From Macrostomum hystrix (Eukaryota > Animalia > Platyhelminthes), in contig CATNEN010000035.1 in NCBI GenBank assembly GCA_950097015.1, positions 186,001 to 250,000 of the forward strand: DNA of 64,000 nucleotides, in the 5' to 3' direction. The translations under genes and the position numbers were made by a program. This document shows, piece after piece, positions 1 through 64,000 of the stretch; the first letter of the stretch is position 1; every line of letters starts with the position of its first letter. The notes under the pieces were generated by a model. The model ran no database searches, was not told the origin of the DNA, and saw only the letters and a program-made list of their open reading frames with translations.

Positions 1-1434
1 CTTACCACTTTCGATGGATTGCTTACCACTTTCGATGGATTGCTTACCACTTTCGATGGATTGCTTACCACTTTCGATGGATTGCTTACAACTTTCGATG
101 GATTGCTTACCACTTTCGATGGATTGCTTACCACTTTCGATGGATTGCTTACAACTTTCGATGGATTGCTTACCACTTTCGATGGATTGCTTACCACTTT
201 CGATGGATTGCTTACCACTTTCGATGGATTGCTTACCACTTTCGATGGATTGCTTACCACTTTCGATGGATTGCTTACCACTTTCGATGGATTGCTTACA
301 ACTTTCGATGGATTGCTTACCACTTTCGATGGATTGCTTACCACTTTCGATGGATTGCTTACCACTTTCGATGGATTGCTTACAACTTTCGATGGATTGT
401 TTACAACTCTAGATTTATTGTTTACAACTCTCGATGGATTGTTTACAACTCTCGATGGATTGTTTACAACTCTCGATGGATTGTCTACAACTCTCGATGG
501 ATTGTTTACAACTCTGGATGGATTGCTTACAACTTTCGATAGATTGTCTACAACTCTCGATGGATTGTTTACAACTCTCGATGGATTGTTTACAACTCTA
601 GATTTATTGTTTACAACTCTCGATGGATTGTTTACAACTCTCGATGGATTGTTTACAACTCTCGATGGATTGTTTACAACTCTCGATGGATTGTTTACAA
701 CTCTCGATGGATTGTTTACAACTCTCGATGGATTGTTTACAACTCTCGATAGATTGTTTACAACTCTCGATGGATTGTTTACAACTCTCGATGGATTGTT
801 TACAACTCTCGATGGATTGTCTACAACTCTCGATGGATTGTTTACAACTCTCTATGGATTGTCTACAACTCTCGATGGATTGTTTACAACTCTCGATGGA
901 TTGTTTACAACTCTCGATGGATTGTTTACAACTCTCGATAGATTGTTTACAACTCTCGATAGATTGTTTACAACTCTCGATGGATTGTTTACAACTCTCG
1001 ATGGATTGTTTACAACTCTAGATTTATTGTTTACAACTCTCGATGGATTGTTTACAACTCTCGATGGATTGTTTACAACTCTCGATGGATTGTTTACAAC
1101 TCTCGATGAATTGTTTACAACTCTCGATTGATTGTTTACAACTCTCGATAGATTGTTTACAACTCTCGATGGATTGTTTACAACTCTCGATGGATTGTTT
1201 ACAGCTCTCGATAGATTGTTTACAACTCTCGATGGATTGTTTACAACTCTCGATAGATTGTTTACAACTCTCGATGGATTGTTTACAACTCTAGATTTGT
1301 TGTTTACAACTCTCGATAGATTGTTTACAACTCTCGATGGATTGTTTACAACTCTCGATGGATTGTTTACAACTCTCGATGGATTGTTTACAACTCTCGA
1401 TGGATTGTTTACAACTCTAGATTTGTTGTTTACA
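1..1434. repeat. 21-bp minisatellite, CTTACCACTTTCGATGGATTG changing to TTTACAACTCTCGATGGATTG
   Basis: Unit read directly from the sequence. The subtype switches near 400. It explains the TTFDGLL/TTLDGLF and MDCLPLS ORFs. Confidence 0.97.
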
Positions 1435-2629
1435 AGTCTTCTATATAATCTAGAGATTTCGATGGGCTTTTTTAAGTTGTTTGTGACTGAAGCATTTTTT
1501 GCCTTGGATTAATAATAACTTGTGAAGATCTTTGTGCTGTCTAGAATATGAATCGTAAACATATAAATCATGAACTATGTAATCTGATACAATCTCTAAT
1601 ACTCAGACAATGATTGTCAATGGTTCCTAACATATATTGTATTAATCTTATTTATTAACCCATTAAATATTGTGACGGAAAAAGCACACATTCGTTCAAT
1701 GGACAAAAACATGCTTTTTGTTTCAGAATTAACAAACGGTACCATGAAAAATGCAAAAATTGATCTTTTTAAGTGTAGCATTATAGTTAGTTAATCCTAG
1801 AGGACCGCTTGCTTAGATCGCCTTTCGACCCAAAGGTAAAAAAGTCATAGGAAACTAATTCATATTACAACTGGTAAACACGGCGTATAACAAAAAAAAC
1901 TAAATGCCAATTTCCTGTTCGCTATTATATATCTTATGTGAAGCTCCTGTCTATATAGGAGAATTTTAGATTCTCTACAGATCACTATGCAGTAATGTAC
2001 ACTTTTATCTGGGAGACTAAGGGGGGCAAACATGGTAGGTTTGTGTGTGTGTGAGTGTGTGCAGCCCAAAAGTTAAGTGGTTTGTAACTTAGCGGCTTTG
2101 GGGAGAAAGTGGATCGCAGAGTTTATAACTCCCCCCCTGTCTGGGTTTCTGGGTATAGGCGACAGGGTTCTCACTAAGTTCCGACTTCGCTGATCGTTGA
2201 TGACATTTTCTAGGAAATAGATTTCAGTTCTCCCATGGGGAGTTGCGGGAGGTCGTTCCCGGGTCACGAGCAAGAGTGATTGGGAAGATTTCTGCCGATC
2301 AGGAAGACTGTTTTGAAGGCTGAAAAATGTCTGCAGGAATAAACAACACGCAGTTGACTGCAGCAAGGGCTGTCTGATTAAAAATCAATAAATTTAATTT
2401 CGAACCGTCTGAACTCTGGTCTGAATCGAGTTTAGCGGTTGAGCTAAAAATAATTGAATGAGTTTTAGAAAAGTGCACCTTGTAGATGCTATCAGTGCCC
2501 GAGAACTTGCCCAGAACTAATTTGAAGTTGAGGCGCGAAAACTAGACCACTTTTTCTAGTTGCTATGCATCAGTTTATTCTCAAGCAAAGTTCTGCGTGT
2601 AGCAGGGCTTCTGGATTTGAGATTTGATA

Positions 2630-4220
2630 TTTGGGATTTCAGCAAGTTGGGATTTCAGCTAGTTGGGATTTCAGCTAGTTGGGATTTCAACTAGCAGGGA
2701 TTTCAGCTAGTAGGGATTTTAATCTAGTTGGGATTTCAGCAAGTTGGGATTTCAACTAGTTGGGATTTCAGTAAGTTGGGATTTCAGCTAGTTGGGATTT
2801 CAGCCAGTTGGGATTTCAGCTAGTTGGGATTTCAGCTAGTTGGGATTTCAGCCAGTTGGGATTTCAGCCAGTTTGGATTTCAGCTAGTTGGGATTTCAGC
2901 TATTTAGGATTTAAGCCAGTAGGGATTAAGGCAAGTTGGGATTTAAGCAAGTTGGGATTTCAGCAAGTTGGGATTTAAGCAAGTTGGGATTTAAGCAAGT
3001 TGGGATTTAAGCAAGTTGGGATTTCAGCTAGTTGGGATTTCAGCTAGTTAGGATTTAAGCCAGTTGGGATTTCAGCCAGTTTGGATTTCAGCTAGTTGGG
3101 GTTTTAGCAAGTTGGGATTTCAGCTAGTTGGGATTTTAGTTAGTTGGATTTCAGCAAGTTGGGATTTCAGCTAGTTGGGATTTCAGCTAGTTGGGATTTC
3201 AGCTAGTTGGGATTTCAGCTCGTTGAGATTTCAGCTAGTTGGGATTTTAAGCTAGTTGGGATTTAAGCTAGTTAGGTTTTCAGCTAGTTTGGATTTAAGC
3301 CAGTTGGAATTTCAGCTAGTTGGGATTTCAGCTAGTTGGGATTTCAGCTAGTTGGGATTTCAGCTAGTTGGGATTTAAGCCAGTTGGGATTTCAGCCAGT
3401 TTGGATTTCAGCTAGTTGGCATTTAAGCTAGTTGGGATTTCAGCTAGTTGGGATTTCAGCTAGTTGGGATTTCAGCTAGTTGGGATTTAAGCCAGTTGGG
3501 ATTTCAGCCAGTTGGAATTTCAGCTAGTTGGGATTTCAGCTAGTTGGGATTTCAGCTAGTTGGGATTTCAGCTAGTTGGGATTTCAGCTAGTTGGGATTT
3601 CAGCTAGTTGGGATTTCAGCTAGTTGGGATTTAAGCCAGTTGGGATTTCAGCCAGTTTGGATTTCAGCTAGTTGGCATTTAAGCTAGTTGGGATTTCAGC
3701 TAGTTGGGATTTCAGCTAGTTGGGATTTCAGCTAGTTGGGATTTAAGCCAGTTGGGATTTCAGCCAGTTGGGATTTCAGCTAGTTGGGATTTAAGCCAGT
3801 TGGGATTTCAGCCAGTTGGAATTTCAGCTAGTTGGGATTTCAGCTAGTTGGGATTTCAGCTAGTTGGGATTTCAGCTAGTTGGGATTTCAGCTAGTTGGG
3901 ATTTCAGCCAGTTGGAATTTCAGCTAGTTGGGATTTCAGCTAGTTGGGATTTCAGCTAGTTGGGATTTCAGCTAGTTGGGATTTCAGCTAGTTGGGATTT
4001 AAGCCAGTTGGGATTTCAGCCAGTTGGGATTTCGGCTAGTTGGGATTTCAGCTAGTTGGGATTTTAAGCTAGTTGGGATTTCAACAAGTTGGGATTTCAG
4101 ATAGTAGTGATTTTATGCTAGTAGGGATTTCAGCTAGTAGGGATTTAAGCTAGTAGGGATTTTAAGCTATTTGGTATTTCAGCTAGTAGGGATTTAAGCT
4201 AGTTGGGATTTCAGCTAGTT
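2630..4220. repeat. 16-bp minisatellite AGTTGGGATTTCAGCT
   Basis: About 100 tandem copies with scattered substitutions. Confidence 0.96.
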
Positions 4221-4728
4221 TGAAGTCCTGTTCGATAGGATTTTAGCTGTGTATAGTTTCAGATTGTTGAGAATTTAGATAATTGGGATACCTTACAGAT
4301 CAATCTGGCATTCTTACCAGGATCAGGGCGGTCAAAAATGAAGTGCTTTGAGCAGGCAGTTGCCGCGACAGTGAAGCCAATCTCTCAATTCTTGACGGCA
4401 GCAGTTTCAGTTGAGAATTTTTATCAGCAAGCAATTTCGTCTTGAGCCGGATCCTGGCCTTGTTGTCTAATCTAAATGCTGTGTCTAACTGTCCCTCAGC
4501 TCTAGGCTTCTATCATTGGTCAGCTCCGAAAAAATCGATAACCGCTTCAGCACTATAGAGGATCTGGGCGGTATTAGCGAATGAGGAAATATCGGGATAA
4601 TGTTCGCATAGTCTGCTAGATTGGGATATTTCACAACTGAAGTTTGCTTGCTGTTGCCAACATGGAATGAATCCATGGACTTAGTAGGGAAAGATTTGGA
4701 GGGAGGATTGAGAGGTGAAGACACATCT

Positions 4729-5510
4729 CTCACCTCTCTACTCTCTCACAGATCTGTACTCTCTCTCACACAGATCTCTACTCTCTCTCTCACACATCTT
4801 TACTCTCTCAGAAGTCTACTCTCTCTCACAGGTCTCTACTCTCTCTCACAGATCTCTACTCTCTCTCTCACAGGTCTCTACTCTCTCTCACAGGTCTCTA
4901 CTCTCTCTCTCACCCAGGTCTCTACTCTCTCTCTCTCACCCAGGTCTCTACTCTCTCTCTCACACCCAGGTCTCTACTCTCTCTCTCTCACCCAGGTCTC
5001 TACTCTCTCTCACAGGTCTCTACTCTCTCTCACAGGTCTCTACTCTCTCTCACAGTTCTCTACTCTCTCTCACAGTTCTCTACTCTCTATCTCTCACAGG
5101 TCTCTACTCTCTCTCACAGTTCTCTACTCTCTATCTCTCACAGTTCTCTACTCTCTATCTCTCACAGTTCTCTACTCTCTATCTCTCACAGTTCTCTACT
5201 CTCTATCTCTCACAGGTCTCTACTCTCTCTCACAGGTCTCTACTCTCTCTCTCTCAGGTTTCTACTCTCTCTCTCACAGGTCTCTACTCTCTCTCTCTCA
5301 GGTTTCTACTCTCTCTCTCACAGGTCTCTACTCTCTCTCACAGGTCTCTACTCTCTCTCACAGGTCTCTACTCTCTCTCACAGGTATCTACTCTCTATCT
5401 CTCACGGGTCTCTACTCTCTGACACAGGTCTCTACTCTCTCTCACATAGATCTCTACTCTCACCTCTCTACTCTCTCTCCCTCTCTCACATTTCCGCTAT
5501 CTCTCACATC
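4729..5510. repeat. CT-rich compound repeat, core CTCTCTCACAGGTCTCTACT with variable (CT)n
   Basis: Units of about 20-26 bp read directly. Source of the low-complexity S/L ORFs. Confidence 0.94.
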
Positions 5511-6135
5511 TCTATCCAACTTTTATATTTATATACATTCTGTCTGTCTCATAGCTCTATGCTCTCGGATTCCCATGGGATTACACAGACTAGTTATCCC
5601 ATTCTTCCGTGCAGCTGGTCCACTTCCCAGTGTCCGTCTCAAATGTCCACCTGTCTGACTTCTGACTGACAACTGGCCACTGGCACTCTCTGTCACATGA
5701 TAATCGTGTTTTTCTTGTTTTGATCAAAAAGAATAAACGAAAAAAAGCAAATCAATTCCCAGAAAATCACGCAATTGAAAGTAGACGAGTCATTATATTT
5801 CTGGGCTACGGAGGACTATTGGGCTCGGCAACTCCCTAATGATAATATTCGATTTCCCCATCCGCCTGTTATTTTATCCGCGTATTAACGAAAGCCTTGC
5901 AAAGCTTCTGTCCACCTCCGAGGTCAGGTTAATTACTTCAGCACTTCCGAAACTTTTCTTTCTGAACAAAACTATCCAATTTTTTGTCTGCAAAAACCCC
6001 TTAAAAAAGAATCTATGCCGAAACACAGTTTGCTACCTGACCAAGGAAATAAATTATTGCCCCTAGTCTACCCATGCCCCAAACAAGCTGACAGCAATCC
6101 GCCTTGGCTATCCGCTAGAAAAATAGATAAATAGC

Positions 6136-6374
<239 letters not shown>

Positions 6375-6854
6375 ATTTCCATTTCTTGCACCTTCTCAGC
6401 AACCAACCCAGCCTATTCAAGCAGATTCAGTCACAACAATGCAGAAATAGATGAGAAGAGACGGCCTGTTTTGAATTGAATGAAGGCTTTATTCTTTGGC
6501 ATTTTCTCTTTGACATTGTAGAAGCGACCTTGTGTATAAGCGGGCAAATGAATGAGATAGAAATGCTTAGAGGAAAACGGATCGGGATAAAGCATTTAGT
6601 TTAGTCGCGCATATGCCACGCATGCATTATTTTATCGAGGTCAGTCAAAATGAATAGTCCAATATAGCATACTGTGGTTAAGTAGTGCTCATTTACTTAG
6701 GTGACGTTGCAAGTGGCTGTTGCACTGGACACAACATGCTTTCACACTCAGGTGGGTCAGCGTTAATGGCTTCTTGGCATTCCTACCTTAAACTAACCTT
6801 TTACAATTGTCACCTTCCTGCGCATTTCAATGCACTTTTCACAGGTCACCTCCA

Positions 6855-8530
6855 ATCTTCCCAATCCTTCTCGAGTCTTCCCAATCCTTCTCGAGTCTTC
6901 CCAATCCTTCTCGAATCTTCCCAAACCTTCTCGAATCTTCCCAAACCTTCTCGAGTCTTCCCAATCCTTCTCGAGTCTTCCCAATCCTTCTCGAGTCTTC
7001 CCAATCCTTCTCGAGTCTTCCCAATCCTTCTCGAGTCTTCCCAATCCTTCTCGAGTCTTCCCAATCCTTCTCGAATCTTCCCAAACCTTCTCGAATCTTC
7101 CCAAACCTTCTCGAATCATCCCAATCTTTCTCGAGTCTTACCAATCTTTCTCGAGTCTTACCAATCTTTCTCGAGTCTTACCAATCCTTCTCCAATCCTT
7201 CTCCAATCTTCCCAATCCTTCTCGACTCTTCCCAATCCTTCTCCAATCTTCCCAATCCTTACTCACTCTTCCCAATCCTTCACCAATCTTCCCAATCCTT
7301 CACCAATCTTCCCAATCCTTCACCAATCTTCCCAATCCTTCTCCAATCTTCCCAATCCTTCTCCAATCTTCCCAATCCTTATCCAATCTTCCCAATCCTT
7401 CTCCAATCTTCCCAATCCTTCTCGACTCTTCCCAATCCTTCTCGACTCTCCCCATCCTTCTCCAATCTTCCCAATCCTTCTCGACTCTTCCCAATCCTTC
7501 TCGACTCTTCCCAATCCTTCTCGACTCTTCCCAATCCTTCTCGACTCTTCCCAATCCTTCTCGACTCTTCCCAATCCTTCTCGACTCTTCCCAATCCTTC
7601 TCGACTCTTCCCAATCCTTCTCGACTCTCCCCATCCTTCTCCAATCTTCCCAATCCTTCTCGACTCTTCCCATCCTTCTCCAATCTTCCCAATCCTTCTC
7701 GACTCTTCCCAATCCTTCTCGACTCTTCCCAATCCTTCTCGACTCTTCCCAATCCTTCTCGACTCTTCCCAATCCTTCTCGACTCTCCCCATCCTTCTCC
7801 AATCTTCCCAATCCTTCTCCAATCTTCCCAATCCTTCTCCAATCTTCCCAATCCTTCTCCACTCTTCTCCAATCCTTCTCCAATCTTCCCAATCCTTCTT
7901 CACTCTTCCCAATCCTTCTCCAATTTTCCCAATCCTTATCCAATCTTCCCAATCCTTATCCAATCTTCCCAATCCTTATCCAATCTTCCCAATCTTCTCA
8001 ATCCTTCTCCGATCCTTCTCCAATCCTCCTCCAATCTTCCCAATCCTTCTTCAATCATTCTCCAATCTTCCCAATCCTTTTTGAATCTTCCCAATCCTTC
8101 TCCAACCTTCCCAATCCTTCTCCAATCCTCCTCCAATCTTCCCAATCCTTCTTCAATCATTCTCCAATCTTCCCAATCCTTTTTGAATCTTCCCAATCCT
8201 TCTCCAACCTTCCCAATCCTTCTCCAATCCTCCTCCAATCTTCCCAATCCTTCTTCAATCATTCTCCAATCTTCCCAATCCTTCTCCAACCTTCCCAATC
8301 CTTCTCCAACCTTCCCAATCCTTCTTTAATAGTTCTACAATCTTCCCAATCATTCACCAATCATTCACCAATCATTCTCCAATCTTCCCAATCCTTCTCC
8401 AATCTTCCCAATCCTTCTCCAATCTTCCCAATCCTTCTCCAATCTTCCCAATTATTCTCCAATCTTCCCAATCCTTCTTCAATCATTCTCCAATCTTCCC
8501 AATCATTCTCCAATCATTCTCCAATCTTCC
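6855..8530. repeat. 20-bp pyrimidine-rich minisatellite TCTTCCCAATCCTTCTC(GAG/GAC/CAA)
   Basis: Tandem units with progressive variant switching. All overlapping ORFs on both strands are repeat translations. Confidence 0.96.
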
Positions 8531-8860
8531 CGATAGGAAACTGAAGAGAGATGCTGAATGAAATTTTCTGTTTCAGAAACGAATTTATCAGAAACGGTGT
8601 AATAATCCGCTTGACTTGTCTTAGAATAATGACAGTCTATTATAATTTTTTTCTCTACCACAAACCAGTGTCACCTGCATAGCAGTCGTGACTTAGCATG
8701 TCAATCATCTGGATGAATGGAAAGCTTCATTCTTGACTGCTCAGTGACACAGCCGACAATTGATCGCGACTGCTCATTTGTAAGACGGACTCAAAATTAT
8801 TTGCTGATTGAATTCTGCTCTCAGAAAACATTCTGAGCTGCCTAGCCTAAGATATGCGAA

Positions 8861-9741
8861 TCTAACATTGTCCACTCCCTTCACAGTCTAACATTGTCCA
8901 CTCCCTTCACAGTCTAACAATGTCCACTCCCTTCGCAGTCTAACAATGTCCACTCCCTTCACAGTCTAACATTGTCCACTCCCTTCACAGTCTAACAATG
9001 TCCACTCCCTTCACAGTCTAACAATGTCCACTCCCTTCACAGTCTAACAATGTCCACTCCCTTCACAGTCTAACAATGTCCACTCCCTTCGCAGTCTAAC
9101 AATGTCCACTCCCTTCACAGTCTAACAATGTCCACTCCCTTCACAGTCTAACACTGTCCACTCCCTTCACAGTCTAACACTGTCCAATCCCTTCACAGTC
9201 TAACAATGTCCACTCCCTTCACAGTCTAACAATGTCCACTCCCTTCGCAGTCTAACAATGTCCACTCGCTTCACAGTCTAACACTGTCCAATCCCTTCAC
9301 AGTCTAATAATGTCCACTCCCTTCACAGCCTAACAATGTCCACTCCCTTCACAGTCTAACAATGTCCACTCCCTTCACAGTCTAACACTGTCCACTCCCT
9401 TCACAGTCTAACAATGTCCACTCCCTTCACAGTCTAACACTGTCCAATCCCTTCACAGTCCAAAAATTTCCACTCCCTTCACAGTCTAACAATGTCCACT
9501 CCCTTCACAATCCAGCAATGTCCACTCCTTCGCAGTCTAACAATGTCCACTCCCTTCGCAGTCTAACACTGTCCACTCCCTTCACAATCCAGCAATGTCC
9601 ACTCCCTTCACAGCCTAACAATGTCCACTCCCTTCACAATCCAGCAATGTCCACTTCCCTTCACAATCCAGCAATTTCCACTCCCTTCACAATCCAGCAA
9701 TTTCCACTCCCTTCGCAGTCTAACACTGTCCACTCCCTTCC
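8861..9741. repeat. 26-bp minisatellite AGTCTAACAATGTCCACTCCCTTCAC
   Basis: Period of 26 (e.g. 8885 to 8911). Degenerates toward the 3' end. Confidence 0.96.
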
Positions 9742-10240
9742 CAACACAACAAATCTAATTTATCTACTCCATATCTTTTCGGAAACTGTTTGACAGTCTT
9801 GACTGACAACTGAATGTGAGTGTCTAGATGCAATCAAAGAAAATTTATGTTTTCATTGGCAAGACTAAACTCTCGGAATAATAACAGCTAGCTGAACATC
9901 TTTACTAAATTTATAAACAGTTTTTGCTGCGAAATAACAAGAACTGCTTACTTGAATACTTATAAGTAGCATGCAGAACGTTAAAGACTTAAAACTCTAT
10001 CCAAAGGAAAACTGAATGCACTTACAATACTTAAAAAATATGCAGTATGAGGCGATAAAGGTAAATGTACAATGACAGCCACCCCACTCCGCGGTGGATT
10101 TGGAATGTACGGCTTGAGCAAGCCAGCGACTGTCAATAGACTGTTTTAACATAAAAATATGTACTTTTACAATTATACTAGCAACACTGGTTTTTAAACA
10201 CAATTCGATAACGAATCCCAAAGACCCACTTCAAAATCGC

Positions 10241-10783
10241 ATGGATCCTATTCAAATTCCATAGATCCTATTCAAATTCCATAGATCCTATTCAAATCCC
10301 ATAGATTCTATTCAAATCCCATAGATCCTATTCAAATTTCATAGATCCGACTCAAATCCCATAGATCCGACTCAAATCCCATAGATCCTATTCAAATCTC
10401 ATAGATCCTATTCAAATCTCAAAGACCCGACTCAAATCCCATAGATCCTATTCAAATCTCATAGATCCGACTCAAATCCCATAGATCCTATTCAAATCTC
10501 ATAGATCCGACTCAAATCCCATAGATCCTATTCAAATCCCATAGATTCTATTCAAATCCCATAGATTCTATTCAAATCCCATAGATCCTATTCAAATTTC
10601 ATAGATCCGACTCAAATCCCATAGATCCGACTCAAATCCCATAGATCCTATTCAAATCCCATAGATTCTATTCAAATCCCATAGATTCTATTCAAATCCC
10701 ATAGATCCTATTCAAATCTCATAGATCCGACTCAAATCCCATAGATCCGACTCAAATCCCATAGATTCTATTCAAATCCCATA
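10241..10783. repeat. 20-bp minisatellite CATAGATCCTATTCAAATCC
   Basis: Tandem 20-mers read directly. Confidence 0.96.
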
Positions 10784-10899
10784 TTGTCGACATCCCATTA
10801 AAAATAAATTTAAAATCCCGAAGATAAAACTTCTTGATCCTCAAAGCACTTATAGATCTAAAAATCCTTTGCTATTTGCAGACGCATTTCCAAGACATC

Positions 10900-13800
10900 C
10901 TACGGCCGAGCGCACGCATCGGCTGAAGGCCTTCGCGGCGCAATTCTCCGCAGGACCACCGTCGCCAGACTGCGACCAGCGTCGGCCAGCGGCGCAGCCG
11001 CCTCCGCCTCCAGGTAGGCGATTCTCGGATCGCCTGACCTCGGCAGCTTCTTCTGGATCAGCAGCCTCCTACTGGCGTCCGTGCCGGCATCCCAGAGGCG
11101 CAGCGGTAGGACCACCTGCTCCGCCCAGCTGCAGTTGGACTGGCAGAGGTCCAGCAGGGGCGCCCCCACGCACCAGCCAGGCGACGGCACCGGCCTACTC
11201 AGGAATGTCACGAGGTGGTGGCTGGCGTTCACCGTCAGGATTGCTGACCGGGTCTGGTCACGAGTGCCTCCGCCGGCGGACAGTGGCAGATCTCTGTTAC
11301 ATTGTGAGTGAGTGAGTGAGTGAGTGAGTGAGCGAGTGAGTGAGTGAGTGAGTGAGTGAGTGAGCGAGTGAGTGAGTGAGTGAGTGAGTGAGTGAGTGAG
11401 TGAGTGAGTGAGTGAGTGAGTGAGTGAGTGAGTGAGCGAGTGAGTGAGTGAGCGAGTGAGTGAGCGAGTGAGTGAGTGAGTGAGTGAGTGAGTCAGTGAG
11501 TAAATCATAATTTTAATAATTGGGATAGTAAGTAAATAAGATCAATTAAATAAATTGAATCATTTATATTATAAAAAGTGATAGAATCAGGCATATTTCT
11601 TTATTCTACGTAGGCAGAAACAGTAAAAAATCATTTTAATTTATATTGCACTAATTAAATAGATTGGCTTGCTCTGTCTCATACAACAGCAGGGTAAAAG
11701 CCTCACCTGGCCTTGATAATTGTGAGCACACTTTTCAGTCCGAATTTCTTGATCTCGGCCTCCAGGAAGCTGGAGTTGCTCTGTTCGCACAGCAGTTTCA
11801 CGCCGGCACTCGATGGTACGCCAAATTCCCACAGGGCGTAGGTGTCATCGTGACTGGTGCCTGGCAGGGTTTTGCGGATTTGGGCCTGACATCAATCAAG
11901 CTCGAATACTGGTTAACATCGTACTCTCAGACTCTCGGAATAGGAGTCGGAATAGAAGCCGAATTCCCACAGCAGCTTCCTCATAGCAACCTGTTATCGC
12001 CACAGCAACATAACCATAGCAACCTGCCATCCTCATAGCAACATAACCATAGCAACCTGTTATCTCCACAGCAACATAACCATAGCAACCTGTTATCTCC
12101 ACAGCAACATAACCACAGCAACCTGTTATCTCCACAGCAACATAACCATAGCAACCTGCCATCCTCATAGCAACATAACCATAGCAACCTGTTATCTCCA
12201 CAGCAACATAACCATAGCAACCTGTTATCTCCACAGCAACATAACCACAGCAACCTGTTATCTCCACAGCAACATAACCATAGCAACCTGTTATCTCCAC
12301 AGCAACATAACCATAGCAACCTGTTATCTCCACAGCAACATAACCATAGCAACCTGTTATCTCCACAGCAACATAACCATAGCAACCTGTTATCTCCACA
12401 GCAACATAACCATAGCAACCTGTTATCTCCACAGCAACATAACCATAGCAACCTGCCATCCTCATAGCAACATAACCATAGCAACCTGTTGTCTCCACAG
12501 CAACATAACCATAGCAACCTGTTATCTCCACAGCAACATAACCATAGCAACCTGTTATCTCCACAGCAACATAACCACAGCAACCTGTTATCTCCACAGC
12601 AACATAACCACAGCAACCTGTTATCTCCACAGCAACATAACCATAGCAACCTGTTATCTCCACAGCAACATAACCACAGCAACCTGTTATCTCCACAGCA
12701 ACATAACCACAGCAACCTGTTATCTCCACAGCAACATAACCACAGCAACCTGTTATCTCCACAGCAACATAACCACAGCAACCTGTTATCTCCACAGCAA
12801 CATAACCACAGCAACCTGTTATCTCCACAGCAACATAACCATAGCAACCTGTTATCTCCACAGCAACATAACCATAGCAACCTGTTATCTCCACAGCAAC
12901 ATAACCACAGCAACCTGTTATCTCCACAGCAACATAACCATAGCAACCTGCCATCCCCACAGAAACCTCACCAAAGCTACCTGCCATCCCCAGAGCAACC
13001 TCACCATAGCAACCTGCCATCCCCACAGCAACCTCACCATAGCAACCTGCCATCCCCACAGCAACCTCACCATAGCAACCTGCCATCCCCACAGCAACCT
13101 CACCATAGCAACCTGCCATCCCCACTGCAATCTCATCCTTGTAGAAAACATACCATCCACAGAGCAACCTGCCATTGCCATGGCAACCTCATTATAGCAA
13201 CTTCCAGCCATCCTGTTGCAACACAACAGCAACCTCCATCCTGTACTAACCTCGCAAAGCTCATTGCAGCCTTCGACAGTCCAGAGCAACCAGTTTCCAC
13301 TTAAAAAATATTATTAAAGGCTTTAGCTTAGGCAGGTAAAAACTTGCTGGGGATTTTATTTACCTATAAGCAGGGTCAGCGGCCGGTTTGTTTCAACAAG
13401 TGCTACAGCTATTTACGAAGCTCTACCTAGCTAAAGCGGCACTGACAGGTCTTGCTGTGGGTCCCTTTGTGACAGCCTGTTTATGTAGACGCATGATTCT
13501 TTCCACCCGTCCAAACGAGCCCAAACAGAAATTATCCTTCAAGAAGCAGCAGGTAAATAGGCCATCTTAGTAGGGACTAGCCATAGACAACGCTGGTCGC
13601 CAAACTACAATTTTCCGGACGAGTATTGTAATATAGAATCGATTTTGCCTTCTAAAAGTTATTTTCTCTCTCTCTCTCTCTCTGAGTGTATTTGGATTTG
13701 AAGCAGAGTAGGATTTGTCAGTGTTAAACAATGGTCGCTTATACAGGACTCGGAGCAATACTTAATCCTAACTATGCTGCAAAGAAAAGAGAGAGGCAAG

Positions 13801-16145
13801 AGGCAACATTGCATGCTGACTCTTGTAGCATTTCGCCTGACAGTCTAAGAGACAGAAATGCGACCTTACTGGCCGGCCAAGCTTGTCTCTGCTTAATAAT
13901 ATTTCAGCGGCTTGTCAACCCCTCACTCAACTGCAACACTAACTCTCACCCTACCGCTCTTCCTCTCACCCTACCTCTCTTCCTCTCACCCTACCTCTCT
14001 TCCTCCCACCCTATCTCTCTTCCTCTCACCCTACCTCTCTTCCTCTCACCCTACCTCTCTTCCTCTCACCCTACCGCTCATCCTCTCACCCTACCGCTCA
14101 TCCTCTCACTCTACCTCTCTTCCTCTCACCCTACCTCTCATCCTCCCTCCCTACCGCTCTTCCTCTCACCCTACCTCTCTTCCTCTCACCCTACCTCTCT
14201 TCCTCTCACCCTACCTCTCATCCTCCCTCCCTACCGCTCTTCCTCTCACCCTACCTCTCTTCCTCTCACCCTACCTCTCTTCCTCTCACCCTACCTCTTT
14301 TCCTCTCACCCTACCTCTCTTCCTCTCGCCCTAGCTCTATTTCTCCTGGGTAGTCGCACAACCTTACCTAGCAACTCAGACCAGGACAACCTCTGATCAG
14401 CGCTCCCCGAAGTTGCCGCGGCGGCAACGGCCTCTCTAGTCGGAGTCCAGCTGCCCTGAAAGCTCAGCAGGTAGTTGGCAGTGCCGCAGGCGCAGCATGG
14501 AGCTGCTGGGAACACCTGCTGCGGCGAATTCGGCTGATTTGGCTGGCACAGGAACAGGCTGGCCTTCAGCTGGTTGTTCTCGTCATTCTCCAAGCTGACA
14601 AGGGCGCGAATCTCCACGCACGAAACACCGTCTGAGTAGGGCGCTGTCCAATTGAATCTAATCTCTGGTCGCACCTGACAGGCGATGAGGAGAGGAGAGG
14701 AGAGGAGAGGAGAGCAGAGGAGAGGAGAGGAGAGGACAGGAGAGGAGATGAGAGGAGAGGAGATGAGAGGAGAGGAGATGAGAGGAGAGCAGAGGAGAGC
14801 AGAGGAGAGGAGAGGAGAGGCGAGGAGAGGAGAGGAGAAGAGAGGAGAGGAGAGGAGAGGAGAGGCGAGGAGAGGATATGAGAGGAGAGGAGAGGAGAAG
14901 AGAGGAGAGGAGAGGAGAGGAGAGGAGAGGAGAGGAGAGGAGAGGAGAGGAGAGGAGAGGAGAGAAGAGCAGAGGAGAGGAGAGGAGACGAGAGAAGAGC
15001 AGAGGAGAGGAGAGGAGAGGAGAGGAGAGGAGAGGAGAGGAGAGCAGAGGAGATGAGAGGAGAGGAGAGGAGAGAAGAGCAGAGGAGAGGAGAGGAGAGG
15101 CGAGGAGAGGAGAGGATAGGAGAGGAGAGGAGAGGATAGGAGAGGAGAGGAGAGCAGAGGAGATGAGAGGAGAGCAGAGGAGAGCAGAGGAGAGGAGAGG
15201 AGAGGCGAGGAGAGGAGAGGAGAAGAGAGGAGAGGAGAGGAGAGGAGAGGCGAGGAGAGGATATGAGAGGAGAGGAGAGGAGAAGAGAGGAGAGGAGAGG
15301 AGAGGAGAGGAGAGGAGAGGAGAGGAGAGGAGAGGAGAGGAGAGGAGAGAAGAGCAGAGGAGAGGAGAGGAGACGAGAGAAGAGCAGAGGAGAGGAGAGG
15401 AGAGGAGAGGAGAGGAGAGGAGAGGAGAGCAGAGGAGATGAGAGGAGAGGAGAGGAGAGAAGAGCAGAGGAGAGGAGAGGAGAGGCGAGGAGAGGAGAGG
15501 ATAGGAGAGGAGAGGAGAGGATAGGAGAGGAGAGGAGAGCAGAGGAGATGAGAGGAGAGGAGAGGAGAGGAGAGGAGAGGAGAGCAGAGGAGAGGAGAGG
15601 AGAGGAGAGGAGAGCAGAGGAGATGAGAGGAGAGGAGAGGAGAGGAGAGGAGAGGAGAGGAGAGGACAGGAGAGAAGAGCAGAGGAGAGGGAGGCTGGAC
15701 AGGAGTGTCACATATCACTCACCTGACAGCCCAGACGGCAGTAAAAGGCACGGCAATTCGGGTCCATATCGTCAGCATAATCGGTGTCAGTTGATTTCTG
15801 CAGTCGGCCCAAGTCCGAGTTCTGTCCCTTTACCATCGATGGATAGGGCAGCACTCCCAGGGCGTAGGTTTTGATCCGTTGAGAATTGCGCGACCTAACC
15901 AGCAGTGTGTAGTCCTGCTCGGGTTGGAACCTACGTGTCTGCATTGGGTCAGGCTCCGATGCAGCTTTAACTGCCGACCTGAAGGCCAGCACGACCTCAA
16001 CCTCCGTTGAGGCGATGGTGGCTGGCTTGCGATTCAGAATGCAGTTTCTAGGCGATGTCGACTCTGCGCTGGCATGCCAGCAACGGCAGCAGCAGCAACA
16101 GTACAATATTAGTAGCTGCAATTGACGAAGCCTGCTTCCAAACAT
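10900..16145 (-). CDS. F-spondin-like secreted protein (signal peptide, divergent Reeler domain, Spondin_N domain), ~425 aa
   Basis: Exons 16145-15723, 14674-14368, 11860-11707 and 11293-10900 have GT-AG sites and matching phases (0,1,2); 1278 nt total. Motifs EIRFNWTAP...CVEIRA, CCACGTANYLLSFQGSW, GTSHDDTYALWEFG, HLVTFLSRPVPSPGWCVG...LRLWDAGTD match F-spondin from memory (IQVFWIAP, CCACGTAKYRLTFYGNW, PSPDWNVG, PWDAGTD). The 3' end is uncertain. Confidence 0.88.
11305..11501. repeat. (GAGT)n microsatellite in spondin intron 3
   Basis: Direct reading. It abuts the exon 4 acceptor. Confidence 0.97.
11985..13120. repeat. 33-bp minisatellite CACAGCAACATAACCATAGCAACCTGTTATCTC in spondin intron 2
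   Basis: 33-bp period gives the 11-aa periodic ORFs on both strands. Confidence 0.96.
13940..14330. repeat. 20-bp CT-rich repeat CCTCTCACCCTACCTCTCTT
   Basis: Direct reading. Lies in spondin intron 2 next to the donor. Confidence 0.93.
14686..15692. repeat. (GAGAG)n pentanucleotide array filling spondin intron 1
   Basis: Direct reading. Contains a higher-order duplication of about 385 bp. Confidence 0.97.
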
Positions 16146-16667
16146 TTTCGATTGTATACGAACTGCCCGGGCCAGTTCTTCTTAGAAAACAGATCTGGTA
16201 AAAATGGGGAATTTATTTTATCAGACCAGAACATAGTATGCGATCCGCCCCCCCTCCCCACCAACCTCAAAGTTTCACAATTGGCTGGTTGGCAGTTTGA
16301 AAATAGACGCAAAAAAAATCAATTTTCTTTTTGCTCGCCACGCTTCAGCTGTCTCAGTTTGCCGGAGAGTGGAGAAGCCTCGGCATCTATCAATTCCAGG
16401 CGGTCTTGTGAGCAGGGTTGGTGACGAGCTGGGAGGAAAAAATTAATTTATTCAAATGCTCTTCTCAGCTTTCGGCGGCACTCGCGTTGCTGCAGCAGAC
16501 ATGGCTGAAGAAATAGGATCTGTAGCTTCTTCCACTTGTTTTTGCTGGTCTTCCTATCTCTTTCTTGCAGCTCCGGTCTGCTCGAGTTTTCTTCTAAGGA
16601 AGACCAGTCCAGTAAGAAGACGATAGAGCAGGGAGGAAAATGTGTATGAAAAAGATAAAAGTAGGTA

Positions 16668-18475
16668 AGGTAGAGTAGGATTAAGAAGGTAGAGTAGGGT
16701 TGAGAAGGTAGAGTAGGGTTGAGAAAGTAGAGGTGAGTATAGAAGGTAGAGTAGGGTTGAGATGGTAGAGGTGAGTATAGAAGGTAGAGTAGGGTTGAGA
16801 TGGTAGAGGTGAGTATAGAAGGTAGAGTAGGGTTGAGATGGTAGAGTAAGGTTGAGATGGTAGAGTAGGGTTGAGATGGTAGAGTAGGGTTGAGAAGGTA
16901 GAGGTGAGTAGAGAAGGTAGAGTAGGGTTGAGAAGGTAGAGTAGGGTTGAGAAGTAAGAGTAGGGCAGAAAAAGTAGAGTAGGGTTGAGAAGGTAGAGTA
17001 GGTTTCAGAGGGTACAGTAGAGTTGAGAAGGTAGAGTGGGATTGAGAGGGTAGAGTGGGATTGAGAAGGTAGAGTAGGATTGAGAAGGTAGAGTTAGTTT
17101 TAGAGGGTACAGTAGGGTTGAGATGGTAGAGTAGGTTTGAGAAAAATGGGGAGCAGGGAGGAAAATGTGTATGAAAAAGATAAAAGTAGGTAAGGTAGAG
17201 TAGGATTAAGAAGGTAGAGTAGGGTTGAGAAGGTAGAGGTGAGTATAGAAGGTAGAGTAGGGTTGAGATGGTAGAGTAGGGTTGAGATGGTAGAGTAGGG
17301 TTGAGAAGGTAGAGGTGAGTAGAGAAGGTAGAGTAGGGTTGAGAAGGTAGAGTATGGTTGAGAAGTTAGAGTAGGGCAGAAAAAGTAGAGTAGGTTTCAG
17401 AGGGTACAGTAGAGTTGAGAAGGTAGAGTAGGATTGAGAGGGTACAGTAGAGTTGAGAAGGTAGAGTAGGATTGAGAGGGTAGAGTAGGGTTGAGAAGGT
17501 AGAGGTGAGTAGAGAAGGTAGAGTAGGGTTGAGAAGGTAGAGTAGGGTTGAGAAGTTAGAGTAGGGCAGAAAAAGTAGAGTAGGGTTGAGAAGGTAGAGT
17601 AGGTTTCAGAGGGTACAGTAGAGTTGAGAAGGTAGAGTGGGATTGAGAAGGTAGAGTGGGATTGAGAAGGTAGAGTAGGATTGAGAAGGTAGAGTTAGTT
17701 TTAGAGGGTACAGTAGGGTTGAGATGGTAGAGTAGGTTTGAGAAGGTAGAGTGGGATTGAGAAGGTAGAGTAGGATTGAGAAGGTAGAGTGGGATTGAGA
17801 AGGTAGAGTGGGATTGAGAAGGTAGAGTGGGATTGAGAAGGTAGAGTGGGATTGAGAAGGTAGAGTAGGATTGAGAAGGTAGAGTAGGATTGAGAAGGTA
17901 GAGTGGGATTGAGAAGGTATAGTAGGATTGAGAAAGTAGAGTTAGTTTTAGAGGGTACAGTAGGGTTGAGATGGTAGAGTAGGTTTGAGAAGGTAGAGTG
18001 GGATTGAGAAGGTAGAGTAGGATTGAGAAGGTAGAGTGGGATTGAGAAGGTAGAGTGGGATTGAGAAGGTAGAGTGGGATTGAGAAGGTAGAGTAGGGTT
18101 GAGATGGTAGAGTGGGATTGAGAGGGTAGAGTAGGGTTGAGATGGTAGAGTGGGATTGAGAGGGTAGAGTAGGATTGAGATGGTAGAGTGGGATTGAGAA
18201 GGTAGAGTAGGGTTGAGATGGTAGAGTGGGATTGAGAGGGTAGATTATGGTTGAGTGGGTAGAGTAGGGTTGAGAAGGTAGAGTGGGATTGAGAAGGTAG
18301 AGTAGGGTTGAGATGGTAGAGTGGGATTGAGAGGGTAGAGTAGGATTGAGAAGGTAGAGTTAGTTTCAGAGGGTAGAGTAGGGTTGAGATGGTAGAGTGG
18401 GATTGAGAGGGTAGAGTGGGATTGAGAGGGTAGAGTAGGATTGAGAGGGTAGAGTAGGGTTGAGAAGGTAGAGTT
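16668..18475. repeat. 19-bp purine-rich minisatellite GAAGGTAGAGTAGGGTTGA
   Basis: Period of 19. Includes a 525-bp duplication carrying unique flank (16636 vs 17161). Confidence 0.95.
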
Positions 18476-19650
18476 GGTCAGTGAAATATGTGATTGGTTA
18501 AAAGCGTGTTAATCGAATTTCAAAATCTCTTTCAGCTTCTCTTAAAATATAAAATAAAACACTTTGGTTCCTGGGTGTGCAAATCGGCTTTCCGTTCTGA
18601 AGTAAGGAATGTTCCAAATGTTCCTGATCCCGAATCCCACCACTTAGCTCCTCTGTCCGCGGCTTCTCAGTTTCTGGCTCACAGATGGCCACCCAGCAAC
18701 CAGTAGCAGCCTCCCCTTCCCGTGTTTGTCATGTGGAACTGGCCCAGCTGTGCAAATCCGCATGGAAGGAATCTGTCTCACCAATTCAACTTTTTTCCAA
18801 CTGCCCCGCTGTATCAAATGGTATAAAATGCTCCCGAAGAAGTAGAGGACAAGAGCGCTTTGGCGCAGCAAATACAATTTTCCTCTTTAGTCTATGCAAG
18901 TTTAGCTGAAAATTAAATTTTATGGCTGATGCCCAGATTGACCTACTACTAGTAGGCTAAAAGCGTGTGCGCGCTATTTTTATCTTAATCGATTAGAAAT
19001 TCTTAGAATTGTAGGTCCAGTAGAAATGAATCGGCACTCTTAAAAAAGGCGTTACTTTGAAAAACCTGATGTCCGAGCTACATAAGGGGTTCGTGCTTAA
19101 CGTGGTCAGTATCTAAAATTGGTAGGAAAGGAAATGGTAAAAACACTGTTGGCTCGTACTGTTGGAATAGTCTGAAATCAATTCTCGACTACCCCTACGT
19201 ACTCAAGCGCACACATGATTCCAGCGACTGTACTCGCAAGGATTAAGAACACTGGCTAGCTCTGGGTCTGGAAGTTCGGTATTTCGTGACTAGCGAACTT
19301 GTGAGAGAGGAGAGAGAATCAGGAACCAGAGTATTTGCAAGCTACTGCAATAACATGCATGGCTTCATGTGACACCGAACCCTGGAACTGTTTTGGAAGC
19401 TATGAAAATCGATCGGCTAAAATTGACTTCCGCGGAAGCGAGCGAACGGGGAGAAATTGAGTAGTTTGAGTAGTTTATAACGGCGATATTGGAATTCTAG
19501 TCGCTTTGCAAGGATTTTCGCATTACCTTGGCTGCTTGTTTACTACCAAGCAGATCTTTGTAAACCAGGGCTGTTCTAGAATAGAATTCGTGTGTTTATA
19601 TAAGTCCGTAAGCAATCTTTTTGCTACCTAGTTTTAGTTTACAAGGCGCT

Positions 19651-21551
<1,901 letters not shown>

Positions 21552-21726
21552 CGGAGCTGCAGCTCGTGTCACTTTTCATCCATCATATTTTGCGTCGATA
21601 AATTTCGATGCAACAGCGCTTTGTTATACTTTTTTCTACACTCTTACTGGCGTAATTTTAACGGCACTGCGACCTACCGAGAGCTGCGTTGTGACAATTG
21701 TGGGTTTTTTGTAAGCATCGCATTTG

Positions 21727-23303
21727 CAAGTGTGTTGTGACCATCGTATTTGGAAGTGTGATGTGACCATCGTATTTGGAAGTGTGTTGTGACCATCGTA
21801 TTTGGAAGTGTGATGTGACCATCTTATTTGGAAGTGTGTTGTGACCATCGTATTTGGAAGTGTGCTGTGACCATCGTATTTGGAAGTGTGTTGTGACCAT
21901 CTTATTTGGAAGTGTGTTGTGACCATCGTATTTGGAAGTGTGTTGTGACCATCGTATTTGGAAGTGTGTTGTGATCATCTTATTTGGAAGTGTGTTGTGA
22001 CCATCGTATTTGGAAGTGTGATGTGACCATCTTATTTGGAAGTGTGTTGTGACCATCGTATTTGGAAGTGTGTTGTGACCATCTTATTTGGAAGTGTGTT
22101 GTGACCATCGTATTTGGAATTGTGCTGTGACCATCGTATTTGGAAGTGTGTTGTGACCATCGTATTTGGAAGTGTGTTGTGACCATCGTATTTGGAAGTG
22201 TGATGTGACCATCTTATTTGGAAGTGTGATGTGACCATCTTATTTGGAAGTGTGTTGTGACCATCGTATTTGGAAGTGTGTTGTGACCATCGTATTTGGA
22301 AGTGTGTTGTGACCATCGTATTTGGAAGTGTGTTGTGACCATCGTATTTGGAAGTGTGTTGTGACCATCGTATTTGGAAGTGTGTTGTGACCATCGTATT
22401 TGGAAGTGTGATGTGACCATCGCATTTGGAAGTGTGTTGTGACCATCGTATTTGGAAGTGTGTTGTGACCATCGTATTTGGAAGTGTGTTGTGACCATCG
22501 TATTTGGAAGTGTGATGTGACCATCGCATTTGGAAGTGTGTTGTGACCATCGTATTTGGAAGTGTGTTGTGACCATCGTATTTGGAAGTGTGTTGTGACC
22601 ATCGTATTTGGAAGTGTGTTGTGACCATCGTACTTGGAAGTGTGATGTGACCATCGTATTTGGAAGTGTGTTGTGACCATCGTATTTGGAAGTGTGTTGT
22701 GACCATCGTATTTGGAAGTGTGTTGTGACCATCGTATTTGGAAGTGTGTTGTGACCATCGTATTTGGAAGTGTGTTGTGACCATCGTACTTGGAAGTGTG
22801 ATGTGACCATCGTATTTGGAAGTGTGATGTGACCATCGTATTTGGAAGTGTGTTGTGACCATCGTATTTGGAAGTGTGTTGTGACCATCGTATTTGGAAG
22901 TGTGTTGTGACCATCGTATTTGGAAGTGTGTTGTGACCATCGTATTTGGAAGTGTGTTGTGACCATCGTATTTGGAAGTGTGTTGTGACCATCGTATTTG
23001 GAAGTGTGTTGTGACCATCGTATTTGGAAGTGTGTTGTGACCATCGTATTTGGAAGTGTGTTGTGACCATCGTACTTGGAAGTGTGATGTGACCATCGCA
23101 TTTGGAAGTGTGTTGTGACCATCGTATTTGGAAGTGTGTTGTGACCATCGTATTTGGAAGTGTGTTGTGACCATCGTATTTGGAAGTGTGTTGTGACCAT
23201 CGTATTTGGAAGTGTGTTGTGACCATCGTACTTGGAAGTGTGATGTGACCATCGCATTTGGAAGTGTGTTGTGACCATCGTATTTGGAAGTGTGATGTGA
23301 CCA
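21727..23303. repeat. 26-bp minisatellite GTGACCATCGTATTTGGAAGTGTGTT
   Basis: About 60 highly homogeneous copies. The minus-strand ORFs with 26-aa period equal 3 units. Confidence 0.97.
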
Positions 23304-23924
23304 TGGAACGTGGCTATCTGGAATTGCATCTTTTTTATGGTGTTGCGACCTTAATTCTTGAAACGGTGCGGCAATCATGGTGTTTTGAAGTTTTTTGTGT
23401 ACTCCAGTTTGATTTATTTCAACTGGAGAGTTGCAAAGGCGCAAGTTCAAGATTGTCGCATGCACATATCTGTTTTCCACGCCAGCTGTTGCACCTCAAA
23501 TTATTTTATAAGTTAAAGTACAAGTAACAAATTTTCCTCTTTGTCTGGCTGTCGACTTGCATTAAACTTCTATCCTATTTATACCCTTCATTTTATTTTA
23601 ACCACAGTGGCTTAGCCTTGGCTCAGCTCGCCACAATTAGCTTAGGTGGGTTGGTGATTTCGAGGTTAAGTCGTTAAATTACGAGTAATACTCGTATAGT
23701 TCTTTACTTTGTCTTTACTTTATCTGCTGCTGTTGTCAGTTAATGCCGTAAGTAAGCGGTTTCGGTGGCTTCAACTCTTTAATTGAATTGCTTTTCTTGA
23801 TAAAGAAATAGTTAAGTTTTGCATATCCAGACCCAGTCTCATTCACATTTAACTCGGAAAAATGTTTACTTGAGCAACTAACTAGAGGGCATTAGAGTGC
23901 ATTTTTACGAGGTACAAATGCATT

Positions 23925-24232
23925 AATTTAATTAATTTCAACAAGCGGCAAATCATTGCAAGGATTCCTTTAACAAGCTTGCAAATTAGTGAAATAATTT
24001 CAACAAGCGTGCAAATTAGTGAAATACTTTCAACAAGCGTGCAAATCAGTGAAATAATTTAAACAGGCGTGCAAATCATTGCAAAGATTCCTTCAACAAG
24101 CGTGCAAATCAGTGAAATAATTTCAACAAGCGTGCAAATCAGTGAAATAATTTCAACAAGCGTGCAAATCAGTGAAATAATTTCAACAAGCGTGCAAATC
24201 ATTGCAAGTATTTTTTCAGTAAGTGTGCAAAT
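23925..24232. repeat. ~30-bp repeat TTCAACAAGCGTGCAAATCAGTGAAATAAT
   Basis: About 10 degenerate copies. Confidence 0.88.
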
Positions 24233-24748
24233 CATCGTAGATAATACATTTATTTGTTTAGCAACAGGAATTGATTGAAAGTAAGGAAGCGAGAAAAAAA
24301 TCTGTTTTTTTGAAGTCTGAAAGTCTGAACGACGGCCCAAGAGCAATTTATATTGGCCATAAAAGCATAGTTCATTATGGAGACAGGAAGAGAGACTCTG
24401 TGTCCCGGATATGAAACTCCGTTGCTAGTTGCGAGATTAAAGACAGGGAGGAGAGGCCCTTCTGTTTCAGTTAGGGAAAAAGTGTCGGAACTGGATTCCC
24501 AATTAAATTTATTAATATCCTCCTTAGCAGCGGCGGCCTAGGCTGTCGGCGATGGTCGTACATCTACGCGCGAGCCATTTCGAGGGCGCGGAGTGGTTTC
24601 GAAGTAATGTGAGAGCTTAAAAATAAGGCTAGAAAAAATCGGGCCATAATGCCTACTACTGCTGCTGCTGCTGCTGCTGCTACTACTTTTTACGCTTGCT
24701 TGCACGAAATAAACGCGAGTAAGAGTTCAAAATATAGTCACGCAGACA

Positions 24749-24776
24749 TACAGACTGACTGACAGACAGACCGACT

Positions 24777-24807
<31 letters not shown>

Positions 24808-24897
24808 TGACAGACAGACTGACTGACAGACAGACAGACACACAGACCGACTGACTGACTGACAGACAGACTGACTGACCGACAGAAAGACAGGCTG
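24749..24897. repeat. (GACA/GACT)n microsatellite
   Basis: Direct reading. Confidence 0.95.
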
Positions 24898-25631
24898 ACA
24901 GCTTCTGGCGTTTCGAATTAATAAACTCAAGGACAGGAAATTTCTAAAAACATCCCCCGTATTGAGGAAGACAATTATGCAGCCAGGAGTCCATCAACAT
25001 GGACTCAGGATGGGAAAAAGTGAATGTGGAGGCAGGGCAGGGAAATGGCGACAGCAGATAGAATTGGCGGCATTTTTGTCTGTCTCTTCACCGGTTTTTT
25101 GTTTTTTCCCAACCAGCTGCTTGCAATGCAGGCTAAGCTAGGCGATTCCCACACACTCCGTCAATCGTCTGCAGGTCTGCAGCCGGCGGCAGCTGCTACC
25201 CCACAACCCCCCAGCCTCATCAGCGTCATCATTCTTGTTGGCCAAAAGGCCTGACCCCAAAAATCAGCACTTCCGCACTAAATCTCCCTACCACCATACT
25301 TCCAGCCCGCTTCAACTAGTACTTCCCTGGTCTCTGCGGGGCAGGCCCTGTATCGTCTCTGCTTCGTCCTGCCCTCCCACCTCCCACCCACCAGTCCCAG
25401 GCCAACAGCCTCCTCCTCACGGCCCAGGAAAATCTCTTCCCGTTTGTCTGACTGTTTCTCTCTGCCTCACCCTATCGACTGTGCATAAGCGCATATATAT
25501 GAGAAATATACACAACGGACGTGGCCGAGAAGGACCAGAGCCTGAAACTGACAACATTAAAACAAAATATTAACGGGATCTTCTTCGCGCAAGATCCCAA
25601 GCGAAATAAAAACTGTTCAGCCAGTTTGGCA

Positions 25632-25883
25632 ATGTCCGCGCAGCATCCGCAGCAGCGGAAAGTGTCATTCTGTCATTCGGCCGAGCTGATCTGCACGGAT
25701 CCGGCTGAGAACCAGGTGCTGTTCCAGAGCAGTGTACCGGTGCCGGAAACTGACGAGCTGGTCGACAGCCGGCCGCCGCTGCCTAAGGACGCCGATCTGC
25801 CGACCGCGCACGGAGCAACAGTGTCGAGATCAAAGTCTGGCGACGGCCCGTCGACAACGGAGAAAGGAGAGCGGAAAACTTAG
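25632..25883 (+). CDS. Possible short coding exon, unknown product (MSAQHPQQRKVSF...)
   Basis: GC-rich, non-repetitive open frame after a TTCAG acceptor at 25620. No recognisable domain. Confidence 0.3.
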   Translation: MSAQHPQQRKVSFCHSAELICTDPAENQVLFQSSVPVPETDELVDSRPPLPKDADLPTAHGATVSRSKSGDGPSTTEKGERKT

Positions 25884-26217
25884 AATCCTGTTAGTTTTCT
25901 TGATCGTCACATCTGGATGGGATATTTCTGTCTGACCTTTCCTCAGCTAATGTTTGAACTGCCCAGTTACTCATTGTCTTACTGAACACTGTGGACTGTT
26001 GTCAGTAGCTTTCTTAGTTTTATTTAAAAGTTAATTTTTACAGAAATCTTTATTGTTAATAAAGTAAGTGCATACATAATGCGTAAAGTTTAAAATTGAC
26101 CGTTGTAAATTTGCTTTTTTCTTGTCACTCTTTTTGCTGATTGGCATACAGACAGACTAGTCTATTAGGTGTGACAGACAAACTTTGTAAGATACACTAA
26201 GAGTGAGAGCGTAAATG

Positions 26218-26630
26218 CAGAGTCACAGAGTTAATAGTGAGTGACAGAGGGAATACAGAGTGACAGAGGGAATACTGAGTTGAGTGACAGAGGGAATACA
26301 GAATGACAGAGGGAATACAGAGTGACAGAGGGAATACTGAGTGACAGAAGGAATACTGAGTGACAGAAGGAATACTGAGTGACAGAGCGAATACTGAGTG
26401 ACAGAGGGAATACAGAGTGACAGAGGGAATACAGAGTGACAGAGCGAATACTGAGTGACAGAGAGAATACAGAGTGACAGAGGGAATACAGAGTGACAGA
26501 GGGAATACAGAGTGACAGAGCGAATACTGAGTGACAGAGAGAATACAGAGTGACAGAGGGAATACAGAGTGACAGGGAATACAGAGTGACAGAGGGAATA
26601 CAGAGTGACAGGGAATACAGAGTGACAGAG
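26218..26630. repeat. 19-bp minisatellite GAGTGACAGAGGGAATACA
   Basis: Direct reading. Confidence 0.95.
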
Positions 26631-28117
26631 CATTGGGCACTATTTATAGGCAATTTTCATTTTCGCGATCCCAGTTCATAGACTAGAACACCGACGCACT
26701 TGAAGGAGTAATAAATGAGAAAAATGCTAGTTTACAACCTCAGCGCAAAGTCGTGCAGCGCGAAAACTACACAGCTTCAAATTGTCCCCCGTCTCGCTGA
26801 GTTTCCAATTTTATCTCTCCGGATCCCTCTTAGAAACACAAAATTTATGAGTCTCACTATCTCAAAGATGCACTTTTATGGCTTTACTATTTATCCATCA
26901 TTTATCTGGGATCGTACTTGCGTGTTAGACTCCACAATAGCATAATAAATAAACGAAAGTTGCAATCCACTCATAAATGAGTATATTTAAACTGGCTTGG
27001 GTGAAAATGAATTGCGATAATGTTCTGTACCAAAATTAATGTTTATTGTGCTCTTCAGAAAAGACGACAAGCCTCTATAACTTGACCTGAGTGTACACTT
27101 CTTCCATAGCATCAAATCAATATTGTCTCGTGTTTTATTCTGTATTTTCACGAAGAGGTCCGTTTTCTAATTTGACATTTGTAAGGATAAGTTTAAGGTG
27201 TGTTGGGATAAATGGGACAATTTATTAGTTCGTATATCGGGAAAAACCTGCAGACAAGCTACTGTTGTATAATGACGAATTTCAATTAAACGACAAGAAA
27301 AAATACTCAGCTTATCGCATGAAACAGGAAAAATAACTTCCCTATAAGAGAGGCACAACGAAATTTCAAAATGAGCATGGCGAATACCAAATGAGCAAAC
27401 TGTCTGCGCACTTCCCAGGAGGGGCTAAATTTGCTAGTCTATACTACTAACGGCAAAAAGTGGTGAGTAGATGGCGTGTTTTTATAATGCAAGAGACACT
27501 AGGCTAGCTTGCAATCGATTGGTTTATTTAATAATATGAAATATCGCACCCGTCCCACAAGCCGTCAGTGAGCGGACTCAAAACCCCCACATCAGTTTTC
27601 AGCTGGCAGTGGCACCGCATGAGCACAATGCGCATTTGCTTGCGCGTCTACAGTCCGCCAAGTGTGTGGCTCAGGCAGCCCTCCTATTTGAGCAGCCCGC
27701 ATTTGAGACAAGCTTTCCATGGCCAAAGAAACTGACAATAAGGCAACGAATACGGCAGCAGTTAAACAACTGGAAGTTCAATATTACTCCTGGCAACAGA
27801 AGCTCCTTCTTAGTGAACTATCGGTGGATGAGCACGGCTCATCATGAGGTTGGTTGAAATGCTTTATCCCTAGTTTTCTCTTCCCCTTTCAGCTGATTGA
27901 ACAGTGCTGTCAAAGTGCATGCCTTTTTCAATAGTGTTCGGTTCTAATTTTCATTTCCTCGACAAAATCCTTCGTTATCTGCAGTATTTTAGTACGATTT
28001 TGCTGGAAAAACGTTTCAATAATTAATTCTGACGAGAGACTTCCAATTCTGTATTATTTTAAGTCGTTTTTGGCAAAAAATACCATAATTGATTGGCCAC
28101 CACTTCTTTCGCCAGCA

Positions 28118-28800
28118 CCCTCCGCTCCCTCCACTCACAGCCTCCGCTCCCTCCACTCGCAGCCTCCGCTTCCACTACTCACAGCCTGCGATCCCTCCAC
28201 TCGCAGCCTCCGCTTCCACTTCTCACAGCCTCCGCTCCCTCCACTCGCAGCCTCCGCTCCCTCCACTCGCAGCCTCCGCTTCCACTTCTCACAGCCTCCG
28301 CTCCCTCCACTCGCAGCCTCCGCTCCCTCCACTCACAGCCTCCGCTCCCTCCACTCGCAGCCTCCGCTCCCTCCACTCACAGCCTCCGCTCCCTCCCCCA
28401 GCAACCTCCGCTCCCTCCCCCAGCAACCTCCGCTCCCTCCACTCGCAGCCTCCGCTTCCACTACTCACAGCCTGCGCTCCCTCCACTCGCAGCCTCCGCT
28501 CCCTCCACTCACAGCCTCCGCTCCCTCCACTCGCAGCCTCCGCTCCCTCCACTCGCAGCCTCCGCTCCCTCCCCCAGTAGCCTCCGCTCCCTCCACTCGC
28601 AGCCTCCGCTCCCTCCACTCGCAGCCTCCGCTCCCTCCACTCGCAGCCTCCGCTCCCTCCACTCGCAGCCTCCGCTCCCTCCCCCAGTAGCCTCCGCTCC
28701 CTCCACTCGCAGCCTCCGCTCCATCCACTCGCAGCCTCCGCTCCCTCCACTCGCAGCCTCCGCTCCCTACACTCGCAGCCTCCGCTCTCTCCCCCAGCAG
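28118..28800. repeat. 22-bp minisatellite CGCAGCCTCCGCTCCCTCCACT
   Basis: The 22-aa periodic ORFs equal 3 units. Confidence 0.95.
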
Positions 28801-28864
28801 CCACAGCTCTCTCCACTATTCCTCATTCCGGCAATCTACATCTATATTGCTTCGATTTCCACAG

Positions 28865-30635
28865 GGCCGTACCGAAGCCGCGCAGTGACCCCTCGCTCAA
28901 TCAGCTGCACGATAGCGGCGTGGCCGTCGACCAGGCAGGTGTCATCAACGGCCGCAGCGGCAGCGCAATCATTGTCGGCAGTCGGCGCCTCAGAAAACGT
29001 CGCGAGTTGAACGGCAGCCGCAACAGGCGAGCTGAACGACTATTCACCACTAACTCAGACTCTCGCTCAGCGTCGGGTTCCGCGGGCACCACAGCAGCAC
29101 TCCTGCCGGGCTCTGCAACGTCGTCGTCGATGTCCAGCCTCACGGACTGCTCCGAGAGCGGCAAAAGACGCCCCGCTCTGCCAACAGCCTCCGAGCTTAT
29201 CGCCTCCTGCTGTCTGGACTTTCGCTGGCTGGTCAGCATCAGCTTGGCCTGCATGGCCATCTGCCTGTGCGCCGGGCTGTTCGGACTCCAGGCCTCCGTG
29301 TCGGGCCGGGTGACCGCCCTCACCGCCAAATGCGTCACCGCTGGTCACCAGGTCTGTTTTCCAGTCCAATAATTTTTCCTATTAGACGTCGAATTAAAAA
29401 AATTCCATTACTTTAGGATGCTTACTTTTTAACTTTGATATAAAAAATGGGTTATTCTATATTATATTAGTATTTCTTATGCAACCATTTATCGATTTAT
29501 TGTTGGATTGCCCATTCAAGGATTTATCCTACTTAATGTGGGATTCCCCAAAAAAATTTTTATTTCATTTTGCGTGAGATTCCCAATGCAACAATTTTTC
29601 CCATTTAGTGAGGGATTCCCCGTTCAAGAAATTATCCCATTTAGTGTGGGATTCTCTATTTAACCATTTATACGATTTAGTGTTGGATTACCCATTCAAC
29701 TATTGATACATTTTTGTGTTGGATTCCCCATTCAACTATTTATCCAATTAAGCTTGGGATTCCCCATTCAACTATTTATGCCATTTAGTGTGGGATTCCC
29801 CATTCAACTATTTATCCAATTTAGTGTTGGATTACCTATTCAACTATTTATCCAATTTAGTTTAGGATTCCCCATTCAACTATTTATTCCATTAGTGTGG
29901 GATTCCCCATTCAACTGTTTATCCCATTTACTTTGGGATTCCCCATTCAACTAAGTACCCCATTTAGTGTGGGATTCCCCATTCAACTATTTATACATTT
30001 TAGTTTGGGATTCCCCATTCAACTATTTATTCCATCAGTGTGGGATTCCCCATTCAACTGTTTATCCCATTTACTTTGCGATTCCCATTCACTAGTACCC
30101 CATTTAGTGTGGGATTCCCCATTCAACTATTTATACATTTTAGTTTGGGATTCCCCATTCAACTATTTATTCCATTAGTGTGGGATTCCCCATTCAACCC
30201 TTCATCCCATTTAGTGTGGGATTCCCCAATAGGACTTATTATCTCGTTTATTGTTGTATTATTTGTTTCGTCAAGTTTCCCATTTGGGATTAGGCCAAAA
30301 ATAATTTGTCCTATCGGATTTCCTTCAACCCCCAGGCGTTGGGTCTCACTGAGGACCTGCACCGGATGCACATGCGTCTAGTCGCCTGCCAGATTAATTC
30401 CACAGCGCAAGCAGAGACTCTGGCTCAACTCAGCGCCATCGTGCTCAGCCTGCAGCGCCGAGTAGCTGAGCTGTACGCCTCCAGGCGAAGGCTGGCACAG
30501 GTCGGCTCCCTGCGTGACAAGGTGCGCAAACTGGTGCAGGACAGCGCCGACCGGGGCGCCGCCATCGCGAGGCTGGAGCGAGGACAGATGATGATGAGGA
30601 CTGCCCTGGAGGCCAAGGGCAAGACTGGGAAGTGA
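28865..30635 (+). CDS. 3' exons of an uncharacterised single-pass membrane protein with a C-terminal coiled coil (5' exons not located)
   Basis: Exons 28865-29351 (acceptor TTCCACAG, donor CAG|GT, phase 0) and 30336-30635. Translation shows a basic patch RRLRKRRE, a Ser-rich segment, a hydrophobic helix WLVSISLACMAICLCAGLFGL and a heptad-like helical tail. Confidence 0.6.
29490..30230. repeat. ~35-bp AT-rich repeat with core GTGGGATTCCCCATTCAAC
   Basis: About 20 degenerate copies inside the 29352-30335 intron. Confidence 0.92.
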
Positions 30636-31265
30636 AGCGCCTGCTGCCGATTTATGGATTGGGAACGCACTCGTTTGGGAGATTAATCCCAACTGTAAAT
30701 TATACATGAGTGTGTCGCGTTAAAATGGGGAAATACTTTGGGAAATTTATCCCAGTCACTGCACTCATCTATGCCATAAAATGTATTTAATTGTTTTTTT
30801 CTTCAAGCCTTAAAGTTAAAAGCCATTTTTTAGTATTAAAGATTTCCGGACTGTCCAAAGTTGTACATCATCCAAGACCAAATGTTCCTCAGTGTTTTAA
30901 CTTTCAGCCAAATACGCTCGATTAAATCTGGCCGTCAAAAATGTCTAGAAACAAATATATCGCTTATTTTACTAACACAAACTCTGCTACTTGTCATCTA
31001 AGAGCATTTTTTTATTGAGATGATTGAGGCGCAAAAATATGGGGTTAAAGGCGGTAATTTATATTTGGTCACAACAAATGGTAAAAATATCTCCGCATAA
31101 CAATAAATCCGCCTAGTTAGAATAGTTTCACGAGGCAAGAGAGTAAAAACTTTAGGAAAAGCATATAAACAAGAGTGAGAGAGAGGAAAATCCAAGGACT
31201 CATGGCTCTGACCAGCCTGCTCTCAGTTTGATTCTGAGTCCCACTCAACGGAAACTGTCTCACTG

Positions 31266-34200
31266 TCAGTGCTGGGATCGACGATTTTGCCCCTCGAAGA
31301 ACATGAAGTCCTGCAAGAGAACGGTGCGAAATCGTATAGGAACTCCCAATATATTGAACCTGATCCTAATTGGCGATTCGAACTCGGAACCACTTGGAGA
31401 ACCACGAATCTCTACCCACCGGACTACAGCCTCTTCACCCAGCCATTCTTCACTCAGCACAACTGCAGACTACAGCCTCTTCACCCAGCCAATCTTCACT
31501 CAGCACTACTGCAGACTACAGCCTCTTCACCCAGCCATTCTTCACTCAGCACAACTGCAGACTACAGCCTCTTCACCCAGCCATTCTTCACTCAGCACAA
31601 CTGCAGACTACAGCCTCTTCACCCAGCCATTCTTCACTCAGCACAACTGCAGACTACAGCCTCTTCACCCAGCCATTCTTCACTCAGCACAACTGCAGAC
31701 TACAGCCTCTTCACCCAGCCATTCTTCACTCAGCACAACTGCAGACTACAGCCTCTTCACCCAGCCATTCTTCACTCAGCACAACTGTAGACTACAGCCT
31801 CTTCACCCAGCCAATCTTCACTCAGCACAACTGCAGACTACAGCCTCTTCACCCAGCCATTCTTCACTCAGCACAACTGCAGACTACAGCCTCTTCACCC
31901 AGCCAATCTTCACTCAGCACAACTGTAGACTACAGCCTCTTCACCCAGCCATTCTTCACTCAGCACAACTGCAGACTACAGCCTCTTCACCCAGCCATTC
32001 TTCACTCAGCACTACTGCAGACTACAGCCTCTTCACCCAGCCATTCTTCACTCAGCACAACTGCAGACTACAGCCTCTTCACCCAGCCATTCTTCACTCA
32101 GCACAACTGCAGACTACAGCCTCTTCACCCAGCCATTCTTCACTCAGCACAACTGCAGACTACAGCCTCTTCACCCAGCCATTCTTCACTCAGCACAACT
32201 GCAGAAGTGCCAAGAATGCTCTGTTTTGATGTTCCTTTTGTACACTACTTCAAGTAGTTTTTCTTACTTCTGAAACGGCTAAAGTCGAAACTTAACTTTG
32301 CTTTAATGTTTTGCTTTCATATTACAATGGCGCTATTATTTTTTTGTGCAGGGTCAACGTGCACTGACCCATTATCTAACGCCAGTCGACGCTAATACAC
32401 GCACTCGGATATACGTCCTCAGGCACACTTGAGTAGGTGCGTACATTGTCCCCGACACACTCTTTTATCATCAGGCGGTGTACACACGATCCCGGAAACT
32501 TTAGATCCGACTTCAAGGGCGCAAACTGCAGCAACAATTATTATCGACAGATGTCCTCTGCGTATCCTCTGCCCCTTGGTCTTAAAATAATTGGTACAAA
32601 CTTAAAAGTCCGTTCGAGTCCTAATTAGAAAAGGTCTTCGAACTCACGATGAGAAAGCAGGCAGCCAGCACAACCGCTTTGATCTTTACACTGAGATCCA
32701 TTGGAAAGGTGATGCCGAAATTGTCAACATCGGAGAAGTACTCCTGGAGCAGGTTGGTCCACTGCTTCGACACGCGACCAACCTCGGCTGTGCCATCTTG
32801 CGACGTCAGCTTTGAGGAAGTCAATTTTTGGGGAACATTTTTGGGTAACGACGTGTCTTACACTGAAGCAATGACTAATAAATTTACCTAGTATAGTTCA
32901 TAAACTTCGAAAACAATGAAGTATTAGAAAAAGAACGTGTAAAGGACACTGACGTGGCGAAATACAAGATGAAAATGGATGCACTAGGTCTCTTTCTAAG
33001 TTTCTGCTGTTTTTATCTACATCAAGGCTCTAATAAGTTTGAGCAAGTTAATTAAAGTTTCAAATCATGAAATTGTATGTCAAGGCAATGTTTTTCGGCG
33101 AAAATCGGTCGCTAAAACATTTCCACGAAAGTCCAGTTTACGTCCTACAGACTACTAGTGGTCTTAGAACAAATTCTTCGGAGGAAATTTTAGTGAATTT
33201 TTTTAACAAAAAAAGTTTCAATAGGCAATCCAATACAGAATAGTTAGTAAAATTAGTATTTTACTGAAATTCGATTCTAAACTATATTTATAAGCGTCTA
33301 AAAATACACGAACGAGCATTCTAGCAGCTGAATTGTTTGTTATAGTTATTAAAAATCGCCTGTTAAGTGCCTTCGTTCAAAGGCCGTTCAAAACCGTCGC
33401 TCAACGTTCCAGAAGTACCCCCCACGTCGTGATGACGTGGCGACAAAACTACAACAAACAATTTTGCTGCTAGTATGCTAAAATATTAATGCTAAATAAT
33501 TCAATCCACTATAGGATCGCCGTTGATCGGTGATTTTGCGATTAAGTGTGGACTTGTGTTTGAAACTGTCTTCACGTTCCCAACGATAACTATTTTAGTT
33601 CAGAATCTAAAGCCTGATATTTAAAGACTGAATTAGCCAAATACAAAATTCCAGCCGATTCTAATGCTAAATAAATGAGAAATATTCTGCCAGGTAACCA
33701 GCTTAAAATAATTGTTTGCCATTAGTTTGCGTCTTCTGTATACATTTTGGATCATTCCCTGATCAAGTTTAGGTCGTAAAATACGCTCGTATTAACTCAG
33801 TCACACATGAGCAGTAATTTATTAAGTTGTTGCCCTTTGATTATGATTATTTTGTCGCGATGTCCATTTTTTTTCATCAGCCCTATATATACGAGCTATA
33901 GTTTCATTTTTTTACTTTTGCTGATATGGGCCCATACTCCGGTGTCGCACGACAAAGACTGAAATGAGTGCTGTTGTTTTGTTTAATGAAACAAACTAAG
34001 ATTGGCTTGAATGCTAATGAAGAAAGCGAAATGAAATTACGCTCGAGTATATTTATCACAGGATCAAATGCTTACAGTGAACGGTATGTCGTCGCCAGGG
34101 CAGTAGCACTTCGTGTAATTAGGTCCCTCAGCCACAAGAACAGTAGCGTCAGCCTCATCCTTGATGTGGTAGACTGGTCGGCAGCCGCCGTAGGCCTGAA

Positions 34201-35766
34201 CCACTCGGCCAATGCGACTGCCCGGTGGTGACTCCACGGATACTTCATCGAAGCAGCAGTTGGCGCAGGAGCAAACTTGGTGGCAACAAACGCACTTGTA
34301 GGGCCTTGAAATGCGGAGCACCTCACTGCCCTGGCTATCCTCGACGAACAGCTCGAATGAGCGTTGAGGTCCGCAGCACTGCCTCACGCAATTGTCGGAG
34401 GCTAAAATTCAAGTTAGCCATTAGTTATCGTTGCTTTGGTTTCTTTGAAATCACGTCTATATTCAATCACCCTCATTCGGATCAAAGTTAGGCATTTTCA
34501 GACAGTCTGCTGTATAACACTCAGGTCAATAAGATGCATGCATCGCAAGAGGCGGAAAATGTTTCTACTTGTAAGAGCATTACTATTGAGCATTTCAGAC
34601 TGCTTGTAGTTTGTAGCTCGGTAGTAAGAGCTTTAAACACAAACCAGTTGGTTTTGAGTTCAAATCTTAGCCAGTCTGATAATGATCACAAAGTGTCAAT
34701 GAGCAAAGTTCATAATTCGTTTCAGTGAAATGGGTACCAGCAGTTAAAATGGGTACCGGTGGCTTCCCAGCCCACTGACTGAACAGCTGCAGATTTCGAT
34801 GTACTGCACAAACTTAGTGTCGTGCCTTGAAGCCGGCACGATTTAGAAGGAATTAGAGCGGGCGTTTGCCTCAAATTAGCCCAAAGTGTGCTCAAGTATT
34901 AAGCGCGCATTATTTGATTAGAATTAAGCTCGCAAGAATTACTGCGTCCAGCCAAGAATAGTCATGGAAACAGGGACTGATTATAAACAGCAGACCTGCA
35001 CAGCCATGACCTTGAACAACACAAAAGCAATGCATCTACAGTTTAAGAGCGCATGGTGTCCTGGTGATGATGTCACACTTGGTACATGTGGCCCAACTAG
35101 GTTAGACACCATTTCTATATATCTCCGAGCTAAATAAGTCTGGTAGATTTTATAATACTCGTACAATCTGATACATACAAGAATTCCGTATTGCTCTTAT
35201 GACTCACACTCTCTGGCAAAGAAGACTTGCTGTCCTGTTGTGTTCTGTACGCTGTATCTGTTCTGCATCTCGAAGCCTGCAATGACTGGATGGTTCAGTC
35301 CGGGACGCAATCAGAATCCGATTAAAAAGAAGTTGTTTTCGAGAAAATTTCGAAGCACCCAAAAATTCTTCAGAATCTGACGTTTTCCCGACTGTCAACC
35401 GCAAATATTTTAGCGGGGGAAGCTAGGTGTGGATCAAGCTGTCAGTTCTTCCACGCAGCTGGGCACAGCAAGTATTTGCAAATGTGCTAATTTGGGCTCA
35501 AATTACTAATGCATGCAAAAAACTGCTGAAAAATATTAAAACCAACCCTCAAACGAATCCTTTTTCTGCTTGATGATTAGCTGGTCCAGCTGTATAAGGC
35601 ATTCCAATCCTCTCGGACATCCCGTAAGTGTTGTCAGTGGAGTGGGCCGCTCCATCCATGGTGTCTCTGTGTGTCGTCGATGTCTTCGACTACCTCGATG
35701 TCCATCGCCCGCGACTTCTCCGCCACCGCCGCGGTTGGCTGTCGGCTGGACACGGTTTTTCTCCAT
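31266..35766 (-). CDS. Phospholipid scramblase (PLSCR family), ~276 aa
   Basis: Exons 35766-35547, 35285-35208, 34401-34076, 32809-32648 and 31310-31266; 831 nt with consistent phases. Motifs CPRGLECL..LDQLIIKQ, GFEMQNRY, CCGPQRSF, ESPPG..IGRV.Q, ISKQW-like VSKQWTNLLQEYFSDVDNFGITFPMDLSVKIKAV, and ACFLI|DFMFFE. The start codon is uncertain; an upstream exon is possible. Confidence 0.95.
31422..32205. repeat. 46-bp minisatellite CAGACTACAGCCTCTTCACCCAGCCATTCTTCACTCAGCACAACTG in the last scramblase intron
   Basis: About 17 near-identical copies. Confidence 0.96.
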
Positions 35767-37985
35767 CTCGTACAAGTTAGAACGGGAGCAGAAACTGCAG
35801 GATAGAAAACGCCAGCTTTACGGAAGTTACAACAGCGTAGGTTGAGCTGGAGAGGGAAGCAACTGGTAGTGACTGTTGCTGTCGTGACTATATTAAGCAA
35901 ATCGCTTGCGTACCGCCGGGTTGACTGGGTGTTAGCTGCCACAAAATCTGAGCTTTATTATTCGCAAAAATTCAATGCATACCCCACCTCAAATATTCAT
36001 CCCGTTGCGTACTCACTATAATCTTCCTCTTTCAGCTAGACCTCCCCAATTCAAATGATGCTTATATTTTGCGCGAGCTGCATCTCTCTAGATGACAAGT
36101 GCCATACCAGGATCTCAGACCCACACTGACAGAATATGGTGTTGAATGTGCAAACAGTGATGCAGTGTTTAGATATTGTTTGAAATTTTGGCGTTTTTGT
36201 CCAGATTTCATCCCCATAAAAATTGTTTAGCGTTCCATTGTTTCACATTGAATGGAATTCAGCAGTACTCGTGCCTCGTACGTTACTCTCTTGTCTCAAG
36301 CAACAGGTCTATCACGGCATTCTAGTTGTCAGTAAAAAATTGACATATTTACTTCTTATAAATATTGTACCGCACTCGAATGTAGAATCCACAACTCTTA
36401 TGGTGGAAAGTGGTCGGGCACATAAATCACCAATATTTGTGTAGCAAAAACGGATAAAAATGTGACATGCCACAATAGGCACTCGGATCGGTAAGTTTGG
36501 CTGTCCAGAACCCTTAAAGCACGGTTAAAAAAACTCTGGGACCGCCAGCTAGATCCGTAATGCTCATGAATCCATGCTTGCAGGTCAATCACACGCACCT
36601 TCGAGGGACCACCTAGCTCGCCAGCTGCCATCTCTTCCCTGAATAACCTCTCCCCTGTGAATCGACCTCAGAGGAACGCATGCCCTATCTTTGGTTCTCT
36701 ATGTGCAAATAACTTTGCCATCCGTGATTTAAAGTTTAAATCACTGAACACGCAGTAATAGCTACCGATGTCAGTCAGATTCCCGCCCTGCTGTGGGAAA
36801 AATTGTCCACGAAAAATATAATTACTCTATACCATTTTCAATAGTACATGACTGAATACTACGGCGATGCTATGCTTCAGCTCTCTGAGGAAAATTAGTA
36901 ATAAAGAGGCGGCGAGAATTCAATGTTCTTTAGAATTACGTAGATTCATTAGCTTAGATGCGTTGCCTTACATCTAATGCTGTCAAATATATTCACAGAC
37001 ATTCACAGAAAACAAAACGGGATTGCGTTGTCTGATTATTGGCCTTAATCAATGAAAATTCAAATTTCCTACAGCCTTCCTTAGAATTCTGCAACTTAAT
37101 GCATAAAACCCCTGTTCCGGAAAGTAATAGTTAAAGTAGTGTTATAAACAAAAAATGTTTCTTTAGAATTTTCTCTGTATATTTTAAGTATATATCTGCT
37201 GACTATGATGGGAAGATACATTTTTCTAACGGATTATGGCAGGAAGTAAGAGGTTGATAAAACTCAATTATTTTTCGATATCTGCAGACACTTTTTCAAA
37301 CACAAGGTGTAACTATCCGGTTTTTGTTGCGACTTTGTTCACACGGCTTTTCAAAACAGATTGTTAAATCTAAATGCTTTGTGAATTTTTCAGATTTTTT
37401 TCTAGATTTCTAGATCTATATTTTTTTCAAAGCACATACTACTTGAAATAGTTATTAGTTCTTTTGAACTTTTTATGTGGATGGGCTCTTAAATAGCTAC
37501 CAAATTATTTTAGTTCCTTGTTGCTTTAAATGTTAAAATGTTCAACTCTGATCACAGTAAAATACTTTTGAAATGTCAAGATAAAAGTAATTTTATTGTG
37601 GTATAAAACAATTTAGCACGATATCTAAATAAAAAAGTACGATTTTAATTATTTAAATTATTTTCCCTTTTTATATAGCGTTTATTTTTTATTTATATAT
37701 AATTTTTATTTTTATTTTTTTATATTGTATATAAATAATATAATTAATCGTGGCCTGTATAATAATTGTAAGATTATTGATTCTAAAAGTAATAAGATTC
37801 TAAGATTCTGAACTGAATCACTCAATTATCACTTGAGGCAATACATAAATGGTCTATTTCAGGAAAATCTTATTTTATAGTATTTACAACTTTATTAACT
37901 AATGTTTAGCTACCAAAGGGATTACCACCCTTAACGTAATATATACTAAAAAATCTATAAAATTGTTCTATTTAAAATTTGAACC

Positions 37986-38026
37986 AGGGACAACTAAAAC
38001 CCTTTAGTTGGGTTTTAGTTGTCCCT
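37986..38026. other. Perfect 17-bp inverted repeat with a 7-nt loop
   Basis: AGGGACAACTAAAACCC (37986-38002), loop TTTAGTT, GGGTTTTAGTTGTCCCT (38010-38026). Confidence 0.9.
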
Positions 38027-38263
38027 TATTTTTGAACCTAAAAATAGGAGACTAACTTTGCAACTTTGTCCTCAAATTTAAAACGGCTAAAGCATGGAGC
38101 TGCTATTTAAAAGTCAGTAAGAAATGAAAAATAAAATTATTAGATTTTACATTCAATTTTTTACTTTTTTAATGCAATTTTTACATGATTTTCAGGACCA
38201 ATCGTATATAAATGTTTGATAAAAAAATTTATTTCGTGACAAAATTCCAGCAAAACTGTTGTC

Positions 38264-39084
38264 ATGACAACAGAGGGCCATCTAGCTTCCGGCCTCGGTT
38301 TAAATTGCAGCGATGAGAACAAAATAATCTTTGATCGACTCTGCTATAGATACGCGATCGGCAAGCCAAATTCAGTGCTACTGTCGGGTTCCTGATGGAC
38401 TACTTGGTGAGGCCTTCTGGATCGGTCTCTTCAAGGTCGGCCAGTTTAATCCGAGCGCTGATTGTCTCATTCGAACTGATCTACTGTCGGCTGGCTATCA
38501 CGGCCCAATCTGTCTGGACACTAGTCGCATAACACATGAACCTAGAGAGTTCTATCAACTCTATCTGATCAATGCCAGTGACGAATTTATACGCTCGGCT
38601 AGTGACCCTTTTTTAATTGAAGGTGAGACGGATGAGCCTAGCTCAATGACCTCGATAACTTCAGAATCGTTGGGAACTGGCACACTGACAATGTTCAGTG
38701 AGCAAGCTTCAACTGTTGATGAATATCAACCTGGAGGCCTCGAAGTGGTAGCGAATGAAGAAGATTGGCTGGATGTGACCAGTGATAGTTCCAAAATCGC
38801 TCAACTGAATTCCCAGCTGAAGGCATCCAGCATCCTAATCAACCAGCAGCAAGCCAGCCTGAACTCTTCAGCGGACTTTGCTGACAGCATGCGTCGCCAG
38901 CTGACTGCCTCTCTTCGACGCGAGCGTCAGCTAAGTCGTCAGTTAGCCGAAGTCATTAAAGCTTCTTCGCCGAAACCATTAAAGGCCATCGTCGAACATC
39001 TGTCCTTTTTGTAGTCGTGCCTTACCGGCAAACTATGAGCCAGCGATGCTTGTCAAACACATTCAGGACATGCATATACAATAG
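38264..39084 (+). CDS. CALCOCO/NDP52/TAX1BP1-like selective autophagy receptor (SKICH, LIR, coiled coil, UBZ-type C2H2), ~272 aa after correcting two +1 frameshifts
   Basis: ATG at 38264 gives KIIFDRLCYRYAIGKP; a +1 shift at AAA 38368-70 gives IQCYCRV...FWIGLFKVG...EFYQLYLI...SASDPF (SKICH), then NEEDWLDVT and a short coiled coil. A +1 shift at AAA 38981-83 gives CPFCSRALPANYEPAMLVKHIQDMH* (stop 39082-84). 821 minus 2 = 819 nt, a multiple of 3. Confidence 0.85.
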
Positions 39085-39827
39085 TGATGGAGTTTACTTA
39101 GTTTAAGCCGGCGAAGTAGAAATTTAATCGAGCAAATGACAAGTGCCTGTATTCAGGGCTTTCCGTTTTCTGTGATTAGTGAGGCTGCAGCCCAGTGGCT
39201 TAAGTTTTCGACTCCTGTAAAAAATTTCGCGAGTTCTATTCTCGGCCTATCGGAAACAACTTTTATCATTAAGCAAGACACTTAGTTTCCCATTACCCAT
39301 TGTTATTTGGGTTGGACGCGACCCGCAGTCCATGGACTGAACTGCTTGTACATGACCTTTTATGTGAAAATTAAAATGCACCAGTAGAAAGTCAAGATAA
39401 AATTAGACAAGATCTGTCTTTGATTTGCATGAGTAGAATCTATAACTTTCTTAAATGCTTTGTATTGATGTCCTTCTTCGTAGGCTTCGACAAACTCACA
39501 TTTACCACACTCAAATGTCACATTTACCCATATAACCGTCCCTGTGAAATTTTAAATTAAATATAATATTTTTCCAATCTATTTTATTCAAAAAAATTTT
39601 ATCAGAATAATTCGGAAATGCTGCTAATTGTTTGACTCCACTGCTCTTTAAATTGGCTTCAATCTCTTGTATTATTACGTGAATGCTGCAAAAGTTTATT
39701 CGCCTTCCCGGCACAGATACGTACTCAGGCGTACTGTATGCGTACATCTTAAGTGTTAACCGTGGGGTGGTTGACCCCTGGGCGTTTCAGGAAAATCAAC
39801 ACAGCTCTAGGTTGTGTGTTCTAAATA

Positions 39828-40436
39828 GTCTATGGTAGAAACAGTTAAAGTAAAGGCGAAATCTCCATTCTTCTTTTTGTACACTCTTCTCTCTCTTCCC
39901 CTCTCTCCTCGTCAGCGTGCGTATAACGCAACTTAACTGCTGTCTATGGTAAGCTTTGGTAATTAACCCTACGTGCGTCTAACGCATACTTATCGAAGTG
40001 TTATAATGTAACTAAATATATCACTGCTTTGTGCTTTAATGGTCTTGGTCACGAGCACAGATACTAAATATTAGGAATTTGGATCTGTGGTCACGAGTGC
40101 GCGTAGCATTTTCTCTTGAACTATTTTTTCGGTATCTCCTAAAATAATCAACCAATCGCTGATACTGACAATACCTATGCATTAAGTTTACTATGAGTGC
40201 GCGAAGCGCACGAGTGCTGAGACCGTTAAAGTTCAAAGCGGCGATATATTAGTTGCATTGTAATATGCAAGCTGGGCCATAGACACTTGCGTTAAATGCA
40301 CGCTCAAGCCTGTGGGGCTTATATAAGCCTGTGTACTTATCACATTATTATTTTTGTGCTTGTAGCGTTAGACGCACGCTAAATGCGTTACACGCATGAT
40401 GAAAACGCTTAGCGCGGTTGAGTTTCTACCATAGAC
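39828..40436. mobile_element. MITE-like non-autonomous DNA element
   Basis: Perfect inverted termini GTCTATGGTAGAAAC / GTTTCTACCATAGAC, each flanked by TA (possible TSD). An inner inverted pair TGTCTATGG (39941) / CCATAGACA (40277) is also present. No transposase. Confidence 0.6.
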
Positions 40437-41427
40437 TACTTGCGTTACACGCACGCTGTCTAACGTTTAATGCACCGCATTGCGTAACAACAATGAATCT
40501 TGTCATAGAGGCATGAGATTTCATGCTGAGCAGTCTCAGCAAAGCAGCAACCGTTCATCTCTCGCCCAGCTCTCCCCCCATTATAATGACAACTAAAGCA
40601 CTTTTCACGCGATAAATTTAGTCGTTAACAATTGCAACTGCAAGCTGCATAGGTTAATTTAAATTAAACAGTAATGAAAAGATCATAGGTCGTTCAACTT
40701 AATGAGATTTTTTTAGTCCCTTGGCTCTCAGACATTGTGGCGATAAAGCTAAGGGTTGGCATGGATCCGCCTAGTTTCCTGCAGCGAGAGGCCTGCTGCA
40801 CCCTCTTCATCTCTCTCATTCTTCTCATTCTCTCCGCGTCTTCACCAGCCAGAACTGTACTAGCAGCTGGCGCTATAATGAACAGTCACGGCACAGTTTC
40901 TTTTCAATCTAGCTGCGGACCAGTCCTTTTAGTAGCTTGCTATTTTTCGTACTGGATAGAAAGCTGCAAAGAAGCGAGAGGGCCCTTTAATTTGTTTTAA
41001 TTTGTTTTTTGTCACTCAGGCCATCTTTTTCTCCCTGTGCACTCTTGATGAGCACGAAAAGAGCATAATGAAAAAAATATTTAGCGCAGAATTTCGCTGC
41101 CAGAGATTTTATCGCCAGTGCGCAACTGCTTCTAAGGGGCTTATTTCTTTTCAGCCAATGAATGCCAAGCAGAGATGAAAAGAGCTGCTCTCGCACAATT
41201 TTGGGTTAGAGAGAGGGAAGATTTTTGTATATTTTCTTACACCCACTGACGTCAAGTCTGAATAGACTGAAGCAACAAACTGTTTATTCGCTAAATTGAA
41301 AACATTTTCTTATTGCTAGGTGTTGCAATCTTTAGTGACAAAAGCATTAGATATTGATAAAGAATAAAACTAAAAAAATTGTTTGAGCCAATTGCTACCA
41401 GGTGTTTTTTATACAATATCCTCTGAA

Positions 41428-44400
41428 ATGGCACCACATGGAGGCGGTGGTAGTGCCGGAGGCTGCCATCGCATGTGTATCGGTATCAGCATTCTGTTAC
41501 TGATGCAGTGTGCCTTATTTACAGGTGAGATCCGAAAATATTACAAAAAACACTCGAACTAGAAACGAGAATAGACTCATGCGTACAATTGCAGATGTCA
41601 GCAATGCCCAGCTAGCTTGGGGCACCTTTACTCCAGCGCAGCAGACGCCGCCGAACCCAACCGTCACTATCGACGAAAACACAGCATCATCGACTCTGGT
41701 GCTGACAGTGGCTGCGACAGCTGGCACGCCATCCTACACATACTCAATCGTCTCAGCAACTGGATCCGACTCCGCATCCAAGACGACGGCATTTACCATC
41801 GACTCAAGCTCTGGAGCCCTTATAGTGAATGACGCAACAACACTCGATAGGGAGGTAATCGATTACATTGATTTGGTGTTGCAAGCAACAGACAGTGTGC
41901 CAGCCACCGTCTCAACCACAGTGCGAATCGCACTTAAAGATACAAATGAGTTCGCTCCAACATTCTGGCCATCAACTTATTCAACCAACGTATTCGAAAG
42001 TAAGTTGAAAATTTCATATTCAAAACAAAGCAACAGAAAAAAAAGTTGGATTTTATTACTCACGTTTAGAAATCTAAAAAATAAGAATAAAACAAATCGA
42101 CTTTAGACACGACAGTGGGTACTCTGATCCAGACTATCTCAGTGAATGACACTGACGCAGCTGCCACAAACGTTGTCTGCAGCATCACGTCTGGAGACTC
42201 GCTCGGAAAGTTCCAGTTCAGATCCGATAACAAGACCATCGAGTTGAAGACGGTGATTGCGCCCGACTCTCCGACCAACGACCCCGTCACCTACACTCTC
42301 ATCGTTAGCTGCTACGATAACATCGACGGCGCCTACAGCGGTGGCTCGCGCACCTCGACTGGCACAGTGACCGTGTCAGTGATTGCAGTGAACAACTACA
42401 CTCCGACGTGGGGCACGTTCTCCCCAGCCTGGTCCTCTGCGACCACAGCGATCACGACGATCGACGAGAACCTGTCTAGCGGCACCATCTTCACAGCGAA
42501 TGCCACCGACCAGGACTATGGACCTGACGGAGTTGTGGCATACAGCTTCGTGACAGTGCAGTTCAACACTGGGGCCGATGCGAGCGCCCTGTTCACAATT
42601 GGCAGCTCGAGCGGGATTGTCACGAGGTCTGCTGCAACCTCTCCAGCATTGGACAGAGAGACCTACAGCTACATCAACTTTATCGTCCTCGCGACCGACA
42701 GCTCGACCGACACATCGGCTCGGAGGACCGCCACTCAGACGGTCCGAGTCGACTTGAAGGACGTGAACGAGTTCTCACCATCGTTCACTCCATCATCAAC
42801 GTACTCGGTCAACATCAGCGAGAGTAAGTGTAGATATTCTATCTAAGAGCGTAGCAGACCGATAACAAAAAAATATTTTCGTATTTAAACCTTTCTGTAT
42901 AAAAATTACCGAAGTGATATCGCCATTCATCTGTTCAAAACGATCAGGTCTGACTGTCGGCTCCCAGGTCCAAGTTCTCACTGTGACGGACCCCGATCAA
43001 GCTGCCACAAACGTTGTCTGCAGCATCACGTCTGGAGACTCGCTCGGAAAGTTCCAGTTCAGATCCGATAACAAGACCATCGAGTTGAAGACGGTGATTG
43101 CGCCCGACTCTCCGACCAACGACCCCGTCACCTACACTCTCATCGTTAGCTGCTATGATAACATCGACGGCGCCTACAGCGGTGGCTCGCGCACCTCGAC
43201 TGGCACAGTGACCGTGTCAGTGATTGCAGTGAACAACTACACTCCGACGTGGGGCACGTTCTCCCCAGCCTGGTCCTCTGCGACCACAGCGATCACGACG
43301 ATCGACGAGAACCTGTCTAGCGGCACCATCTTCACAGCGAATGCCACCGACCAGGACTATGGACCTGACGGAGTTGTGGCATACAGCTTCGTGACAGTGC
43401 AGTTCAACACTGGGGCCGATGCGAGCGCCCTGTTCACAATTGGCAGCTCGAGCGGGATTGTCACGAGGTCTGCTGCAACCTCTCCAGCATTGGACAGAGA
43501 GACCTACAGCTACATCAACTTTATCGTCCTCGCGACCGACAGCTCGACCGACACATCGGCTCGGAGGACCGCCACTCAGACGGTCCGAGTCGACTTGAAG
43601 GACGTGAACGAGTTCTCACCATCGTTCACTCCATCATCAACGTACTCAGTCAACATTAGCGAGGGTAAGTGTAGATTTAAAAAATTTTTCTTAAATTACT
43701 TCGCTTACTTTTCTTATTTAAAAGCGTAGCAAACAGTGTTGCTGGGGCAGAGTGGCCAAATGAATTACGGAGCAGTAATAATTGAGAAGGTGAAAAGGAA
43801 CGTAAGGTTTGATAGGCCTGCGCGCACTGTTGTATATGTAGACTGTCAAGACTGCCACTTCAACAATCAACCCCCACCCCCGGCCTAGTCCGGTCTGGAG
43901 CAGACAGTAACCCCACAGCCAATCACAAAGCGCCACGAGCGTCACAACATTGTGATGCACAAAATCACCCCCCTCGAAAAGCAGAAGGAAATTATTGCAT
44001 GGTGAAATACAGCAGTCCGTTAGTGCGCAAAGTCAGAAGTTCATGATCAGTTTACAAGTCACAAATCAACTCGGGCTGAACCGAATCGGCCGTCTCCGGA
44101 TCCGGTCGCCTCGTCTCGGCGGTGGCGGCGGCGTCTCGTTGGCCGGCGGCATCGCCACCTTTGCTGGCCCGGCGTTGGTACCATCAAGGCACCAAGCACA
44201 ACGTCTGCCGCTTCGTTGTCCGCCACTGGTGCACTGGGGACGCGGACCAGTTTGTCGGAGTGTCATTGCGAGCCGTCATCGAGCATCCAGGTCTCAGGCC
44301 CAGTCGCCGGACGATTCGCCGAGTGTCGGCGAGTCGTGTCGCCAGCTTGTGAGCAGTCTGTAGCCTGCGGATGCGTATGGTATCGCCAGCCTGTAGTCGC

Positions 44401-47400
44401 GAAGGTCGGGCTCCTCGACGGCGATCAGTATAGCCAGCCTGGCCTTCTCTTTGTTGGGTTGGGCTTTTCGCTCCGTCGCCTCCGCCGATATCGCTTTCGA
44501 CGTCTGCTGCCGGATGCCCTGGCTCCACTGGTTGAGCGGCCCTTGGAGCGGTCGCATGGTCTTGGCTATGTCGAGGATGACCTTTGAGATCCTGCAGCCC
44601 AGGAAGACGATCCCCGGGACACCGACCTGGCACTTCTCCCTGTTCAACGTCAACCCGTTGTCGCTCAGGCGCTAGAGTACGGCTAGAAGCAGCTTGTCGT
44701 ACTCATCAGAGTTGATGCCGTGAATGACGATGTCGTCCACCGAGTGTCGGACTCCCTTGATGTCAGCCAGAATGGTTGATCTGCAGGATCAACGCAACAG
44801 GATCTTCTGGAAGCAGGCGCCGAAGCTGGACATGCCGAATGGGACTCTCGTGAACTATAGTAGAGCCAACAGTTGGTGATGAATGCAGTCAGCTGCCTGC
44901 TGCCAAGGTGCATCGGAATCTGGAGGTAGCTTTGCTTCAGGTCCAGCTTGGTGAAAACCTGGGCGCCAGCGAACTCGGCAGCCAGCTCCTCCTCCTGCGT
45001 TGGGACGGGGAACTTTTCCGGGTTGATGGCCTTGTTGCCGTTTCGCAGGTCGACGCAGAGTCGTAGGTCACCGTTCTTACTTCTTGGAGATGACCAAGTT
45101 AGATACTCAAGGAGACGCGTCGATCTTCTCGATGATGCCTGCGGCCTCCATCTTGTTCAACTCGTCCTTCATGCTGTCCTGCAGCGCCAGCGGCACCCGG
45201 CGCAGCGGCTCGACAGTCGGTGTCGCATCCTTGCGCAGCTGCGGTCTGTGGCAGAACTTCTTGGCCCTACCGATGCCGTCGAAGATGCCTGGGAACTCCT
45301 CGGCGATGTCCTCGACGCTGCTGATCGCGTTGACGCGGATCGAGAATCCCAGCTTGTCCATGCCGTCGATGCCGAGGATGTTGGCACCTTGCCAGCGTGA
45401 TGAAGAATCGGCAGACCGCGGACTTGCCATGGTGCAGGACTCGCAGCTCGGCCGTCCCCAGAACCTCGATTGCAGATCCGCTATAGGAGAACAGCTGCTT
45501 GTGGGTCGGCATGATGACTAGTTGCTTCGGCAGGCGCTTCACGGTCTTCTCGTTGATGATGTTGACTCTCGATCAGTGTCCAACAGGATCCTGACGTCGA
45601 TGTGGGCGATGCTGCAGCCTACGAATTTGAGAAGTGACGCTTCGCCCTGAACTGCAAACACCTCTAATGGCTGTTTGCCATTGTCGTTGTCGTTGTCGTC
45701 GTCCTTGACGGTGCGGACCTTGCGTCGCTGTCGGCAACAGGACTTAAAGTGACCACTGGTGGCACTGCAGGTAGGTCTTGTCCTTCGCTGGAAATTTAGT
45801 AGCGCGGGCGGCGTGCCCGGCCATTTCGCAGTTGGCGCATCGTGCGTCCGAACTGGACTTCTGCGGCTTGGGTTCCTTGCGCAAAGGATGCTTGCTGACC
45901 TTCTGAATGCAGGACTCCAGTTCCCTGTCGATCTTGCCGTCACGCAGCCTCTTGGCTTCGTTAATGGCGGATTCTACTTGAATCGCTAAGGACACGCTGT
46001 CTCCGATTCGAGCACCTTCTCTATGAGCAGGCGTTATCGGATGCGCGGCGAATGGGTCTTCTCGATGATGTGTCCCTGATCATCTGGTCTCGAAGACCGC
46101 CGTATTCGCAATCTGCTACGAGTTCTCGAATGGAGTCAACAAATTGGCTGATCGGCTGGCTCGCCAGGCATCTAGGCGCGTGACTTGAATCTGTAGCGGT
46201 TAATGATGGTGCTGTGGGACTGGCTAAAGATGGCTTTCAGCTGCGCCACCTGCTTGTCATAGGTGTTGACATCCGTCGTAGGCTGAACCCTGAGCGTGCA
46301 GACTCGCTGGCCCTCCTCGACCAGCAGTTGGATGAGAATTGCCTTCTTGCATGCATCCAATGCTTCCATTAGGTCCAAGGCCTCCAGGAAGATATTAAAT
46401 CATTCGATCCAACGATTCCAAGGCATGTATGGCTGTTCTGGGTGGGTGAGAAACACGCGTAGCTCGGAAATGCTCAGGCTCGTCACCATGTTGTGCTGGG
46501 GGGCAGTGTGGCCAAAAGAAAACACTGAGAAGTAACAATTAAAATTACTCAAAAAGAATATTTTCGTATTTAAACCTTCTGTATAAAAAGTACCAAAGTG
46601 ATATCGCCATTCATCTGTTCAAAACGATCAGGTCTGACTGTCGGATCCCAGGTCCAAGTTCTCACTGTGACGGACCCCGATCAAGCTGCCACAAACGTTG
46701 TCTGCAGCATCACGTCTGGAGACTCGCTCGGAAAGTTCCAGTTCAGATCCGATAACAAGACCATCGAGTTGAAGACGGTGATTGCGCCCGACTCTCCGAC
46801 CAACGACCCCGTCACCTACACTCTCATCGTTAGCTGCTACGATAACATCGACGGCGCCTACAGCGGTGGCTCGCGCACCTCGACTGGCACAGTGACCGTG
46901 TCAGTGATTGCAGTGAACAACTACACTCCGACAGTGGGGCACGTTCTCCCCAGCCTGGTCCTCTGCGACCACAGCGATCACGACGATCGACGAGAACCTG
47001 TCTAGCGGAACCATCTTCACAGCGAATGCCACCGACCAGGACTATGGACCTGACGGAGTTGTGGCATACAGCTTCGTGACAGTGCAGTTCAACACTGGGG
47101 CCGATGCGAGCGCCCTGTTCACAATTGGCAGCTCGAGCGGGATTGTCACGAGGTCTGCTGCAACCTCTCCAGCATTGGACAGAGAGACCTACAGCTACAT
47201 CAACTTTATCGTCCTCGCGACCGACAGCTCGACCGACACATCGGCTCGGAGGACCGCCACTCAGACGGTCCGAGTCGACTTGAAGGACGTGAACGAGTTC
47301 TCACCATCGTTCACTCCATCATCAACGTACTCGGTCAACATCAGCGAGAGTAAGTGTAGATATTCTATCTAAGAGCGTAGCAGACCGATTACTAAAAAAT

Positions 47401-50400
47401 ATTTTCGTATTTAAACCTTTCTGCATAAAAGTACCAAAGTGATATCGCCATTCATCTGTTCAAAACGATCAGGTCTGACTGTCGGCTCCCAGGTCCAAGT
47501 TCTCACTGTGACGGACCCCGATCAAGCTGCCACAAACGTTGTCTGCAGCATCACGTCTGGAGACTCGCTCGGAAAGTTCCAGTTCAGATCCGATAACAAG
47601 ACCATCGAGTTGAAGACGGTGATTGCGCCCGACTCTCCGACCAACGACCCCGTCACCTACACTCTCATCGTTAGCTGCTACGATAACATCGACGGCGCCT
47701 ACAGCGGTGGCTCGCGCACCTCGACTGGCACAGTGACCGTGTCAGTGATTGCAGTGAACAACTACACTCCGACGTGGGGCACGTTCTCCCCAGCCTGGTC
47801 CTCTGCGACCACAGCGATCACGACGATCGACGAGAACCTGTCTAGCGGCACCATCTTCACAGCGAATGCCACCGACCAGGACTATGGACCTGACGGAGTT
47901 GTGGCATACAGCTTCGTGACAGTGCAGTTCAACACTGGGGCCGATGCGAGCGCCCTGTTCACAATTGGCAGCTCGAGCGGGATTGTCACGAGGTCTGCTG
48001 CAACCTCTCCAGCATTGGACAGAGAGACCTACAGCTACATCAACTTTATCGTCCTCGCGACCGACAGCTCGACCGACACATCGGCTCGGAGGACCGCCAC
48101 TCAGACGGTCCGAGTCGACTTGAAGGACGTGAACGAGTTCTCACCATCGTTCACTCCATCATCAACGTACTCGGTCAACATCAGCGAGAGTAAGTGTAGA
48201 TTTTTTAAATTTTTTCTTAAATTACTTCGCTTACTTTTCTTATTTAAAAGCGTAGCAAACCGTGTTGCTGGGGCAGAGTGGCCAAATGAATTACGGCGTT
48301 TCATTAAGCAGTAATAATTGAGAAGGTGAAAAGGAACGTAAGGTTTGATAGGCCTGCGCGCACTGTTGTATATGCCACGGGTCTTTACAATGTGTCTTTC
48401 TCCGAAAGTAAGTAAACTTTCCTGCTATGCACTAGTATTTTTTTTAATTCCCGTATGTCTGTGCTTTTTTCAGCCTCACCTGCTGGTACCTTGGTTCAAA
48501 ACATATCCGTGACCGATCCTGATGTATCCAGAACTGCAATCAACTGTACAATAACCTCTGGAAATTCGCCAGATCGCTTTCAAGTGCGTTTAGATGGAAC
48601 TTCAATCGAATTGAAAACACAAAGTCGAACCTGACTCACCTATCTTCGATCCTATTAACTATGTTCTTGTCCTTGCCTGTGCGGACAACACGGCTGGAAC
48701 ATACACTGGTGGCCAGCTGACCTCTACCGCAACTGTCACTGTGCTGGTTCTTTATAACAACGACTATTCTCCCGTATGGGGTACTTTTAACCCAGTTTGG
48801 AGTTCCTCGACAACCCCAATTGCAACCATTGTCGAGAATTTGGCTGTTAATCAAACAGTATTTACAGCTAACGCAACGGATGCTGATGCTAGTGTGGATG
48901 GAGTTGTGGTCTACAGTATTACTAGTGCAGTCGCTGGTAACGGCTCCTCTGTGATGGAGGTTTTTACCATCAACAGTTCAAGCGGTGTTGTGAGCATCGC
49001 TAACTCCAGCGTGCTTGATCGCGAGGGTTACGGATACGTCGACGGTCGTTGTCCAGGCTCGTGATTCGCCAATCTCTGGCACAACCTACACCATCACACA
49101 GACTGTGCGTATCGCCATTTCGGATTACAACGAATTTCCGCCAGCCTTCACACCTGCAAACGGCCGATATACACCCGCCATTCCTGAAAGTAAGTACCTT
49201 TTAACTTGCTGATATTTTATAAAACTTTTATCGCTTTAATTCCGGCAGTAGCCCACTGACAAACTGAAGTTTTAGATCTTGATGAAGTCCAAATCTTGAT
49301 TAAGAGATTGTATTCTAATAAAGATTATATTATAACGCCATAATCCGTCTTTCAGCTTCAGCATCCGGCACTGCCGTGCAGACAATAGTGGCTATTGATC
49401 CGGATTACTCGAACACAACAATTGTGTGCTCTATTTACTCGGGCAACAGTCTGAACCGATTCGCACTCAACACAGGCAATAGCAAGCTTGTGGAAACTGT
49501 ATCGGTCATTCAGCCGGATAAGCCGACCCTCGATCCCAGTACTTATATTCTGACAGTACTCTGCATGGACATGAACAATGGCACCGTAGGCACTCCAGTT
49601 CTTACCTCGACTTGCTACATCACTGTCAACGTCACCCTAGTCAACGACTACGATCCGAGTATCACGCTAAACTCGACCACCATGGTTATCCCGGAGGACA
49701 CAGCAGTGTCGAGTGTCATCGTTAGCGTCACTGCGGATGACTTGGACTTCGGCAGTGATGGTGTTTTCACCATTACACTGAATCCTTCAACACCGTTTTC
49801 GTAAGCTTTGATCTGTTTAGTAAAATGATCTGTTTAGAAAAGTTTGTTAGCTTCTAGAATTTTATTATATTATCAGAGAGGAAAATATAGGGTTTCAAAT
49901 CATAAAAAAGTTTGTTAAATAAAGATAGCCCAAAAGAAATTACCGAACTTTAAGTTCTGTGAATAGCACAGATTTTGCACTGTAAAAACTGCGCCAAACA
50001 GTATCTTTATGTAACTTTATTTTAGCCTCACTGGCGATCGAACTAAGCTATTGTTGACGCAGGCACTTGATCGAGAGACCAGGGATAACTATGTGATCGA
50101 AATGGCCGCTTTGGACCAGGGATCTCTACCAAGGAGCAGCACCACCACGCTTACCGTCAGCGTCACCGACGTGAACGACAACACTCCGGTGTGCGCGCCC
50201 AGTGTTTACAACATCAGTGTGGCATCAGACAGCGCCGCTACCCTGCTGGCCAGTATCCCGTGCACTGACGCCGACCTCGGCAACAATCAGCTGCTGGCCT
50301 ACGCGTTTGTGTCCGGTGATACAAGGAACTTGACGCTGTCGTCTACAACTGGTACTGAGACATAGTTTATCTCTTTTGTAGAAACTAGACTATGAATGCT

Positions 50401-53400
50401 AAGGCCCCCAATGTCCACATGGCTTCCATTTGAATTTTTATAATTGTTCTTGGCGTCAAGTAGCCGACGTGTAACTTCATTTACATGCGTCAGTTTATTT
50501 TCAAATAAATCCGAATCGCAACTTAGGTGTAGTAGCTTATTGGAATCGAAATTCACACGACGTGATATCTTCCGCTATCCTCCACAGGTGCACTGTCGAC
50601 AACGTTCTTAACTTATGAATCTGCTGCACCCACGAAAGTTCTGGTGATCAGCGTGCGTGACAGTGCAACACCAGCCTCGGCACAGCGTACAACAACCGTA
50701 ACAGTGAGCGTCCACGTGCTGCCACGCAATCTGGGTCCGCCAATCTGGAGCACCTTCGTTCCGCCCTGGACAAGTCCAACCGTTGCAATTGGCTCAGTAT
50801 CTGAGAATGCCGATGAAGGCTTGACCGTATTCACCGCTGTCGCTGTTGACTACGACTCTGGACCGGATGGTCTAGTGACGTACAGGCTTGCATCAGTCAC
50901 AGGAACTGATGGCAGCACCAGCGTAGACCTCAGTGCAGCCTTCAACATCTCCAGCAGTTCCGGCTTTGTGCAGGTGAAGACCAAAGGCATCCTTGACCGG
51001 GAGGCGACGCCAGCGTATACTTACGCCAACTTTGTCGTACTGGCGCAGGATAATCCAACAACTGGCACTCCGAATACCATCACTCGAACTGTGCGCGTGG
51101 ATATTACAGACTTTAACGAGTTGGATCCTAGGTTTATCGGAGATCCGTTTTCGGCAACTATTGTTGAAGGTATCAAATCATTACTACCAAAAGTTTTATG
51201 CTGCTTTTGATGTATTAGAAACCTGCTGCTGATTTACTTCAATACATCGCAATTTGAATTTGTATCTAGATAGATAGGGTAGTATTTGTGTTATATGTAC
51301 CGACTTAGGCACAGATATTCCGCGGCACTTCTCAAGGCTGTGTACAACATCTGTTCAGTACGTGGACTCAGCAAGCTGCGTCACCCACGTAAATTTCTGT
51401 CCTAACTATTTCTGGCATCAATTTTACTCGTGAAACTGGGTGAACTGCACGAATGGCTCTCTCTGGGCTCAGATTCGAACTCCTGACCTCTCAGTGAGAA
51501 GTACGAAGCCCTATAGAATAGGCTAAAAGTTCCCAAATTTTTAAGTTAATTTATAAGAAAAGGCAGTGATACAAGCAAACGCGGAATAAAAATCATTTAG
51601 ACTCGTGGACTTCGTGACTCAAATCGCCCTTCTTTATGCTTATAATTCAAACTAGTTTTTACTAAACTAAAAATCGATCATTTGGCATACATTCTACTCG
51701 CCTTTCAGATACAGCCAGTCGGAACACTTGTAAAACAGCTAACAGTTTACGATCCAGACGTGTCCAATACGATCATCTGCTTGCCAAATTACTACCGGAA
51801 ACGAGCTGAGTCTGTTTCGCACCAACTCTGCCAACTCAACTATCATCGAGCTAAACACGGCTATTGATCCGGACAAGCCTAACAATCATCCTTTAAGCTA
51901 CTTTCTTGTTGTTACTTGCAAAGATAACAATGGAGTTGGTTCATTCAGGACTGCAACAGCAAATTTGACGGTCGCAATAACGACGACTAATGATCACACT
52001 CCAACTGTCTCTTTGCCGATCGGGAACAGCTTTACATTACCGGAGACTCAGCCCATCGGAAATGTTGCGGACATTAATGTCATCGACCAAGATTATGGAA
52101 CTGACGGTACTGTTACTTGCTCTATATCACCTACTGGTACCTTCGGGTGAGTATATTTATATTCACATCGCGAATTAAAGCGCTTTTTCTAATTTAGGTA
52201 ATATTGCACATTGTTTATTCGCATTGCAACAATACGCTCATGTATCCAGACTAACCGGCTGCACCAAGCTGACGCTAGTCACCGGCTTGAATTATCCAAC
52301 AGCCAGCTCCTACACTCTGACGATCACAGCAGTTGACAGTGGCGCCACGCCCAGAACCGGTAGCACTGTAGTTACGGTGACGGTTACTGACGTAAACCGC
52401 TATACTCCCAGCTGCTCGCCGTCCACCTACTCCGGTTCTGTACTCGAGTCTGTGTCCACTTTCCCGGCTGCATTGACGCCAGCTCTTACGATCACCTGTA
52501 CAGACGCTGATGGCAACGGTGTCTTCTATCAACTGGTGGACAGCAGTGTGCCTTTCTCTGTTGGCAACCTAACTGGCATCGTATCTTTAACTCGACAAGT
52601 CGACTATGACAGCAGTGTGCAGTCTTATTTGGTGCTTATTCGAGCAGTCGATCCGGCGGACACTGCAAAGTCGGGCTTGGCCACCGCCACTGTGGCGGTG
52701 ACAGCCGTCAACGAGTTCACGCCCACGTTTGCCTCGTCAACTGTCACTGTGTCAGTATTTGAGACTGTAGTTAACTACACCACAATAACAACGTACGCAG
52801 CAACAGACGCAGACTATTCACCGCATGGAATTACTGGCTACACAATCGCTTCAGGAAACACCGGTGGAATGTTCGCCATTAGTAACACTGGTGTAATCAC
52901 TGTGGCGCCAAATATGACCATTGATTACGAGGCTGTGTCTGGAAACTCACCATATGTGCTGCAGATTGTGGCCACTGATGGTGGTGGCCTGACGGGTACT
53001 GGTACAGTTAGTATTGTTATCCTCGACTCGAATGACCTGCCGCCCGTGTTTAGCCCAGCCACTTACTCGGTTAGCGTTGCCGAAGGCACGGTCTCCGGTA
53101 CACTCGTAACAACAGTAACTGCCACCGATGGAGACACGGCGTTGAACAACAACAACAAGGTGCGGTACACCAAGGGCACTGGAGACTCAACCAATTACTT
53201 CAGTGTCAACTCGACCAACGGTATGGTTTTTACAACCGGAAATACGCTAAATTACGATACTGTTACACAAGTGATTTTCACGGTGAGTTTTTTACCACTT
53301 TTACAGAATTTTTAGCTCCACAAACAGAAATTAATTTTTATAGAGTGTGCGATCAGTCGGAAACTTCTGAAAAAATATTTTAGATTTTGGCAATCGATGG

Positions 53401-56400
53401 AAACGGAGTCGGACCTCATACAGCCACCACAACACTAACAGTAGCTGTGACAGACGTGAACTTGCACACTCCGATCTGCAGTCCCAGCACCGTCACAGTA
53501 AATAACATTCGAGAAGACGTAGCCCTCGGAACTCTACTCACTAGCCTGACTTCGCCAATTGTGATGTGTACCGATGGCGACAGCAGGGACACATTGAGCT
53601 ACTCTATGAGCGGCAGCGCAAGCGACAGTCACTTTTCAGTGAATCCCACCACTGGTGCTATCACTGTAGCTTCTGCGCTTGACTTTGAGACTACAAAAAT
53701 TCACCAGTTTCAGGTGGTGATAACAGATAGCGCAAGCCCGGCGAAAACCACGAGCATGGCCGTGACGGTTAATGTTCTCGATGTCAACGAATTCAGTCCA
53801 ACTTGCACTGTGCCATCGAGCGTAACAATGAATGAGGATCAAGCGGTGGGAACAGCAGCCTTCTCAGCAGCGAATTGCAACGACTCCGATGCAACTCCAA
53901 CGACACTGCAGTATACTCTGCAGCCAGGCACCCCGTTTCAAGTCAGCTCCTCTGGAGTGGTCACTGCTAGTAGCGTCCTAGACTACGATGCAACCTCTGC
54001 CACTACCAGCTACACTATTATGCTAATGGTTTCTGACACTGCACCAACAATTGACTCGCTCAGGTCTAGTACCTACACAATCACTGTCACTGTAGCGCCA
54101 GTTAATGAATATGCGCCAGTGCTCACCTACACGGCGCTATTAGCCAGCCTAGCAGAGAATGTTGCAGTTGGGACTGGACTGTCGCTAACCACGATTGCTG
54201 GAGCCTCTGTCTCTATGGCTGCAACGGATGCCGATCGAGGGTCAAATCATGCGACTCTGACCTGGTCGATTGTTGGCGGAAACAGCGCTGGTAAGTTTTC
54301 CATCAACTCGGCTTCAGGAGCGCTTCAGACAGCTGCCACTTTAGACCGAGAGACAGCAGCTAGCTACGTTATTCTAGTCAGTGTCACAGACGGCGGTGGT
54401 CTATCCTCCACTATTAACTGTACTGTAGCCATCACTGTGACCGACGTGAATGACAACAACCCGGTATGCAATCCAGCATTGGACAACGTCACTCTGTACG
54501 AAGGTGAAGCAGCTAGACAGTTGGCAGATTTTGGCACCTCTGGTAGGGTAACAGATGCAGACGTTGGTATCAATGCACAGCTAAGCTTCACTCTAAATAA
54601 CGCTGGTAAGAAAACAGTTTTCATATTCAGTTTTGAACTTTTTAGTATTTAGAGTGTTAAAGAACTATCAGAACGTCTTGAATTCCAGCTTCTCTGAGCT
54701 CAGACTTCCAACTGAGCGGCAGTCGACTGAGCAGCATGCGCAGCTTTACATCGTCAGATCCGACCACAAACACACTCGCAATTGTGGCCACTGACGGAGG
54801 CACTCCTGCTCTCTCATCCACATGTACTTTAACGGTTAGGATCGTTCTGACTGCACGACCACCGACGTTCACTGTTGCGAATAGCGCAGTGACACTGGCC
54901 GAGAGCACATCGGTGGGCACGCAAGTGTTCCAGTTTGTTGGAAACCTGGGTACTGCAGGAACGCTGCCTCTTACGATGTCACTCCAGTCCTTCTCGCCGT
55001 CTGTCAACTCGAATCTGTTTACTTTCACAGCAGCCTCGGGTCGAGTGACGGTAAACCAAGCGCTGGATTATGATTCCAGTTCAACTCGAGGTCCATTCAT
55101 CCTGATCGTGAAGTTGACCGATGCCACTCCTCTGTCTGCGACAGGCACTCTGACCATCAGCCTGACTGACGTTAACGACAACGATCCACAGTTTGCTTCT
55201 GCAGTGGAGTTCTCCAAGACTATTGGTGAAAACGTTGGCTCTGGTTTCCTAGTTCAAACCATCACATGGACTGATGCGGATTCGGGTCTCAATGGAGTTG
55301 CCAACTGTTCTATCATCGTGCAGTCAACGCCAGCAATTTTTACAATTGACGCGACCACCTGCCAGCTGAAAACAACCGCCAATCCAGACCGGGAAACAAG
55401 TAGCTTACATAACATCACCATCGCTCTGACTGATATGGGAACACCGCAAAGGACCAGTCAACACATTTTCCTGATCACAATTGCTGATCAGAACGACAAT
55501 ACGCCGATATTTTCAACTACCTCGTTTGCCGCTTCAGTGGTTGAGGAGTCAGCAGCTCCCACAACAGTCGGTACCTATGTCGCCACTGATGCGGATGCAG
55601 GTGTGAACGCACAACTCACTTACTCACTTATGTCGCAAGATGGTGCTTCGGACGCCACCAAGTTTTCCGTGTCCAGTGCCGGCGTCGTGACGACAACAGC
55701 TCCACTTGACCGCGAACAATTCAGTGTCTATCGATTGTTAGTGCTAGCGGCCGACGGTGGGTCCCCACCGCGGACGGGCAGCGCAACCTTAGTTGTCACA
55801 GTCACGGATATCAACGACAACACACCTCTGGTAAGGTTTGGGAGTGAATAATAGTTTATTTATAGGTTATGAAACATAGGTTAGAAAATCAAATCGTTTT
55901 TCCAGTTCTCAAGCCTGCCCAACATGGTGAGGGTGGCAGAGAACGCTACCGCTGGCACTCTGATCCATACTGTCACTGCTACTGATCGAGACTCAACCTA
56001 CGGCGTGCTTTCTTATAGCATCATAGGCGGCAATAACAGTACCGCATTCGTGATCGATGCCAGCACTGGCCGGGTGACATTAGCTTCTCCAGTTACTCTC
56101 AATCGTGAAGCTATTCCAGTCTACTTTCTTGTGGTGCAAGTTCAAGACAACGGTTCGCCGGCGAGGTCGGCAACGTCAACCCTCACTGTCTCCGTGTTGG
56201 ATGTAAACGAATTTGCGCCAAGTTTTGCTTCGCCTGCCATCAGTTTCACGGTAGGATTCCATTCCTTGCTTTTGACTGTTTTCGCATATTTATTTAGTCA
56301 ACTCTGTGCAGATCAGCACGGCAAGCAGTTTCACAGGCCTGAAACTTTCGTCTCTCAGATTGCGGAAAACTCCCCGGTGGGCAGCAATGTTGGCACCGTT

Positions 56401-58396
56401 TTGGCCACCGACAGAGACGGTGCCAGTCAGATTGTTCGCTACTCCGTGGCTTCGACCCTGGTGGGAACGGCGGGTCATTTCAACGTGGATAGCCTCACGG
56501 GAGTCGTGTACATCAGCCAGGCGTCTCTGGACCGGGAGACATTGGCAACCTACGTGCTGCAGATCGCTGCTTATGACGATGGTGTTCCCTCGCTGACCTC
56601 CTCACCATTTCTAAATGTCACCATTAACATCACGGACACCAACGACAATGACCCGATATTTGGAGCAAGCTACTACAACGCAACGCTCAACGAAAGCATC
56701 GCTGTCGGCTCGCTCGTGCTGACGATTTCGGCTACTGATCGTGACACTGGCATCAACGCGGCGCTGACCTACTCGTTGGATCCGTCAGCTACCGCTGCGA
56801 GTGCTTACTTTTCCGTCGGCTCGACCACAGGACAACTGCGGACCATCGCCGCACTGGACTATGAAAATACTACTGACTTCGCGTAAGATATCTGCTCAAT
56901 TCATTGGGACATCCATTTCTGATTGTAAAGAATAAAGCCAAACTCATGTTATCTTATTCCCATGAACTGGTTCACAGCATTCCTTAGTAGCTAAATTATT
57001 ATACATTATTCTAAATTATTCCTAAGTTTCCTTAATTAAAAGCTAAATGTTTGAGTTTGCCGCAACGCAGACAACAGTAATTTTGATCGCATTCCCGCTT
57101 ACTTAAAGAAATCAGCAAAATCAGCTGATTTAGGAAAACGTTTGGGGAACTGAAAAGCATTCACGAGCCCCTGAAATACGACCCCGATTCAGATTCGCTG
57201 TCATGGTCAAGGACGCCGGAACGTCTCCTCAGCGTAGCTCCACAGCCAGCGTGTGGGTCTCGCTGACCAACGTCAACGAACATCGACCAGCGTTCAGCTC
57301 GATCTTTTACAACTGCGAGGTGCCCTACAACGACGATAGTCGAGCCATCCTGGCAACGTTGACTGCAACGGATGCTGACGCGGGAACTTTCGGCACTATT
57401 GCATCGTACTCTTGGACTGCATCGAATATCTATTTGTACCTGGGCCCCACTAGCGGTCAGGTGATTCGCAATTCTGACCAGACCATGGAGCGCAGTCAGA
57501 AGTACATTCAATACGCAATGGCCACCGACCTTGGGGGCCTAGTATCCTCTGTTAATGCCACAGTTCGCTGCGACTCCTTCCCGCCGGAAGATAACGTGGT
57601 TCTAGTCTACACGGAGCTGTCCGAGAGTAGCTATGACGCGATGTTGACCAGTTTAACAGCCAGCCTAAACGCTACGCTGCAATATTCTCACCCGGGCTGC
57701 TCTGTGAGGTTCTGGAAGAAACAAAAGTCTGGCATCTACTGGGTTGGCTATTTCTACGCCCTGAACAACACTGACACAGACAGTATCGCTAGTATCAGCC
57801 TCACCAAGACGTTTCTAACAAAAGCTCAGCTACTGCAGCAGTGGCGCCTAAACACTGATGGTACCCCGACCAGCGTACTAACAAGCAGCAGCTTTATCAA
57901 CTACCGCATCGTCAAGGTCGAACCGTATCCGGACAGCAGCCCTACCACTAATTGGCTGGACACGTGGTGGGGCAAGCTGTGCATTGCACTGGCTGCTGCA
58001 GCCGGCGCCGCTCTCATAGGTGCTCTTATTTATGGCATAGTTGCTGGCGCCGGAGCTGGTGCAGCGTCCTCCGCGCCGACGGCCGCCGCCGCTGGATTGA
58101 CATCCGTGACACCCAGTGGTGGCAGCGCATCAACGGCCGGCGCTGGCAAGGCTACTAGCCAGCTCGCCAGGCAGCCGATGAACCAGCGGCACATCATGCC
58201 CAAGCCGCAGCAGCAGCAGCCGCAGAAGCCACCGGCGAGATTTCAGGACACACCGCGGCCTGATTTTAATCAGAACCAGCAGCAACAGCAACAGCAGCAG
58301 CAGCAGACGCAGAAACAGCAGAATCAATCCAGGTTGAGCAACAACGACTCAGGGCGTGGAAGCGCCGCTTCTGACGTTGTCATCTTTGAGCTCTAG
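41428..58396 (+). CDS. Large non-classical cadherin (Fat/Dachsous/CDH23-like), ~3780 aa, ~30 EC repeats, one TM helix, Q-rich tail ending VVIFEL
   Basis: 17 exons with consistent phases: 41428-41524, 41595-41999, 42107-42823, 42948-43664, 46632-47349, 47473-48189, 48474-49189, 49356-49800, 50026-50351, 50588-51169, 51709-52146, 52250-53282, 53384-54605, 54689-55830, 55906-56250, 56359-56882, 57193-58396. Signal peptide, repeated DRE/DYE, DxD and DxNDNxPxF motifs, TM WWGKLCIALAAAAGAALIGALIYGIVAG. Five +1 insertions interrupt exons 5, 7 and 11 as assembled. Confidence 0.93.
42107..48189 (+). repeat. Four near-identical 717-bp cadherin exons (two EC repeats each) with duplicated introns
   Basis: Copies at 42107, 42948, 46632 and 47473. 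Introns 42824-42947 and 47350-47472 are near identical. The 5' part of intron 4 (43665-43838) matches intron 6 (48190-48374). Confidence 0.95.
43737..46516 (-). mobile_element. Decayed, internally deleted Ty3/gypsy LTR retrotransposon in cadherin intron 4, antisense
   Basis: Gag-like PWNRWIE*FNIFLEA...KKAILIQLL..EGQRV; degenerate Zn knuckle CANCEMAGH; protease-like ILLDT; RT GDLRLCVDLR..NKAI, FTKLDLKQSYLQI, RVPFGM, (S)VDDIVIHG, LTLNREKC...FLG; integrase C-terminal remnants. LTR-end CAACA followed by PBS-like TGGTGACGAG at 46488; PPT-like GAGGGGGG at 43975-43968. Many stops and frameshifts; LTR limits are uncertain. Confidence 0.88.
51290..51526 (-). mobile_element. Probable tRNA-derived SINE remnant in cadherin intron 10
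   Basis: The minus strand has an A-box-like TAGCCTA...TAGGGC (from 51525) and B-box GTTCGAAT (51480-51473) at tRNA spacing, but the T-stem does not pair. The body limit is a guess. Confidence 0.4.
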
Positions 58397-61106
58397 ATGT
58401 GATCGGTGATTTTACTGACTTGGTCAGGCAGACTTTGTGCTTCCAAGGCTTCCAGAAATATTTTAAAAGGCGTTCAAGTAGGTCGGAACATTACATTTCG
58501 AGAGCTCCGTTTCTAGAAAATAGCTGCTTTGTCACAGATTTTTGTTACCATTCAATATACCTCATGATGTACTGATCCACTTGGGCTGACGTTTAGTGGG
58601 CAGCAAGTGACACTTGCACAATTATCCGCAGGTAAATGCCTAATTGTGAATAGAAAACTTTCAAGGCATTAAAAAATTAAAATGTGTTTTAAAAGCTGCC
58701 ACTAAATAGTTCAGGCCATGCCTTCCCTAGCGCATGCATTCGTGAATCTGTAAATGCTCTCGTTGCTCCCAAACGCTATCTACCCAGCAAAACCACATTT
58801 GCTTTGGCAAATTCTTGATTTTGCACACAATAAGCGCAAATTTGCCTTCTTCCCGGTATAAAACAACCCAAACAAATTTATCCCCTCTTAAAGTACATTG
58901 ATTTTCTTACAGTAGCACCTTTTTTCGGCACACGGAGCGACAAGCTTGCGTCATTTCTCCCGCGCATTTTCATAAATTTCTTTCGCATTCTTCTTTTTTA
59001 AGCGCATATTACCGATTATTTTCACTTACTTCCGACCTTCAGTAGAATAATACGAGTATAAACAGAGCAGTTAGTTTTTCGTGCGAATATAAACTATACG
59101 AAAGTTTAAATACAACTTCCAATCGATGTTTTCCGCATCTGTAGGCTAGTTTCAGCAGGTAAAAGCGTTGTATTTTTACACCTTGTTTTACCAGTATTTT
59201 TATTTTAATTCAATGAAATTACGTTTACGGTCCTATGAATTTTTTGGCTGGTTTTAGGGTGTCAGATACGACACTGTTTAAATCCAACAATTAAACCAAG
59301 AACAACCAAAGTACTCGTTCAAGGACGCAAGACAACAAAAAATGCACTGAGGAGGTCGCCAGCGCCAGCTGATTAACCTAATTCATCAGTTGAGTATATT
59401 TTTGGGAGGTCGTTGTTTTTCTGGCCAATTGAAACTTCCGTTCAATTAAATATTTTCTAAAAAAGAGTAATATTATCCAAAGATGCAGCCTCTTGTATAT
59501 CCACCTATTACTAAATCTCTAATCTTTCTTTGTTTTCTACCTATACAAAATGTCTAATCATTGTTTGCTTGTTTGTGTAAATGCTATGTCTCCCAAACGG
59601 CTAAGCAGATTTTTTCGTTTCTGAGGTCAAAATAGCAAAATATAGATTAAATTGGTCCGAATTGGTACACTTATTTTTATTAAGCGTAATCCCATTGCTC
59701 AGGGGAATAAATATTCGAAAAGCTATTTTAAATAGGCTTTTCTAATGAATTTTTATATCATTTCATATCAGCTTGCCAGTTTTAATGATAGCGAGCGCAC
59801 TAGTAAGAACTTGAGGGAGGCCACACAGAGGGTGGCGTAGGGGAGCTAGTCTAATATACTAAAAATGTAAATCTTGCTTGCATGCTTGCATGGTTGCTCG
59901 CTTGGTTGTAATTGATTTTCTCCCGAACGGCTCAACCCATTATCACCATTTCTTCACCAGAATATGCCAAATATGGGGACACATATACACATATTTTTTA
60001 TTAAGATTAACTTCATTGCTAAGGGGATTAAATATTCGAAAAACTGTTTTACATAAGATTTTAAGGCATTCAATCAGAGCCAGTTTTGTCAACGTATGTT
60101 ATAAGACTGTCCAAAAGTCGTATAAATGTGTCTAACAGTTTTCTAAACGTGTCCAAAAGTTTCATAAAAGTGTCCAACAGGTGTCTAAATGTGTCATACG
60201 GGGAGCAAGGGAGCAAGTCACATACTAAAATAAAATAAGCCAGACTACAATGCAGCTATCACATTGTTCACAATGGATGAATTTGTTTAAAAAACGAATA
60301 CGATAGTTTTTTGTGAATGAATTCGGTCAAATACAAAAGCCTGACAGTAGGAAGACCAGGGGGTATTTCAAATACTTACATTTTTTTCTGAATTGCCCAT
60401 ATTACATATTTGAAAATATACACATTTCTGTAATTAGACCAATCGCCATGAAAATGCAGAGCACGGGCTAATAGTTTCCGCTCCATCCAATGAAAGAACT
60501 TCCAGAATAAAAAACATCGGCATCGTTGAGATATTCAACGATTCTTGTCGGTGTGTCTGGTGGCAAAAACAACCAATGCAGGCATACTTTTTCTCACAAA
60601 ATTTCATCATGTAACCATTTCGGCTATCATTTTTGACTAGTTTAGATTGATTAAATAGATTTTTTCTATTTTTAACCAATATAGATTCGCCGTAGATGTT
60701 TATGCAGAGTAATGCTTTTTGTCTTTGTCACCAGGGTCTTCGACAAGAACCGCTGAATATCACAACGATGCTGACCCGGACGGCTTTGAAAGTTAGCTGA
60801 TCGTAAAAGGGCGGAAATTTTTTATCCATGTGGTGAAATTTACCGAAAATCAGTCATTCGATTTGGGAGCTATCGTTAATTAGGCAAAATGAGTACTTGA
60901 AATAAGCCGCGTGGTCTTTCCCGAGTGGAAAATTAGCGGAGTCTTCCCATAGACTATTTAGAACACACAGCCGAGAGCTCTGGTGATTTTTCTGAAAACT
61001 AAATTAGCCGAGCAGAAAATTTTGCCGTTTTTCACGTAGAAAAATTAGAAATTATTGGGTGCAGTTTTACAACCTGACGTAGCAAAAGATACTGTAACTG
61101 TTTCCT

Positions 61107-64000
61107 TCACTCAGATTCTTGCCACTTGCACCTGAGCTCATCCATCAGCCAACGAAGATTGGAGCTCTCCAACGACTCCAGTTTGTTTGTAATTGAAACT
61201 GTCAAATCCAAGTCCAATGAAAACATTGCTGCAACCAGCAGCTCCTGTTCGTCCGCATCCTCCCGAACAGCCACATCCTGGATCCAGTCTTGAGCGATCG
61301 AATCACCCTCTTTCTGCAGCTCATGTCGCAGGGCCCACAGAAGAGCGTCAAAGTTCACGAAGAATGACATTTTATCGATGTCCAGCTGAAGCGGAAATAG
61401 TTTCGACAGAGGTCGGGACAAGAACCTGAGTTCCAGTCGTTGGTCGAACAAAAAGCTAAACTTCCACGCGGAGTCCCGGCTTGTCAAATTCTGCCACACA
61501 CATTCCACAGTAGCCTCAGTCGCCGATCTTTCGACGGACCAATCTATTCCTCTGCTCACCACGTGTCCTCTGCAGTCGTTGACAACTGTCTCTGCAGTCC
61601 ATCGGTAGCCGAACTTGAGGCAGGCCAGCGCTCTGAGAGCCTCCCGTGCTGAGAGGGCGCAGTCTGGCAGTCTGGAGATCAGCTCTGCGAGAGAATCTTG
61701 GGATTTCATGCTGCAGTCGCCATGAGAAAGATACAGCAGGCACTCTCTCACCACGTCGTAGATCTCACAAAACTCGATGCTGTTGGATGTTGACAGAAGC
61801 CGAAATCTCAAGTCTGGCAGGATTTGGAATGGGTGGAAGTAGAACCTGCCTGACTTGCTTACTGGCCTGAGACTGCTCATAAACTGCAGCAGCAACTGAG
61901 GCAGTTGATCAAGGACTTTTTTCAATGTGCTTGCGATGCTTTCCAGAGTCTGGTCTATGCTTCCGGCCTTCTTGTCAGAACCCTTGAGGTACACTGCAGC
62001 ATCCTCTAAGAAAAAATGTTCCATGACCCGGCCATCAGTGTTGTCAGCCGTGCGGCTGCTCTCCATCCTGTCATGCAGCATCTGCAGCGAGCTCCTCACG
62101 AGACTCACAAGGTTTTCCGGCTTCCACCGCTCTTTTGGTGTCTCTTCTATCATTCGGAACGTGACAGTTTTCACGTGATACGGCTTCACACCTTGCAAAC
62201 CGAAACCATCTTTGTGGCAGATCACTTTCTTTACGAGGTACTTGAGCGTGACGAACAGCTGGCCCTGCAGAGTGCTGAGACTTCGCAACATCCGCTTCTC
62301 CAGAAAGCTTGTGCTCACTCGGAGCTCCTGGCCTTCTTGATCAGGAGAAGCTGCGTGCACCACGTGACAGGGTGATGAGGTCGAAGTGAGATCGTGGAGG
62401 AGTGACTGCATCACGCGCTGAGATATGTTAGAGCTGAGTAGCCGGGGTGGCTCGAGCGGCGCGATGGGAGGGTAGCGGCAGAGGCGGCAGGCGGAGACAT
62501 CGTCGATTGCAGGCCTCAGAGCGGCTCCAGGAGAGGGTTTGGCAGGATTGGAAGCTGCAATGGAAAGTTGGGAATACTTGCATAGGTTTGGTTTAAATTT
62601 CAGAACAAACAGATGGATACTGCTTAAAACCGTGTTGATATTTTTTAAAAGAGAAAAGAGACTCACCAAAACCAGAGCACCGAAGATGGCCATTGCTCAG
62701 CTCATGCTGGTCGCTCGATTCGACGCACTCGCACAGGCCTCTGACATGGTACAGTCGGCCAGGAATCAGACTCATCATGTCGATGTCGGACTCGATGTCG
62801 ATTCTTCCGTCGAGGGTTCGTAGGTTGTTGCCCCAGCCTTCCGAGAAGCTGCCAACTACAAAAACTGCATCAGAATTCAGTCTCTGCCTCTGGATCTCCT
62901 GCAAGACATCAGCAATTGCAATCTGCAGAGCAGCTCTGGAGTCTACGAACCCTGACTGAGTAAGCGCAGAGTGCAGCTGTTGGCTCAGCTCCGAGTCGCT
63001 GGGGTAGTCTCTAAAATGAAATTCAGTTGCAACAACAAAAAACTGTCAATGAATCAGATTGCGCAATCTCCATCACAAAGTATACAAACTTACACTAACA
63101 CCGATTCAAAATGTGAATCTGCAGACATCGATTCAAAGTAGATGTTTCCATGTGCCATGACAAGGGAGTCGAAAACTTTCTGGTGATTATTCGCGAATGC
63201 AATATTGATTGGCAATTGGCCAGTGCTCGTTTTTAAATTAAAATCTGCCTGTGCCCTGATGAGAGCATCCACGACATTCTGATGGCCATTCTCTGATGCG
63301 ATATAAAGAGGTGACTCGCCGGATTTTGTTTGAAGATCAACATCAGCTTGAGCTTTGATTAGCAATTCCACGACTTTCTGATGACAATACTGTGACGCAA
63401 TGTATAGAGCTGATTCACCAGTGTTTGATTGAAGATTAACGTCGGCCTGAGCTTTGATGAGCAAGTCCACGACACCCTGATGACCATCGTATGACGCGAT
63501 GCAGAGTGGCGAGAAGCCGTTGACCTTCTCTTGAAGATTGACGTCACCTTGTGATTTGATGAGTGAATCCACGACACTCAGGTGACCATTCTGTGATGCG
63601 ATGTAGATAGGCGAGGAACCGTTGATACTCTCTTGCAGATTGACTTGGGCTTGCGCTTTCAGGAGAAGGTTCACGACTCTCTGATGACCATTCTGTGACG
63701 CAATGTGAAGCGGTGAGCAGCCATTGACTTTATTTCGAAGATTGACGTCGGCGTGTGCTTGAAGGAGTGAATCAACAACTTTCTGATGGCCGTTCTGTGA
63801 CGCAATTAGGAGAGGGGACTCTCCAGCATTTCTTTGAAGATTGACATTCGCTTGTGACTTAATTAGCGATTCCACGACTTTCTGATGGCCATTCTGTGAC
63901 GCCATGTATAGAGGTGAAGAGCCGTTATTTTTCTCTTGCAAATTGACATCGGCTTGGGCCTTAATGAGCAAGTCCACGACCTTCTGGTGACCACTTTGAG
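61107..64000 (-). CDS. Ankyrin-repeat plus cGAS-like/Mab-21 nucleotidyltransferase (cGLR), 5' truncated by the window edge
   Basis: Exons >64000-63094 (at least 8 full ANK repeats, GxSPLxIASQNGHQxVVxxLIxAQADVN), 63010-62667 (GSFSEG...ESDID) and 62554-61107 (IDDVSACRLCRYPP, CHVVHA, ELRVSTSFLEKRML, VKPYHVKTVTFRMIEE, W.PENL, HFF). GT-AG sites and phases 2 and 1 join all three in frame. Confidence 0.9.

What the first reader, a model, noticed from the sequence alone, without database searches (positions are those of the whole stretch)
61107..64000. Ankyrin-armed cGAS-like receptor with an apparently intact catalytic triad
Seen: three ORFs that the track lists separately splice into one protein made of an ANK array, a linker, an NTase core and a Mab-21 helical lobe with a long helical C-terminal extension. 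The GS loop (62853-62836), DxD (ESDID, 62793-62779) and third acidic motif (IDDVSA..C..YP, 62510-62490) are all present. Established: cGAS/cGLR enzymes use this G[S/G]...DxD...D architecture to make cyclic or oligonucleotide second messengers, and some invertebrate cGLRs carry accessory repeat domains. Inference: the ANK array acts as a ligand- or protein-sensing module for an active innate-immune sensor, in a lineage where such signalling is poorly described. The ANK repeats vary mainly at surface positions, which could reflect specificity diversification.
Basis: partly seen in the sequence, partly recalled or inferred. Interest (0 to 1): 0.75.

Follow-up and report, generated by a model that had tools for sequence, protein, structure and literature searches.

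The report
Flatworm ankyrin-armed cGAS-like receptor gene
This is a real, expressed flatworm gene that joins 26 ankyrin repeats to a cGAS-like signalling enzyme, but this gene family was already catalogued in a related flatworm in 2023 and its trigger, product and receptor are still unknown.

Summary
Spliced contigs from four runs of one study skip both introns, and one contig links the ANK exon, exon 2 and exon 3.

The gene starts outside the window and encodes about 1532 aa. The parts are 26 ankyrin repeats, a cGAS-like catalytic domain with GS, DID and a third Asp, and a 254-aa helical C-terminal domain with no recognisable fold.

A Macrostomum lignano relative (65-70% identical) gave a confident model. 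Its best structural matches are cGLRs, cGAS and MB21D2 (Z 17-19), above bacterial CD-NTases (12-14) and TUTase/OAS (10-12).

It belongs to a radiation of at least 90-150 copies in this genome. Of 20 close paralogues, 18 carry ANK arrays of 6 to at least 48 repeats.

Li et al. 2023 already list M. lignano ANK-cGLRs and cloned five for their screen. No flatworm enzyme is among their 15 characterised active ones. This scan also found the family elsewhere in this genome.

A diverged STING-like domain family (at least 13 exons) exists here too. Enzyme activity and ANK sensing remain inferred.

Verdict: new member of a known kind.

The parts
63094..64000 (-). 3' part of exon 1. It holds the last ~9 of 26 ankyrin repeats plus a short linker. 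The exon continues beyond the window to an ATG at window-equivalent 65900 (L004:5901).
   Evidence: Pfam Ank_2 E 3.7e-64 and Ank E 1.5e-55. A 936-aa ORF in L004. 26 repeats counted. Contigs cover L004 up to about 5990 and nothing beyond.
63011..63093 (-). Intron 1, 83 nt, GT..AG, phase 2.
   Evidence: Sequence read. Contigs of 3 runs skip exactly this stretch (joint 3011->3095 in L004 coordinates).
62667..63010 (-). Exon 2. It encodes the N-terminal spine helices and the first half of the NTase core: beta1, then GS, then DID on beta2, and an H/C cluster.
   Evidence: Translation. The GS and DID motifs are conserved in paralogues and M. lignano relatives. Secondary-structure placement comes from the proxy model.
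62848..62853 (-). Gly-Ser of the NTase activation loop (VVGS).
   Evidence: GS is present in 21 of 21 copies examined.
62779..62787 (-). Asp-Ile-Asp, the first two catalytic carboxylates. It lies 20 residues after GS.
   Evidence: Present in 20 of 21 copies; L027 reads D-I-G.
62555..62666 (-). Intron 2, 112 nt, GT..AG, phase 1.
   Evidence: Sequence read. Contigs of 4 runs skip exactly this stretch (joint 2555->2668 in L004 coordinates).
61872..62554 (-). Exon 3, first 227 codons. It encodes the strand with the third catalytic Asp (A-I-D, Asp codon 62502-62504) and the Mab-21 helical lobe.
   Evidence: Pfam Mab-21_C scores 21.8 bits against a cut-off of 24.1. The third Asp is kept in 18 of 19 copies where the region was captured. 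The equivalent region of the proxy model aligns to cGAS residues 161-521.
61110..61871 (-). Exon 3, last 254 codons. This is a family-specific, mostly helical C-terminal domain.
   Evidence: AlphaFold2 on the window's own sequence gives pLDDT 88.6. There is no convincing structural relative: VIA best Z is 8.2 (generic TPR-like), Foldseek best E is 0.16, and atlas TM is below 0.5.
61107..61109 (-). Stop codon.
60888..61106 (-). 3' UTR. Contigs end at about window 60888-60908.
   Evidence: pieces starting at L004 889 and 909. No AATAAA was found.

Best explanation
What it is. This is a three-exon, expressed gene of a Macrostomum-type flatworm encoding a protein of about 1532 aa. The protein has an N-terminal solenoid of 26 ankyrin repeats, a cGAS-like receptor (cGLR) catalytic domain, and a 254-aa helical C-terminal domain that is conserved throughout the family. 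The catalytic domain consists of a Pol-beta-type NTase core plus a Mab-21 helical lobe. The gene is one older, singleton member (about 62% identity to every other copy examined) of a lineage-specific radiation of at least 90-150 such genes. Most of the close copies carry ANK arrays of very different lengths.

How it most likely works. This part is inferred from what characterised cGLRs do. The enzyme rests inactive. Binding of a ligand switches on the GS/DxD/D active site. The ligand most plausibly acts through, or is gated by, the ANK solenoid and/or the C-terminal domain. The active site then makes a cyclic di- or oligonucleotide from NTPs. That product is read by one of the genome's diverged STING-like domain proteins.

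What is shown: the gene structure, expression and splicing, the domain architecture, the cGLR fold on a close proxy, conservation of the catalytic residues, the family expansion, and the presence of STING-like domains.

What is inferred: catalysis, the product, the activating ligand, the role of the ANK array, and the link to STING.
For: - Splicing and expression.
- In-frame GT..AG junctions.
- ANK: Pfam E 3.7e-64; 26 repeats.
- Fold: the proxy model has pLDDT 89.3 and pTM 0.90. Foldseek's top 50 PDB hits are all cGAS or cGLR, with probability 1.00. VIA Z is 19.3 for human cGAS and 19.1 for MB21D2.
- Exhaustive structural ranking: Cv-cGLR1 18.3, MB21D2 17.9, Sp-cGLR1 17.1, mouse cGAS 17.0, Tc-cGLR 16.5 and MAB21L1 15.9. 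These stand above CD-NTases (12-14) and TUTase/PAP/OAS (10-12).
- Motif spacing: GS, X20, DIDM, X52, IDD fits the spacing in the Li et al. criterion.
- Catalytic residues are conserved across paralogues and M. lignano relatives and in the five diverged M. lignano constructs printed in Table S3.
- Purifying selection acts on the catalytic core in the young clade, omega about 0.48.
- Census: at least 91 exon-3 and at least 148 exon-2 matches, and at least 89 further Mab-21_C hits over the cut-off.
- 18 of 20 close paralogues have an ANK ORF upstream on the same strand.
- STING-like family.
Against: - There is no biochemical evidence for any member. Five M. lignano members were cloned for the Li et al. 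screen, and the 15 characterised active enzymes come from insects, anemones, molluscs, hydras and corals, not flatworms.
- Pfam's Mab-21 NTase model (PF03281) does not recognise the family.
- The window protein's Mab-21_C score is below the cut-off.
- The residue before GS is Val, not Gln or Thr.
- The catalytic domain is mildly acidic (exon 2 net -9, core +5). The whole protein is acidic, unlike DNA-binding cGAS.
- The convergence of the three carboxylates could not be measured.
- The structural model is of a 65-70% identical relative, not of the window's joined protein.
Confidence: 0.6

Rival explanations
1. The cGLR domain itself senses nucleic acid (dsRNA or dsDNA), as characterised cGLRs do. 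The ANK array is not the sensor. It would instead be a localisation, scaffold or effector-recruiting arm.
For: Every cGLR ligand named in Li et al. is dsDNA or dsRNA, apart from cases marked as unknown ligand. The exon-3 core is basic, with pI 9.0 and net charge +5. ANK repeats are generic protein-protein modules.
Against: The five M. lignano constructs begin after the ANK hits that Table S2 lists. They met poly I:C and ISD45 dsDNA in the screen and are not among the 15 characterised active enzymes. The exon-2 half of the core is acidic, net -9. ANK array length varies 6 to at least 48 repeats between near-identical enzymes, which looks more like receptor diversification than a fixed anchor.
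Confidence: 0.2
2. It is a catalytically silent Mab-21-type scaffold or adaptor, in the manner of MAB21L1 or MiD49/51. It would use the ANK array and the C-terminal domain for protein interactions and make no nucleotide signal.
For: MAB21L1 (Z 15.9) and MiD49 (Z 14.2) are also good structural matches. No activity is reported for any flatworm member. Two of the 20 paralogues have lost a catalytic residue yet keep open frames: L027 reads D-I-G and L042 has Asn for the third Asp.
Against: GS, DxD and the third Asp are retained in nearly all copies, and in M. lignano relatives at 35-60% identity. That retention is hard to explain without catalysis. The active cGLRs score higher than MAB21L1 and MiD49.
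Confidence: 0.15
3. It is an active NTase with a non-immune role, for example in reproduction, development or self/non-self interactions. The family expansion would then be driven by something other than pathogens.
For: No expression site or induction data were obtained. The only RNA evidence is assembled contigs from one study. Rapidly expanding gene families are not always immune.
Against: The architecture (a variable repeat array on a signalling enzyme), the copy-number radiation and the co-occurring STING-like family parallel immune receptor repertoires. In Li et al., cGLR radiations in bivalves and corals are read as immune.
Confidence: 0.05

Closest known systems
Macrostomum lignano ANK-cGLR proteins catalogued by Li et al. 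2023 (PMC9980059). Examples are PAA86972.1, PAA45980.1, PAA57558.1, PAA93208.1 and PAA68676.1 (Table S3 #89-93), which also carry Ank_2 hits in Table S2.
   Same: Same family. Identity is up to 63-70%. They share the GS..E.WGN..L.G..D..SD.D motif with its roughly 20-residue spacer, the RP..D.V....C.YP motif, the Mab-21_C lobe, the C-terminal domain, and N-terminal ANK arrays in many members.
   Different: It comes from a different species, and no one-to-one orthologue is evident: the best hit (63%) is no closer than this genome's own paralogues (62%). The window gene has 26 ANK repeats. M. lignano models in the databases are mostly 850-1150 aa, and many are fragmentary.
Characterised cGLRs and cGAS: Cv-cGLR1 (8gjw), Sp-cGLR1 (8gjy), Tribolium cGLR (7lt2), human and mouse cGAS, and human MB21D2 (7lt1).
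   Same: The bilobed NTase plus helical-bundle fold is shared over about 265-280 aligned residues, with Z 16.5-19.3. The G-S / [DE]x[DE] / [DE] catalytic signature is present.
   Different: Sequence identity is only 12-19%. The family is not recognised by Pfam PF03281. The spacer between GS and DxD is at the upper limit of 20 residues. An H/C cluster sits in the N-lobe instead of the cGAS zinc thumb. The protein has an extra 254-aa C-terminal domain and a 26-repeat ANK arm, and it is acidic overall. No ligand or product is known.
ANK-fused cGLRs of the coral Stylophora pistillata (Li et al. 2023, Fig. 4C).
   Same: The same idea of a cGLR core fused to ankyrin repeats, which the authors describe as potentially ligand- or protein-interacting.
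   Different: Whether the fusion has a common origin was not tested. In the coral only 3 of 42 cGLRs carry accessory domains. Here the ANK fusion is the rule among the close copies (18 of 20) and the arrays are far longer.
MAB21L1 (5eog) and MiD49 (4woy), which are Mab-21 proteins without known nucleotide synthesis.
   Same: Same fold, with Z 15.9 and 14.2.
   Different: The genome has one canonical Mab-21 gene elsewhere, at C24:4852916-4853761, scoring 128.7 bits on PF03281. The window gene is not that gene. It keeps a full catalytic signature.

Membership tests
cGLR (criteria of Li et al. 2023, PMC9980059) | Active-site motif h[QT]GS [X8-20] [DE]h[DE]h [X50-90] h[DE]h | tested here: met
   The window protein reads V-V-G-S, X20, D-I-D-M, X52 (counted across the exon 2/3 junction), then I-D-D (criterion text). 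There are two deviations. Val stands in place of Q/T before GS. The residue after the third Asp is D here, and it varies among relatives (N, I, E). The M. lignano members that the authors accepted show the same deviations.
cGLR (criteria of Li et al. 2023) | [quoted passage not shown] | tested here: met
   Proxy model residues 1-337 align to human cGAS 161-521, with Z 19.3, 267 residues aligned and rmsd 3.6. The Mab-21_C Pfam hit on the window's exon 3 scores 21.8 bits. Relatives score 24.9 and 30.7 bits.
cGLR (criteria of Li et al. 2023) | [quoted passage not shown] | tested here: met
The test was done on M. lignano P0001, which is 70% identical to exon 2 and 65% to exon 3.
cGLR (functional definition) | Ligand-activated synthesis of a nucleotide second messenger | not testable with these tools
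   This needs biochemistry. No flatworm enzyme is among the 15 characterised active cGLRs of Li et al..
Pfam Mab-21 (PF03281, NTase domain) | Score at or above the gathering cut-off of 24.1 bits | tested here: not met
   There was no hit on exon 2, on exon 3 or on four full-length M. lignano relatives. The genome-wide scan finds only the canonical Mab-21 gene on C24.
Pfam Mab-21_C (PF20266) | Score at or above the gathering cut-off of 24.1 bits | tested here: not met
   The window's exon 3 scores 21.8 bits, E 2.1e-4. Many paralogues pass: 90 genome hits over the cut-off. So do the relatives P0002 and P0014.
Ankyrin repeat (PF12796 / PF00023) | Repeated 33-residue helix-turn-helix units matching the Pfam models | tested here: met
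   Ank_2 scores 213.8 bits and Ank 182.4 bits. There are 26 units with a 33-34 residue period.
cGAS proper (vertebrate-type DNA sensor) | Basic DNA-binding surfaces and a zinc thumb in the C-lobe | tested here: inconclusive
   The net charge of the catalytic domain is about -4 (exon 2 -9, core +5). The H/C cluster lies in the N-lobe part encoded by exon 2. The surface could not be inspected because no coordinates were available.
cGLR-STING axis | A STING ligand-binding domain encoded in the same genome | tested here: inconclusive
   PF15009 gives one hit at 25.0-25.6 bits, just under the cut-off of 27. It covers profile positions 3-145 of 182. A three-sequence profile hits only STING chains among the best 60 PDB matches, best E 8e-4. 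There are at least 13 such exons in the genome.

The most novel reading that the evidence does not exclude
Macrostomum flatworms may have built an NLR-like, diversified receptor repertoire out of ANK-cGLR fusions. There are at least 100 genes, with arrays of 6 to at least 48 repeats. In this reading the ankyrin solenoid, and not nucleic acid, recognises pathogen or danger proteins. It then switches on nucleotide second-messenger synthesis, which is read by the lineage's own soluble STING-like proteins. These would be the first protein-activated cGLRs. They would also be a full cGLR-STING network in a phylum reported to have largely lost it.
Probability: 0.2. Interest if true: 0.8.

Novelty: new member of a known kind. 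Interest (0 to 1): 0.4.

Why it matters
Li et al. [quoted passage not shown] Macrostomum is the exception. This genome shows that the exception is large, on the scale of the bivalve radiations.

The genome holds at least 90-150 copies, mostly ANK-armed, and a diverged STING-like family alongside them. None of these enzymes has a known trigger or product. The variable ANK arms make them good candidates for cGLRs that sense something other than nucleic acid.

For this particular window the value is confirmatory. It gives a clean, RNA-supported gene model of one older family member. It is not a new kind of system.

Tried and rejected
- Direct sequence searches of exon 2 and exon 3 against solved structures found nothing meaningful.
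- Pfam PF03281 never hits the family.
The conservation analysis therefore rests on 20 close paralogues plus M. lignano proteins.
- The C-terminal domain gave only generic helical-repeat matches. VIA best Z was 8.2, below the level the tool itself calls meaningful for helical folds. Foldseek's best hit was the TRIF N-terminal domain at E 0.16. Atlas TM scores were below 0.5. I do not name a fold. UniRef's automatic name 'Terpenoid synthase' for fragment P0013 found no support.
- An N-terminal membrane anchor is rejected. The maximum Kyte-Doolittle mean over 19 residues is 1.02.
- The test for diversifying selection on the ANK concave face was not decisive. Omega is about 1.03 against 0.53 in the framework. 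However, dS at the concave positions is also three times higher, which suggests repeat mis-registration.
- A word search for relatives of the STING-like exon found none. The protein-atlas look-up was uninformative.
- A pseudogene or annotation artefact is rejected. The frames are intact, the introns are canonical, and spliced contigs exist.
- The joint 4757->5591 seen in one run has non-canonical ends and 38 foreign letters. I take it for an assembly chimera between ANK repeats, not an intron.
- The large representative-protein search was not run. No claim here rests on the absence of relatives.
Full report
**Observation**

The region holds three minus-strand ORFs.

Reading the sequence gives the following junctions:
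- The ANK ORF ends at 63094, directly before gtaagt.
- The next coding stretch begins at 63010, after a ttttag acceptor.
- That stretch ends at 62667, before gtgagt.
- The last exon begins at 62554, after ttgcag.

Both junctions keep the reading frame. The split codons read GT|A and G|CT.

The window is G000:C35:186001-250000 of a 220-Mb, 42-contig assembly. Fetching the flank shows that the ANK exon is a single 936-aa ORF. Its ATG lies 1900 bases beyond the window's end (L004:5901). An in-frame stop lies a few codons upstream.

**Expression and splicing**

Four public runs from one study hold the stretch. The run type is not on record, and the runs are kept as contigs.

Laid on L004:700-6600, their contigs behave as follows:
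- They skip exactly window 62555-62666 in four runs.
- They skip exactly window 63011-63093 in three runs.
- Both skipped stretches have CT..AC ends on the + strand, which is GT..AG on the gene strand.
- One 1996-nt contig carries 1556 nt of ANK exon, all of exon 2 and 96 nt of exon 3.
- Coverage runs from about L004 889 to 5990. It is zero from 6019 to 6600 in all four runs.

I read this as transcript-derived assembly. That condition is not met. The caveat is that these are contigs of one study, so they show presence and not expression level.

**What the protein is**

*ANK array.* The ANK exon matches Ank_2 at E 3.7e-64. It contains 26 repeats of 33-34 residues.

*Sequence-level signals for the enzyme part.* Exon 2 and exon 3 have no significant sequence match to solved structures. 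Their only Pfam signal is Mab-21_C at 21.8 bits, under the 24.1 cut-off.

*Relatives.* The word-index protein search finds relatives only in Macrostomum lignano, at up to 63% identity. UniProt names them 'Mab-21 domain-containing' or 'ANK_REP_REGION domain-containing' proteins. A few unnamed metagenome sequences also appear. The organism is therefore a relative of M. lignano.

*Fold.* I folded M. lignano P0001 as a stand-in for the joined protein. It begins exactly where exon 2 begins. It is 70% identical to exon 2 and 65% identical to exon 3. The alignment had 41 rows.
- The model has pLDDT 89.3 and pTM 0.90.
- Foldseek's top 50 PDB hits are all cGAS or cGLR, with probability 1.00.
- VIA-align gives Z 19.3 to human cGAS (267 residues aligned, rmsd 3.6) and Z 19.1 to MB21D2.

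The exhaustive search over 48,161 representative chains ranks the matches as follows:

| Match | Z |
|---|---|
| Cv-cGLR1 | 18.3 |
| MB21D2 | 17.9 |
| Sp-cGLR1 | 17.1 |
| mouse cGAS | 17.0 |
| Tribolium cGLR | 16.5 |
| MAB21L1 | 15.9 |
| MiD49 | 14.2 |
| bacterial CD-NTases | 12-14 |
| TUTases, poly(A) polymerase, OAS | 10-12 |

All of these matches fall on model residues 1-340. That gradient places the enzyme in the Mab-21/cGLR family rather than merely in the Pol-beta NTase superfamily.

*Placement of the catalytic residues.* In the model, GS follows strand 45-48. DID opens strand 71-85. The third Asp lies in strand 126-135. This is the canonical placement. I could not measure distances because no coordinates are given out.

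*C-terminal domain.* The last 254 residues were folded from the window's own sequence, giving pLDDT 88.6. The domain is a mostly helical body. It has no convincing relative in the PDB or the ESM Atlas.

**Catalytic signature and its conservation**

The window protein reads V-V-G-S, then 20 residues, then D-I-D-M, then 52 residues, then I-D-D. This fits the spacing of the published cGLR motif. There are two deviations: Val before GS, and a non-hydrophobic residue after the third Asp.

Among the window gene and 20 close paralogues:
- GS is present in 21 of 21.
- DxD is present in 20 of 21.
- The third Asp is present in 18 of the 19 copies where that region was captured.

The motifs are also kept in M. 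lignano relatives down to about 35% identity. They are kept as well in the five diverged M. lignano sequences printed in Table S3 of Li et al..

**Family**

*Copy number.* The genome holds at least 91 exon-3-like and at least 148 exon-2-like matches with the same two-exon layout. There are 90 Mab-21_C hits over the cut-off, of which one is the single canonical Mab-21 gene on C24.

*Position of the window gene.* It is about 62% identical to every other copy examined. At least 14 others form a young clade at 88-97% identity.

*Close paralogues.* Of the 20 examined, 18 have an ANK ORF upstream on the same strand, with 6 to at least 48 repeats. In 19 of the 20, exon 3 is uninterrupted.

*Selection in the young clade.* Nei-Gojobori omega values are:

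| Region | omega | dN |
|---|---|---|
| Catalytic core | 0.48 | |
| C-terminal domain | 0.63 | |
| ANK framework positions | 0.53 | 0.067 |
| ANK concave-face positions | 1.03 | 0.41 |

dS is also three-fold higher at the concave-face positions. Mis-registered repeats may therefore inflate the concave-face figures. This is compatible with diversification but does not prove it.

**Literature**

Li et al. 2023 (PMC9980059) define cGLRs by three criteria, which I applied in the membership test. The paper makes several statements that bear on this finding:
- Some cGLRs are fused to ankyrin repeats (Fig. 1C; S. pistillata).
- Table S2 lists M. lignano accessions with Ank_2 hits.
- Table S3 lists five M. 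lignano constructs, #89-93, that were cloned for the screen. They are plainly of this family.
- The 15 characterised active enzymes come from insects, anemones, molluscs, hydras and corals.

So the family and its ANK fusion are already catalogued, and no activity has been reported for it.

Earlier notes of this scan describe the same family on other pieces of this genome, with the same conclusion.

**STING**

- PF15009 gives one sub-threshold hit at G000:C2:9104529-9104996. It scores 25.0-25.6 bits against a cut-off of 27, with E 1.4e-5, and spans profile positions 3-145 of 182.
- phmmer of that exon against the PDB returns only STING chains.
- A three-sequence profile of that exon returns STING for all 60 best matches, with best E 8e-4.
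- The exon has at least 13 relatives in the genome. At least seven of them lie in a cluster on C2 between 8.97 and 9.10 Mb.

Other agents of this scan report soluble double TIR-STING genes in this genome. I verified only the STING-like domain signal and did not test the architecture. A receptor for a cGLR product is therefore plausible here, but no link between the two has been shown.

**Mechanism and verdict**

Shown:
- an expressed, spliced gene with the layout ANK(26), cGLR domain, unknown C-terminal domain;
- a retained catalytic signature under purifying selection in the family;
- a large lineage-specific radiation with variable ANK arms;
- co-occurring STING-like domains.

Inferred:
- that it makes a nucleotide second messenger on activation (about 0.6);
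- that the ANK arm is the sensing or gating element (about 0.3);
- that the signal goes to the STING-like proteins.

Some points count against a cGAS-like nucleic-acid sensor. The protein is acidic: exon 2 has net charge -9, the C-terminal domain -11 and the ANK exon -10, while only the exon-3 core is basic. The ANK-less M. lignano constructs are also not among the enzymes reported active with dsDNA or dsRNA.

Overall this is a real and well-formed example of a known, catalogued but functionally uncharacterised family. I class it as a new member of a known kind.

**Left out**

Noticed in passing
G000:C2:9104478-9105038 (L025:1450-2010, minus strand), plus at least 12 further exons: a C2 cluster at 8.967-9.076 Mb, C7:13142035, C39:4228060/4249009/4253427/19158105 and C38:7495203: This is a family of diverged STING ligand-binding-domain-like exons. 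Pfam STING_LBD scores 25.0 bits, just under the cut-off of 27. A small profile of these exons hits only STING chains among the best 60 PDB matches. The neighbouring upstream exons gave no Pfam match.
   Followed up: partly
window 62677-62748, minus strand (exon 2 residues H88, C93, C95, H108, C111): There is a conserved H-x4-C-x-C ... G-H cluster between the DID strand and the third-Asp strand. The equivalent residues are invariant or nearly so in the M. lignano alignment (H84, C89, C91, H104 of P0001). They are also visible in the five diverged Table S3 sequences. This may be a zinc site, at a different place from the cGAS zinc thumb.
   Followed up: no
L028-L043 (paralogue loci on C3, C18, C20, C38, C2): In the young paralogue clade, exon 2 shows a median dN/dS of 1.37, with 75% of pairs above 1. 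Exon 2 encodes the spine helices, GS and DID. However, dS is only about 0.026 over 113 codons and the pairs are not independent, so this may be noise.
   Followed up: partly
L028, L033, L034, L037 against L041, L044 (ANK ORFs upstream of the cGLR exons): ANK array length differs enormously between enzymes that are about 90% identical. It ranges from 6 repeats to 37 and to at least 48, and two arrays run off the fetched DNA. This points to rapid expansion and contraction of the repeats.
   Followed up: partly
Proteins P0039-P0043: These relatives are 36-41% identical. They come from JGI metagenome contigs and from a record labelled as a Kangiellaceae bacterium MAG. They are most likely animal (flatworm-like) DNA in environmental samples, and in the last case mis-binned into a bacterial genome.
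   Followed up: no
G000:C24:4852916-4853761, minus strand: This is the genome's single canonical Mab-21 gene. It scores 128.7 bits on PF03281 and 100.4 bits on Mab-21_C within one 468-aa open frame. It is presumably the developmental Mab21L1/2 orthologue and is distinct from the expanded family.
   Followed up: no
L004:4757-5591 (beyond the window, inside the ANK exon): One contig of one run joins these two places. The ends are non-canonical (AC..TT) and 38 unrelated letters lie between them. I take it for an assembly chimera between ANK repeats, not an alternative intron.
   Followed up: no
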